From assembly GCF_963921235.1 (NCBI RefSeq), contig NC_086097.1, positions 59,770,001-59,834,000 of the forward strand: 64,000 nucleotides of DNA. The letters are read 5' to 3'. Below, piece after piece: positions 1 to 64,000 of the stretch. A model generated the notes under the pieces. It did no database searches, was not told the DNA's origin, and saw nothing but the letters and a program-made list of their open reading frames with translations. Source of the stretch: Mobula hypostoma (Eukaryota). A program made the translations under genes and the position numbers. How positions within the stretch are numbered: the stretch's first letter is position 1; each line of letters starts with the position of its first letter.

Positions 1-142
1 ACATAGTACCAATGAGTGTAAACAAGGCCAATGAAATGGTTCTCATTTAATATACTAAGAAATCTCCCTGCTTCAGTTCCTTGGACTTTTGACTGCTAAG
101 CCACACGTGACAGTTGTCTGCAGGCAACAATGCAACACATTA

Positions 143-708
143 AACTCAGTGGCCACTTTATTAGATGTACCTCTATGCCTGCTCTTAATACAAATATCTA
201 ATCAGCCAATTATGTGGCAGTAACTTAATGCATAAAAGCATACATATATGGTCAAGAGGATCAATTGTTATTCAGAACAAACATGAGAATAAGGAAGCAA
301 CGTGATCTAGGTGATGCTGACCATTGAATGTTTGTAGGTGCTAGATGGGGTGGTTTGTGTATCTCAGAAACGGCTGATCTCCTGGAATCTTTACACACAA
401 CGGTCTCTAAAGTTAACAGTGAATGGTGTGATTTAAAAAAAATCCTGTGAGCAGCAATTCTGTGGGCAAAAATGCCCTGTTAATGAAATTGGTCAGAAGA
501 GAGTGGTCTAACTGATTCAAGCTGACAGGAAGGTGACAGTAACTCAACTCATTATGTATGACAATAGTAGTGTGCAGAAGAGCATCTCTGAGAGCACAAC
601 ACTTTGAACCCTGAAGTGGATGGGCTACAGTATCAGATGACCTCAAACATACACCCTGTGACCATTTTATTAGGAACAGAGAGTACCTAATAAAGTGGCT
701 AGTAAGTG
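143..708 (+). mobile_element. Internally deleted Tc1/mariner-type DNA transposon
   Basis: Imperfect terminal inverted repeats (ACTCAGTGGCCACTTTATTAG at 144-164 vs CTAATAAAGTGGCTAGTAAGTG at 687-708) flanked by TA at 141-142 and 709-710. The region 485-630 translates to a stop-riddled transposase DNA-binding remnant (LIQADRKVTVTQL...SISESTTL*TLKWMGY). Confidence 0.8.
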
Positions 709-1264
709 TATTTCCCATACTTTCTGAGTAAAGCTGCATTGTAAAATTGAGGGAAACTAGAAAAACATTGAATTAAAGTTAAAATATGGACCAGGAATTT
801 ATTTTCATTGTCACTGTTGAATTATTCTCATTGTAATCTATGGTTTTCTAGCTCTGTGGTTCTGCAGAGATCTGTAGACATTCTTTCTAATATTGTGTAG
901 ACAACAGTTGGGGAAGTGTTGCTGAATAGAAGTTTGCCTTGCAAGAAGCCAGAACCATAACTGGTCCTTCACTCTTAAGGCTGTCTAATGCTTAGACCAT
1001 GCCTGTGAAGGTGGCAAAGCAGATTTGAGACTTTGGAGATATGAGAAGCAAAGACTGATTATATTAGGTATGCTGTAAAGTCCTGATGCCTTTTCTTATT
1101 TTATACCTTGAACTCCTCTTAGTATGTAATTGCCACATGTATCCCAGAAGGTGATACATCCCAACAGATGATAAAATAAAATAATCGGCATATATTCCCA
1201 GTGTTAATGTGAAATAAAACAGAGCTGAATTGCAAAATCTTCTGAGGAATAATCGGCAGGGATG

Positions 1265-1570
1265 ATGGTAACAGCAATGGTTATTGCTGTTACCTCAGAA
1301 ATCCAGGTTCGATCCTGCCCACGATTGTTTTCATGTGAAATTTATATATTCTCCCTGTGACTAGATAGAATTCTTTCCACGTGCCAAAGATGTACTAGTT
1401 GCTAGGGTCATCGGCTGTTATACATTGTATCTAATGTGGGTAGATGGCAGGAAATCTAGTGATGCAGAGGAGTTGATGGGAATGTGGGGAGAAAGTTGGG
1501 ATTTGTTTAGGTGGGATGTGTAATTGGTGGGGCTGCGATGAGCTGAAGAGCTTGCATTTGTTTTCTATGA
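1265..1570 (+). mobile_element. Decayed tRNA-derived SINE (HE1/V-SINE-like)
   Basis: B-box GGTTCGATCC at 1306-1315 followed by a V-domain-like tract (TTCTCCCTGTGACT...TTCCAC...CCAAAGATGTAC...GCTAGG). Heavily diverged. Confidence 0.6.
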
Positions 1571-1970
1571 ATCACACATACCTAAAAGGGAGTGGCAAGG
1601 GGTGTGCTTGCTGGTTATTGGGGTGATGAAAGACACCGTGATTTACATTTGAAGTAGATATTCTTCCTCATCATTCCCGTGTTTGATTTTGAAGATTCAT
1701 GCTGAGAATGGAATCTTTGGCACAATCAATTTGTGAAAAAGGAGCAAACTCTCTGCCAGATGAACTCTGCCAGAGAGAAACAAATTCTTGATGGTTCAGA
1801 TTGAAACCTCTGCATTAGGACTGAGTTAGCAGATTGCTTATTGCTCCATGTTCCAGCATTAGCAATCTTTTTGTCATGGTCCAGGCCGTCCCTCCCGTTT
1901 GTTCCTCACGTTCTCCTAATTCCCCTTTCCCTGTGTTTCTCCTGCTCTCCTGTCTATCTCTCTCTCTGTT

Positions 1971-1979
1971 TGTGTGTGA

Positions 1980-2023
<44 letters not shown>

Positions 2024-2133
2024 CTGTGTGTGTGTGTGTTTTTGTGTGTATGTGTGTGTGTGTGTGTTTCTGTGTGTGTGTGTGTGTGTTTCTGTGTGTG
2101 TATATGTGTGTGTGTGCGTGTGTGTGTGTGCGC

Positions 2134-2167
<34 letters not shown>

Positions 2168-2184
2168 CTGTGTGTGTGTGTGTG

Positions 2185-2222
<38 letters not shown>
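1971..2222. repeat. Imperfect (TG)n microsatellite inside the 5' LTR
   Basis: About 250 bp of TG dinucleotides with TTTC, TA and CG interruptions. Confidence 0.98.
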
Positions 2223-2224
<2 letters not shown>

Positions 2225-2569
2225 CACGGTTGGTGCAGCGTTCCTTTTGTTCTCCCGGGCTTCCTGATTGCGACGCACCTGAATCTCATCTAACCTGCAG
2301 CATAAGTACCCTGGCTTTCCATCCACTCGTCACCAGATCGTTGCTTCAGCCAGTGTGGCTGTTCACATTCTAGGCTACTTAGAATTATGTATTCTAAGTT
2401 TCATTTCTGCGCTGTTGTTTGCCTGTGTTAACTCTGTCTCTCTGTGTTAACAGGAGCATTGCATGCCGCCTGCCTTCCCGTTCATCCTCCTGCCTGTCGT
2501 TCTCCTCCAGCCACGCTCACAACCTGGTCTGCATCCCTGCTCTGCCTCGTCCCACTACCCACCCACACT

Positions 2570-2640
2570 CTCTGCTGGCTTAGCGGTTAAATGCCGCACT
2601 CTCACCGCAGCAATCTAGGTTCGATCCCCAGTCAAGCTTC
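2570..2640 (+). ncRNA. tRNA-Glu(CTC)-like pseudo-tRNA / Pol III cassette in the 5' LTR
   Basis: A-box-like TGGCTTAGCGG, anticodon loop CTCTCAC and B-box GGTTCGATCCC. The acceptor stem does not pair. Confidence 0.7.
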
Positions 2641-2774
2641 GCTCTTTCTCCTCTGCTTTCCTCGGCCTAATCCTCACTCCCCTGCCTTCCCTGTAACCAT
2701 TAATACACACTCTTCAGATTACTCTACCTCCATGTCAGTGTCCTGCGTTTGGGTTCACCCGTTCCTCGCAACAG

Positions 2775-2784
2775 AACGATCTGG
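2775..2784 (+). promoter_or_regulatory. Self-priming primer binding site
   Basis: AACGATCTGG just 3' of the 5' LTR is the exact reverse complement of CCAGATCGTT at 2333-2342 inside the LTR. Confidence 0.85.
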
Positions 2785-2789
2785 CCACC

Positions 2790-3790
2790 ATGGACCCAGC
2801 AGACACAAACACCATCCAACAAGCCCTCGCCAGTCAGGGTTCCCTACTGGGACAGCACAACCAACACCTCCGGGAGGTCATGGAGAACCTTCGTTCCCTG
2901 TCTGCTCACGTCACACAGATCGGTAACCAGGTGGACCATGTCTCCACTCATATCACTCAACCCACACCTGGAACCCAGCCTAGCCAGCCCAGACAGCCTG
3001 TAGCGGTAATCCCCCAAGCTTCACCAACACCCCTGCCCAGAGACCCTAACGTACCAGAGCCGGAGCACTACGCTGGAGATCTGGGGAAGTTCCGGGGTTT
3101 CCTCCTTCAATGCTCCCTGGTGTTTGAGCAACAGCCGTTGACCTACTCCACAGATAAGTCTAAAGTTGCTTATGTCATTGGGTTTCTGAGGGGAAACGCA
3201 TCAACGTGGGCCACAGCACTTTGGGACAACCAACCTGATATCTGCTCCTCTCTCGCCAGTTTCATTGCGGAGATGAGAATAGTCTTTGATCACCTAGTCC
3301 GGGGTAAAGACGCCGCTAAGTGCCTACTCACTCTCTGCCAGGCCTCCCTCAGTGTCACTGAATATTCAGTGGAGTTCCTGACATTGGCAGCCGACTCGGG
3401 GTGGGACGATGAGTTGCTCCGGGGGGATTTCTGGGTGGACTTAGCGACCTGGTGAAGCATGAGCTGGCGGCAAGAGACGATTCCGACAGCCTGGATTCCC
3501 TGATCTCCCTGTACACCAGGTTGGACAATCGCCTCTGGGAGCACCGTAGAGAGAGAACTGGTTGTCAACCATCTTTGGCCACTTCTCGGCTCTCTTTACC
3601 GTCTCTCGCCAGAACAGGCCTCTCTCCCACTTCTGCACCCCGAGTAGATCCCAGCCCTGCCGATTCGACTGCCCCGGGAGAGGAACCCATGCAGTTGGGG
3701 CGGGCCCACCTTTCTCCCGCTGAATGACGCTGGAGAATAAGAGCGGGCGAGTGACTATATTGTGGTCAGTCCGGACACTTCATTGCCACG
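2790..3790 (+). pseudogene. gag: gag of sushi-type element (frameshifted)
   Basis: MDPAD start, coiled coil, capsid motifs (PEHYAGD...GFLLQC...KVAYVIGFLRGNASTWA), EEPMQLG, and a broken zinc knuckle (*LYCGQSGHFIAT). Frameshift near 3430-3450. Confidence 0.92.
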
Positions 3791-4052
3791 TTGACTGGCC
3801 CACCGGGAAGGTAGTCAGCTGGAGCTCGTTCTGCCATTCCTCTTGCCTGCAATCAGCCCTTCCCCCTGTGGAGGTCACTGCGACCTGGTCCGCCTATGAC
3901 CCCTGACTTGTTCACTGTTCTCGTAGAATATCATGATCTTGGAGATATGTTTAGTAAGCAACGGGCCCTTTCTCTGCCTCCACATCACGATTGACCTTCT
4001 CCCCGGAGCCTCATTACCCACCAGTCGGCTGTATAGCCTGTCCCGTCCAGAA
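3791..4052 (+). pseudogene. pol: pol remnant (protease C-terminus to pre-RT linker)
   Basis: DWPTGKVVSWSSFCHSSCL, EYHDLGDMFSKQRALSLPPH and IDLLPGASLPTSRLYSLSRPE are typical of the region just before Gypsy RT. The protease active site is deleted. Confidence 0.85.
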
Positions 4053-6364
4053 AGCATACAAGCAAAGTCCAAAGATAAAGCACAAGGTGGTGAGAACTGA
4101 TCTGAAAAGGGTAATTTTGAAACAATTCAGTTGTATTCTAAGGATAAAATGCCAGATCTGTTTTGTAATGAGAAATTAGAAGAAAAAGAGATCAAGTTGC
4201 CAGTTGCTTTATCCAAGCCTAAAACAGATCTTGAAGATGAACAAAGCAAAGACAAGAGTAATAAGCTGAAAAATGTGGCAGAGTATGTGGAGGAGGTGGA
4301 AATTACCAAAAGTAACGAAATGCAAGAGAGTCATAAAGTGGAGTATGATCATTCAGGATCCAAAGCTGACCTGCATACAGATATCAAATGTAACGTTCCA
4401 TTATATTGGCTCGTGTATGTCTGGGGGAAATCCCGCCCAACACCCGCTTCAACACTCCGCTCAGGGTCAGTCGCCGCCCGAATCAATCACAAACATCAAT
4501 CATCAGCCAGCACACCCAGTAAATTTTTAACAAATACACTTTATAGATATTACTAATTCTATGACATTAATATACATTTGATACAGAGAGGAAAGTAATG
4601 GGAAAAAAAAGGCGCCAACACTTATCAAAGTCCAAGTTCTTCGCGCGCTACGTTGGAGCTCAATTCGACTTCAGACGACCACCCGAATTCCGTCAACTCA
4701 CAGCTCGGGACCACCCTGAGTGATCGACCGGAGCCTCTCCGCACGTCCGCCGTCCTCCTCGTCTCTCCTCTGACTCCCCGCCAAAACCCAGTCCACAGTC
4801 ATATCATACAGCATGGCATCGGAAAACAAAACGATACATAACCACCCATTGGCTAATAGAACCTTGTTATCATCATTTTAAAGTAAAACGAACTGTTAGC
4901 GCAAACTCTCTGCAGCATTAAAACACAACAAAGCCGCATTGCCCAGATTAACATAACAAAATCGCCATTTTAAATGTAACAAAAGAAAGACCCCGTACAC
5001 AAAAATGAAGAAATTGTAGAAGGGAAAAAAGATATTGTACATTTTGAGTTAAGGGAATGGCATTTAGGAGAAGATGAAACAAATAGTACAGGAGAAAATT
5101 CTGAAAATACATTCTCAATGTCAAGTGAAAAATTTGAAAATGATCTGTCTAATAATGAAGGAACTGATATAGAAAATTCCCAGTTGCATTTAAAAAAAAG
5201 CAGACTGGATACTAAGGAAATTGCACGCGCTTCTCCAGGAAACGGTGCAAATTCAAAATTTGATAAAAATCTGAAGACAAATTAGAGGAGAAAACTGAAA
5301 CCTTTGAAACTGAAAGAGGCAAAGCTGAGCCGAGGGAGAATTTAAATTTGGGAGAGAAAGAGCTTGAAACTGAGCAAGATGAGACTGGAAGATGTTTAAT
5401 ATCTCTTCTGGTTGAAGAACAAACTGAAGAGCCAGCTCATGAACAGTTAGCAAAATCAAATGAGATAAATATTCATCTAAACTTGGAACAACATGGATCT
5501 TTACATATCCCTTATGTGGCAGCTTCTCCTGGTGATCCAACTACAAAAGATTCGAATCTTTTTCATCCAATTGTTGCTAAAGCACAGTTTGTTCATTATG
5601 ATCCTTCTTCACCAGCTACTCCAACACTTGATGAAAATTTTAGCTACGAGGCACCTTCTAGTATTTCAGACTCCAGTGTGCCTTCTGTGGAAGGTCCTGG
5701 AAAGCAAAAGGCTCACAGTTCAGAAAATGTTGCCAAGGAATCGTGTGCTAAAAATCAAGCTGAAGAAATGGACGTCAAATGCGAGCCACCAAAAGTGGAG
5801 TTGCAAGAGTTGCCAGTTCAGCAGGATATTGTGTCAGAAATAAACACAGGTGCCATAGATGAACTGAAAGATGAAGATCTGACTGGGGAATCTGTCACAG
5901 GTGCTGGAGAGCAAAGTTCCACCAAAAACGAAAGAAAGCCCAAGCTCCAGTAGAAAATCCTCCTAAAAGGAGACATCTTCATTCAGAGGAGAAATCCGCT
6001 GTAGTGGATGAACCCGTTGAAGCCATACCAGTTCAAGCACAAGAGGAAGAAAGTCCAACACAAACACGACAAAAGACGACAAATGTTGAAGATAAAGCAA
6101 GAAACCAGACCAGTGATGCAAGTAACCAGAATAAACCAATCACTCGTGCAGCTAAGAAAGTAAGCAGTTCTGAGCATTTGTCTGTAACTGAGTAAGAAAA
6201 GTGTTCACTGACTTCCACAAAAGAGAAACCAACAACTGATTTAAAGTCGGGAAAATCTCCAGCACCAGTATCAGTTACAAGATCAAGAAATCAACAATCT
6301 CCTGTGATTAAACAAGGGCGTAAAAGAGAAGCAAGTCCAGAACGCAAAAGACGACAACATAAAA
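4053..6364 (+). pseudogene. BOD1L1: Captured intronless cellular coding fragment, acidic and disordered, BOD1L1-like C-terminal region (identity tentative)
   Basis: Long E/K/S-rich frames (ORFs 4131, 5348, 6004, 6304) broken by a few stops/frameshifts and one insertion, with no TE motifs. The motif order KPITRA...KSP...RKREASP...QHK recalls the vertebrate BOD1L1 C-terminus from memory. Capture is well supported; the gene name is not verified. Confidence 0.5.
4389..4999 (-). mobile_element. Solo LTR inserted in the captured fragment
   Basis: TG...CA termini and a 4-bp TSD CAAA (4385-4388, 5000-5003). Removing it rejoins the frame DIK|NEEIVEG. Orientation is inferred from a CCAAT motif on the minus strand. 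Confidence 0.85.
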
Positions 6365-6688
6365 CTCAAACTACCCAGATCCATGCACATTCATCCGACG
6401 TTCCATGCCTCCCAACTGAAACTTGTGTCTGTCAGCTCTTTGTGCCTTCCTGCCAAACCCCTTCCACCCGTCCGGATTGTCGACAATCACCCAGCTTACA
6501 CCGTCCGGCGAATACTGGATGTGAACTGCCGAGGCAGGGTTTTCCAGTACCTCGTCGATTGGGAGGGATACTGTCCTGAAGAGCACACCTGGATCCCCCG
6601 CTCCTTCATCTTAGACCCCTCCCTCATCCAAAACTTCCATTGCGACAATCTGGGCAAGCCTGGTGGTTCGCCTGGAGGATCCCGTTGA
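6365..6688 (+). pseudogene. Integrase C-terminus with chromodomain
   Basis: [19 protein letters not shown] (end of the GPY/F module), then YTVRRILD...[18 protein letters not shown]. Confidence 0.95.
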
Positions 6689-6696
6689 GGGGGGTA
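6687..6696 (+). promoter_or_regulatory. Polypurine tract
   Basis: GAGGGGGGTA immediately before the 3' LTR. Confidence 0.9.
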
Positions 6697-6697
6697 T

Positions 6698-6809
6698 TGT
6701 CACGGTCCCGGCCGTCCCTCCCGTTTATTCCTCATGTTCTCCTAATACCCTTTTCCCTCTGTTTCTCCTGCTCTCCTGTCTGTCTGCTTCTCTCTGTTTG
6801 ATTGTGTGT

Positions 6810-6843
<34 letters not shown>

Positions 6844-7393
6844 CGGCATGGTGGACGTGGCGTTCCTTTTGTTCTCCCGAGCTTCTTGATTGCAGCTCAC
6901 CTGAATCTCATCTGATCTGCAGCATAGGTACCCCGGCGTTCCATCCACTCATCGCCAGATCATTGCTTCAACCAGTGTGGTTTTTCACATTCTAGGCCAC
7001 TTAGAATTGTGTACTCTAAGTTTTGTTTCCGCGCTGTTGTTTGCCTGTGTTAACTCTGTCTCTCTGTGTTAACAGGAGCATTGCATTCCGCCTGCCTTCT
7101 CGTTCATCCTCCTGCCTGTCGTTCTCCTCCAGCCACGCTCACACCCTGGTCTGCATCCCTGCTCTGCCTCGTCCTGCCACCGTCTTACACTCTCCACTGG
7201 CTCAGTGGTTAAACGCAGCGCTCTCACCGCAGCGACTCGGGTTCGATCCCCGGTCAAGCCTCCATCACTCCTTGGCTTTCCTCTGCCTAATCCTCACTCC
7301 CCTGCCTTCCCTGCAACCATTAATAACCACTCTTCAGATTAATCTATCTCCATGTCAGTGTCCTGCATTAGGGTTCACCCGTTCCTCACAACA
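6698..7393 (+). repeat. 3' LTR
   Basis: Starts TGTCACGG, ends ACAACA and is followed by the TSD; short (TG)n at about 6803-6843. Confidence 0.95.
7191..7260 (+). ncRNA. tRNA-Glu(CTC)-like pseudo-tRNA / Pol III cassette in the 3' LTR
   Basis: TGGCTCAGTGG A-box, anticodon arm GCG-CTCTCAC-CGC and T-arm TCGGG-TTCGATC-CCCGG. Confidence 0.75.
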
Positions 7394-7559
7394 CTTTTGT
7401 CCTGAGATAAAGGAACACCATCAGTGAGTAATATAATTCGACAACTGGATAAAGTGGTTAATATGAAATTCATGGAAGAAAATGGTTTCTTCTGCCTTGG
7501 ATTATATCATGAAAGCTTTGGTACTAATTTTGGGTTCATATGCGAAAAAGCCACCACAC

Positions 7560-8550
7560 ACAAGATCACAAGACAAAGGAGCAGAAATAGACCATTCGGC
7601 CCATCGAGTCTGCTCTGCCACTCAACCATGAGCTAAACTATTCTCCCATCTAGTTCCAATTTCTGGCTTTTTCCCCATATTCCTTGATACCCTGACTAAT
7701 TAGATACCTGTCAATCTCCTCCTTAAACACCCTCAATGATCGGGTTTCCACAGCTGTATGTGGCAACGAATTCCATAAATCCACGACCCTCTGGCAAAAA
7801 AAAATTCTCCTCATCTCTGTTTTAAATGGGTACCTTGTAATTCTAAGACTGTAGCCTCTTGTCTGGACTCACCCACCAGGGGAAACAGCCTTTCCACATC
7901 TACTCTGTCCATCCCTTTCAACATTCAAAATGTTTCTATGAGATCCCTTCTCATTCTTCTTCTATACTCTAATGAATACTGTCCAAGAGCCTAAATAATA
8001 ATCTAAATTATAATCTAAATAGTCTAAATAATAATCTGCCAGATTATTTTTTCTTCCAAAATGTACAACCGTACATTTCTCAACATTGTATCTCATCTGC
8101 CATTTCTTTGCCCGCTCTCCTAAACTGACCAAGTCTCTCTGCAACCTTTCCATTTCTTCAACACTTCCTGCTCCTCCGCCTGTCTTGGTGTCATCTGCAA
8201 ACTTAGCCACAAAATCGTTTAATCCATATTCTAAATCATCAATATACAATGTAAAAAGAAGCAGCCCCAACACTGATCCCTGCGGAACACCACTAGTAAC
8301 CGGCAACCAATTAGAATAGCAACTTTGATGTGTGTTGCTTGAATTTCCAGCATCTGCAGAATTCCTGTTGTTTACCAATTAGAATAGGATCCCTTTATTC
8401 CCACCCCTTGCTTTCTGCCTATCGGTCAATGCTCCACCCATTCCAACATCTTTCCTGTAATTCCATGGGCTCTCATCTTATTAAGCAGCCTCTTATGTGG
8501 CCCCTTATTGAAGGCCTTTTGAAAATCCAAATATACAACATCCACAGCCT
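7560..8550 (-). mobile_element. CR1 LINE 3' fragment (RT remnant and tail)
   Basis: SGVPQGSVLG...KFADDTK in ORF 7962-8378; CR1-type 3' UTR and short repeat tail at the left end; internal deletion near 7990-8040. Confidence 0.92.
8320..8373 (+). mobile_element. 54-bp Penelope-like terminal fragment inserted in CR1
   Basis: Matches the PLE terminus seen at 25453-25510; flanked by the duplication ACCAATTAGAATAG (8306-8319, 8374-8387). Confidence 0.8.
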
Positions 8551-9669
8551 TTCATGAGGATTAATTCACAAAGAAAAGCTTCATCAAAATGCTGTTTTCA
8601 GATAAGTCTTAGAGCTGAAAATTAACTCTGATTCTCTTTACACAGATGCCTACTGACCTGCTGAATGTTTCTAAATTTTAAGTCAATTTGATTTTTATTG
8701 TGTTTGTATCTTGACCTGTTGTGATACTGTGTTTTGTGTTGATAATTTCTCTTTCCACTTTTTTGAGAAAATGGCAGTTTGAATGGGCATATCAAGGGAT
8801 AGTAAATGAATTCCTTCATGAAGTAGTGGGATTCTAGTAAGAACAACTAAAAGATTTTTTAGAGTGACCTCCATTGCCCAGCTTTGCCAGGAGAGGAGTT
8901 GGATCTAATTGTCTTTTGCTGGATTAAATGGAAGATGGCCTATTTTCTAAATACTCAGGACCTGCTGATTTTCTTTTGTCAAACACAGGAAAGCTCTGCT
9001 GGGTGTGTGATAACAATGAAGCTGGTTCTCTTCAGTGAAGGAGCACTCTTCGTTACAAACACTTCTGAATAACAAATACTCAGGAGTTCTTCCTGAATCC
9101 TGTGGCCAATGTCACTGGAGTACTACTATTCGACTGCTGAATTATTTATTTTAACACAATGAAATGAAATCAAATTATATTATATTATAGCAAAGAGGGA
9201 ATTTCTACACCAGCTTGTGAAGTTTTGATTCTCAGGAAGACAAAAAATGCCTTTTTAATCAAATTAAAATCATGAGCTTTACTACCTTGACTGAACTTTG
9301 TAACACTACACACTTTAAATCTAGGTATTAATTTTGAGTGCACTTTTCTTTTATTGTTTTTGTTGTTTCATGTATTGCTTTGTCTGCCTGGAGCTTAATA
9401 AAGAGCTGAAAGCCAGCGGGCTTTTCATGTTGAAAGACAATATAAAAAAACTATGGGACATATTGTTATCGCTCTCCACTGAGCCAGGGCAATGAAACAG
9501 GCTGGTATCAAACTGAAGGAGAAAATACAGAATATGTTGCACACACCCAAATTAATAACCTGCCCTAGTCTGAATGAAACTGTATGGCCAAGTCAGAACA
9601 CAACAAGAATTGTGTATTTTATTTTGAAAATTAGTTTGATATAATATAGAAATAAAGCAGAGAGCAAAG

Positions 9670-11070
9670 TTAAAGTTCAATGTAAATTTATTATCAAAGT
9701 CCATACTATATATGTCCCATAGTACTTGAGATTTATTTTCTGGCAGACATTCATAGTAGAACAAAGAAATACAATGGTATCAATGAAAAACTATACACAA
9801 ATAAAGACTGACAAACAACCGAGAAGATAACCTGTACAAAACCAATAAATTAATAAATGCTGTGAACATAGTTGGGTTTTCCTGTTCGCCGATCTTGGTA
9901 CCTTACCTTCAAGTGTTTTGTCACCATGTGAGGAGATATCATCAGTGAGCTGTTGATTGTAGTGTGACCTCCAAACGCTCAGCGGATTGGACATCATTCC
10001 GGAATCTCAATTGTGATGTGCAGGGGAAATCTCATTGCTGATTGGCTGTGTGGCAAACTTTGTGCATCGTGGTCTAGAATTTTGCCCACGCTGGCTCATA
10101 AATAGGATTGAAGTCTACATGTTGGTTTACAGAACTGTTCATGGAAAACAATGCTTCTAGGAATTCTTGCTTTCACTGATACCCAGTTGAATTTGCGCCT
10201 CTCTCAATCTTCATGGGTAGAGTCTTGCGACTGGTAGTTGATGTTCATGGATCCTTCTGGAGAGTTTTCTCACAGTTTTTCTAATATGATAGTTGCTGCA
10301 GTCCCAGCATTGGATTTTGTAGATTACATTGGTCTCGTCCAATAGCTTGGTTTGGTCTTTTGTTCTGCAAATTACTTTTCTTAAATTTTCTGTTGGCTTG
10401 TGCAAAACTGAAATTCTATGCTCTTGGAATAATCAAGCCATCCTTTCCGGGGTATTTTGAATGTATGGAATAACAACCTGTTTCGTCTCTTCTTGGCTGG
10501 TATGTTTTCGACCTTGTTGGCATCTTTGTATGAAGTTCTGCAGGAATCTATTTCATGTGAATACCTTAAAGAAATGTTTCTCCTCTTTATCCTTTAATTC
10601 CTCCATGCTGCAGGGTGTCTCTGCTCTTCAGAACAAAGTTTTGAAACCACTCTTCTGGTGTGCATTTGGGTGGTTGCTGTGATAATTTAAGATCTTATCT
10701 GTATGCGTTCTTTTAATGTAAACTAAAGTTTCCAAAGAGCCATCTGTGTTTCTACTGACAAACACGTATTCATCTTCTGAATTATTTACAATTGAGAACA
10801 TAAGCTGTAGAGTCCTTGAAAGTGAGTCCATCGGTTCAGGTGAGTGAACCTATCCACACTGGTTCACTATCCTAATGGTTGAAGGGTAATGACTGTTTCT
10901 GAACCTAGTGGTGTGGGACCCAAGTCTCCTATACCTCCTTCCCGAGGCAGCAGCAAGAAGAGTGCATGGCCTAGATGTTTGACACCTTTGATGATGGATG
11001 GTGCTTTCTTGTGACAGTGATGAATGGTGGGGAACTCTTTGCCTATGATGGAATGAGCTGTATCCACTAC
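9670..11070 (-). mobile_element. Rex1/Babar-type LINE 3' end, split by a PLE
   Basis: CHKKAPSIIK...HLGHALFLLLP motif (ORF 10867-11067). The 3' UTR at 9670-9870 resembles 18650-18815. Confidence 0.7.
9872..10762 (-). mobile_element. Penelope-like element, family 2 (RT thumb and GIY-YIG remnant)
   Basis: VYIKRTHTDKILNYHSNHP and TNVIYKIQCWDCSNYHIRKTVRKLSRRIHEH; degenerate hammerhead core at 9910-9950. Confidence 0.85.
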
Positions 11071-11778
11071 TTAACTAAAGCAAGCTAGACAAGAACCAGA
11101 AATGAGGGAAAATGTTTTGCATTTTGCTTTTAGTTAATATATGCATTTTTTCTGTGTACCTGCTCCTCTGTCATTGCATCTGCATTGCTGGTTCAGAAGA
11201 TGAACTAATACCTCTGTTTATTGATATAATGGTGCACCACCTTCTGGTTAATATGAAATGTTTCTACTGAGAAACAATTCTATTGTGCACAAACCTGTAA
11301 TGTTTTTATATTGGCCACTAATTCAATAATATGTTATAGTGTGCATGCTGGATATTTCACAAGAAAATGTGTGCAGGTTTTCTATTGTTCAAGTTTGGAT
11401 AGGCAAGCCTGTTTGAATTGCTAGTTTTTTAATGAGGGCATTTTTATCTCTGATGGTTTCCTTATATGTACTTATGCCTTGATATTTCATTTCTTTATAG
11501 CTTATTATACTTATCTTTTTGAACTCAATGTCTTTAATTAAATGGAATTTTCATTAAATTTGTGCTCAAGTGATATCAAAGTCTAAGTGGTTGTTGAGAG
11601 ATTCCTTTAATAATACAGCCATTTTACTTAAATTGATTGGTTGAGAAGACCTTTAACTCACATTCTTTTCCCGTCTTAGTTAAAATATAACAGTAAGATC
11701 ATCAATGATAAATCTTTTGCGTCATGTTTTAGATGTCAAAATGTAAAAACCTGGAAACTCTCCCAAGTACATTGAAGT

Positions 11779-11781
<3 letters not shown>

Positions 11782-11809
<28 letters not shown>

Positions 11810-11819
11810 CCCCCCCCCC
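11782..11819. repeat. (TC)n microsatellite followed by a C run
   Basis: Seen directly. Confidence 0.95.
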
Positions 11820-12331
11820 ATATTTGTGTAAATAGTAATGCATACTTCTATAAACTTCATCAATAAATTACTTGACAAGGCATTTTGCAGATAAAAAGAT
11901 TTTCTTAGCTGTGAATAATTGGATGCTGCATTTGATCAGCTGAAAGATACAGTGCATCATTTTTTTCCCTTTTTTAAGATGACCTAATATCTAACAATCA
12001 ATTTTATTGTGCACTTTGAGGAAACTTCTGCCAATGTAATATTCTTGTTATCTTCTACTCTATCTGCTTAATTATTATTTAACCTAGAACATGTATACAA
12101 CTGCTTGATATTTTTGAAACTTTATTTGTCTATCTTTTTGATCTTGCTGCTTCTGATACTGACTCATCTTCTCCCTAATGTTTTCATTTCTGTTCTATTA
12201 AACATGAGCAGTGAACTGCTTGAAGCCTGAAGCTTTCTGTCACTTCCATCATCAAGCAGCTTCAGGTACTTTCTTCATAGATCACACGTGAGCTGTAAAC
12301 TGACCCGTTTGTTATTTCGGAGCATTTTGAC

Positions 12332-12386
12332 ATGGAAACTTTTGTATGCTACCTGGCTTATTACAAGTCCATCCAGTTTGTGCAGG
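12332..12386 (+). CDS. Candidate short first coding exon (METFVCYLAYYKSIQFVQ, phase 1)
   Basis: GACATGG start context, open frame and a consensus donor G|GTGAGT in non-repetitive sequence. No homology recognised. Confidence 0.3.
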
Positions 12387-13037
12387 GTGAGTGCAAACTT
12401 TGTAGTGAATAACTTAATTCAACCTTGTCTTATTTGTGTTTTGAATACTTTACTGAGAAGATTTTAAATCTACTGACTTGAAATGTACTTATTTTGTATG
12501 TTTTCATGTGACTCATCTCACAATGTTTATAGTTTCCATGAATATCAACATTATTCACTTTTTTGACCAATAATGTCAATATTTTAACTGAGGGAAAATT
12601 TGGTGATGAGAAAGATCCTAAACCAACCATTGAATTGCATGACATGGGCATTACTTAATTAGTATGTAGAAATTAATAATTCAATATTTATTATTCAGAA
12701 TGTGAACTTTCATTAGAAATTCCATGAAATGTGGGAGGATAATAATAATTCAAATGGATGCTGGTATTATGCATTTCTGATACATGCACATTGCTTAGAT
12801 GAGAAGTATCTTTAAAAAAATCAAGGGATCTATTTGTATATGCTAACATGTAGCTTTTCTTTTAAAACATGCTTAAAATCTTTTAAGAAATCTAGGGATT
12901 TTTCCTATTTTTTTAATGTTCGATTTCTGTTCCATTTGTATCCCAAGCTGTAACTGTGTTATGGGAGGTGTAGAAATGACTTATTCAATATTAAGCTGTC
13001 AGGATTTCTCATCTTTGATATAAATACTAATGAATTA

Positions 13038-13860
13038 AAATTCAAGTTCAAGTTTAAATATCATTCAAATATAGATGAATGTAGCCAAACAAAACAGTTT
13101 TCCTCCAGGGCCAAGGTGCAAAACATTACCAATAGCACAGAGCACAGTGCACATAGCGCGTAGCATATAAAGCATATAAGGGCATGATTCCAGAAAGAAA
13201 ACATACAGTCACAAAACAAAACAAAAATAGCACAATCCCTGGGTGGCATGACTGTAGATTGTCCTGGTCCAGCTTGTTCTTCCACCAAGTGAACACCGAG
13301 GGCAGCACTGAGTAAACACTGGAGAGAGAACCGATGGGAATGTCCAGCTCCCCAAACTAGTATGGATTCCAGCGCAATCAGCAGAGACTCCTGCTCTCTC
13401 CCATATCGCTTCAACTCTCTTCCCCGGGCGATTGTAACAGGCCATTGCTTCCAAGGCAACCATGCGGCCTAGGCGTAGTCTTTGTCACAACTGAGGCAAT
13501 GCTGTTCCCCTGCTGTCAGTCTCACCAATGAACCAGTGAACTGGACTTGCAATATTCTACATTACTAACGTCCAGCAGGGTCTTGCAATCACAATAAATA
13601 TTTTCAAGGCAATCAATCACTCCATTTTTTGGATTGCACACTGTCTCAGCAAAATGGTACAGAACAAGTCCAGGTGATAACACAATAGTATGCAATAAGA
13701 CCAGATCCACTGCTAATGATCAACTCGTCGATTAGATAGTCCTGCAGCACCTGATGTTTTTAGTATGGCACAATAGTCGTAAAAGATGTACAAGATGAAC
13801 AAATGTACCTTTGATCAGAGCTGGAGAGGCTGCTACGTCTGAGTGCACTGCCATCTTGTC
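13038..13860 (-). mobile_element. Non-autonomous non-LTR element with Rex1-like (CTTGAA)n tail
   Basis: The minus strand begins AAGATGGCAG and ends in CTTGAA repeats; no ORF. Same layout as 27220-28210. Confidence 0.55.
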
Positions 13861-14414
13861 AAACTGGGTGTAAATAGAACTTCCTTCTGATTTAGTCCAC
13901 TTAGTGCCTAATCTAAATTCTTCAGCTTCCTGCAGTATTGCATCCTGATCTTCCTCAGAATTATCCAGATTTCAACACAGCCATTCTCCAACCATGGCCA
14001 AAAAAGATGCAGTCGAGAGGTAAGGTGAGAGGTGCTGCTCACTACAATAATCTCTTGACCAAATGGAGCATCAGGGAGTCCTGGCAGAAGAGAAATTTAG
14101 AAAAGCATCATCCATGGCTGGAGCCACATCTGCCGCAAAACACAAGTTTGTAGATTTTGAAGATCAGTTGTCCCAGTTCCAGGACATTATTAAAAGAATC
14201 TGTCAGGTATTTCTCAGAGCCGGAAGCTAGGCTCAGCTACCTTCATCTGCTTTAATCAGCTTCCTTCCATCACAAGGTCAGAGGTCATTCCCCACACTAA
14301 AGTTTGCAGGGTATCTAATTGAATTTGTAACTTCTTGGCAAATGTAGAAGCTGAAATCTACAGGTAACAATGCCTAGACAACATTCTGACATGGGCTAAT
14401 AAATTGGTTAATAA

Positions 14415-16530
14415 CTGTCATATGTACCAAAGTACAGAGAAAAGCTTGACTTGCATATCATTCATGCAAATCAATTCATTACAAGAATGTATTGAGGCAG
14501 GGCAAGGAAAAACAATAACAAAATGCAGATTAAAGTATTATAGTTACACAGAATGTGCCGTGTAGGTAGACAATAAGGCACGGGTCATTACGAGAGAGAT
14601 TTAAGATCAAAAGTCCATCTTATCGTACCAGGGTACATTTCAATAGCTTTATAACAGTGGGATTGAAGCTGCCCCTGAGCCCAGGGTATAATCATTCAAG
14701 CTTTTAAATGGGTGGGCATGGAGAAGAGAGAATTATTGGTTGGAAAGGGCCTTGATTATGCTGCTGCTTTATTAAGGCAATATTGGTGCAGCCAAAGCTC
14801 GTGGAGGGGAGGCTGATTTCTGCGATATCCACAACTCTCTGTAGTTTCTTGCAGTCATGGGCAGAGCGGTTGCTATACCATGCTGTGATGCAAACTGATA
14901 GTGTTACGGTGCAATCAATAAAAAGTAGTGTGGGTCAAAAGGGTCAACCCAAATGTCCTTAGATTCTTGAGGAAGTAGAGGTACCAATGAGCTTTCTTGT
15001 CTATGGTGTCAACATGGCTGGTCCACGGCAGGCTATTGATGATGCTCAGTCCTAGGAGTTTGAAGCTCTCGAACCTCTCGACCTCAACACTGTTGATGTA
15101 AACAGGATGAGTATGTGCTCTGCCTATCTCACGGAAATCACTGGCTAGCTCATTTATTTTGCAGACATTGAGGGAAAGATTGGTGTAATGCACCATGTCA
15201 CTGGATGAATGAATGGATAAGGCCTCCACTGGTCAGAGTCCACCATGGATATTGGGTCCTACCTGTCTAGATATGGAGAGTAAGCTGTTGCTCAGGTAGC
15301 AAGCCCCCCATCTCCATGTATCTGATGAACCCAAAGGAATGACAGAGGCCGACACAGTTTGGCACCAGCAGAGTCGCGGGAGTTGCCAGTCCGTATTGAA
15401 CTCAACGTTGGACTGCTTTAGGGAATCCAGCTTTGGATTTTTCCCTCGGTGTTTATTCCTGAAGCCTTTCCATGAGTCAGTATAGTCACAAGGCAGAGGA
15501 GGTTTGAAATCAGAGCTTTCCTTCTTCTAGATGAGTTGCAAAACACGGCCATGCTCCCTATGCTCGAAGCGACTGGCTTTAAGGCGCCAGTAACCTACCC
15601 TTGGCCCTTCTTCTGTCAGTAGAAATGGTTCTGCCGGGCTTCGTAGCTAAGCCACAAGTGAAGGCCAGGAGCTGGACTTGGTTGTCAGAGGCTGTTTGAG
15701 TCGCATGCCATTGGGAGCATTTAATAGGTAGTGGGGCTTGTTCCTACTACCACTACAGCCTAGAACAACCTTACGAAGCTAAGCCACTATGTTCTCTGTA
15801 GCCCTCACGTACTCTGACATTGAGCTATGGCCCACTATAGTGGTATCATCTGCAAATTTGATGGCGGACATAGAGCAGAATCTAGCCACACGATCATGAG
15901 TGTTGAAGGAGTAGATTGGGGGGCTGAGGACACATCCTTCTGGGCCACTAAATTTGAGAAAAGTCACAGTGGAGCTATTGCTGGAAATCCTTATTGAATG
16001 TGATCTGTTGGTCAGAATTTCAAAAGGAAGTGTTAAGTCCCCGGGTCTAGCAATTTGAAGATGAGCTTGCTTAGAATTATATTATTAAATGCAGAGCTAT
16101 AGTCTAATGTAGTGGTGTAGTGGTGTCTTTATTATCTCCAGAGATGGGGGAGGTGACACCCAGTGCAGACCTGTTTTAGCAGAAGGCTAATTACAGTGGG
16201 TCAAGACTGTCTGGGAATCTGGAGGTAATGCATGTCACAACCATCCCCTCAAAGCATTTTCTGATGGTGCACAATTTAGCCACTGGGAGGAAGTCACTAA
16301 GGCACATTACTTGTTTGTTCTTAGTTACTGGCATGATAGTGGTCTTCTTCGTGCAGGCAGAAACCTCAGATTGAAGCAGGGAGTGGTTAAAAATGCCTGC
16401 AACTACCTCCACCAACTTATCTGTGCAAGGTCTAAGAACATAGCCACGGACACCATCTTGGCCAAATGCTTTCCGCAGTTTCATTCTCTGAAAGACTTCA
16501 GAAAGGTCATAAGTCATTTTTGTTTACTGC
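14415..16530 (-). mobile_element. Rex1/Babar-type LINE (RT remnant)
   Basis: KAFGQDGV...IFNHSL, GPEGCVLSP...KFADDTTIVG and VERFESFKLLG in ORFs 16191, 15779 and 14915. Confidence 0.88.
15203..15775 (-). mobile_element. Non-autonomous RTE-type short element nested in Rex1
   Basis: GC-richer non-coding insert interrupting Rex1, with an RTE 5'UTR-like motif (AGAAGGAAAGCTCTGATTTCAAACC) and an (ATTC)n tail on the minus strand. Confidence 0.6.
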
Positions 16531-18044
16531 AGTGAATAACTCAGCTCCTTAAACCTTAAAAACTCCCCACCCTCTACAAAGCACATCCAGAGAAGGTGCA
16601 ATAGTCTCCATTTGCATGGTATGTGTAGCTCCAGCACTAAAGAAGCTCAACATCTTAAGGAAAAACAATGTAATAGGCACCATATCTACCTGCCTTCATT
16701 CCACTCACCTCTCCAGTACCATTTATATAAAAATTTATTCACCTTGGCTTCTCCAATGCATCTTTCAAAAGTGTAATTTCTGCCACCAAGAAAGACGAAG
16801 GCAGCAGACATCTGGCACTGCCCTAGATTTCACTTCAAACTGCACAGAATCTTTGCATATATATCAGCATTCACATTTTCTCACTGGTTCAGTGACTTGG
16901 GACACCCCACCCAAAGGGCTGTGGGACTTTTTTCACAAGTAGGACTGCAGTAAGTGAGAAGGCAACTCACTATCATATTGTAAGGTAATTAAGAATGGTG
17001 ATTAAATGAATGATGGCCTTACCAGCAATATCGACATCTGATAAATGAAAAATAAAATGAATCATGAAATGTAGGCACAACAGGTAAACAAAACAAATTG
17101 TAAGTATATCACTGAGTTTTTCAAAAATTAAGCAAAACCTCATTTGACAAAGATAAATGGTAAATAGTAGAAAATCAGAATGACTAATGATTGTTCGTGT
17201 AGTGACCAGACATGAATAAAAAGCTGCTTTGTTTCTTTGATGTGTTGTTTCTCAACAATCTCCTTAAAAAAATCAGATTTGTAAGTGACAGAGTGAATTA
17301 TTAACAACTTCAGGTTCATGAACAGAATTCAACATAATCATGATGGGAGAAGAGGCTATTGGGAAAAAAAATAGAAGGATTAATCAAAAAGGGAAAAAAA
17401 AAACAGAATTTAGGAAAGTAAAAGAATATCCCAGTGAAAAGAAAATCACATTGAGGAATTTCTTGGAGGCCCTCTCAGCTAAGTTAAAATTAACAGCCTA
17501 AGCACAGCTTTACATACACTTGTGAGAATATGCATACCTGCACAATACTGTCTGCAAACCAGAGTTAGCTTTGTGACCAGACAGTATAAATGAGTTAATA
17601 CTCATCTTAGTTCAGTCATTATAGTATTATCAATATCTTAATTTAAACTTTTATTTAACAAAACAACATAGAAAATGATTTGGCAGCAAAGTGCTTATTT
17701 CACTTGAGGGATGATTTTCGGGTAGTATATTCATCTGGCAGGGTGAATAATCCATCTGCTCAGTAGCTCTAGCTGGGTGACAAATCTTGTCCATGCTCAG
17801 TTTTCATCCACATATAAGTTTTTGCATTTTCCAGAGAATACTGACAATTGGACCACCAATTAAGAAATCAGAAATCTGGTTGCTCCTGAACTGCAAGGGG
17901 AGCGAAGTCAATTTGATGGAGGAATAAAACTGAGCAACTTGGAATGGGTGGGTGGAGGTCTGTGAGGCCAAATTTATTTTCCATGCCCTTGCTAATCAAC
18001 ATCATTGCTGGTTAATTGTCATTTATGGAGCAGAATGGAGAAAG

Positions 18045-18330
18045 GATTTTTGAAGATTGAGAGGAGATAGATAGAGTATAAATAGGGTAAATACAAGCAT
18101 GCTCTTTCCGCTCAGGTTGGGTGGGACTACAACTGGATGTTATGTGATATGGTTTAAAGATGAAAAGTTTAAGTGGAACATAAGGAAAAACTGTTTAAGA
18201 GAAGATTGGATCGGCACATGGATGATAGGGTTATGGTCCCAGTGCAGTTTGATGGGACTAGGCAGTTTAAATGGTTCAGTATGGACTAGATGGGCTGAAG
18301 GACCAGCTTCTCTGCTGTAATTTTCTATGA
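18045..18330 (+). mobile_element. CR1 3' end fragment
   Basis: Terminal motif GGGCTGAAGGACC...TCTGCTGTAATTTTCTATG. Confidence 0.75.
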
Positions 18331-18649
18331 CTGAACAAAACCAAATCTGATATTTCACATTATGCTATGATATTGCAAATGACATAATAGTTCAATTTCC
18401 ATTTCCCAGCAGCTTTTTTCAGCAACTTATGTCAAGCCCTTTTAGATTGTAGGATGGATCAACCTCATTTTGCAATGTGTGTTGCCACTTTTTAATTTCC
18501 TAATGGTCTTACTTTTACTGTAATTAGTAAAATTAATCGTAAACACATAATCTCCCCACTTAGCACTATATCTACAACTCTGCAATATCATCTAAATCAT
18601 CTTTGTTTCCAGTAAAGTTGAACCAACTTTTGCCACTGATAAAATCTGA

Positions 18650-18815
18650 TTCAAAGTTCAAAGCTCAAAGTAAATTTATTATCAAAGTACGTACATGTCA
18701 CCATATACAACCCTGAGATTCATTTCCTTGTAGGCAATGACAGTAAATACAAGAAACACGATAGAATCAATGAAAGACCACATCCAACAAGACAGACAAC
18801 AACCAACGTGCAATA
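18650..18815 (-). mobile_element. Rex1-type 3' UTR fragment
   Basis: TTCAAAG tail repeats; similar to 9670-9870. Confidence 0.6.
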
Positions 18816-19848
18816 AAAAAAAATTCACTGTGGAAGATTCTAGCAGTATGCCAGAAATTCAAGAGTATCAGAGGGCAGAAGTGAGTGTGGTTGCTATTAC
18901 CAACGAGAAGCTGAAAAATCTGAAGGTAGATAAGTCATCTGGACCAGATGGACAACACCCCAGGTTTCTGAAAGAAGTGGCTGAAGAAATTGTGGAGGAA
19001 TTGTCATGATCTTTCAAGCATCACTAGATTCTAGAACTATTCCGGAGGACTGGAAGTTTGCAAATGTCTCTGCACTCTCAGTCGTCAATCAGAAGATGTT
19101 GTAGTCCATTATTAATGATGAGTGTTCAGGGTACTTGGAAGCATGCGATAATGTAGGCCAAAGTCAAAAGGGCTTCCTTAAGGGAAAAACTTGCCTAACA
19201 AATCTATTGGAATTCTTTGAGGAAATAACAGGCAAGATAGAGAAAGAAGAGTAAGCAGATACTGTTTACTTAGATTTTCAGAAGGCCTTTGACAAGCTAC
19301 CACACAAGGCCGCTTAACAAGGTAAGAGCCCATGGTGTTCCAGGAAAGATACTGGCATGGATAGAAGATTGGCTGACCGTTCGGGGGCAAAGAGGGGCCT
19401 TTTCTGGTTGGCTGCCAGTGGCTAGTGGTATTCAGCAAGGGTCACTGTCAATGATTTGGATGACAGAATTGATGGCTTTGTGACTAAGTTTGCAGATGAT
19501 AGGAGGAGGGGCAGGTATTGTTTAGGAAACAGGGAGTCTGCTGAATGACCTAGACAGTTTAAAAGAATGAGCAAATAATTTGCAGGTGTATATAGTGTCA
19601 GGAAGTGTATGGTCATGTACTTTGATAAATAAATAATGGCATAGAATATTAAACAGGGAAAAAATTCAAAAAATCTAAGGTGCAAAGGGACTTGGGGGTC
19701 TTGTGATAAAGGTTAACTTGAAGTTTGAATTGGTGATCAGGAAAGTAAATGCAACGTTAGCATTAATTTCAAGAGGACTAGAATATAAGAACAGGGATGT
19801 AATGCTGAGGCTTTATAAGGCACTAGTGAAACCACACTTGGAGTAATA

Positions 19849-19980
19849 TGCAAACAAGAGGAAATCTGCAGAAGTTGGAATTTCAAGCAACACGTGTAAA
19901 AGTTGCTGGTGAACGCAGCAGGCCAGGCAGCATCTCTAGGAAGAAGTACAGTTGACGTTTTGGGCCGAGACCCTTCATGA
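19849..19980 (-). mobile_element. Penelope-like terminal fragment with truncated hammerhead
   Basis: Reverse complement of the PLE terminus at 41760-41846; interrupts CR1. Confidence 0.85.
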
Positions 19981-20334
19981 GCAGTTTTGGGCCCCTTATC
20001 AAAGATACTATGTGCTAGCATTGCAGAGGGTCAAGAGGAGGTTCATGACAATGATTCTGAGAATGAAAGAGTTTTCATATAAGTCGTATTTGATGGCGCT
20101 GGGCCTGTACTTACTGGAGTTTAGAAAAATGAAGGGGGGATCTAATTGAAACCTATCATATGTGGAGAGGTTTTGATACAGTGAATGTGGGAAGGATGTT
20201 TTCTATAGTGGGTGAGCCTGGGAACAGAGTGCACAGCTTCAGAATAGAGGGACTTCCAGTTAAAGCAGAGATGAGGGGGAATTTCTTGAGCTAGGGAATA
20301 GTGAATCTAGGAAATCATTGCCACAGATGGCTTT

Positions 20335-21118
20335 GGTGGAAGAAATAAACGGGCAGACTATTATTTAGATGGGGAGAGAATTCAAAATGCAGAGATGCAA
20401 ATGGACTTGGGAGTCCTTGTGCAAGATACCCTAAAGATTAACCTCCAGGTTGAGTCGGTTGTGAAGAAGGCGAATGTAATGTTGGCATTCATTTGTAGAG
20501 GTATAGAATATAAGAGCAGGGATGTGATGTTGAGGCTCTATAAGGCACTCGTGAGACCACACTTGGAGTATTGTGTGCGGTTTTGGGCTCCTTATTTTAG
20601 AAAGGATATACTGACATTGGAGAGGGTTCAGTAAAGATTCACAAGAATGATTCCAGGAATGAAAGGGTTACCGTATGAGGGACTTCTGGCAGCTCTTGGG
20701 CTGTATTCCCTGGAGTTCAGGAGAATAAAGGGCGATCTCATAGAAACATTCCTAATGTTAAAACGCCTGAACAGGTTAGATATGGCAAAGTTATTTCCCA
20801 TGATAGGGGATTCAAGGACTAGAGGGCACGATTTCAGCATTGAAGGACGTCTTTTTAGAACTGAGATGCAGAGAAATTTCTTTAGTCAGAGAGTGGTAAA
20901 TCTGTGGAATTTGTTGCCACGAGCGGCTGTGGAGGCCAAGTCACTGGGTGTATTTAAGGCAGAGATAGATAGGTTCTTGATTAGCCAGAGCATCAAAGGG
21001 TATAGGGTGAAGGTGGGGGGGGGGAGGGGTGACTGGAAGAATTGGATCAGCCCATGATTGAATGGTGAAGCAGACTCGATGGGCTGAATGGCCTACTTCT
21101 GCTGCTATATCTTATGGC
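20335..21118 (+). mobile_element. Younger CR1 3' fragment nested in CR1
   Basis: ORFs 20395-20634 and 20647-21057 (LYKALVRPHLEYC, FFSQRVVNLWN) with their own tail; the host CR1 resumes at about 21119. Confidence 0.9.
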
Positions 21119-21805
21119 TATGGAGGCCAAGTCATTGAGTATATTTAAAACAAAGGTTGATAGTTTCTTGATTAGTCAGGACGTCAAAGGTCATAGGCAG
21201 AAGGCAGGAGAATGGAATTGAGGGAGATAATAAATCAGCTATGATGGAATGGTGGAGCAGACTTGAGGGGCCGAATAGCCTAATTCTTCTCTTACGTCTA
21301 ATGGTCTTATGATTGGGTAGCATACTCATCTGAAAGAGTGACTATGCCATCTACCCAATAGCACCAGTCTGGTGCAAATCTTGCACTAACCCAATTTCTG
21401 TTCACGTACAGTAAGTTTTGCCAATTTCCAGAGAACTTTGACAGTTGGAGCACCGATCAACAAATCCGAAGTCTAGTTGTTTCACTGTGGATCTGAACTG
21501 TATGGGTCAGTGGCTGATTATTTAACGTGTTCATTCAGAGAAAGAGAAACTACAGAGAGGCAGACTGATTGGAACCTAGGTTTCCTTCCCCTACCGCATT
21601 GGGAAGGTTGCTTTCAAAGGTTCCCCCAAAGTCAGCTTCATCAGAAATGACTGATAGTGCACTTTCCACATTGCAATTCAATTCGCTAATGCAGGAAAAC
21701 ATTTCTGGAAGATCAGAGCAGGAGTATAATACCCCTGTTCCAGCTGTTCCAGCAAACTGTTCCAACAACTACCATCTGGGAAATAGTACCATAGATTAAA
21801 GCCAG

Positions 21806-22037
21806 GGTCAACAGGCTCTGGGACAGCTTCTTCCACCAGGCCATCAGACTGATTAATCCACGCTGATACAATTGTATTTCTATGCTATATTGACTGTCCT
21901 GTTATACATACTATTTATTATGAATTATTATAAATTACTATAAATTGCATATTGCATATTCAGACAGAGACATAATGTAAAACTTTTTACTCCTTAGTAT
22001 GTGAAGGATATAAGAAATAAAGGCAATTCAATTCAAT
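21806..22037 (+). mobile_element. Rex1-type LINE 3' end
   Basis: NRLWDSFFHQAIRLIN terminal motif, AATAAA and an (ATTCA)n tail. Confidence 0.75.
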
Positions 22038-22209
22038 GCCCCCACCATCAGCAAGCCAGGACAGCAATAACTCCACAATGCTGGTCAGCAGTCAGTGGAG
22101 AAGACAGTCATCAAATTTTGATGGCTCCAACAAAAGAAATGTAGACAACTGTCATGTGTCCCTTAGGAGCTAAGGAGCTATGTTCACAGATAGTTGCTTT
22201 AAAAGGGCA

Positions 22210-22625
22210 GGTAATGAGGTTATCGATTTCTCCTTCTGGTAAAAGTTTTTCCCTCCACCCCACTTCTATTCTCAACTCTGGGCTCTTAACTCTTCTCCCC
22301 TGCCTATCACATCTTTCCTGGATCTCCTGCTCCTTCCCTTTCTCCTATGGTCCACTCTCCTCTCCTATCAGATTCCTTCCTCTCCAGCCTTTTATCTTTC
22401 CTACCCACCTGGCATCACCTATCACCTTCCAGCTATCCTCCTTCCCCTTTCCCCCACCTTTTCATTCTGTCATCTTCCACGTCCCTTCTAGTCCTGAAGA
22501 AGGGTCTCAGCCTGCTAAGTTGACTGTTTACTCATTTTCATCGATGCTGCCTGACTTGCTGAATTCCTCCAGCATTTTGTGTGCATTGCTTTCTAATTCC
22601 AGCATCTGCAGATTTTCTCGTGGTT
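22210..22625 (+). mobile_element. Penelope-like 3' terminal repeat, decayed hammerhead
   Basis: C/T-rich tract, then CCTGAAGAAGGGTCTCAGCCTG...GATGCTGCCTGA...CCAGCATCTGCAG. Confidence 0.85.
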
Positions 22626-24355
22626 TTAAGGTAAATCATTGCTCATTTCCAGTGGTGCTATTCCAAGGGGAGGAGAAATATTTGTGCATGAAACTTTCCA
22701 GCATGTGTGAAAATGTCATCAATGCCTGCAGGCCATGTCTGGAGTAGCTTATTACCTCTGTCAGTGTGGCATCTGATCTCCATCTCTGAGGTGTGCTTAT
22801 TAGTATTCCACCAAGGTGCATTTCACATTCTGTATCTGTAAGCTTATAAAGGCCAACAACCTCAGGGAAAGCTACGTGTCCATTGCAGTGCCTGATATCA
22901 GGGGACGTTTTTTGTAAGCAGTGGCTAAATTTGTAATCCTTGCTTAAGTAGATAAAATATTACCACTCTGGTTAATTCACTTCATCGTTGGCAATGAAGG
23001 TTTCTGCAACCAGATGGGTCATCTGTCACCTGGTTTCAAATGCAATGTGAATGCTTATTAAAACTGCATTGCACAGTTTCTCAATTATTATTTACTTCAT
23101 AGCAATTCTCAGTATTTCTCCAACTACCCACCACCACCTTCCCCATTGACAACTTCATTCTCCCTCAGGTAACAGACCAAAAAAAATTGTTAATTTGTGC
23201 CAAACAATATTAGTCAACAGAATAGCTGATCAGAGAGATAAGACAAGTACTTCCATTGGTGCTTGCCTTGCCTCGGCTCCATGATGAGGACAAGATGATG
23301 CTCCTTTCACTGTGGTGGTTGTAAATCAACTCTATGGTGATCACATCTGATGAACCGTCAATCCTGTCAACACTGAAGCCTCTACTGAAAGTATAAGGTA
23401 TTACTATTACTGTTATGCTACAGCAAATACCATTTAGTTTTTCTTGTTTTATTCTATCTGTGTATCTTTTTACAACCCTTGTGACAAAGTACTTTGCATT
23501 TCAGTTGAAACGATGAAGGGTTGAAAATGAGTTGCTATGTAATTTTCTCTGTGAATGGTTTTAGCCAACCATTAGTAATATAACAGCAGTCCTTTATATC
23601 TGAGAGAAGAGATGATGCTTTAGCTGTCATTGAAAAATTCATTGATCCAGATATAATTTATTTTTCTCAGTTATTCCAGGGTTTTACTTTTACTGATCAC
23701 CTCAAATTCACCATTTACACTCCTTTGCCTTGTCAATGTCTCCTCTGTACCTTGTACCTTTGAAGCATTATCCAACAGTTACTGTTCCTGTAAAGGAATG
23801 TTCTAGATAAGTAGTACCCAATATCATTTTTAATAATTTGCAATATATTAGGCCTAAATATTCAGTTACTTCCAGTCTTTTCTTTCATATTGATGAACAC
23901 CAATAAAAATGAAAAGAAAAAAAGAGGAAATTCTGTTGAAGTCAGCTTAAATTACCTGTTCCTACCTTTTTTTACCAAATCAGCAACCCCTTTTTTGATA
24001 GGGTGACTTTCATGCTTTAGCCCTCTAAGCAGAGGACAGAATGTGGACTCCAGTCTCAACAGTTCATTGCTCCACTGCTGAGATTAATGATGAGGCCTGC
24101 CACTTGTGACTAGTCACGGAATCAAGTCTTGCGTCGGGAAATGACTCTGTGCTAAAAGATCAACAAAAACCTATTCAATAGCGGAGCAAAGACAAGACAG
24201 TGAAAGACTTCTCCTGCTTAAATTCTTTCTCTGCTGGTAGCTTCTGACCCCCAACATCTCATTCTTCCACATTTCAGCATGAGAGGGCAGAAGCCTGAGG
24301 TGTGATGAGGCATGGATGCAGGTTAGTTTAGTGAAAGGATGAAAACTCATAATCT

Positions 24356-25510
24356 GAAGCAACACACATCAAAGTTGCTGGTGAACGCAGCAGGCCAGGC
24401 AGCATCTGTAGGAAGAGGTACAGTCGACGTTTCAGGCCGAGAACCTTTGTGAGGACTAACTGAAAGAAGAGATAGTAAGAGATTTGAAAGTGGCAGGGGG
24501 AGGGGGAGATCTGAAATGATAGACAATAGTTGCAGGAGTAGGCCATTCAGCCCTTCGAGCCAGTACCACCATTCACTGTGATCATGGCTGATCATCCACA
24601 ATCAGTAACCTTTCCCTGCCTTCTCCCCATATCCCTTCACTCAGCTATCTTTAAGAGCTCCACCTAACACTTTTTTGAAAGAATCCAGAGAATTGGCCTC
24701 CACTGCCTTCTGAGGCAGAGCATTCCACAGAACCACAACCCTCTGAAAGGAGGATTGATAGGAGAAGACAGGAGGGGGAGGGATGGAGCCAAGAGCTGGA
24801 CAGTTGATTGGCAAAAGGGATATGAGAGGATCATGGGACAGAAGGCCTAGGGAGCAAGAAGGGGGGAGGGGGTAAGCCCAGAGGATGGGCAAGGAGTATA
24901 GTGAGAGGGACAGAGGGAGAAAAAGGAGAGAGAGAAAAAGAATATATATATAATAAATAAATAATGGATGGGGTACGAGGGGGAGGTGGGGCATTAACGG
25001 AAGTTAGATAAGTCAATATTCATGCCATCAGGTTGGAGGCTACCCAGACAGAATAAAAGGTGTTGTTCCTCAAACCCCCACCTCCCCCTTGTACCCCATC
25101 CATTATTTATTTATTTTTTTATTATATATATTCTTTTTCTTCGTCTCCTTTTTCTCCCTCTGTCCCTCTCACTATACTCCTTGCCCATCCTCTGGGCTTC
25201 TCCCCTCCCTCTTTTCTTTCTCCCTAAGCCTCCCATCCCATGATCCTCTCGTATCCCTTTTGCCAATCAACTGTCCAGCTCTTGGCTCCATCTCTCCCCC
25301 TCCTGTCTTCTCCTATCATTTCTGATCTCCCCCTCCCCCTCCCCCTCCCACTTTCAAATTTCTTCTTTCAGTTAGTGCTCACGAAAGGTCTCGGCCAGAA
25401 ACGCCAATTGTATCTCTTCCTAGAGATGCTGCCTGGCCTGCTGCATTCACCAGCAACTTTTATGCATGTTGCTTGAAATTCCAGCATCTACAGGTTTCCT
25501 CGTGTTTGCG
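24356..25510. mobile_element. Inverted pair of Penelope-like termini (minus 24356-25070, plus 25075-25510)
   Basis: The two halves are reverse complements of the same terminal repeat; a CR1 3' fragment (24522-24747, minus) is inserted in the left copy. Confidence 0.88.
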
Positions 25511-25514
25511 TTTT

Positions 25515-26370
25515 TAAAATGAGAATCAGATTTAATAACACCGGCATATGTCATGAAATTTATTGTTATGTGGTGGCAGTACATTGCAATGAAAACTGAA
25601 TTAGACTATGAAGTATATATACTGTACATATTAGAAAAATAAATTAAATACGTAGTTTTAAAAAATGTGATGAGATAGTGTTCATCGATGTCCATTCAGA
25701 AATCTGATGACAGATCTCTAATCCTTCATGATGGATGCTGCCTTCTTGAGGCATTGCTCCTTGAAGATGTCCTGGATGCTGAAGAGGCTAGTTTCCATGA
25801 TAGAACTGACTGAGTTTACTACTTTCTGCAGTTTACTTTGATCCTCTGCAGTTACTCCCCCACTCCTATACCAGTTGCTCCCCCACCCCGATACGAGGCA
25901 GTGATGCAGCTGATTTTGCCCCCCTCGCCCCCATATCAGGTAGTGATGCAGCCAGTGGCAATGCTTTCCAAGGTACATCTGTAGAAACTTACAAGTGTTA
26001 AATCTCTTCAAGCTCTGAATGAAGTATAGCCACTGTCATGTCATCTTTGCAGCTGCATTGATAAGTTGGGGCCCAGGACAGATTCTCAGTGAAGTTGACA
26101 CCCAGGAACTTGAAATTGCTGTCTCTTTCCACTTCTGATCCCTCTATGAGGACTGAAGTGTGTTCCCTCATCTTACCCTTTCTGAAGTCCACAATCAATT
26201 CTTTGGTCTTATTAACATTGACTGCAAGGTTGTTGCTGTGGCACCAATCAACCAGCCGAACTATTTCACTCCTGTACACCTTATTGTTATCATCTGAAGT
26301 TCTGCCAACAGTAGTTGTGTCCTTAGCAAATTTATAAGTGGCATTTGAGCAGAACACATTGCTGGTTCTG
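25515..26370 (-). mobile_element. Rex1/Babar-type LINE 3' part
   Basis: YKFAKDTTTVG...NVNKTKELIVDFRK and CLKKAASIMKD. Confidence 0.88.
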
Positions 26371-27219
26371 ATGGAGAAAAGATGACCTGCATTTGCACTG
26401 AAGAAGAAACCCATCCCCTCAACTCTAGCCACCCCACAGCCCCAGCTTCTGCTTTGCCTACCCTGTAGACAAAAAGGAGTTCAAACACACCCCTGTATGA
26501 AGTCTCACAATATTTCCAAAGTGAAATATGTACAGTGTTGCAGTGAAGCCTTGATAAATTGTCCCAATAAGACTTCCAACATGTTTCAAAAGCCTTCTTG
26601 AAATTTCCAGCTGCGTGCAATCAGTGAACCCTTCTCTATCTCTGAGCTGAAATCCTGAACAACTGCTGGTTTGTTCTCACTCAGTGACCAGTTTTAGAAG
26701 ACAATGTTGGCTCAGACATTGAACGCTCAAATGCCACACAAGCTTACTAACAACAGTGACCAGGGAATGTATGTGGCTATCAGCTTGAGTCTTCTCTGCA
26801 TAAGCTTAAATTTTAACTCCTTTACTCAAAGGACCAACAGGCTCTCCCCAAGTTGGGACCTTATGTACAACGTTACATATTTAGATAAGAAGGAACATTT
26901 CAGAGTCTAGGGGGATGGGTTTGCCCACTGCTGCAGGGCTGCATACAACTGTCTTGACACTAGCAGTAACTCTGTCATATCAGACTCAGGGAAGATATAT
27001 TCTAGCGAACACACTGATACTCATTTTGTGAATCCCATCAAGAGTCATTACCATCCAAAAAGCAATGCCTTTTTACAAATATCAACGGCGCTTAAAGCAA
27101 TAGCACAATCTTTATAAAAATTGTCATTACTAGCAGCGGACAGGTTTGGGCTAAACTTATTAATGGAAGCCTTATTATAAAAAATTTAAAATGCTTCTTC
27201 AGACAAGGAAAGATTGAGG

Positions 27220-28210
27220 TAAGATGGCAGCAGTGACGTGTTGCAGCCAGATCACAAAACTGTGTGATCTTCTTCTAGAAATATTTCTTCTCCTCCTTTT
27301 TCTGAACTGCAAACACAGCAATCTGCAGCCTATACCTACCCTTTAAAGGATTCACTTTTGAACTGGCTGAATGATTTGGTGCTTTTGCGGTCTCCTGGGA
27401 GAACTGGTGGACGAGACTCTCAAGAGTGCAGAGCGTGTAACCTCGGCAGCCATCGCTGGGAATGTACACTATGTCGATGCCTGATGGCAGAACACAAAAC
27501 TCATGGTTGACCACAGTTCTCCACACCAATTAAAGCATCAAACAAAATTAAAATCATGGAGGATAAGAGTGGAAAATAAACAGGTATTCGGCACCATCTG
27601 CCTGTGTTTGACCTGTCTCCCTCTCTTCTCACTACTACCATCAGTGATGATGATGGTAGTGTTAATGCTGTTACAAGTCTTGTGTCCCACGCTGCCAGGT
27701 TTGAGTGCAGTTGTTGTCCTGTAGCCATCAGGCTCCTGGACGTGAACTGAATGGGCGCTGCATTTGTGACTCACTTTTGGGGACTCAGCAGTTCATGGTC
27801 AATGTGTTTATCATTTACTTTATTTTTACTATTTGCGTGATTTGTTGAAGGTACTGCGGCGCTGAACTGACTCTGCACCTGTGGTCTGCAACTATTGGCG
27901 CTCACCTCAGCGAGACTGTTGCCTGCAGCCATTGAGTTCCTGGGCCACTTTCAGTTGCCCCAATGTCCAGCTGGCTCCGTGGCTGTGAACTCACTTCCAG
28001 GAGCCCTGCAGTTAATGTTCTGTGTTTTATTTGTTCACGTTTTTTTAGTTTGCACAATTTGTTCTTTTCTCTCTCACATTGTCGGTCTTTGTCACATGGA
28101 CTTTTTAAAATAGTTCCATTGCTTTTCTTTATTTTGTGGGTGCCTGCAAGAAGGGAATTCACAAGGTTGGATTCATACCTTCAGAGTAAACGTTCTTTGA
28201 ACTTTGATTA
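27220..28210 (+). mobile_element. Non-autonomous non-LTR element(s) with Rex1-like tail
   Basis: Starts AAGATGGCAG and ends CTTTGAACTTTGA; may contain a nested insert near 27480-27660. Confidence 0.5.
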
Positions 28211-29599
28211 TCTGTTCTTGTGAGACAACAGACATCTTCAGGAATCTTCTACCACGGATGCTTTTCTGACGGGCAAACTGTTGGAGTTACAAACAGTCCT
28301 CAGGAGTGAAGCTTTATTATAACCTGGGAAGAACAGGTGTTGTGCTAATAGTCACCAAAACACTTTTGCTTCTTTCCCTTTCTTTACTGTCATAAGGATT
28401 GCTTAATGTTTGAACATACCATTAGAAATCATGCCCAAAAGTAATGCTCCATGTTAAAAACAAAATAATCTTGTGACAATTTCTTCTCTATCCTCTGTGC
28501 AACTGCTCATTAATGTGGGTGTGCATTTGGTTTGGAAGCTGAAAGTCAAACAGGGTGATGGATAACAGAATGAGGTAATTCAGTAGCATTTAAAAGATTT
28601 TCACATGTTCAGTAAACTACTTAGAAAAATAGACTGCAATAGTTATAAAGAAATAAAAACAATTGGCTCGTACCTTGTCAACATTCTATAGGTAAACAAT
28701 GGGCAGGATTGTGCTTGACACAGCCCGCACTTTATACTCATCCTTGTGATGTACTTATAACAGTGTTGACATCGTCATCATCGTTTTGAGTCTAGGTGCG
28801 GATATCAGGAATGAACAGAGGTATAAACTTTCCACAAAAGGTAAATTAATTTCTGCCCATTATCTGTTAATCTATTAGTAGAGGAAGGAGTACTGTCAGG
28901 TCACTGGGAAAATTCTTGACTCTTACATAAATTGTGATGGAATTTTTAATGTGAACTGCTCTTTACTTAATACCTCACCCCAAAGGTAGCATCTTTGAGA
29001 ATGTATTATTACCTCGGTCTGGCATTGTACTGCTGGCTTTATCTTTAAATTCAAAAGCATATCCTGTAGACTGAAGGCTAAGAGATTCAAAGATTCAAAG
29101 ATTAAACCACACCAAAACTCATTTTACTGAGGAAATAAATCAACTGTCGGCGTGGAGGCTACCCCAGAGCCATCTACAATAAAAACAGGTAAAATTGAAG
29201 ATTCCTTGTTGATGAGTAAAGTAAATCTAAAAGGCTCATTTACACTGTAGGGTAGGGGATGGTTGTCCTGCTGCCCATGAAATGAGGTCGGGAAGTAAAC
29301 TGTCATTACTTATGATCATGAGAAAGTCTCCAAAGCAAACAACATACAAATAAACACATGTTGAAAATGTTGGATATTCATCTGGCCAGGTATTGTTTGT
29401 GGGAAGGGCAAGAATTGTTTTATCGGCTCATACTCAACTATGATCAACCCTGCTTGGCAATTTATAAATGTACAGTGTTTCTGTGCAATTTATTGTATTT
29501 CAGGGACAAGGAATACTCTACTTAAAATTGCTTTCTGCATTCTTCCTCCATTTAAAGAACGTTCTGCATTTTTGTTTTCCCTACATCACATTTCAGTAC

Positions 29600-29879
29600 A
29601 TTTGTTACTCCAAAATACAAAACTTATTGAAAGAAAAACACAGGATCTGGGGATAACTCATGTACATTTAGTTATGCTTTAGTGAGGTGGGCACTTATGA
29701 ATTGGTAACCTAATGACATTCAAATATTTTTACATATAACCCATAATTTTATATAATGAAACAACATATTTACAATACTACTCAAATATTACTGAAATAT
29801 TAAATGCACAACTCTTTTCCCTGCTTAGCTATACACTCCAACTCAATATAGAATGCATTTCAACTTATATACAGTACAC

Positions 29880-29910
<31 letters not shown>

Positions 29911-32900
29911 TATGCTAACTACAGCTACAATATAGACATCCACAGCATAGTAAATTTTATATTGTCCCACTTGGGCCAAAATACATAATTACTCTGGAGG
30001 ATTTCCTACTCTTATAGAATGATATCTTTACTGAAGTGAGGTAACTCTGTTTGGCAGGAGAGACATGTGACTCTGAAACAATCTCAGCTTCTGGGGCCTC
30101 CTTCATGGTGGTTGTAGAAGTTGAGTCTGGAACTTCAGGAAGGGGTTCTGAAAGATTTGAACATCTTTCTTGTCTAACAATTGACTGCTTTTCTCAACTG
30201 ATTGAAGTGTCGCCTCCCGCTGATATCAGACACAGCCTCCACTGTGTAGCAGAATTGTCCAGTTCTGCCTTGATGTTTCCAAGTACCCACTTTTGATCAC
30301 CTCCATAGTTCCATGTCAGGAGCCCTGGACCAGGAGTAAAACATTGAACCTCCTTGTTGGAGGAACCTTCAATTTGTCTTATCTGTTCTGGATATTCTTT
30401 CTGACATTGCATTCGAGGAGATCCAAGCGTAAGCTCCTTGAACAACTGAAAAACAGTACAGCTGGTGAGTTGTTGGTTGTGAAGTGCGCTGCGTTGTGAT
30501 ATGCCTGGAGGAAATTGGTGAGCTTCTGATTCAGAGGCAGTGCAGTCTGTTCTTTAGACCCTCACCATACCTTTCTGCCAAGACATTTGTAACTGGGTGG
30601 TACGGTGGAATATAACTTTTCCATACATTTTCAGGAATGACTGAAAGTGTTCTGCCAGAAATGTTGTCCATTTCCACTCCACATTCCAGCAACCTTGGGT
30701 GGTCATCTGAGACAGCGCTGAATCTTTTCTGGTTATCCAATGGATCATGTTTGCTGCAATAGAGAGACTTCTGATTTGCATTTGGGAGAATATGTCGAGA
30801 GGAGTGTCCTCTTTCGTAAATTTATTTTTCTGGCATTTCTTGTGCGTCAATGGTGTGACCATGGTAAGCAATGCTTGGTTTAAAGAAATAACACTTGTGT
30901 CATGCTCTGTGCCCATAATCTTCTAATCTTTTTAACACTGCCTTGAGATTTTGGACATGCCCCTTGTCATACCCACCAGTAACAATGATGTTATCCAGGA
31001 AACAGTGAGTGCTTGGGAAGCTTTGCAGCACCTGGTACATAGTTTTGCCAGAGTGCAGGTGCAGATGCCACTCCAAAAATAAACCTATTATAGTAATAAA
31101 GCCCTTTGTGAGTACTTATGGGGAGAAACAGTTGGCCGCTTCTTCTGACTTCATCTGCTAGGTCCAGTTTGCTGAAGTGTTTCACTTCAGAGAAGTTTGC
31201 AAAGATATAAAAACATAAAAAATAAGAGCAAAAGTAGGCCATCCGGCCCATCAAGCCTGCCCCGTCATTCAATAAGATCACAGTTGATCTGTCCGTAAAT
31301 TCAGTTCCATCTACCTGCCTTTTCCCATAACCCTTAATTCCCCTACTATGTAAAAATCTATCAAACTGTATCTTAGATATATTTAGTGAAGAAGCCTCAA
31401 CTACTTCCTTGGGCAAAGAATTCACCACACTCTGGGAAAAACAGTTTCTAAATCTTCTCCCCTGAATCTTGAGGCAATGTCCCCTAGTTCTAGTCTCACC
31501 TACCAATGGAAATAACTTTCCTACTTCTATCTTATCTATCCTCTATCCCAGGCAGGGGGTTTTGCTCTACTTTCAGTACTGGGTTGATGGTGACCTTAAA
31601 ATCACCACAAATCCTGTCAGACCCATTCTTCTTGGCTACAGGGACCATTGGTATTGCCCATGGGCTCCAGCCAACTTTAAAAAAATTCATTAAGCCTCCA
31701 TGTGATCCAGCTCACTGGCTATTTTATCATGGATAGTTTAAGGAATTGGATGGGCTTTGCAAAACTTGGCTGTGGCATTTTCATTTAACACTATTTTACC
31801 CTTGATATGTTTGCATATTCCAGTGCCTCCTTAAACAATGCTAAGGCATCATCCAGTACTTCTCTTAATTCACTTCCAGTTGTCTCTGTTGCAGAGGATG
31901 TGGCATACAAATGGTGGATGGATCACCAACCAAGTTGTAGTCGTCTCAGCCAATCATGGCCCCACATCGCTGGTCCCCCTGTTTTTACCATGTACAAGCT
32001 CAAAGTGGCTTGCTGGTTGTTGTATTTCATTGTTACAAAGGTTATTCCCACAAGAGGTATCTGTTCTCCAGTATAAGACCTCAGCTGAATATCTACAGGC
32101 TTCAGTTCAGTATCTTTGAAATGGCATTCAAAGTTATTTTGTGGAATGACTGAAATGGCCATGACAGTGTCAAATTCAATTTTACTTAATTTGCCATTCA
32201 TTTCTGATATAAGCCATATTGCTTGTCTTTTGATATTGTAAGTCTCACTACACAGTCCTGTGACATTCTCAACATTATCAGATTTTTGATCAACAGCATG
32301 CAGATTATTGCTCTTTTTGAAACTGCAACTTGACTTTTTATTTTTTTCTCTCCCCTGTGTAGTCCAGTTAATTCTGTCTGTCCGACATACTTTTTCTTCT
32401 GTATGTGTCCTATTTTGGAGCATTTTCTGCAAGTATCATCTTTAAACCTACATTGACCTGGTTTATGTGAGCCCTTGCCACAATGGTAACACAATTTGTT
32501 CAGCCAGGCAGATTTTTGTTTAGACATTTATATTTTATTCACACTCACTTTCATTCTGGACTGTAAGTCAATTGTGTCTCTTGATCCTGTTCCCATTGAT
32601 ACAATGATTTCAACTGCTTTTTCAAATGTGAGTTGTCCTTCAGTTAGGAGCCATTTCTGAATGTTTTCTTGTAAGATTCTACAAATAAGCAATCTCTCAG
32701 TGCATCATTTAGCCAATTACTGAAGTGATAAAGCTCAGATAATTTCTTCAATTCAGCCACATAAGATGAAATAGTGTCCCCTTCTTTTTGATTCCAGTTT
32801 TGAAACCAAAACCATTCTTCAATCAACAATGGTTTTGGTTGTAAATATTCCTGCATTACATTCACGATATTAGCTAAGCTTATTTCAGCTGGTTTGGTTG

Positions 32901-33505
32901 GAGCAGTCAAACTTTTAAGCAAACTGCATGCTTTCAGTTGCACTCAGTAACACTGGCACTTGCTTTTCATTGGCTATTTTATTTGCTTCAAAATATTGCG
33001 CAATTCATTCAGTATATATAGGCCAGTTATCCGTTGTGCATTTGAACATGTCTATATTTCTGAGGTAGCCAGCCATTTCTGCTTTTATTTATGATTATTA
33101 TTACCCACTATGCACTGTTTATGAATGCATCAATTTTGTCCATTCTCTGCCCTTTTTAACTTGATTGTCCCTCTCACTCTTCCAAAGAAATAAAAAAAAA
33201 ACAAGTTGCACTTCCGTAGGTAGGTAGTCATCTTAGGTTCCTTTTAAAACTTCCTTATCATCACTGTTGTGTTTCCTAACTCCAAAAAAGAACTAATTTA
33301 AAAAAAACATGGAAGCTGGGTATAACTTGTGTACAACAGATTTATTTTACTGAGGTATGCACCTATGAGTTGTGGCGTGATCATATATATAATTCATGTA
33401 CTTTTACATATAATCCTTAATGAATGATATAAACAAAAGATGCTTAATAAAACAATATATTTACAACATTGTTCAAACATTACTGAAATATTAAATAGAC
33501 AATAT
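29600..33505 (-). mobile_element. Decayed Ty3/Gypsy LTR retrotransposon (Mag-like)
   Basis: Diverged AT-rich direct repeats at about 29600-29812 and 33265-33505; gag (SLTAPTKP...QKEGDTISSYVAELKKLS), double zinc knuckle (CYHCGKGSH...CRKCSKIGH), protease (FDTVMAISVI), RT (FSKLDLA, YNRFIFGVASAPA) and integrase remnants. Confidence 0.88.
31205..31540 (-). mobile_element. CR1 3' fragment inserted in Gypsy RT
   Basis: TRTRGHCLK...FSQSVVN motif and CR1 tail; explains the chimeric ORF 30991-31506. Confidence 0.85.
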
Positions 33506-34989
33506 ACATCATTCTCCGTCTGCAAATTTTTTGTCTACTTGTGTTTGCATCTTCCTCCCGACTTGCTTATCACCCATCAACAGCAAATTGAGCTACAGTC
33601 CTTTCATATTAGTCATTCAATGTTTGTCAATTTGGAAATGATCTATTTATCCCCACTTTTGTACCCTATAGTCAATCAATTCTCTATCCATGCAAATATA
33701 TTATCCTCACTTCAAGGGCTCTTATCTTACTAAGTTATTACTGTATATGGCACCAAGACTACTGTCTTGTGTCCTACAGTGTAAGATCTTTTGTTTAATC
33801 CACTGTTTCTCCATTATCTATCTGCTTATTACATTTTAAAGAACTTTATTGAACATGATGGACACAATTTTGATTTTGTAAGACCATGTTGGCTTTCCTT
33901 AGCTATCATAATTTACTAAGCATTCAGCTGCTATTTTTTTCTAATGGCAGATGTCAAAACTGCTTTCTTTCCTCTTCCTTTTTGAAAACAAAGTGTGTTA
34001 CATTGGTTGTTTTCCAGTCTCCTGGAACCCTTACAGAACATTGCTGCTTTCCAATCTACTAAGACCCTTAGAGAACATAAATGATTTGACGTGTCAAACC
34101 ATTGTATTTACGATACCTGAGGTAACATTTTTTAAAAATCTCTTAGATTCTGAGGACATCAGGTCTTCAGACTTGAGGTTTCAATGTCAAGTTCAGTGAA
34201 ACTGGAGATCTTATTTTATTATAGTTATATATGAAGTAAAAAAGACAATGTATTTTAGCTATAGTGAACTATTAGAGAATGTGCAATGCTTAAACAGCTC
34301 TATGATCTTATGAACCAGATCTCCTGCTCATTTATTATTTAAGGCAAAGTTACAACCCTATGGGTATTTGGAAGATATTATACTTTTTTGTTTGAATTGA
34401 GTACTGTACTAAAAAGGTAAATAATATGTTCATTTACTTAACTTTGTTTAAAAAAAGTGAACTTTGGAATGAAAGAAATTTGCTTGGAGACAACTCACAA
34501 TAAAATAAATGAAGGCAATAGTGAATGATAACGGTTTCAAGAATGATCGTATTAGGAGGGTTCTGCATGTACAATGAAGTTGATATCATTATCTTTTAAT
34601 TAAACCTCTGAGGCATAAATGATGAAAGAAGAGCTCAAATTTAATATGAATTCTTTGCCACAATCAGACTAGTACTTTTCAGTTGACACATAATCTATGT
34701 CATTCAAAGGATACAAGATCTTTCAGTCAAACAAAGAATGTCCATTTTTTCTGTGCAACATTAGCATGGAGATCTTTTGCTCTATAGCACTAAGCCTTTC
34801 AATATTTTTGCTTTGAGAGAAATTATTTCATCTCTGTTTGAGAGCTTCTCCTGATTTTAATCATAAAACTGACAATAATCAGATGGTGAATAATCAGATG
34901 TGAACTTAATTCTATCAAACCAAGATGTAGCAATTGGTTGTGTAAACCGTAAAATGTATGTTTATATTATATTAGTAGTTACAATCAAT

Positions 34990-37640
34990 GGGAGTTTAAG
35001 AAAATACCTCCTTAAGAATTGTCTCATGTGACGAGCTGCTCATTTGGTTGTTCCACGTGAGGAAGGTTCCAGAATTGTTGCTGGTTAAACTGGAAAAGAT
35101 GGGAACAGGTGGTAGAAAGTTCAATTGGTTTCACTATTTATAATGTGATAAGAAGGTACAAGCTAGGATGGGAACAACATTCTCTGAAGAGTATGAAAGA
35201 GAGAATGGGGTCCTGCATGGGAGTGCATGTAGCGACTCCTTTTTAATATTGTGATTAATGATATTTTTAAAAAATGTTGTATCAGATATTTCTAAATCTT
35301 TATATGCTGTTGATAGTGCAGTGTGGAAGAGAGTCAGAAATATAAATTATATAGTTAGGAAAATGCCGGCAGCTATTAATAAAGTAGAGGAATGGGGATG
35401 TCGGGGTGTGGGTGATGGGTTAGATTTTCTGTTTATAAATACACAAGCTATTGATTTTTCTAAAAAGATCATTGCACTCACAATTGATCTCAAATTTTAT
35501 GCTAAAGCTCCTAAACAAGGGTCAGTGGTGAAGTTTCTTGGTATGTTGATGGACACTAAGCTAACATGGAAGGTGCACATGAATAAAATTCTAGAGAAGG
35601 ACAAGGAAGTCCATAATGTGCTCAGGGTGTGATTGGGTGTGAATAGGCGATCACTTAAACAAATGTATATTATTTTAATTAGACACAAACACGAGATAAT
35701 CTGCAGATGCTGGAAATTCAAACAACACACACAACATGCTGGTGGAATGCAGCAGGCCAGGCAGCACCTATAGGAAAAAGTACAGTCAACGTTTTGGGTC
35801 GAGATCCTTCATCAGGACTAATGGAAAAAAAGATAGTAAGAGATTTGAAAGTAGGAGGGAGAGGGGGAGACCCGAAATGATAGGAGAAGACAGGAGGAGG
35901 AGGGATGAAGCCAAGAGCTGGGAAGTTGATTGGCAAAAGGGATACAAGGCTGGAAAAGGTGGAGTATGATGGGACAGAAGGCCTTGGAAGAAAGAGAGGT
36001 GGAGGGGAGCACCAGAGGAAGAAGGAGAACAGGCAAGGAGTTATTGTGAGAGGGAAAGAGTGAGAGAGAAATAAACAAACAAACAAATAAATAAATAAGA
36101 TTAGGGATGGGGTAAGAAGGGGAGGAGGGGCATTAACAGAAGTTAGAGAAATCAGTTTTCATGCCATCAGGTTGGAGGCTGCCCAGATGGAATATAACGT
36201 GTTGTTCCTCCAACCTGAGTGTGGCTTCATCTTGACAGTAGAGGAGGCCATGGACTGACATATCAGAATGGGAATGGGACGTGGAATTAAAATGTGTGGC
36301 CACTGGGAGATCCTGCTTCCTCTGGCGGAACAAGTGTTACATCTTCCCTTACACTTCCTCTCTCACCACCATTCAGGGCCCCAGACAGTCCTTCTAGGTG
36401 AGGTGACAATTCACCCGTGAGTCTGCTGGTGTGATATACTGTGTCCGGTGCTGCTGGTGTGGCCTTCTCTATATTGGTGAGACCTGACGCAGATTGGGAG
36501 ACCGCTTCGCTGAATACCTACGCTCTATCTGCCAGAGGATGCCAGTGGCCAAATATTTTAATTCCACTTCCCATTCCCATTCTGATATGTCAATCCATGG
36601 TCTCCTCTACTGTCGAGAAGAAGCCGCACTCAGGTTGGAGGAACAACACCTTATATTCCATCTGTGTAGCCTCCAACCTGTTGGCATGAGCATTGATTTT
36701 TCTAACTTCCATTAATGCCCCCTCCCCTTCTTAACCCATCTGTAATTTATTTATTTATCTATCTATCTATCTATTTGTTTGTTTATTTATTTATTTCTCT
36801 CTGTCCCTCTCACAGTAACTCCTTGCCTGTTCTCCATCTTCCTCTGGTGGTCCCCTCCACCTCTCTTTCTTCCAAGGCCTTCCATCCCATGATACTCCCC
36901 CTTCTCCAGCCTTGTATCCCTTATGCCAATCAACTTCCCAGCTCTTGGCTTCATCCCTCCCCCTCCTGTCTTCTCCTATCATTTTGGGTTTCCCCCTCCT
37001 CCTCCCACTTTCAAATCTCTTACTATCTCTTTATTCAGTTAGTCCTGATGAAGGGTCCCGGCCCAAAATGTGGACTGTACTTCATCATATAGATGCTGCC
37101 TGGCCTGCTGTGTTCACCAGCAATTTGTGTGTGTTGCTTATTTTAATTAGATCTGTTTTTGATTATCAATGTGTTGCTCAAGGATCAGCCTCACCAGTGG
37201 TCTGAAAGCCCCCAGATAAAGTTCAACTCAAGCATTGAGATTATGTTGTGTTGCTATTAAATCATCCCCAATTTCGGCATTACTGGTAGAAATGGGTGAA
37301 GTACCTTTACATGTACGCAGGTTACAGTTAACATTGGTTTATTGGGTTAATGTAAGAGGGCATAACATTGGTCATTCAATATTGGCAACATTAATAGAGT
37401 GTTGGGAGTACAGCATTCATAAGGTTTTCAATTTTGGGTGGATGGGAAATTAACGGGCACAAAATTGTTCAATGTTGGGTTTGTTTAATGTGGAACATGG
37501 ACCCAGTGTACATCTTTCTGTCTGTCATCTGTGGGCTTTCTCTTTGCCTGTGGCTGATTTAAGCCTTCATGGAAAGATCAAGATGAAGAATGATTGTAAA
37601 TTAATGGCACTGGAAGATCAGCAAATGTGTGCAAGGCAGA
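34990..37640 (+). mobile_element. I/Nimb-like LINE RT remnant
   Basis: ENGVLHGS, SLYAVDSAVW, KFLGMLMDTKLTW, LIRSVFDY and LRLCCVAIKSSPISALLVEMGEVPL; interrupted by PLEs. Confidence 0.75.
35684..37137. mobile_element. Inverted Penelope-like composite (minus 35684-36330, plus 36331-37137)
   Basis: Both arms carry the GIY-YIG C-terminus and terminal repeat; flanked by TTATTTTAATTAGA (35670-35683, 37138-37151). Confidence 0.92.
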
Positions 37641-38270
37641 TATTATGGCTCCTTACAAAAAGGGTTTGAAAGGTGGATAAGTCACCTGGACTAGATGGTG
37701 TACAACCAAAGATTCTAAAAGCGGTGGCTGAAGAGAATGTGAAAGCATTAGTAATGATCTTCAGGAATCATTAGATTCTAGCATGGTTCTAGAGGAATGG
37801 AACATTGCAAATGTCACTTCACTCTTCAAGAAGGGAGAGAAGCAGAAGAAAGGAAATTATAGGCCAGTTAGTCTCATCCCAGTGCTTGGGAAGATGTTGC
37901 AGTCAATTGTTAAGAATGTGGTTTCAGGGTACATGGTGGGACATAATAAAATAGGCCACAGTCAGCAAGGCGTCAAGAGGGAAAAACTTGCCTGACAAAT
38001 CTGTTGGGATTCTTTGAAGAAATAACAAACAGGATAGACTAAAGAGAATTGATTGATGTTGTGTATTTGGATATTCAGAAGGCCTTTGACAAGGTGGCAC
38101 ACATGAGGCTCTTAAGAGTCCATGGTATTAAAGGAAAGATTCTAGCATGGATAAAACACTATCTGATTGGCAGGAGGAAAAGAGTGGGAATAAAGGCAAC
38201 CGTTGGTGACGAATGGTGTTCCGCAAGGGTCTGTTTTGGGACTGCTTTTTTTCATCATATATCAGTGACT

Positions 38271-39056
38271 TGTCTTGTGCTCTAGTTAAGGTTTCTACTG
38301 CTATGCTGTGAGGTATTCCATTTTAGTAGTTTCTGTAAAAGCTGTGTGTCCTGCTGGTACATAGTTTGGTTCTGGCCAAAGATAAAGAGCCATGTTGTTC
38401 AACTTAGGAATGTTATGTCAGCCAAACAGGATGGTGGGATCGGGAGAAGGTTCTAGAGAGAGCTGGATGGAGAGAGATCTTTGACAGACAGTGGCCCTTT
38501 GGTAGCAGAAATGGAGAAGATTGGGGAGATGCTTGTAGGATTCGATCCAACAGGTAGACGCTATTGCAAGAAGTGCTTTCTAAGATGAAGGAGTCCAAAA
38601 TGGGAAGCTCTACTGGTGATTGTTGATGAGAATTCAGCGCCGTAAGTAATGGTTGTACCCTACTTTTGAGGGAGATGATCAACAATGGTCACATGCTCAT
38701 TTAGATTGGTCTAACTGTAATGGGCCCTTTTATTTTTTTCTTTCTTTTCTTTCTCTTAAGAACTCTTTGATAAAGCTGAAATTGGTAAATATACTTCCTT
38801 TATAATTTTATGCTATATGATTTGTCATTTCTAGGCAGCTGGTAATTCTGTATGGGCAGTATTTACACAGTATTTGTTCTAATTAAGGTTGCATTAATTG
38901 GAACATTCCAACTTACCTGTTTGGTTGAACCCCAAATCATATCAGTTCTATTCATATATTGTTCTAATGGTGGCTTTCTCACCGCTGAATCATGTGGCTG
39001 TTAGCCAAGTTAGCTATTGAGACAAGTTTACATACAAGCGTGGTGTGAGGGTTACA
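38271..39056. mobile_element. Solo-LTR-like insertion in CR1
   Basis: Interrupts CR1 at GACTTG|GATGAC; ends TTACA; CTTG is repeated at 38269-38272 and 39057-39060. Confidence 0.6.
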
Positions 39057-39379
39057 CTTGGATGACAGAATTGACGGCTTTGTGGCAAAGTTTGCCAGTG
39101 ACACAAAAATAGGTAGAGGGGTAGGCATTTTTGAGGTAGAGAGAATACAGAAGGACTTAAACAGATTAGGAGAATGGGCAAAGGAATTGCAGATGGAATA
39201 CAGTGCCAGGAACTGTATGGCCATGCACTTTGTCAGAGAAATAGAAGGGCAGACAATTTTCTAAATGGAGAGAAAATTCAAAAATGTGAAGTTCAAAGGG
39301 ACTTGTGCAGGATTCCCTATAGGTAGAGTAAGTGATGAGGAAGGCAAATGTGATGTTAGCATTCATTTCAAGAGGACTA

Positions 39380-39822
39380 GCCACCCTTGGAGAAACAAGC
39401 TCCCTATCTTCAGCCAATAAGTATGAAAAAATGGCTGTATTGTTTGGAATGGTGATTGCTAAGAAGTTAATCCTGCAAATGTGAAAAATGGACTCTATGC
39501 CTACGTACGATCTGTGGCTGAGAGAACTGGCAAATACTTTACATTTGGAGAGACGGAGACTATGTAATGAGGACAGAGGGGACATCTTTGAAAGGATATG
39601 GGGCCCTGTAATGGACTTTCTTACAGGGTGAGGACTGAGGTTTTTTGGTGCGGTGCACCTCTGCTGTGCATGTTTAATTTTGCCTTTATATTTTTCTCCC
39701 TTTTGCTGCTCAATATTTAATTTGATTTTGTTAAGGTTTTTGTGGATGTGCTGTATTTTTTTTGTTGTTTGTTTTGTTTGTTTGTAATAAAAAAATAAAA
39801 AGAATATAAAAAAATAAAAACA
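39380..39822 (+). mobile_element. L1-clade LINE 3' end
   Basis: IAKKLILQM*K...P...W...LHLE...FERIWGP C-terminal motif, T-rich UTR, AATAAA and an A-rich tail. Confidence 0.8.
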
Positions 39823-39952
39823 AAGACGTAATATTGAGGCTTTGTAAAGCATTGGTGAGGAGACACTTGGTATATTATGAGCAGTTTTGAGCCCCTTAAA
39901 TTAGAAAGGATGTGCTGACACAGGAGGGGTTCAAAGGAGATTCACAAAAATG

Positions 39953-41846
39953 CTCCTGCCCCACCGAACTCGTTTCTGCATACCTCGACACGGTTTTATC
40001 CCCCCTTGTTCAATCCCTTCCTACCTATGTTCGTGACACTTCTCACGCTCTTAAACTTTTTGATGATTTTAAGTTCCCTGGCCCCTACCGCTTTATTTCA
40101 CCATGGATGTCCAGTCCCTATATACTTCCATCCCCCATCAGGAAGGTATCAAAGCTCTCCGCTTCTTTTTGGACTCCAGACCTAATCAGTTCCCCTCTAC
40201 CACCACTCTGCTCCGTCTAGCGGAATTAGTCCTTACTCTTAATAATTTCTCCTTTGGGTCCTCCCACTTCCTCCAAACTAAAAGTGTAGCTATGGGCACC
40301 GGTGTGGGTCCTAGCTATGCCTGCCTTTTTGTTGGCTTTGTGGAACAATCTATGTTCCGTGCCTATTCTGGTATCTGTCCTCCACTTTTCCTTCGCTACA
40401 TCGATGACTGCATTGGCGTTGCTTCCTGCACGCATGCTGAACTCGTTGACTTTATTAACTTTGCCTCCAACTTTCACCCTGCCCTCAAGTTTACCTGGTC
40501 CATTTCCGACACCTCCCTCCCCTTTCTAGATCTTTCTGTCTCTGTCTCTGGAGACAGCTTATCCACTGATGTCTACTATAAGCCTACTGATTCTCACAGC
40601 TATCTGGACGATTCCTCTTCTCACCCTGTCTCTTGCAAAAATGCCATCCTCTTCTAGCAATTCCTCCGTCTCCGCTATATCTGCTCCCAGGATGAGGCTT
40701 TTCATTCCAGGATAAGGGAAATGTCCTCCTTTTTTAAAGAAAGGGGCTTCCCTTCCTCCACTATCAACTCTGCTCTCAAACGCATCTCCCCCATTTCACG
40801 CACGTCTGCTCTCACTCCATCCTCCCGCCACCCCACTAGGAATAGAGTTCCCCTGGTCCTCACCTACCACCCCACCAGCCTCCGGGTCCAACATATTATT
40901 CTCCGTAACTTCCACCACCTCCAACTGGATCCCACCACTAAGCACATCTTTCCTTCCCCCCCCCCCCCCCGCTTTCCGCAGGGATCGCTCCCTGCGCGAC
41001 TCCCTTGTCCATTCGTCCCCCGCATCACTCCCCACTGATCTCCCTCCTGGCACTTATCCTTGTAAGCGGAACAAGTGCTACACATGCCCTTACATTTCCT
41101 CCCTTACCACCATTCAGGGACCCAGACAGTCCTTCCAGGTGAGGCGACACTTCACCTGTGAGTCGACTGGGGTGATGTACTGCGTCCGGTGCTCCCGATG
41201 TGGCCTTCTATACATTGGCGAGAACCGATGCAGACTGTGAGACCGCTTTGCTGAACACCTACGCTCTGTCCGCCAGAGAAAGCAGGATTTCCCAGTGGCC
41301 ACACATTTTAATTCCACATCCCAGTCCCATTCTGACATGTCTATCCATGGCCTCCTCTACTGTAAAGATGAAGCCACACTCAGGTTGGAGGAACAACACC
41401 TTATATTCCGTCTGGGTAGCCTCCAACCTAATGGCATGAACATCGACTTCTCTAACTTCCGCTAATGCCCCACCTCCCCCCTTGTACCCCATCCGTTATT
41501 TATTTTTATACACACATTCTTTCTCTCACTCTCCTCTTTGTCCCTCTGACTATACCCCTTGCCCATCCTCTGGGGTCCCCCCCCCCTTGTCTTTCTCCCC
41601 GGACCTCCTGTCCATGATCTTGTCATATCCCCTTTGCCAATCACCTGTCCAGCTCTTGGCTCCATCCCTCCCCCTCCTGTCTTCTCCTATCATTTTGGAT
41701 CTCCCCCTCCCCCTCCCACTTTCAAATCTCTTACTAACTCTTCCTTCAGTTAGTCCTGACGAAGGGTCTCGGCCTGAAACGTCGACTGTACCTCTTCCTA
41801 GAGATGCTGCCTGGCCTGCTGCGTTCACCAGCAACTTTGATGTGTG
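39953..41846 (+). mobile_element. 5'-truncated Penelope-like element (RT + GIY-YIG)
   Basis: MDVQSLYTSIP, AMGT...YA, RYIDD, VYYKPTD and VMYCVRCSRCGLLYIGE; few disabling mutations; terminal repeat with hammerhead. Confidence 0.96.
41751..41788 (+). ncRNA. Minimal type I hammerhead ribozyme motif
   Basis: AGTC-CTGACGA-AGG(GTCTCGG)CCT-GAAA-C-GTC-GACT; intact core, predicted cleavage after C41783. Confidence 0.85.
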
Positions 41847-42077
41847 TTCCAAGAATGAACAGATTGCTATATGAAGATCATTTGATGGCTCTGGGCCTGT
41901 ATTCCCTAGAATTCAGAAGAATGAGGATGACAGAATTGAAACCTTTCAAATGGTGAAAGCCCTTGATAGAGTGGATGTGGAGAGGGTGTTTACTATGGTG
42001 GGAGAGTCCAGGATCTGAGGACACAGTCTCAGAATAGAGGAACATTCTTTTAGAACAGAGATGAGCAATTTCTAATA

Positions 42078-42968
42078 TAAGACCATAAGCCCTTAAAGCA
42101 TAGAAGCAGAATTAGGCCATATGTCAAACTGATTCTGCTCATTGTGGCTCATTTCATCATTCATTTCAGCATGGCTAATCCATTTTGCCTCTCAAACCCA
42201 TTTGCTTGCCTTTCCGCGTAACCTTTCATGTCCTGACTGATCAGGAACCTATGTACCTCCCCTTAAATATGCCCAATGATTTGGCCTCCACAGCTGCTTG
42301 TGGCAACAGATTCCACAGGTTCACAACCCTCTGACTAAGGAAATTTCTGCCCATCTCTGTGGCAATTGGTCATCACTCTATTCTGAGGCTCTACCCTCTG
42401 GTCCTAGACTCCCAGTATACGAAACATCCTCTCCACATCCACTCTATCTCAGCCTTTCAACATTCAATAGGGATTCCTTCCTCCTCATTCTTCTAAATTC
42501 TAGTGAGTACAGTTCCAGAGCCATCAAACGCTCCCCATATGATAACCCTTTCATTCCCTGAATCATTCTCGTAAAGCTCCTATGGACCCTCTCCAATGTC
42601 AGCACATCCTTTCTAAGATAAGGGGCCCAAAACTGCTCACAATGCTCCAAGTGAGGTCTCACCAGTGCTTTATAAAGTCTCAACATTACACCCTTGCTTT
42701 TACATTCTCGTCCTCTCAAAATGAGTGCTAACATCCCAATTGCCTTCCTCACCACCAGCTCAACCTTCAGGGAATCCTTTAGGGACTTCCAAGCTCCTTT
42801 GCACCTTGGATTTTCTCTCCATTTAAGAAATAATCTACGTGTTTATTTCTTCTCCCAAAGTGCATGACTATACACTTCCCTCCACTATATTCCATCTTTA
42901 CCTATTCTTCTAATCTAAGTCTTCTGTATCCTCCCTGCTTCCTGAACACCACCTGCCCCTCCACCTAT
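42078..42968 (-). mobile_element. CR1 3' fragment
   Basis: ORF 42444-42755 (LYKALVRPHLEHC) and tail at the left end. Confidence 0.9.
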
Positions 42969-42976
42969 CTTCGATG

Positions 42977-43165
42977 GCATCTATGTAAAATTCAGAGGGT
43001 GATGAGAACTCAACTGGGAGATGGGTATAGAAGGAGGGAAGAAGTTATTCTTACATGTCTATATATTGGATTACAGCACTAGGTTGAATACATCCCTGTT
43101 CAGAATTAATAAGCATGATATGGACATTTGTAGGATGTGCACTTGTCAAGAAACAACACATATTA
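42977..43165 (+). mobile_element. C-terminal CCHC region of the I/Nimb-like LINE
   Basis: RREEVILTCLYIG.../TRLNTSLFRINKHDMDICRMCTCQETTHI. Confidence 0.7.
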
Positions 43166-46100
43166 GATTCATAGAAAAATGCAGCACAGAAGTAGGCTCT
43201 TTGGCCCATCTAGTTCTTACTGAACCGTTTAATCTGCCTACTCACATCGACCTCTGCCCAGTTCATTGCGCTCCATACACCAACCATTAATGTACCTATC
43301 CAAACTTCTCATAAAAGTTGGAATCAAGCTTTCATGCACCACTTGTGGTGGCAACTCGTACCACACTCACAATCTTCTGAGTGAAGAAGTTTCCCCTCAT
43401 ATTCCCTTAAACTTTTCACCTTTCCCCCTTAATCCATGACTTCTAGTTGTAGCCCACCGAACCTCAGTGGAAAAAGCCTGCTTGCATTTACCCTGTCTAT
43501 ACTCCTCATAATTTTGTATACCACTATCAAATCTCATATGTTCCAAGAAATAAAGTCCTAACCTATACAATCTTTCCTTATAACTCAAGTCCTCCAGACC
43601 CGGCAACATCCTTGTAAATTTTCTCTTTATTCCTTCAAAATTATTTACATCTTTTATGTTCGTTGGTAGGTGATCAAACCTGCACACAATGCACCAAATT
43701 AGGTCTCACCAATGTCTTATGCAACTTCAACATAATAACCTATTTCCTATACTCATTATTTTGATTTAAGAAGGCAAAAGTGGAAAAAGCTTTCTTTTGC
43801 AACTCTGTCTACCTGTGCCACCACTTTCAATGAATTATGGACCTGTATTCCCACATCTCTTTGTTCTACCAAGGTCCCCTGTGCTTTACTATTCACTGTG
43901 TAAGACCTACCCTGATTGGGCCTACTGAAGTGTAACACCTCACATTTGTGTGCATTAAATTCACAACATCCACTGCCTTGTTGTCATTAACTTTCCTGGT
44001 AACATCCTTGAAAATCTCTCTGCGATTGATTAGAAATGACCTACCATGCACAAAGCTATGCTGACTATTCGTAATCAGTCCATGCCTATCCAAATATTCA
44101 TATATATGATACCTTAGAATACCTTCCAATAATCTACCCGCTACTGATGTCAGGCTCTGTACTTCCAAAGTTTAATTTTGGTGTCTTTTAGGGCCCCTGT
44201 GTCAGTACCTCCAGTTAAACTCTTTTTTTGTGTGTTTCTTCCTAGCTGTCAGTCTGTGGTTTTGTATTGCCATGTGCTCCTGCTCTACTCCGGCCCCTGT
44301 ATTACTGAATACTCCGTCTCTCATCTGCTTCCCATTATTACCTGTATTGCTGCCACCTGTGTCTCATTGTGCTCCACCTATCATCTGCCTCTCTGTTTAT
44401 TGCTCAGTGAATTTCAGTCCTGTGTTTTCACCTGTTTGTTGTCAGATTGTACTCGTGAATTTTCTTGAGCTTTTCCAGCCTTTGTATCTGTACTCTAGCC
44501 ATCTGAATATGTACTCTGCCTGTTTCCTGATGGTGGTTTTTGGATTTCTCTGGATGTTTTGATCTCTGCCTGAACTTTGACGCTGACTTTGTTTGCACCT
44601 TGGGATTTGTCACCCAATTAATATCCCTGTGTGCATAGTATTGTGTCTGTGATTGGAACCTTGGTCCAGCATCCTGACACCCTGAAATTTCTGTGCTTGT
44701 ATCCCACAGGGTCCAAAGGAATGCCTTGTCTGGTCCTGGGGATTTATTCACTTTAATTTGCCTTAAGGCAGAAAAAAAACCCTTCCTTTTTAAACTGTGT
44801 ATAGGGTCCATGACTTCACTGCTGCTTTACTTCACTGTGTAGACACTGTGTCCAATTCCTGAGTAAATACAGGTGCAAATATGCATTTAATATCTTTTGG
44901 CTCCATGTATGGGTTACCATTCTGATCTTCCAGAGGACAAGTTTTGTCCCTTGCAGTATTTTGCTTTTAATATATCTGTAGAATCACTTTGGATTCTCTT
45001 TCACTTTGTCTTCAAGGGCAAACTCATGTCTTCTTTTAGCCGTTCTGATTTCTTTGTTAAGTGCTCTTTGCATTTTTTATACTCCATAAGCACTTCATTT
45101 GTTCCTACCTACCTAAATCTTTTTTTTCTTAACCTGGGCCTCAATATCTCTTGAAAACCATGTATCCCTAAACCTGTTATCTTTAACTTTGAACTCTCAA
45201 AATTTCCACTTACCAAGTACGCCTTTACTGGAAAATGTTCTATCCCAATCCACACTTGCCAGATCCTTTCTGATACCATCAAATCTAGCCTTTGCCAATT
45301 TAGAATCTCAATCTGCAAACCAGTTCTATCTTTTCCATATTCATATTGAAACTAATTTCATTGTGATCACTAGATGCAATGTGTTCCCCTACACAAACAT
45401 CTGTCACCTGCCCTGTCTCATTCCCTAATAGCAGATTAAGTATTAAATAAGACCATAAGACATAGGAGCAGAATTAGGCCATCTGGCCCATTGAGTCTGT
45501 TCTGCCATTCAATCATAGCTCATCCTTTTTTTTACATCTCCTCCTCAACCCCAGTTCCCAGGCTTCTCCCTCTAACATTTGATGCCATGTCCAATCAAAA
45601 ACCTATCAACCTCTGCCTTAAATGTACCCGACAAGCTGGCCTCCACAGCTGCATGTGGGAATAAATTCCACAAATTCACCACCCTTTGGTGAAAGAAATT
45701 TCTCTGCATCTCTGTTTTGAAACGCAGCATCTTCAATGCCAGCACATATTTTCTAAGATGAGGGGCCCAAAGCTGTTCACAATACTTAAGGTGAGGCCTC
45801 AGCATCACGTCCTTGTTCTTGTATTCTAGACCTCTTGAAATGAATGCTAACATGGTATTTGCCTTCCTCACCACCAACTCAACCTGCAAGTTAACCTTCA
45901 GAGTGCTCTGCATAAGGACTCCCAAGTCCCTCTGCATCTCAGGTTCCCGGATTTTCTCCCCGTTTAGAAAATAGTCTGCACATTTATTTCTACTACCAAA
46001 GTGCATGACCATGCATTTTGCAGCATTGTATTTCACTTGCCATTTCTTTGCCCATTCTCTTAATCTAAGTACTTCTGCATCCTACCTATTTCCTCAAACT

Positions 46101-47815
46101 ACCTGCACCTCCACCAATCTTCATATCATCTGCAAACTTGGCAACAAAGCCACCTATTCCATCATTTATATACAGCATTAAAAAACAGTGGTCCCAACAC
46201 TAACCCTTGCAGAACACCACTAGTCACTGGCAGCCAACCAGAGAAGGATCCTTTTATTCCCACTTACTGCCTCCTACCAATCAGCCAATGCTCTAACTAT
46301 GTCAGTAACTTTCCTGTAATACCATGGCCTATTTAATTTGGTAAGCAGCCTTAAGTATGGCACCTTGTCAAAGGCCTTCTGAAAGTCTGGATATACAACA
46401 TCCACTACATCCCCTTTATCTATCCTACTTGTAATCTCCTCAAAGAATTCAAACAGTTTCGTCAGGCAAGATTTTCCTGAAGGAAACCATGCTGACTTTG
46501 TATTATCTCGTCCTGTGTCACCAAGTACTCCATCACCTCATCCTTAACTATTCACTTCAACATCTTCCCAAACACTGAGATCAGTCTAACTGGTCTATAA
46601 TTTCTATTCTGCTGCCTTCCTCTTTTCTTAAAGAGTGGAGTAACATTTGGAATTTTCCAGTCCTCTGGCACCATGCCAGAGTCCAATGAATTTTGAAAGA
46701 TAATTTCTAATGCCACCACAAACAAAAACGCTGCCTGTTTCAGAATCCCAGCGTGCAGTTCCTCTGGTCTGGGTGACTTATGTGCCTTTAGGTCTTTCAG
46801 CTTTTTGGCACCTTCTCTCTTGTAACAGTAATAGTACCCACTTCTCTTCCTTCACACACTACAACATCAGGCACACTGCTAGTGTCCTCCACAGTGAAGC
46901 CTGATGCAAAATACTCACTTAGTTCATCAGCCATCTCCTTGTCCCCAATTATTATTTCTCCTGCCTTATTTTCTAGAGGTCCTATATCCACTCTCATTTC
47001 TCTTTTATTTTTAACATGCTTAAAAAAAACTTTTACTATCCACTTTGATATTGCTTTGCTTTCTTGCTTTCACATTTCATCTTTTCCCTTCTCATGATTT
47101 TTTTAGTTGCTCTCTATATGTTTTTAAAAACGTCCCAATCCTCTATCTTCTCACTAAATTTTGCTTTGTTGCATGCCCTTTCTTTTGCTTTTGCAATAGT
47201 TTTGACTTCCCTTGTCAGCCACATTTGTACTATTTTACTATTTGAGTATTTCTTCATTTTTGGAATACACATGTCCTGCGCCTTCCTCATTTCCCCCAGA
47301 AACACACGCCAATGCTGCTCTGTTGACATCCCTGCCAGCACCTGCTTCCAAGTTACCTTGGCAAACTCCTCTCTCATACCACTGTAATTTCCCTTACTCC
47401 ACTGAAATACTGCTTCGTCAGACTTTACTTTCTCCCTGTCAAATTTTGAGTTGAACACTATCATTGCACACTGTCTCACACACTGTCTCACTGGGGCTTC
47501 TATCTTCTGATTAAGGAAACTTTACCGAACACATTTTACAAATTCATTTCTATCTAGGTCTTTTATAGTATGGGAGTCCCAGTCAATATACAGAAAGTTA
47601 AAATCACCTACTATGACAAACTTGTGTTTCTTGCAACAGTCTATGATCTCCTTACAAATTTGTTCCTCTAAATCCTGCTGTCTATAATGGAGCCCCATTT
47701 ACATGGTCATAATTTTCTCATTTCTCATGTCCACCCATAAAGCCTCACTGGACGAGTTCTCCAGTCGTCCTGACTGAGTACTGTGGGAAAGTTTTCCCTG
47801 ATGAGTGATGCCATT
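43166..47815 (-). mobile_element. Two nested minus-strand CR1 LINEs (host 43166-45445 and 47490-47815; insert 45446-47490)
   Basis: RT, linker and endonuclease remnants in ORFs 43397-47491; a second tail at 45446-45500. Confidence 0.88.
44148..44679 (+). mobile_element. Solo-LTR-like insertion
   Basis: Inverted termini TGTCAGG / CCTGACA; non-coding; no clean TSD. Confidence 0.6.
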
Positions 47816-48291
47816 GATCGAATGCAGTTCCTTTGAGGTGCAAAACTAGCACCTAATTGCTAAATTGAGAACTTTGAGACTGACATGGTTAAACATGGAA
47901 TGTTTGTTAGAATATCACTGACATCATAATGTATATAAGTGCATACTAGACTTTTTGGAAAGCATTGGACTTTTGCTATTATTCGAGTTTATTTTTGAGA
48001 AGGGGAGTTTAGTGGGGATTCTTCCTGTCTCTTTGCTCCACACTTTAACTCAGCAGATGGTGGTAATATGTCTTATGTTGGTCTGCCCAACTGCCATTAA
48101 ACTTTACAAAAGAAGAAGGTGGTTCCAGAATCTGTCTGCATTTGTGGAGAAAGCCACTTTGAGAATTAGTGTCCTGACACTGTAAGATCTTCTTTAATTA
48201 AGGTATTTTTGTTGTTAATTTGTATTTCCAGTAATTTTCTATTAACTAAGGAATAAGAACCACTCTTGTCACTAAGTTGCCATTCTCTGTT

Positions 48292-49140
48292 CATAAACAG
48301 GAGAAAATCTGCAGATGCTGGAAATTCAAGCAACATACTCAAAACGCTGGAGGAACTCAGCAGGACATGCAGCATCTATGGAAAAGAGTATAGTTGGCAT
48401 TTCGACCAAGACCCTCAATCAGGACTGGAGAAAAAAAAAGAGATGGGAGGGGGGAGCAGTGAAGTAAAGAGTTAGGAAGTTGATAGGTGAAAGAGATACA
48501 GATCTGGAGAAATGGGATAGAAACATAGAAACATAGAAAATAGGTGCAGGAGTAGGCCATTCGACCCTTCCAGCCTGCAACGCCATTTATTATGATCATG
48601 GCTGATCATCCAACTCAGAACCCCGCCCCAGCCTTCCCTCCATACCCCCTGACCCCTGTAGCCACAAGGGCCATATCTAACTCCCTCTTAAATATAGCCA
48701 ATGAACTGGCCTCAACAGTTTCCTGTGGCAGAGAATTCCACAGAGTCACCACTCTCTGTGTGAAGAAGTTTTTCCTAATCTCGGTCCTAAAAGGCTTCCC
48801 CTCTATCCTCAAACTGTGACCCCTCGTTCTGGACTTCCCCAACATCGGGAACAATCTTCCTGCATCTAGTCTGTCCAATCCCTTTAGGATCTTATACGTT
48901 TCAATCAGATCTGATAGGAAAGAACCGTATGCCATGGAAGAAAGAAAAGAGGGTGCAGCACTAGAAGGGGGTGATGTGCAGGAAAGGAGCTAAAGTGAGA
49001 GAGGAAAAATGGGAATGGATATTGGTGAAGGAGAGGGGGAGGCATTACTGGAAGTTCAAGAACTCGATGTTCATGCCATCAGGTTGGAGGCTACCCAAAT
49101 GGAATATAAGGTGTTGCTCCTCCAACCAGAGTGTGCCCTC
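48292..49140 (-). mobile_element. Penelope-like terminus with a nested CR1 3' end (48517-48910)
   Basis: PLE terminal repeat and RLEEQHLIF motif; CR1 (CATAGAAA)n tail and ORF 48615-48935. Confidence 0.85.
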
Positions 49141-49970
49141 TCTATTCATGGGATTCACTCATGAAGTTCCTCAGAAATGCTAAAAAGTATGATATTAGTT
49201 CATGTTTTGCAAAGCATGAAGTCGGAAGGAATGTGCGTTCAATACAAATAATTTGGAATAAACCATTGGGATTATATTGGTAATTAAAATAACAGGCTCA
49301 GTGTAAGTTTAGGCCTTCCACATAATAATTCAGTAATATAATTATTAACATTTTCATTTTATAACCATATCACATTGTAGTTTAATGAAGGTCAATGATA
49401 CTGGCAAGCTATGTAATTGTGCATTAAGATTAATCATCAGTTTTAAAAGTAGACAGTAATGGGACTCATCGAGTCCATTGAGGGAAGTCAATGAATCATT
49501 CAACTATTCTTCGCAGAAATGAAGGTGAATATGTGTTAAAACTGGAAGAAGAATAGAAGGAATGAAAAAAATACATTGCATTATCAATATTATCTTTTTA
49601 CAATATTAACACACATCTTTTCGAAGCATGCTAATCTTATTAATAAAAATTAGACATCTGAGTCAACATACCACATATTGATGATAATCAGACAATTGTA
49701 GATGTTAGGAATCTGAAAAAAGCAGAAAATGTTGAAAACGCTCAACATTTCCGACAGCAAATTAAAAAATAGAAACCAACCAGATGACGTATTCCCATAA
49801 CAAACCTGGTCTCATCCTATCAAAGATATTCTTTTTGTTCAGTCGATCCCTTCAAACTCCCTACAGGTTCAACTTGTTTTCTCTCTTTCCCAGGTTTAAA
49901 ACATTATCTGTTTCTTTTTCTGCAGATGTTTCTCTTGTTTGTTTCCTGAATTCTTTCTTTTTTATTATAG

Positions 49971-50700
49971 GTGATGTTGATGCCATGTTATAAGATCACA
50001 AATTTTGTTCTGTGGAACCACATGTCCCAAAATAAGAAAAATTACACCTTTACCGCAGTTCTTTAGAATTAATAATATAACGCAACAGACTTTGAATATC
50101 AATCTTGAAAAGTTGCATTCGTTACATAAATCTTGAAACTCATCGAACAGCCCCTTGAATTTGTTTGATATTTCATTGAATTATAGTTGATAGCATTTGA
50201 ACTCCATTTACCTAACTTGTTCCTCGATAGACTTGCAGAACAATCATCTTTAATTGTCCGAGCAGCCAAGAGGAGAAAGAATTATACCATTCTTACAATA
50301 TTTAGTGAAAAAGTACATCCTGATTTTGCACCTGTCTCTGCTTTTATAATCATGACCCATGCTTTCTAATTTCCCCAACCAGAAAAATGATGTTTTATAA
50401 CCATCTGATAATTGCCATAATCCATTATCTATTGACTTTCATCACACAAGGGAGTTCAAGCTAACTTTCTTTGCTTTATTAATCAGTGCTGTATCATATC
50501 AAATTCTAAAAAGTCCTTCTTGAGGTTTAGCCTCCAAAAATCAATAAAACTGGTGATGATATCTGGACAAAAGGGTCCACATCAGGGGCATAACTTTCTC
50601 TTTTTAAAGTCTCGTCTTCTCAAGATAAATGCCATTATTTTGTTAGCCTGTTTTACAATCTGTGCCTGTCTATTGCTCTTATAATATAAGGACCAATACC
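49971..50700 (+). pseudogene. Possible highly decayed LRR-transmembrane gene exon
   Basis: An acceptor-like site, then frame fragments LEKLHSLHKS*N, LNLFDISLN and SIDLQNNHL, and a hydrophobic stretch INAIILLACFTICACLLLL. Many stops. Confidence 0.25.
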
Positions 50701-51744
50701 ATTTCGATGATTATTGCATTGATGGTTAATCAGTATCACTATAATTAGCATCTATTGAAAAAGATTGTGCCCTCTAATGCACCAGAGAATGCTACGTACT
50801 GAGAAAGAATGGTTGAAAATTAGTGAACAACATTCATCACCTGCTTCCTCACAAATTATATCACCAGAGTCATCTAAAAATTATCCACATTAAATGAGCA
50901 ATATCCTAGCATCTGTGCAGTGTACTTTCATTCCAAAACTGAACCTAACTCCGCAGTCCAAGGAGAGCTTGAGGATAAGCAAGAGGTGCATTAATATTCT
51001 GTCTCTAACTTGTAAGTCAAGGGAGGATGTGAGTGGAGGGGAGAGGAAAGTGAGGAGGTGGATTATTATTCTCTTTGCACTACTTTTGCAGTGACGGGCA
51101 ACATTCCCTTGTTCAAGGCAAATGTACAAACGCCTACTTAACTTCTCTCGTGAATTGCTGCAGGCCATAATTTTGTTCCACCCCCTTCTCCTCGCACCCA
51201 ACTCCCACAAGATAGAGAAATGCATGTTAATGGGTATCTTGTAATGTGTCCCAGTGAAGTATCTGCCATGGCTGAAAATTACGAGATGTGAGTGTGAGAC
51301 TTGGAAAAATGCTTCGAGCAGGGTCTGGGGCAGAACGTTTGCACATTTAGTTCAAGTCCTGATTGTTAGAGATTGTTAGGTAATCATTTGTGATGTATGA
51401 TGCTCATGACACAGTTGGAGGGAGAAAGACCCCTGATAATGTATAATATTTTGTTATATTGGCAATACATAGGAAGTATTTGAATCCACTGAGGCAGCCC
51501 AGCCATGTCCTCCTAGGTGTGATTCCTGGTTTGCTATGGGTAAAGAGCCTCTCATCTACTCCCTGCCTCATTCACCAATGCCGTCAAGGTTGATTTAGAA
51601 TACAAGTGTTCCATTCTTAAATGTGCATTGACATCTCCCATTTCAACCTGTCAAGGATTATAGAAAAACTGTCATGCAGCCACAAAGCACTACCTGACAA
51701 GCACGAGTGAATTGGAAATAATTCAGAAAAATGTGTAGCTCAGG

Positions 51745-52660
51745 TGGTTAACGGTTGGGTTGAGTTGTTCTCCGATCTTTACAATTTGCTTGCAAATGTT
51801 TTGTTACCATACAAGCAGGCATCATCAGTTCACTGTTAATCGTGCTGCGTCCTCCGAATGTTTGGCCTTTATATCCTTATCAATCAGCTGATTGGCAGTC
51901 ATTTTGAACACTCAGTTGTGATGTGGGGAGGAATTTTCATCACTGACTGGTTGTGTGGTGAACTTCGTGGGTTGTGGTCAGGAATTTTGCCCACATTGGC
52001 TCATTAATAGGATCGAGCTCTACATGTTTGTTTACAGAATTGCTTGCAGAAAACCACGCTTCTCGGAATTCTTTTGCATGCCGCATATTTAATTGTGCCA
52101 TGACTTACTCTGATGCCCGGTCAAATTTGTACCCCTCTCGAACGTCATGGGTGGAGACTAGGGAGAATTGGTCATGTGGCTTACAGCCAGTTGATGTTCA
52201 TGGATCCTTACGGATAGTTTTCTCCCAGTTTGGCCAACATAATATTTGCAACAAACAAGATTTGCAGTGACATTTCCTTCTCACATCACAGATATAAACA
52301 ATCAATATAGTCTAATTTCTAGTCCATTGTAATTTGTGCTCTGACGAACGATCAACTAGTTGATAAGTATATAAGGGCCAAGTGGTTAAGGCATTCGTTT
52401 AGTGATCTGAAGGTCGCTAGTTCGAGCCTTGGCTGAGGCAGTATGTTGTGTCCTTGAGCAAGGCACTTAACCACATATTGCTCTGCGACGACACCGGTGT
52501 ATCAATGGTCTCACAAGACAAACGGATGCCTATATATAAAGGGCCAAGCATTCCGAGGACACACCACAATTAACAAGGCACTGATTATGTCTCCTAATAT
52601 GGTGACGAAACATTTGCAAGTCAATTGCCAGGATTGGAGGAGTAAATTGTTGGATAGTCA
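51745..52660. mobile_element. Penelope-like family 2 remnants in inverted arrangement (minus 51745-52260, plus about 52340-52660)
   Basis: Similar to 9872-10300; hammerhead-like cores at 51791-51832 (minus) and 52578-52617 (plus). Confidence 0.75.
52383..52532 (+). mobile_element. Short tRNA-derived SINE with CORE-like motif
   Basis: GGCCAAGTGG A-box, AGTTCGAGCC B-box and GTGTCCTTGAGCAAGGCACTTAACC; flanked by a near-duplicate TATATAA(A)GGGCCAAG. Confidence 0.8.
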
Positions 52661-52759
52661 TGAAAAACTGAATATGGATCATGTCACTATTTTATATGCA
52701 GTGATTTTTTTCGTGCTTTAGCTATAACAGTTATTGATTTGCTAAATACTTCAAGACTA

Positions 52760-54422
52760 GCTATTTTTGGACAATAAACCTCACCAGTTCCCCACCGCCA
52801 CTACCCTCCTCCGGTGGGTGGAACTGGTACTCACACTTAATAACTTCTCTTTTGGCTCTTCCCACTTTCTTCAGACCAAGGGTGTAGCTATGGGCTCTCG
52901 GATGGGCCCCAGCTATGCCTGCCTTTTCGTTGGTTTTGTGGAACAGTCTGTGCTCCAAACCTATACTGGTACTGCTCCCCAACTTTTCCTTCGCTACATT
53001 GACGACTACATTGGTGCTGCTTCCTGCAGCCAAGCTGAGCTCGTCAATTTCATCGACTTTGCTTCCACCCAGCCCTCAAATTCACTTGGTCCATCTTGGA
53101 CACTTCTCTTTCCTTTCTCGATCTCTCGGTCTCCATCCCTGGAGACAGACTGTCCACTGACATCTTCTATAAGCCCACTGACTCTCATAACTACCTCAAC
53201 TATACCTCTTCCCACCCCACCGCATGCAAAAATGCCGTTCCCTATTCTCAGTTCCTCCGTCTCTGCCGCTTCTGCTCCCAGGATGAGGCTTTCCATTCCA
53301 GGACATCTCAAATGTCCTCTTTCTTTAAGGATCGTGGTTTCCCTTCTGCTGTCATCAATGATGCCCTCACCCGCATCTCCTCCATTTCCCGCACTTCGGC
53401 CCTCACCCCATCCTCCTGTCACCACAACAGGGACAAGGTTCCCCTTGTCCTCACCTACCACCCCACCAGCCTCCGGATCCAGCACATTATCCACCGCAAC
53501 TTCCGCCACCTTCAACAGGACCCCACCACTAAGCACATCTTTCCCTCTCTACCCCTCTCTGCTTTTCGCAGGGATCGATCCCTCCATGAATCCCTGGTCC
53601 ACACGTGCCTCCCCACAGATTTCCTACCCGGCACTTTTCCCTGCAAGCGTAAGTGCTACACCTGTCCCTACACCTCCTCTCTCACCACTATTCAGGGCCC
53701 CAAACACTCCTTCCAGGTGAGGTAACACTTCACTTGTGAGCCTGTTGGGATCATCTATTGCATCTGGTGCTCACGGTACGGCCTCCTCTACATTGGAGAG
53801 TTCCCACGCAGATTGGGGGACCACTTTGTTGAGCACCTCCGCTCCGTCTGCCACAACAGACAGGATCCCTTGGTTGTCACCCACTTCAACTCTGCTTCAC
53901 ATTCCCATTCGGATATGTCCATACATGGCCTCCTCTACTGCCACGATGAGGCCAAACTCAGGTTGGAGGAGCAACGCCTCATATACCGTCTGGGTAGTCT
54001 CCAGCCTCCTGGCATGAACATTGTATTCTCCAACTTCCGGTAAATCCCTTCCCCTCTCTTCCCCTCCCTTCCCCTATCCTAGTTTCATTCTGCCCCCTCC
54101 TCCAGCTGCCTATCACCTCCCTCTTGGTTCCCCCTCCTTCTACTACCCATTGTGCTTTCCCCTATTCCTTCTTCACCCTTCCTGCCTATCCCCTCCCTGC
54201 TTCCCGTCCCCCACTCCTTTATCTTTCCCCTTACTGGTTTTTCACCTGGAACCTACCAGCCTTCTCCTTCCAACCCTCCCCTCATCTTCTTTATAGGGCC
54301 CCTGCCCCCTCCCCCCTCCCTCTTCAGTCCTGATGAAGGGTTTTGTCCCAAAACATTGACTGTTCGTTTCCACGGATGCTGCCCGACCTGCTGAGTTCCT
54401 CCAGCGTGTTGTGCATGTTATT
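52760..54422 (+). mobile_element. 5'-truncated Penelope-like element (RT + GIY-YIG), distinct subfamily
   Basis: GVAMGSRMGPSYA, RYIDD, FYKPTDSH and IIYCIWCSRYGLLYIGE; decayed hammerhead at 54325-54362. Confidence 0.95.
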
Positions 54423-55708
54423 TGCAGTTTAAGTTCCATCTGAAGTTCAAAAGAAATTGTACTATGACATAAATTTTGTTAATATTTATTATTTTATGTT
54501 TAAAGGTTTAATAGCTTTTAAAGGGAATATTCTCACTTACTTAAGCACATGGAGACATTGTCATTTGTAGACAATAAGCCTATTATTCCCATTAATAGCA
54601 AATTCATTTGCAGTTATTAACATAATTTGATTAAAAATATTTCCGCAACATCTCAATTCTTGTGAAGGGCAAGTTTGTCACAAAGCTCAACAAGAATTAT
54701 TAATACCACTGAGAATACATTTATTGTTGGTGTATCCATATGCTTACACACAAACTTGCAGTGTTTGTAAACTTGTGTCATTACATGTTAAAGGACATCA
54801 GCTGCTTACAAGAATATATTTGTTCTACTTGATGGCATTTAATAGTGGCACTAGCTCAATTTTCTTGAGCAAAAGATGTTCTAATAAAGTTTTCGGCTTT
54901 ATCTTTGTAGTTCTGCTCTAATTTTTAATCAATTATTATGATACTGTCACGGTTTACATTCAGCAGTGAGAAAATTGTGGGTCAACAATTTTGTTTCAAA
55001 ATGGATCCCAGTTATTGATAGTGCACGCACAAAAGTAGTGAAATGATTTATTCCTTAGGATCATAAAGTACAACGGACTCCAAGTTGGAGTGTATTGATC
55101 ATTTATATCTGCACTCTGTAAAGGTTAATAAGCACAAAGCATATCATAGATCAGGAGTGATGAACTCACACATTATTTCCTGGCAATGAAGGTGACTGTT
55201 GGATTAAACTTCTATAAATACTGAGAGCTCTGAGATAACTAGAGAAGGGTTTAAGATGCCTTAGTAATATTTCAGATAATTGTTAAGTTACTTAAGGTCT
55301 CCAGTAGTTTATTTAGCTGCTGACAAATATTCCTTAATTAGCAACTGTAAATTAATACATGAAAAGTTTTAAAAATCCCTGCAAAACAAGCAAACAATAA
55401 AAATTGGAGGCACTTGGCAGTTTAGTGTTTCAGTCGAAGCAAGCAGCTGAGAAGAAGAGAGTGGAAGAAATCGGGTAGAAAAATTTGTTTTTTTTTTAAA
55501 CACTGCTCGGGGAGAAGGGTCTGCACTGCACAGGCGCGTGACGTAGCGCACCAAGGTTTAAAAGCAGACCTCCATATACAGCGGCCATCATTGTAGCGGC
55601 CATCGTCAGAGTGGGACAACTTTGGCTCAAACAGGCTTCGGTGAGAACAGACAGAGGCCAGGGTAGGTTCCGGTAAGTTTTTTGTTCAGATTGTTTAGTG
55701 CAGTGAGA

Positions 55709-56632
55709 ATGCCAGGCAAGATGTTGGAATGCTCCTCTCGCAGGATGTGGGAAGTCAGGGAGCCCTCTGGTGTCCCTGACAACGACACCTGCAAGAAGTA
55801 CATCCAGCTGCAGCTCCTGACAAACCGCGTTAGGGAACTGGAGCAAGAGCTGGATGACCTGCGGATCATTCGGGAGACTGAGGAGATTATAGATCGTAGC
55901 TACAGGGAGGTAGTTACGCCAAAGGAGCAGAGGACAGGAAATTGGTTCATTGTCAGGCGAGGGAAGAGGAAAGGGCAGGCAGAGCAGGGTTTCCCTGTGG
56001 CCATTCTCCTCAACAACAAGTATACCGCATTGGATATTGTTGGGGGAGATGACTTACCTGGGACAAGCTGCAGTAGCTGGATCTCTGGCACTGAGTCTGG
56101 CTCTGCAGTGCAGAAGGGAAGGTGGAAAAAGAGGAGAGCGGTAGTGATAGGGGACTCGATAGTTAGAGGTGCAGATAGGAGGTTCTGTGGTCCTGACAGA
56201 GAATCCAGGATGGTTTGTTGCCTCCTGGGTGCCAGGGTCAAGGATGTCTCTGATCGATTGCATGACATTCTGAAGTGGGAGGGTGACCAGCCAGATGTCG
56301 TGGTGCACATCGGTACCAATGACATAACAAGGAAGAGTGAAGAGGTCTTGGAGAGTGAGTATGAGAGCTTGGTAGGAAGTTGAAAAGCAGGACCTCGAGG
56401 GTGGTAATCTCAGGATTGCTACCTGTGCTACGTGCCAGTGAGGGTGCTCTGGAGGATGAACAAGTGGCTGAGGAACTGGTGTAGGGGGCAGGGTTTCAGA
56501 TTTCGGGATCATTGGGACCTCTTCTGGGGCAGGTGGGACCTGTGCAAGAGAGACGGGTTACACTTGAACTACAGGGGGACCAATATCCTTTCAGGGAGGT
56601 TTGTTAGTGCTATTGGGGAGGCTTTAAACTAG
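55709..56632 (+). pseudogene. CR1 ORF1 (zinc finger, coiled coil, SGNH esterase-like)
   Basis: GDSIVRG, HIGTND and DGLHLN motifs; one frameshift near 56370. Confidence 0.93.
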
Positions 56633-59534
56633 ATTTGCAGGGGGATGGGAACCAGAGTGCCAGAGCTGACAGTGTGGCTGGGGTGAAAATAAATGATGTT
56701 AAAAGTTCAAGCAAATCCACTAATAGAAAGGTTGTGAGTGGTGGTAAAAATCTTCTGAGGTGTATATATTTCAATGCTAGGAGTATTGCGGGGAAGGCGG
56801 ATGAGTTGAGGGTGTGGATTGACACGTGGAATTATGACGTTATAGCAATTAGTGAAACTTGGCTACAGGAGGGGCAGGACTGGCAGCTTAATATTCCAGG
56901 GTTCCGATGTTTCAGATGTGATCGAGGCAGAGGAATGAAAGGTGGGGGAGTAGCATTGCTTATTAGGGAAAATATTACAGCAGTGCTCAGGCAGGACAGA
57001 TTAGAGGGCTTGTCTACTGAGTCCTTATGGGTGGAGCTGAGAAACAGGAAAGGTATGGCCACATCAGTGGGATTGTATTACAGACCACCCAATAGTCAAT
57101 GAGACTTGGAAGAGCAAATCTGCAGAGAGATAGCAGGCAACTGCAGGAAACATAAAGTTGTGGTGGTAGGGGATTTTAATTTTCCATACATTGATTGGGA
57201 CTCCCATACTGTTAGGGGTCTAGATGGTTTAGAGTTTGTAAAATGTGTTCAGGAAAGTTTTCTAAATCAATATATAGAGGGACCAACTAGAGGGGATGCA
57301 ATATTGGATCTCCTGTTAGGAAACGAGTTAGGACAAGTGACGGAAGTCTATGTAGGGGAGCACTTTGGTTCCAGTGATCATAACACCATTAGTTTCAATT
57401 TGATCATGGACAAGGATAGATCTGGTCCTAGGGTTAAGGTTCTGAACTGGAAGAAGACCAAATTTTAAGAAATAAGAAAGGATCTAAAAAGTGTGGATTG
57501 GGACAGGTTGTTCTCTGGCAAAGATGTGATTGGTAGGTGGGAAGCCTTCAAAGGGGAAATTTTGAGAGTACAGAGTTTGTATGTTCCTGTCAGGATTAAA
57601 GACAAATTGAATAGGAATAAGGAACTTTGGTTCTCAAGGAGTATTGCAACTCTGATAAAGAAGAAGAGGGAGTTATATGAAATGTATAGGAAACAGGGAG
57701 TAAATCAGGTGCTTGAGGAGTATAAGAAGTGCAAGAAAATACTTAAGAAAGTAATCAGGAGGGCTAAAAGAAGACATGAGGTTGACTTGGCAGTCAAAGT
57801 GAAGGATAATCCAAAGAGCTTTTACAGGTATATTAAGAGCAAAAGGATTGTAAGGGATAAAATTGGTCCTCTTGAAGATCAGAGTGGTCGGCTATGTGCG
57901 GAACCAAAGAAAATTGGGGAGATCTTAAATAGGTTTTTTGCATCTGTATTTACTAAGGAAACTGGCATGAAGTCTATGGAATTGAGGGAATCAAGTAGTG
58001 AGATCATGGAAACTGTACAGATTGAAAAGGAGGAGGTGCTTGCTGCCTTGAGGAAAATTAAAGTGGATAAATCCCTGGGACCTGACAGAGTGCTCCCTCG
58101 GACCTTGAAGGAGACCAGTGTTGAAATTGCGGGGCCCTGGCAGAAATATTTAAAATGTCGCTGTCTACGGGTGAGGTGCCGGAGGATTGGAGAGTGGCTC
58201 ATGTTGTTCCGTTGTTTAAAAAAGGATCGAAAAGTAATCCGGGAAATTATAGGCTGGTGAGTTTTACGTCGGTAGTAGGTAAGTTATTGGAGGGAGTACT
58301 AAGAGACAGAATCTACAAGTATTTGGATAGACAGGGACTTATTAAGGAGAGTCAACATGCCTTTGTGTGTGGTAGGTCATGTTTGACCAATCTATTGGAG
58401 TTTTTCGAGGAGATTACCAGGAAAGTGGATGAAGGGAAGTCAGTGGATATTGTCAACATGGATTTCAGTAAAGCCTTTGACAAGGTCCTGCATGGGAGGT
58501 TAGTTAGGAAAATTCAGTCGCTAGGTATACATGGAGAGGTGGTAAATTGGATTAGACATTGGCTTAATGGAAGAAGCCAAAGAGTGGTGGTAGAGAATTG
58601 CTTGTCTGAGTGGAGGCCTTGGCAGTCAAAGTGAAGGATAATCCAAAGTGGTCTAGTGACTAGTGGTGTGCCATAGGGATCAGTGCTGGGTCCTTTGTTA
58701 TTTGTCATCTATATCAATGATCTGGATGATAATGTGGTAAATTGGATCAGCAAATTTGCTGATGATACAAAGATTGGAGGTGTAGTAGACAGTGAGGAAG
58801 GTTTTCAGAGCCTGCAGAGGGACTTGGACCAACTAGAAAAATGGGCTGAAAAATGGCAGATGGATTTTAATACAGACAAGTGTGAGGTATTGCACGTTGG
58901 AAGGACAAATCAAGGTAGAAAATACAGGGTTAATGGTAAGGCACTGAAGAGTGCAGTAGAACAGAGGGATCTGGGAATACAGATACAAAATTCCCTAAAA
59001 GTGGTGTCACAGGTAGATAGGGTTGTAAAGAGAGCTTTTGGTACATTGGCCTTTATTAATCGAAGTATTGAGTATAAGAGCTGGAATGTTATGATGAGGT
59101 TTTATAAGGCATTGGTGAGGCCGAATCTGGAGTATTGTGATCAGTTTTGGTCACCAAATTACAGGAAGGATATAAATAAGGTTGAAAGAGTGCAGAGAAG
59201 GTTTACAAGGATGTTGCTGGGACTTGAGAAACTCAGTTATAGAGAAAGGTTGAATAGGTTAGGACTTTATTCCCTGGAGCGTAGAAGAATGAGGGGAGAT
59301 TTGATTGAGGTATATAAAATAATGATGGGTATAGATAGAATGAATGCAAGCAGGCTTTTTCCACTGAGGCAAGGGGAGAAAAAAACCAGAGGACATGAGT
59401 TAAGGGTGAGGGGGGAAAAGTTTAAAGGGAACATTAGGGGGGGCTTCTTCACACAGAGAGTGGTGGGAGTATGGAATGAGCTGCCAGATGAAGTGGTAAA
59501 TGTGGGTTCTTTTTTAACATTTAAGAATAAATAG
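56623..59534 (+). pseudogene. CR1 ORF2 (APE endonuclease + reverse transcriptase)
   Basis: YFNARS, ETWL, GDFN, SDHN, DFSKAFDKV and FADD; several stops, one frameshift and one insertion. Confidence 0.96.
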
Positions 59535-60600
59535 GACAGATACATGGATGGGAGGTGTATGGAGGGATATGGTCCGTGTGCAGGTCAGTGGGACTAGGCA
59601 GAAAATGGTTCGACACAGCCAAGAAGGGCCAAAAGGCCTGTTTCTGTGCTGTAGTTTCTATGGTTTCTATGGTTTCTATGGTTTAAAGAGGGCTTTGCTG
59701 AATGGTCGTCAACCTGAAATATTATCTGTTTTTTATCATCACAAGTGCTGCCTGGCCTCCTGAGTCTCTCCACCATACTGGATTTATTTCAGTAAACTGT
59801 AAAAGTCTTATTTCTGTGCCACTACCTGGTGATCAGCCAGCTGTGAACATGTGCATCCGCAATGACATACAAATCAACATGTGCCAAATTTCGGGCAGCA
59901 ATATGGCACCAATATCATTACTAAGCTGTGAGTCAACTGGTGTCAAAAGACCCATATGATGTTCACTGAAATCTCACTAGAAAGAGAACTGGCAGGTAGG
60001 TGACTGTTGGATATTTCTGTCTGCACTTTCATTTTTAACTTAATCCTGTTTTCACAGAAGCTAGAGTGAAATCTTAGATCACAGTTAAAGTGATAAATCC
60101 ACAAAACCTACCAGAAAGAAAAAAAACATAAAATGTGCTTAGAATATACGGGCTATTTAGAGATGATTTAATAGATCACTCTGAATTAAAGTTTCATATA
60201 ATATGTAAAATATAATGAGGCATATTCCACTTTAAACATAATAGACTGAACATTGTACGGCAACTAAACATGCCCATTAAAGCTTTATCTTTCTCTCAAT
60301 CACTCACTATGATGTAAAAAGATAGTCAGTTGTAAGTGCTGACAAAGAGCTTTATTAAATAAGGATTTACATTTCCCAAATGTATGCTTGCTCTCATAAA
60401 GGCATACTGAGACTTTATGAACTGGTCAATCCTAAACAACATAGCTATATATACATCTGATGTTGTTAGTCACACAGTAAAATTCTTAGGAGTGCTTTTA
60501 CCTAATATATATTTCCCATACGTGACATTCTTTATTGAAAAAAGGAAAAGCAAAAGTAAAAACAAAATCTAAATAACTGTCCAGTCTTTGTTGGCTATAC

Positions 60601-60942
60601 CTTAATATAGACATCCAAATACTTTGGCTCATCCCAGACAGGCCTGATTGTTTGCAGTTCTCCAAGGGCCAGTTGCTGAGCTGTGATATTCTCACTCTGT
60701 AGGAATAGTGGGGAATCCTCCAATAGCTCAATATCAGCCTTAGTCAAGTAAGCTGTTTTGGTGATGCCATCCATTCGCCTGATTTGAGGCACCCTCCACT
60801 CACGGGACCTTTCTATGATCAGAGCTGTGCTATATGTAGACTCGCCATCAGCTTCTGCCTCGTCTGGTGTTTGTGTGAGGTTGAGGGGATTATCTTTTAT
60901 AACTTCAAAATATTAAACTGATTCAAAAGAAGACACAGGGGT
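60601..60942 (-). pseudogene. Candidate host exon (114 codons, one in-frame TAA near the 5' end)
   Basis: Protein-like frame ...WRVPQIRRMDGITKTAYLTKADIELLEDSPLFL...WDEPKYLDVYIK ending at AAG|GTATAG. Protein not recognised. Confidence 0.4.
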
Positions 60943-60949
60943 CTGAAAT

Positions 60950-61083
60950 GTGGCTCTAACTTCATGTTTACTTGAAGTGAGGTGTATATATATCCCATGA
61001 TAGTGTGATGATGTATGCAATTCATGTATTTATACATATAACCCATAATGAGTTATTTAAATAAACAAGAATGCTTAATCAAC

Positions 61084-61114
<31 letters not shown>

Positions 61115-61345
61115 AGATTACTCAAATATTAAACACACAGCACTCCTCCCTGCATTGCTATAAACTTCAACACAGTTCTTATTCTAGTGGGATAACATCT
61201 TTCCTGACAAGGGAGATCACTCTGCTTGACTGGTAAGACTTGTGACTATGAAAACAATCTCAGGCTCTGGGTCCTTCTCTGTGGTGCTTGTAGGAGCTGA
61301 CTCTGAGAGTGCAGGAAGTCGTTCTGATGGTGGTAACCATCTTTC
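60950..61345 (-). mobile_element. Gypsy 3' end/LTR fragment, same family as 29600-33505
   Basis: Shares TACATATAACCCATAAT...TACTCAAATATTAAA and the adjacent internal sequence with 29680-30170. Confidence 0.75.
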
Positions 61346-62995
61346 TTCTTCTTTCTATTTCTTTGTCTAGTTTTTGCATCTCGATCTTGGGAAGCTGCAT
61401 TTAGTTTACTGGAGTATTCTCTTATTAATTTTTTTTAAAACTTCTTTGAGTACAAGAAGGAGAAGACTGCGTAGGCGTATGATGCAGACAGGACAGCGCA
61501 GAGAGTTTAAAAAGAAGACCACCCTATACAGCGGGCAGCGGAGTGAGTGGCAGCAGAGTGTAGGGCTTTGGCTCAACAGGCTTAGGCGGTAACGGGAAGA
61601 GGTGTAAGCGAAGCACCAACTCTTTTTTTCTCCTTCGCGAGTTGGTCCGGACAGACAGGAACAGTAGGGCTCACACAGCTAACGGTATGAGCGAACGGTT
61701 TAAAAAGTTCGTGTTTGGCAAGGTAAGTGGGTGAGTGGACTTATTTTTCATTGTTTCATTCCTACGGAATTAGGTGACATGTCGGCAGGATTAGTGCTTT
61801 GTTCAGGATGTCAGATGTGGGAATCCTGGGAGACCTCCAGCCTCCCTGATGGCCACATCTGTGCCAGGTGCACTGAGATGCAGCTCCTCAGAGACTGTTT
61901 TAGGGATCTGGAGCTGCAGCTTAATAACCTACAGCTTATTAGGAAAAGTGAAGAGGTGATAGACAGGAGCTACAGGGAGGTAGTCATCCCTAGGCTACAG
62001 GGGTCAGAAAACTGGGTGACTGTCAGGAGAGGGAAGGAAAATGCCCGAATAGTGGAGAGCACACCTGTGGCTGTCCCCCTCATCAACAAATATCTTGTTC
62101 TGGATGCTGTTGAGGGTGATGACCTGACAGGGGACGGCCACGGTGACCGGGTCTCTGGCACTGAGCCTGGCGCTATGGTGCAGGAGGGAAGGAGGGAGAA
62201 GAGGAATGCGGTAGTCATAGGGGATTCCATAGTCAGGGGAACGGACAGGAGATTCTGTGAGCCTGATAGAGATATCCGCATGGTGTGTTGCCTCACAGGA
62301 ACCAGGGCACGGGATGTTTTGGATCGGGTCCAGAATATTCTGAAGGGAGAGGGCAAACAGCCAGCTGTCTTGGTATATGTTGGTACCAATGACATAGATA
62401 GGAAAAGGGAGGGGGTCCTGAAGAGAGATTTCCGGGAGTTAGGAAGGAAGCTGAGAAGCAGGACCTCCAGGGTAGTAACCTCGTGATTGCTACCTGTGCC
62501 ACGTGCTAGCAAGGGCAAGAATAGAAGGATTAGGCAGATGAATGCGTGGCTGAGAGACTGGTGCAGGGGGCAGGCCTTCAGATTCTTGGATCACTGAGAT
62601 CTCTTCTGGGGGAAGTATGACCCGTTCAAAAAGGACAGGTTACACCTGAACCCGACGGGGACCAATATCCTGGCGAGAAGGTTTAATAAAGCTGTTAGGG
62701 AGGGTTTAAACTAATTTGGCAGGGGAATGGGAACCGGAATTATAGAGCAGAGGAGGGGAAAACAGAAATAATTCTAAGATAGTGAGCAGTAAAGATGTCA
62801 GGAAGGATAGGCAGATGATGGGGCAAATTTGCAGCCATTGGGATGAATTGCAGTGCAATAAAGTTGCAGTGCAATCAATGCAAAAAGTACCAAATACTGG
62901 ACTTAAGGTGTTATACTTAAATGCACCCAGCATAAGGAATAACGTGGATAATATTTGTTGTACAGTTACAAATTGGTAGGTATGATATTGTGGCC

Positions 62996-63565
62996 GTATG
63001 GGGGTATATGGGGTGTCAGGGAGGGGTAGCACCTCTGGTGGGGGAACATGTCGTGTCCTTTTCAGGGCGGATAGTCCACCTTTGGTCCCCACCTGGCACT
63101 CAGCTGTCACCCGTGGCTCCCCGTAGCTGTTTGCATGCGACAGTGGCCACACTCCGGGCAATGGCTTCGACAAGCTGGCTAAACCAGGTGAGGGTAGCCG
63201 ACGGGTCTCAAACCCTCGGTGAGATAGGGACTTGTCTATACCAGCATGTGAAGACAGACTCCGGCGGATTGAGCGGACGAGACCAATGGAAGGTCCAACG
63301 GTCAAGAAGGCGGTCTCCGCAAGCGTCGTGGAACGTGTAGAGCAAGACAAGACACAGAAGATGTCCTGGTCACCCACTGCGCCTAGTCCCATCTCCAGCC
63401 GTCTAGACTCTGTCTTGCCACTGGATCCAGACGGGAATTGGGAAGAGAGAGTGAGGCTGACGCTGCGCAACTCTCCCTCACTTAAATCCAAATCACGTGC
63501 TAGTCTCGACACCATCATTATGGTGTCGAGGTCCTCATCGACATCAATGATGGACAAACAACAAC
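62996..63565 (+). mobile_element. Non-autonomous RTE-type short retroelement
   Basis: 9-bp TSD ATTGTGGCC (62987-62995, 63566-63574), (CAA)n tail, CpG-rich, no Pol III boxes and no credible ORF; interrupts the CR1 endonuclease motif YDIVA|IIETW. Confidence 0.9.
63010..63191 (+). ncRNA. HDV-like self-cleaving ribozyme candidate
   Basis: P1 63010-63016/63149-63155, P2 63107-63114/63183-63191, P3 63115-63117/63146-63148, L3 UCCCCGU, P1.1 CC/GG, GCAA, P4 hairpin and GGCUAA with catalytic C63179. Confidence 0.75.
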
Positions 63566-64000
63566 ATTGTGGCCATAATTGAGACGTGGCTAAAGGATGC
63601 ATGTCTCTGGGAGCTGAACGTCCAAGGATACACAGTGTATCGGAAGGATAGGCAGGTAGGCAGAGAGGGTGGCATGGCTTTATTGGTAAGAAATGATATT
63701 AAATCTTTAGAAAGAGGTAACATAGGATCGGAAGGTGCAGAATCTTTATGGGTTGAGCTAAGAAATCGCAGGGGTAAAAGGACCCGGATGGCAGTTTTAT
63801 ACAGGCCTCCAAACAGCTGCAGTGATGTGGACTACCAACTACAAAAGCAAATAGAAAAGGCTTGTCAGAAGGGCAGTGTTATGATAATTGTGGGGGATTT
63901 TAACATGTGAGTGGATTGGAAAAATCAGGTCGGCACTGGATCTCAAGAGAGAGAATTTGTAGAACGTCTGCGAGATGGCTTTTTAGAACAGCTTATTGTA

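Follow-up and report, generated by a model that had tools for sequence, protein, structure and literature searches.

The chromoviral LTR retrotransposon at positions 1872-7393 of the window, that is, of the whole 64,000-nucleotide stretch of DNA that was analysed, is a Tf1/sushi-type element of a myliobatiform ray. It lacks RT, RNase H and the integrase core and has instead ~570 codons from the 3' end of BOD1L1, a host gene. It is read, with a probability of about 0.9 for the scenario as a whole, as a decayed non-autonomous chromoviral copy in which spliced BOD1L1 was captured by template switching and which then spread in trans. RT probably switched onto a co-packaged BOD1L1 mRNA and back, replacing RT, RNase H and the integrase core. 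One founding capture would have taken place around the Mobula/Hypanus split, the spread would likely have been accomplished by the enzymes of pol-bearing siblings, and later template switching would have deleted interior parts and brought in ROCK1, CCDC93 and, after them, CUL1, the subfamilies also recombining with one another. The RNAs that founded subfamilies may also have been filtered for an unbroken frame across the new joins, a step for which, taken alone, the chances appear evenly balanced.

Structure of the window element and identity of its cargo

The element is flanked by the TSD CTTTT, and its parts are arranged in the window as follows.

1867-1871, plus strand: 5' TSD, CTTTT, with its second copy at 7394-7398
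1872-2773, plus strand: 5' LTR (TG...CA), made longer by a (GT)n tract, 86-91% to the 3' LTR
2333-2342, plus strand: self-primer site inside the LTR, exact reverse complement of the PBS
2775-2784, plus strand: PBS of the self-priming (Tf1/sushi) type, pairing with 2333-2342 at 10/10 positions
2790-3789, plus strand: gag (Pfam PF03732, 1e-07; PF16297, 2e-10; PF19259)
3786-4054, plus strand: pol remnant, comprising the protease-RT tether and the first RT residues, 81-88% to pol-bearing siblings
4050-4054, plus strand: 5' switch point, microhomology GAAAG common to pol and BOD1L1, in frame
4050-4388, plus strand: captured BOD1L1, first part, from codon 1238 of P0001; end of the giant exon
4389-4999, minus strand: solo LTR (TG...CA) of another, younger family, 611 nt, with TSD CAAA at 4385-4388 and 5000-5003
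5004-6366, plus strand: captured BOD1L1, second part, with exon-exon junctions near 5807, 5881, 5986, 6101 and 6281
6362-6366, plus strand: 3' switch point, 5-nt microhomology, out of frame with the integrase tail
6365-6688, plus strand: integrase C-terminal remnant, partial SH3 and chromodomain (PF00385, 2e-09; PF24626, 1e-04)
6687-6694, plus strand: PPT
6698-7393, plus strand: 3' LTR
7394-7398, plus strand: 3' TSD, CTTTT

The LTRs, PBS, PPT and TSD, which a first-pass annotation of this DNA had described as retained, were all located, and the K2P distance between the two LTRs is 0.143 (638 sites). The gag domains of the window copy lie within 2790-3455, and the gene is disrupted by a frameshift near 3413-3455 and by stops. 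Its 3' end is a deletion of ~0.4 kb at 3786-3789, private to this copy, which took the protease active site; unlike in the window copy, the protease region is retained in other full-length chimeras. A tRNA gene was sought in window positions 1-10000 and none was found. The solo LTR at 4389-4999 is not present in the other chimeric copies and is a later, private insertion. Its family gave 39 other scored matches at 95-97% identity among 2,392 candidates, some of them in same-strand pairs ~6.5 kb apart, so that full-length members of that family exist. A different 610-nt insertion, at L120:4370-4980, lies a few bases from the solo-LTR site of the window copy, possibly a favoured target. Downstream, in window 7545-64000, no host gene is evident among ORFs of at least 130 aa, and the long ORFs are mostly, judging by their motifs, CR1-like LINE and Penelope-like RT remnants.

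The break in pol lies where the first-pass annotation had placed it, halting at ...SRPE (codon end 4052) and restarting at LKLP (6365). In the pol-bearing sibling L121 the same two joins enclose RT, RNase H, zinc finger and rve domains, in the order RT-RNase H-integrase, in agreement with the earlier claim that RT, RNase H and the integrase core had been replaced; the protease ORF of L121 gave no Pfam match at 0.001. Twenty pol-bearing siblings were examined, of which none carried a host fragment, and in those placeable on both sides the join positions are typically 2.3-2.8 kb apart. The insert, estimated previously at about 1.7 kb without the solo LTR, measures 1,697 nt once the nested solo LTR and its TSD are excluded. 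The BOD1L1 sequence replaces the pol interior and is not an interruption of it. Each founding join, when checked for junction microhomology as had been proposed, displayed 5 nt of it (GAAAG at the 5' join). The 5' join, correctly described before as in frame with pol, is so in 16/16 instances retaining it. Of 48 instances of the 3' join, 46 break the frame with the SH3/chromodomain remnant; gag-pol distances of 179, 180 and 181 nt are all seen among copies. Most of the pol-bearing siblings (L122-L140) have ~2.3 kb between the join positions against 2.8 kb in L121, the stretch after RNase H being missing, and this type constitutes a second, larger deletion subfamily without host cargo.

The identity of the cargo, proposed initially from the order of C-terminal motifs, was established by comparison with proteins and with the parent locus. 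A 228-aa frame of the insert yielded ten protein matches, eight of them named BOD1L1 (from sharks and rays; best E 3.8e-116), and is 88% identical to P0001, the BOD1L1 of Mobula hypostoma. Two shark proteins annotated as 'neurofilament heavy polypeptide-like' or left unnamed (P0009 and P0010) correspond to C-terminal parts of BOD1L1 and are probably split annotations. The parent gene is located at G000:C5, 89.71-89.76 Mb, and the insert maps to six of its exons at G000:C5:89.737-89.758 Mb with 86-94% identity, the first part (4050-4388) matching G000:C5:89736670-89737002 at 92%. The six last exons of the parent, when spliced, give 577 codons identical to the tail of P0001. All five parent introns (668, 16,714, 143, 806 and 1,103 nt, all GT-AG) are missing from the insert, which settles the question of intron loss for which alignment to the parent had been recommended. 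The cargo starts within the giant exon and ends eight codons short of the parent stop, directly on element sequence; poly(A) and an own TSD were sought at its ends and neither was found. The cargo is therefore spliced host sequence and not a TE protein, and its splicing, the microhomologies and the replacement geometry sustain the capture of an mRNA by template switching that had been suggested.

Family size, later captures and cis signals

At least 69 loci contain one or more host fragments, a lower bound since the loci were picked through the DNA matches themselves. BOD1L1 alone is carried by 31 of them and all four genes by 16, while the rest combine ROCK1, CCDC93 and CUL1 (9), ROCK1, CCDC93 and BOD1L1 (8), CUL1 and BOD1L1 (3) or other pairs (2). 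A 24-nt pattern of the 3' join gave 44 matches, nearly all at already sampled loci, against 1 for the reversed control, and the pol-type pattern at the same site gave 240. In 18 of the 69 loci both ends could be placed with a TSD of at most one mismatch, all in different flanks and on many contigs. These distinct TSDs, together with a 3' join common to dozens of loci, support the earlier proposal of a multi-copy family mobilised in trans. The LTR-pair distances are 0.06-0.145 in BOD1L1-only copies and mostly 0.11-0.17, as rougher estimates, in multi-gene copies, two values (0.03 and 0.08) coming from unreliable alignments. Every copy whose reading frames were examined is broken.

Several loci (L083, L100, L106, L153 and L157) are head-to-tail tandem elements sharing one LTR, and L193 (G000:C59:57.750 Mb) and L094 have repeated LTR-like units between captured gene pieces. 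In the multi-gene lineage the LTRs are long, at 0.8-1.1 kb, and contain internal repeats. Five further loci (L162, L164, L165, L167 and, on the minus strand, L163) are miniatures with an interior of ~0.4 kb and bits of ROCK1, CCDC93 and BOD1L1, and they resemble TRIM elements.

As a rival origin, a LINE-made processed pseudogene might have inserted in an existing LTR element, with segmental duplication giving rise to the copies. The genome is rich in CR1-like LINEs, and two locus pairs (L098/L105 and L092/L101, merged or dropped in the tests) do resemble segmental duplicates. However, 2.3-2.8 kb of pol has been replaced rather than interrupted, the cargo both begins and terminates inside coding exons, and the joins show microhomologies instead of poly(A) or TSD. 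Moreover, the copies differ in TSDs and flanks and are dispersed over many contigs. The replacement geometry and the distinct TSDs refute this origin, which is thus considered extremely improbable.

The additional 1.07 kb of interior present in several copies of the chimeric family is made up of ROCK1, CCDC93 and cullin pieces. The ROCK1 piece was named by PDB 8p0s (E 2e-07) and the CCDC93 piece by Pfam CCDC93_N (PF21673, 3e-22) and PDB 8f2u. For the cullin piece, Pfam Cullin (PF00888, 5e-12) gives only the family, and the paralogue is presumably CUL1. The ROCK1 parent lies at C1:196.877-196.887 Mb (3 exons spliced in copies), that of CCDC93 at C18:187.16-187.21 Mb (as many as 9 exons, with another piece of 2 exons) and that of CUL1 at C5:160.94-160.99 Mb (8 exon pieces in copies). 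The locus at C59:57.75 Mb, considered as ROCK1 parent, was rejected, as it is another chimeric copy. The three sets of pieces are joined at GT-AG sites with the parent introns absent, and the spliced parents read open. Two of the four donors thus lie on C5, at loci 71 Mb apart, and the other two on C1 and C18.

The ROCK1, CCDC93 and CUL1 pieces sit 5' of the same BOD1L1 end, the commonest order being LTR, PBS, gag stub, ROCK1, CCDC93, CUL1, BOD1L1 3' end, SH3 remnant, PPT and LTR. Copies that reach the 3' end share the BOD1L1 join or a deletion derivative of it, and therefore the simplest order places BOD1L1 first. The tree of the shared 3' piece (45 rows) is nearly star-like and rejects a single multi-gene clade (p-AU 0.013), so that the order of capture is one that we infer from the shared joins. 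The rejection of that clade is compatible with recombination, the tree itself giving no rooted order. Recombination between subfamilies is shown by the mosaic L107, which runs from CCDC93 through the pol tether into BOD1L1, then into another CCDC93 piece and back into BOD1L1. When a fifth captured gene was sought, 22 unexplained internal stretches of at least 60 nt were encountered, none of them common to copies at one site; they have the appearance of repeats inserted later, each into a single copy.

Self-priming is a mark of Tf1/sushi chromoviruses according to the available part of PMC6317226. A PBS/LTR pair with at most one mismatch was detected in 33 of 64 loci against 1 control, one of the 33 being an edge artefact and some long LTRs having been missed by the 900-nt window of the search. 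At position 5 of the self-primer, in the 41 loci where both sites could be read, the pair is A-T in 16/16 BOD1L1-only copies and in 13/14 siblings, while the 11 multi-gene copies have G-C (5), G-U (2), A-T (3) or no pairing (1). This two-sided change from A-T to G-C suggests that the derived lineages went on replicating by self-priming. As in the Tf1/sushi (V-clade) chromoviruses described in that part of PMC6317226, the family has an integrase-end chromodomain, a self-priming PBS and a 5-bp TSD, and its siblings show the same gag-PR-RT-RH-IN order. Unlike them, the chimeric members do without RT, RNase H and the integrase core. The placement was made by chromodomain, self-priming PBS and domain order.

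Selection on the cargo and the reading-frame bias

The earlier annotation had also raised the possibility of a Gag/Pol-host fusion. On this account a Gag-protease-BOD1L1 protein, or a four-gene one, would have been functional for the element or the host and kept for that reason. The frame-compatible 5' join (16/16) and the shared joints upstream of the 3' join in the lineage retaining gag and protease (8/8 in frame) agree with a fusion, and the chromodomain is left unfused. Constraint was assessed by a dN/dS test from which CpG sites were removed and in which only changes common to 4-6 or more copies were counted, a threshold of 3 copies having been discarded as too open to parallel changes. 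In the gag/protease of pol-bearing siblings w is 0.27-0.32 (p 5e-06 to 0.002), indicative of purifying selection, and in the chimeric gag/protease it leans below 1 without reaching significance (0.55-0.75, p 0.07-0.3). By the same test, in contrast with the 0.3 of the siblings, the cargo changes as if neutral, with w of 0.70-1.23 for BOD1L1 and 1.11-1.30 for ROCK1, CCDC93 and CUL1 together, neither significant, the power of the test being low because few changes are shared (9-26 in BOD1L1). A selected fusion protein is not supported by such absence of amino-acid constraint on the cargo. Furthermore, the cargo is largely dispensable, 288-1,125 nt of it having been lost in successful subfamilies, and all copies with examined frames are broken. 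The CUL1-bearing lineage attained at least 20 copies despite shared one-base indels in 21/23 and 19/22 copies and several shared stops. A functional fusion is accordingly deemed unlikely.

The bias in frame is nevertheless apparent in the joints that were propagated. Among 42 joint types, 15 of the 19 common to at least two loci are in frame against 9 of the 23 confined to a single locus (Fisher p 0.013), several joints being nested and hence incompletely independent. A null built on the codon phase of length-matched chance matches predicts 8.0 in-frame shared joints (P 0.001), and one with blast overlap lengths predicts 9.3 (P 0.006), both nulls taking exact or blast-measured microhomology only. 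The private joints, with 8.5 or 9.4 expected, display no excess. The bias has exceptions: four of the 19 joints in the shared class do not keep the frame, although one of the four is mixed (18 out and 9 in), and the CUL1-bearing lineage multiplied with its shared indels and stops. Such a bias could be purely mechanical, provided that switches use longer imperfect similarity, which is codon-phased in coding sequence, and selection would then be unneeded. The in-phase share of chance matches does grow with length, being 0.41 for 5 nt and 0.69 for at least 10 nt, some joins have a long imperfect overlap (16 nt at ROCK1/CCDC93), and some of the private joints may be deletions left by DNA repair, with shorter homology. 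Against it, the excess survives the null that allows for blast overlaps, private joints with an equal expected rate are unenriched, and the in-frame shared joints include some with 0-3 nt of exact homology. The mechanical account is possible, although we would not call it probable.

The contrast between shared and private joints points to frame continuity without amino-acid constraint, and we read this as a leaky frame filter on the RNAs that found subfamilies rather than as a functional fusion protein. Such a filter would most likely act via translation-coupled RNA survival or packaging and not through the function of the cargo protein. A broader reading, put forward tentatively and at somewhat less than even odds, is that the self-priming Gypsy families of rays may be serial exon-shuffling platforms in which only frame-keeping RNAs replicate well, so that selection on transposon RNA, and none on the protein, would mass-produce in-frame multi-gene fusions and disperse them under LTR promoters. 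If this were true, it would be a rule of general validity as to which captures become amplified, and the abundant retrocopies of cartilaginous fishes would have a source other than LINEs.

Known systems, dating and transcripts

The capture mechanism is already known from LTR-mediated retrocopies (Tan et al. 2016), maize Bs1 and the mouse 'Super' retrocopy; the new aspects are the scale of the present case, its surviving intermediates and its bias in frame. Tan et al. (Genome Res 26:1663, PMC5131818), in the part of that article available, report LTR-mediated retrocopies in flies, mosquito, zebrafish, chicken and mammals, with re-retroposition and with mostly sense, in-frame cargo, the mouse 'Super' retrocopy joining four genes at one locus. 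As in those cases, an internal part of the ORF has been replaced by a partial spliced mRNA without poly(A) or TSD, the switch points show comparable microsimilarity (median 6 bp there, 5 here) and the product underwent further retroposition as a non-autonomous element. The cases in that available part of PMC5131818 are single loci or have few insertion sites, in contrast to at least 69 loci in one- to four-gene stages here. Unlike them, the ray family offers shared and private joints which permit a test of frame selection, and cartilaginous fishes lie outside their sampling. Maize Bs1, as portrayed in the accessible portions of PMC5131818 and PMC13317346, is a defective LTR element that has incorporated spliced pieces of three host genes; it has 1-5 copies, all sharing switch points, and is reported to be a chimeric gene that undergoes transcription and translation. 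In the ray family, too, one element can unite pieces of several unlinked host mRNAs, all four being present at 16 loci. The family differs from Bs1 in its dozens of copies and four donor genes, and nothing in it indicates constraint at the protein level. A 2026 survey (10.64898/2026.06.26.734816) ties vertebrate retrocopies to non-LTR elements in the portion available, and its main text there is without BOD1L1 or CUL1, its supplements being where these loci may be listed. A literature search, with most subscription papers outside its scope, returned no report of the ray family and none linking BOD1L1 to such an element; the corresponding search on frame selection in non-autonomous LTR elements found nothing.

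The founding capture, the deletion series, the three captures that followed and the recombinants preserved in one genome amount to an unusually complete vertebrate fossil record of LTR-mediated capture, and the family allows testing what decides the amplification of a captured mRNA. Moreover, retrocopy counts in cartilaginous fishes may largely reflect amplified LTR elements.

Dating was based on BOD1L1 protein sites. The copies carry the derived state of Mobula plus Hypanus at 67 of 68 sites differing among species and are ancestral at 20/23 sites derived in the lineage of this genome and at 27/29 derived in Hypanus. These states place the capture after the Pristis split and around that of Mobula and Hypanus. 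The element/host joins are bridged by contigs of three other organisms (X10 record 1, X5 record 22 and X11 record 15), and in this comparison the exon junctions are crossed by contigs of all four runs, three of them of unrecorded kind. Four runs presumed to be RNA, and possibly DNA, gave parent-type contigs plus a few low-depth ones across the element joins, namely X13 records 1 and 7 (depth 4-10), X17 record 12 and X20 record 26.

What the first reader, a model, noticed from the sequence alone, without database searches (positions are those of the whole stretch)
62996..63565. Short non-coding retroelement headed by an HDV-like ribozyme with an extra hairpin in L3
Seen: every helix of the nested double pseudoknot can be drawn in order. 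P1 is GGGGUGU (63010-16) with ACACUCC (63149-55); P2 is UCACCCGU (63107-14) with ACCAGGUGA (63183-91, one C-A mismatch and one bulge); P3 is GGC/GCC; L3 begins UCCCCGU with U and G at the HDV U20/G25 positions; P1.1 is C63119-C63120 with G63156-G63157; then GCAA, a P4 hairpin and GG-C-UAA, matching the genomic HDV G40-A43 and G73-A78 arrangement. J1/2 is about 90 nt and structured, and a hairpin (GCUGUU...GACAGU, 63126-63144) sits at the dispensable U27 position. The predicted cut (63009/63010) is 14 nt from the 5' TSD. Established: HDV-like ribozymes process the 5' ends of R2, RTE and related LINEs. Inference: this is a promoter-less SINE-like family that cuts itself out of read-through transcripts and borrows RTE machinery; I do not know of this L3-insertion variant being described. 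A competing helix (63011-20 with 63092-101) could block P1 and act as a switch.
Basis: partly seen in the sequence, partly recalled or inferred. Interest (0 to 1): 0.88.

Follow-up and report, generated by a model that had tools for sequence, protein, structure and literature searches.

The report
Ribozyme-headed short retroelement family
This is one slightly decayed copy of an abundant short non-coding jumping element whose first 200 bases have every sequence hallmark of a large hepatitis-delta-type self-cutting RNA, most likely cutting at the element's first base; the kind is known, but this version has unusual extras.

Summary
The element (63001-63565) is a target-site-duplicated insertion in a LINE endonuclease ORF. 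It belongs to a family with 2441 exact copies of a 22-base head word in this genome.

The window copy is mutated.

Across three subfamilies the 45 HDV-core positions never vary, against 44 of 149 other positions (p=1.5e-6). P4 and the inner J1/2 helices covary. P1, P2, P3 and P1.1 are invariant, so the double pseudoknot has no covariation proof. Cleavage is untested.

Two corrections. The "competing helix" is kept in all subfamilies and fits the known P1.2 domain of large HDV-like ribozymes, so the likely cut is 63000/63001.

No LINE partner was found, though the (CAA)n tail and A-first duplications fit RTE. The conserved L3 hairpin appears unreported. Verdict: a new variant of a known kind.

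The parts
62987..62995 (+). 5' target-site duplication ATTGTGGCC
   Evidence: Identical 9-mer at 63566-74. Contigs of other runs read the host LINE straight across the empty site (loose ends at 62995 and 63566).
62996..63000 (+). 5 extra junction bases GTATG between the duplication and the element start
   Evidence: Such extra bases (1-14 nt) occur in 14 of 27 copies with a duplication of 8 nt or more.
63001..63007 (+). First GGGGURU repeat: proposed true P1 5' strand, with cleavage 5' of G63001. It reads GGGGUAU in this copy and GGGGUGU in 21 of 23 unbiased copies.
   Evidence: In 13 of 27 copies the duplication abuts this G exactly. In one search, X19 has 133 contigs whose likeness ends at 63001.
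63010..63016 (+). In the revised model 63011-16 belong to P1.2.
   Evidence: 94.1% of cells pair with 63149-55, no covariation.
63011..63101 (+). Structured J1/2 domain closed by helix 63011-20 with 63092-101 (proposed P1.2)
   Evidence: The MFE folds use it. The closing helix is kept in A, B, D and E by one-sided and indel-linked changes. The inner helix has 8 of 12 pairs with changes on both sides.
63103..63113 (+). P2 5' strand (core 63106-13). This copy carries private changes C>G at 63106 and T>C at 63112.
63115..63117 (+). P3 5' strand GGC
   Evidence: 97% paired, invariant.
63118..63125 (+). L3 5' part, UCC NN GU A. U63118, C63119-20 (P1.1) and G63123 are invariant. 63121-22 vary (CC, AA, AG, AU).
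63126..63144 (+). Hairpin inserted in L3 (stem GCUGU/ACAGC)
   Evidence: Present in A, B, D and E, with a different loop in E. The core without it occurs only 16 times genome-wide.
63146..63148 (+). P3 3' strand GCC
63149..63155 (+). P1 3' strand (ACACUCC here, ACACCCC in the consensus)
   Evidence: C at 63153 in 28 of 30 and 21 of 23 copies.
63156..63157 (+). P1.1 3' strand GG
63158..63161 (+). J1.1/4 (GCAA in A, UACA in B, UAAA in E)
63162..63177 (+). P4 hairpin. The consensus is CGGCUU/AAGCCG with loop CGAC. This copy has two C>U wobble changes.
   Evidence: 5 of 6 pairs have changes on both sides across subfamilies. Sequences.
63178..63184 (+). J4/2 with the candidate catalytic C63179 followed by N-A-A
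   Evidence: C, A and A are invariant in A, B and E. The N is U or C.
63185..63195 (+). P2 3' strand (core 63185-92)
   Evidence: (95.6% paired).
63196..63504 (+). Non-coding body of the element
   Evidence: No Pfam domain. Homologous to subfamily B along its length, about 80% identical over the first 380 nt.
63505..63555 (+). Two 3' terminal hairpins (63505-30 and 63531-55)
   Evidence: Read from the sequence. The 20-mer 63508-27 occurs 328 times exactly in the genome.
63556..63565 (+). (CAA)n-type tail AAACAACAAC
63566..63574 (+). 3' target-site duplication ATTGTGGCC

Best explanation
The window holds one decayed copy of a high-copy, non-coding, SINE-like non-LTR retroposon.

Its first ~195 nt encode a large HDV-like self-cleaving ribozyme. 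In the family consensus the layout is:
- P1 is the element's first 7 nt (GGGGUGU, window 63001-07) paired with ACACCCC (63149-55).
- A 3-nt linker leads into a ~90-nt structured J1/2 domain closed by a 10 bp helix (63011-20 with 63092-101), which would be P1.2.
- A 1-nt linker leads into an 8-11 bp P2 (63103/06-13 with 63185-92/95).
- P3 is GGC/GCC.
- L3 is UCCNNGU, followed by an inserted hairpin.
- P1.1 is CC/GG.
- P4 is a 6 bp hairpin.
- C63179 in J4/2 is the catalytic base.

Inferred mechanism: copies lying in other transcripts are co-transcribed. The ribozyme cuts 5' of G63001 and frees an RNA that starts at the element's first base. A LINE enzyme, RTE-like by its insertion signature, binds the 3' hairpins and (CAA)n tail and reverse-transcribes that RNA at T|A target sites.

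Shown here: family membership, exact 5' ends, the sequence anatomy, the conservation pattern and the peripheral covariation. Inferred: catalysis, the cut site, dependence on read-through transcription, and the partner enzyme.
For: Family and ends:
- 4859 first-look candidates, of which the 40 scored are 95-96% identical.
- 2441 exact head 22-mers in the genome.
- The family is also present in contigs of four runs from four coded organisms.
- Of 27 copies with a duplication of 8 nt or more, 13 have the duplication abutting the first G, 3 have one extra T and 11 have 4-14 extra nt.
- Only L015 and L018, of the 30 copies read, start near the second repeat, and both keep 2-3 upstream bases.

Core:
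- The consensus gives an all-Watson-Crick P1, an 8-11 bp P2 and a 6 bp P4.
- 0 of 45 core positions vary among the A, B and E consensuses, against 44 of 149 other positions (Fisher p=1.5e-6).
- L3 varies only at the two positions between CC and G.

Structure under selection (89 copies):
- 91.0% of cells are paired, against 33-49% when partners are slid.
- 26 pairs have changes on both sides (0 of 500 shuffles reach this). They lie in P4 (5 of 6 pairs) and the inner J1/2 helix (8 of 12 pairs).

Chance: the strict descriptor found 0 hits in 38.4 Mb of shuffles.

Model choice:
- The nested part with first-repeat P1 plus P1.2 scores -72.2 kcal/mol, against -53.3 for second-repeat P1.
- The consensus MFE contains P1.2, the 11 bp P2 and P4.

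Literature:
- A structured P1.2, short linkers and an extended P2 activate large HDV-like ribozymes (PMC4908430, passages).
- R2 elements that cut at the element end have variable 5' junctions, and a quarter have mismatches at the top of P1 (PMC3774820, abstract and sections 12, 16).
- A (CAA)n tail with A-first duplications is typical of animal RTE and its SINEs (PMC6007223, section 16). Here A is first in 19 of 27 copies and T is at -1 in 19 of 27.
Against: - No cleavage assay and no RNA 5'-end data were available.
- P1, P2, P3 and P1.1 never vary between subfamilies, so the double pseudoknot has no covariation support.
- No Rfam HDV-type model matches.
- The first pair of P1 is G-C rather than the G.U wobble I recall from HDV and CPEB3.
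- There is one unpaired U between P2 and P3, and J4/2 is 2 nt longer than in HDV.
- A 20-nt hairpin inside L3 has no precedent that I found, and it could disturb the active site.
- First-repeat P1 pairs in only 83.3% of cells, against 94.1% for the second repeat.
- The window-like lineage carries GGGGUAU, an A-C mismatch at P1 position 6, in 21 of the 30 copies closest to the window, yet it amplified.
- The nested MFE (-85.7 kcal/mol) pairs the P3 5' strand with J4/2, so an inactive fold competes.
- Folding energy is no better than shuffles.
- My relaxed descriptor, written after seeing the sequence, hits random sequence about once per Mb.
- No partner LINE was found.
Confidence: 0.62

Rival explanations
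1. One reading: the same HDV-like ribozyme, but P1 is the second repeat (63010-16) and the cut is 63009/63010. The helix 63011-20/63092-101 then competes with P1 as a switch.
For: The second repeat is better conserved and pairs with 63149-55 in 94.1% of cells, against 83.3% for the first. It is GGGGUGU in all subfamilies. Lineages with a mismatched first repeat still amplified. Both P1 options pass my descriptor.
Against: Such a cut would remove 63001-09 from the RNA, yet those 9 nt are inherited. Ends pile up at 63001 in this genome and in other organisms' contigs. No sampled subfamily starts at 63010. The 'competing' helix is kept in A, B, D and E. Losing it costs about 19 kcal/mol in the nested model.
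Confidence: 0.1
2. A conserved structured 5' domain without catalysis. The RNA 5' end would come from transcription initiation at the first G by an internal promoter. The conserved segments would serve protein binding, stability or reverse-transcriptase recognition, and the HDV likeness would be coincidental.
For: There is no covariation in the pseudoknot helices and no Rfam match. The L3 insertion is atypical. Precise 5' ends are also what a fixed start site gives. L1Tc's Pr77 shows that a promoter and a ribozyme can share one sequence (PMC3383444, abstract).
Against: Many features sit at exactly the HDV-prescribed places:
- The first 7 nt are complementary to the 7-mer directly after the P3 3' strand, followed by GG opposite the L3 CC.
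- L3 is U-CC-NN-G.
- C-N-A-A lies just before the P2 3' strand.
All are invariant while neighbouring positions vary. The strict descriptor gave 0 hits in 38.4 Mb of shuffles. No tRNA, 5S or 7SL-like head was found in Rfam.
Confidence: 0.22
3. A chance resemblance in an ordinary repeat.
For: The relaxed descriptor gives about one hit per Mb of random sequence. The window copy alone has a weak P2 and an unremarkable folding energy.
Against: The family consensus improves every helix. The core is invariant, p=1.5e-6. Peripheral helices covary. P1 coincides with the 5' end that the duplications define independently.
Confidence: 0.04

Closest known systems
Large HDV-like ribozymes of the drz-Agam-2 type (Webb et al. 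2016, PMC4908430, passages read)
   Same: A nested double-pseudoknot core. A long J1/2 that folds into a helical peripheral domain (P1.2) joined by short linkers (3 nt and 1 nt here). An extended P2: 11 bp here, 12 bp in Agam-2.
   Different: There is no detectable sequence or Rfam-model likeness. This one has an extra hairpin in L3, a duplicated P1 5' strand, and a vertebrate-like host genome. Activity is untested.
R2 5' ribozyme and its non-autonomous SIDEs (PMC3774820 abstract and sections 12, 16; PMC3414825 abstract in the search listing)
   Same: A ribozyme at the extreme 5' end frees the element RNA from a co-transcript. Internally deleted, non-coding derivatives keep the ribozyme and the 3' end. 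Elements that cut at the element end have variable 5' junctions, and mismatches at the top of P1 are tolerated.
   Different: R2 and its SIDEs insert site-specifically in 28S rDNA. This family is dispersed, with 8-14 bp duplications and a T|A preference. No autonomous relative was found.
L1Tc/NARTc L1TcRz of Trypanosoma cruzi (PMC3185411 and PMC3383444, abstracts)
   Same: A SINE-like non-autonomous element (NARTc) shares a 5' HDV-like ribozyme with its LINE, and cleavage is at the element's first base.
   Different: L1TcRz is a minimal 77-nt ribozyme that doubles as a promoter. This one is about 195 nt with peripheral domains, and no LINE sharing the head was found among the 30 loci sampled by the head word.
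RTE and Baggins HDV-like ribozymes (Ruminski et al. 2011, not held; known only through review PMC6765202 section 11)
   Same: Promoter-less elements are processed out of read-through transcripts. The (CAA)n tail and A-first duplications here fit animal RTE and its SINEs (PMC6007223 section 16).
   Different: No RTE sharing either end was found. I could not read the primary paper.
Genomic HDV ribozyme (layout recalled from memory, not from a call)
   Different: The first P1 pair is G-C, not G.U. J1/2 is 98 nt. There is a 20-nt hairpin in L3. J4/2 is 2 nt longer.

Membership tests
HDV-like self-cleaving ribozymes | Five pairings, P1, P2, P3, P1.1 and P4, in the nested double-pseudoknot order | tested here: met
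   All are drawable in the window copy and are stronger in the family consensus. 91% of cells are paired in 89 copies, against 33-49% when slid. This rests on complementarity only.
HDV-like self-cleaving ribozymes | Covariation that proves the pseudoknot helices P1, P2, P3 and P1.1 | tested here: inconclusive
   These pairs are invariant between subfamilies. Departures are scattered single-copy decay.
HDV-like self-cleaving ribozymes | A catalytic C in J4/2, followed by purines that dock on P3 | tested here: met
   C63179-N-A-A is invariant in A, B and E.
HDV-like self-cleaving ribozymes | L3 with a conserved U and G and two bases that pair with the two bases after P1 (P1.1) | tested here: met
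   L3 reads UCC NN G, with only the NN varying. The GG follows the P1 3' strand directly. The importance of the L3 G is stated in PMC3774820 section 12.
HDV-like self-cleaving ribozymes | Site-specific self-scission 5' of the first base of P1 | not testable with these tools
   Only indirect evidence: genomic 5' ends coincide with G1 of the first repeat.
Rfam HDV-type families (covariance models) | A score at or near the family threshold | tested here: not met
   No hit at gathering score or at E<=10. These models hold no pseudoknot and would have to absorb a 98-nt and a 20-nt insertion, so this weighs little.
Large HDV-like ribozymes with a P1.2 domain | A helical J1/2 domain with short linkers plus an extended P2 | tested here: met
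   A 10 bp helix 63011-20/63092-101 with linkers of 3 nt and 1 nt, and an 11 bp P2. This holds only if P1 is the first repeat.
SINE (classical) | A head derived from tRNA, 5S or 7SL with an internal Pol III promoter | tested here: not met
   No such Rfam match at E<=10 in 62900-63650. Hence 'SINE-like' only.
Non-autonomous non-LTR retroposon | Duplications, a 3' microsatellite tail, no ORF, many dispersed copies | tested here: met
Non-autonomous non-LTR retroposon | A 3' end shared with an autonomous LINE | tested here: inconclusive
   0 genome matches for the tail in a non-family context. The most abundant intact LINE has an A-rich tail. Only exact-pattern searches were possible.
RTE-mobilised retroposons | A (CAA)n-type tail with A as the first base of the duplication, and T-rich DNA upstream | tested here: met
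   A is first in 19 of 27 copies, T is at -1 in 19 of 27, and T makes up 44-56% at -15 to -10. The criterion comes from PMC6007223 (abstract and section 16). The sample is small, and the tail/duplication boundary is ambiguous.

The most novel reading that the evidence does not exclude
A widespread vertebrate retroposon superfamily carries a new structural class of HDV-like ribozyme. L3 is opened into a three-way junction by a conserved hairpin. The substrate strand of P1 is duplicated in tandem, so that one copy forms P1 at the RNA's first base while the other closes the activating P1.2 domain. The second copy could also serve as a spare P1 after 5' erosion. This would put thousands of self-cleaving ribozymes into vertebrate transcripts.
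Probability: 0.3. Interest if true: 0.75.

Novelty: new variant of a known kind. Interest (0 to 1): 0.58.

Why it matters
If the consensus cleaves, this would be a very abundant HDV-like ribozyme family in a vertebrate-type genome. There are 2441 exact head words here, and relatives appear in contigs from at least four other coded organisms.

Every copy embedded in sense orientation in a gene would be a potential transcript-cutting site.

It would show that the HDV active-site loop L3 tolerates an inserted helix. It would add a natural example of the P1.2 'pinch' design, and a system with two alternative substrate strands.

It would also give a clean case of a non-coding element that defines its own RNA 5' end without a promoter.

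Tried and rejected
- RNA evidence. No RNA holder was listed and all 24 runs are contigs, so starts and ends of RNA could not be read. The contigs were used only for sequence variants and family boundaries.
- Rfam. Nothing was found.
- Earlier notes of this scan. Nothing was found for this place or sequence. The word search gave unrelated genomes.
- Partner LINE. None of the 30 loci sampled by the head word is longer than about 600 bp. The A and B tails have no orphan LINE-like hits in the roughly 270 kb held at that point. Two tail patterns that require a non-family upstream gave 0 hits. The top 150 RT matches all belong to one LINE family, and the one copy I read has an A-rich tail, so it is not the partner.
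- Relatives without the L3 hairpin. Only 16 sporadic copies, mostly with deletions.
- Subfamily D. The pattern matched only L061 itself, so D rests on one decayed copy.
- Coding potential. The 119-aa plus-strand frame and the antisense frame have no Pfam domain above cut-off. The antisense stop-free frame spans the element in 25 of 30 A copies but is absent from the B consensus, so I take it as inherited chance.
- An alternative P2 (63090-96 with 63184-90, 7 bp) was rejected. It lies 18 nt from P3, and its 5' strand belongs to the conserved P1.2 helix.
- An alternative with the hairpin as P3 was rejected. Its loop is not conserved and lacks the CC.
- Literature. Full-text searches did not surface an HDV-like ribozyme with a helix in L3 or one in a vertebrate SINE. 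One search was swamped by RTEL1 papers. Ruminski et al. 2011 is not held, and Webb et al. 2009 and Webb & Luptak 2011 were not read. Supplements were not opened.

Full report
WHAT IS THERE

The window lies in a 3.48-Gb genome of 200 contigs. At 63001-63565 sits a 565-bp element. It is flanked by the 9-bp direct repeat ATTGTGGCC (62987-95 and 63566-74), with 5 extra bases, GTATG, at the 5' junction.

The element interrupts a LINE endonuclease reading frame..YDIVA|IIETWL... The downstream part matches Pfam Exo_endo_phos at E=4.3e-9. Contigs from other runs read the uninterrupted LINE across the site.

The element ends in two hairpins (63505-30, 63531-55) and AAACAACAAC. It has no Pfam domain in its long frames. 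It has no Rfam match, and so no tRNA, 5S or 7SL head.

THE FAMILY

- A search with the 570 bases 62996-63565 found 4859 first-look candidates. The 40 that were scored are 95-96% identical.
- Exact-word counts over the whole genome are 2441 for a 22-mer of the head and 328 for a 20-mer of the 3' hairpin.
- An older, CpG-decayed subfamily B has 829 matches to its P4 motif.
- A young subfamily E has 25 matches to its L3-hairpin motif.
- Subfamily D is a single decayed copy, L061.
- I read 30 copies closest to the window, 30 B copies, 30 copies sampled only by the head word, and 20 short E stretches.
- None of the 30 head-sampled loci is longer than about 600 bp.
- Contigs of four runs from four coded organisms also hold the family.

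All are present as described. But the window copy differs from the family majority at eight positions in the ribozyme region. Six of these lie in helices:
- 63106 C>G and 63112 T>C, both in P2.
- 63144 C>T, in the L3 hairpin.
- 63153 C>T, in P1.
- 63162 and 63176 C>T, in P4.

For example, T stands at 63112 in 28 of 30 and 23 of 23 copies.

The consensus therefore gives:
- P1 GGGGUGU/ACACCCC, all Watson-Crick.
- P2 CUCACCUG/CAGGUGAG, 8 bp, extendable to 11 bp (63103-13 with 63185-95).
- P4 CGGCUU/AAGCCG with loop CGAC.

CONSERVATION AND COVARIATION

Between the A, B and E consensuses, none of 45 positions of the HDV core varies. The core here means P1, P2, P3, P1.1, the L3 U, CC and G, and C-AA of J4/2. 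By contrast, 44 of the 149 other positions vary (one-sided Fisher p=1.5e-6). L3 reads UCC-NN-GU with NN = CC, AA, AG or AU.

On 89 aligned copies the full model has 91.0% of cells paired, against 33-49% when partners are slid. It has 26 pairs with changes on both sides, which 0 of 500 shuffles reach.

The compensatory changes sit in the periphery:
- P4, 5 of 6 pairs. A has CGGCUU/AAGCCG, B has CCGCUU/AGG(C/U)GG, E has CCGUCU/AGACGG.
- The inner J1/2 helix, 8 of 12 pairs.

P1, P2, P3 and P1.1 do not vary between subfamilies. That says nothing for or against them.

CHANCE

- My relaxed descriptor hits shuffled sequence about once per Mb: 8 hits in 7.68 Mb. It misses the window copy.
- Across 594 kb of real loci (both strands counted) it gave 39 family hits and 2 others. 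One of those two is a mutated family copy.
- A strict version found 0 hits in 38.4 Mb. A and E pass it; my B consensus fails because of a decayed P4.
- Both descriptors were written after seeing the sequence.
- Folding energy alone is unremarkable.

WHERE THE RNA STARTS

Copies begin GGGGTRTAT GGGGTGTC.., that is, with a tandem duplication of the P1 5' strand.

- Among 27 copies with a duplication of 8 nt or more, 13 have the duplication abutting the first G exactly, 3 have one extra T, and 11 have 4-14 extra bases.
- In other organisms' contigs, likeness also ends at 63001. X19 has 133 such contigs, with unrelated flanks.
- Only L015 and L018, of the 30 copies read, start near the second repeat, and both keep 2-3 upstream bases.
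An RNA cut at 63009/10 could not pass on 63001-09.
- The first repeat is GGGGTGT in 21 of 23 unbiased A copies, and in the E consensus and the single D copy. The GGGGTAT form marks the window-like lineage, at 21 of 30 copies.

THE 'COMPETING' HELIX

The helix 63011-20 with 63092-101 is kept in A, B, D and E. Changes are wobble to Watson-Crick, and in B a base insertion is coupled to a U>G change opposite it. The MFE folds of the window copy and of the consensus both form it.

With P1 placed on the first repeat, the layout becomes: P1, 3 nt, a helix-closed 90-nt domain, 1 nt, an 11 bp P2. This is the design that Webb et al. 2016 showed to activate large HDV-like ribozymes: a structured P1.2, short linkers and an extended P2 (PMC4908430, passages).

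I therefore place the cut at 63000/63001 and read the helix as P1.2, not as a switch. A role for the second repeat as an alternative or spare P1 is not excluded.

FIT TO KNOWN BIOLOGY

- R2 elements whose ribozyme cuts at the element end show variable 5' junctions. About a quarter have mismatches at the top of P1 (PMC3774820, abstract and sections 12, 16). This matches the junction heterogeneity here and the A-C mismatch at P1 position 6 of the window-like lineage.
- Non-autonomous elements headed by HDV-like ribozymes are already known: NARTc (PMC3185411 and PMC3383444, abstracts), R2 SIDEs (PMC3414825, abstract), and a general statement in review PMC6765202 section 11.

THE PARTNER

The partner was not found. 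The (CAA)n tail, A as first base of the duplication (19 of 27), T at -1 (19 of 27) and T-rich DNA at -15 to -10 fit the signature reported for animal RTE and its SINEs (PMC6007223, abstract and section 16). This is suggestive only.

WEAKNESSES

- There is no cleavage or RNA-end data, and only contig runs were on hand.
- There is no covariation in the core and no Rfam hit.
- The first pair of P1 is G-C.
- One U lies between P2 and P3, and J4/2 is longer than in HDV.
- The L3 hairpin has no precedent in what I could search. The main surveys were not readable.
- The nested MFE includes an inactive pairing of the P3 strand with J4/2.

VERDICT

The element is a probable new structural variant of a known kind.

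Noticed in passing
L032, L035, L039, L044, L046, L054, L055 (subfamily B loci): 7 of 30 subfamily B copies lie at the same place inside another repeat. About 260 nt upstream is conserved and AT-rich, with a TATAAAA-like stretch, and the downstream flank is conserved too. The duplication is about 11 nt (TGYTGCCRTGT). In these copies the first repeat is reduced to ..GTGTAT. This is either a composite that was amplified as a unit or a preferred insertion site.
   Followed up: partly
window 63001-63565, minus strand (frame 62706..63698): One antisense frame has no stop codon across the whole element in 25 of 30 A copies, and runs 330 codons in the window. It has no Pfam hit. My B consensus has 3 stops in its best antisense frame, so this is probably inherited chance.
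   Followed up: yes
window 62880-64000 and beyond: The host is a LINE with an APE endonuclease domain (..LKVLYLNA.. YDIVAIIETWL..), frame-shifted upstream of the insertion. It runs off the window end.
   Followed up: partly
L084: Two family copies lie in tandem about 68 bp apart, in the same orientation.
   Followed up: no
G000:C1:59838087-59838108, about 4 kb beyond the window end, minus strand: Another copy of the family head word lies close to the window copy, in the opposite orientation.
   Followed up: no
genome-wide; L112: The 150 best RT-domain matches all belong to one very abundant LINE family (332,531 first-look candidates). Many copies have open frames of up to 1264 aa (one of 1317). 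The one 3' end I read has an A-rich tail and is inserted in another ETWL-type LINE.
   Followed up: partly
27 family copies with a duplication of 8 nt or more: The insertion sites show a T|A preference: T at -1 in 19 of 27 copies and A as first base of the duplication in 19 of 27. The DNA 10-15 nt upstream is T-rich.
   Followed up: partly
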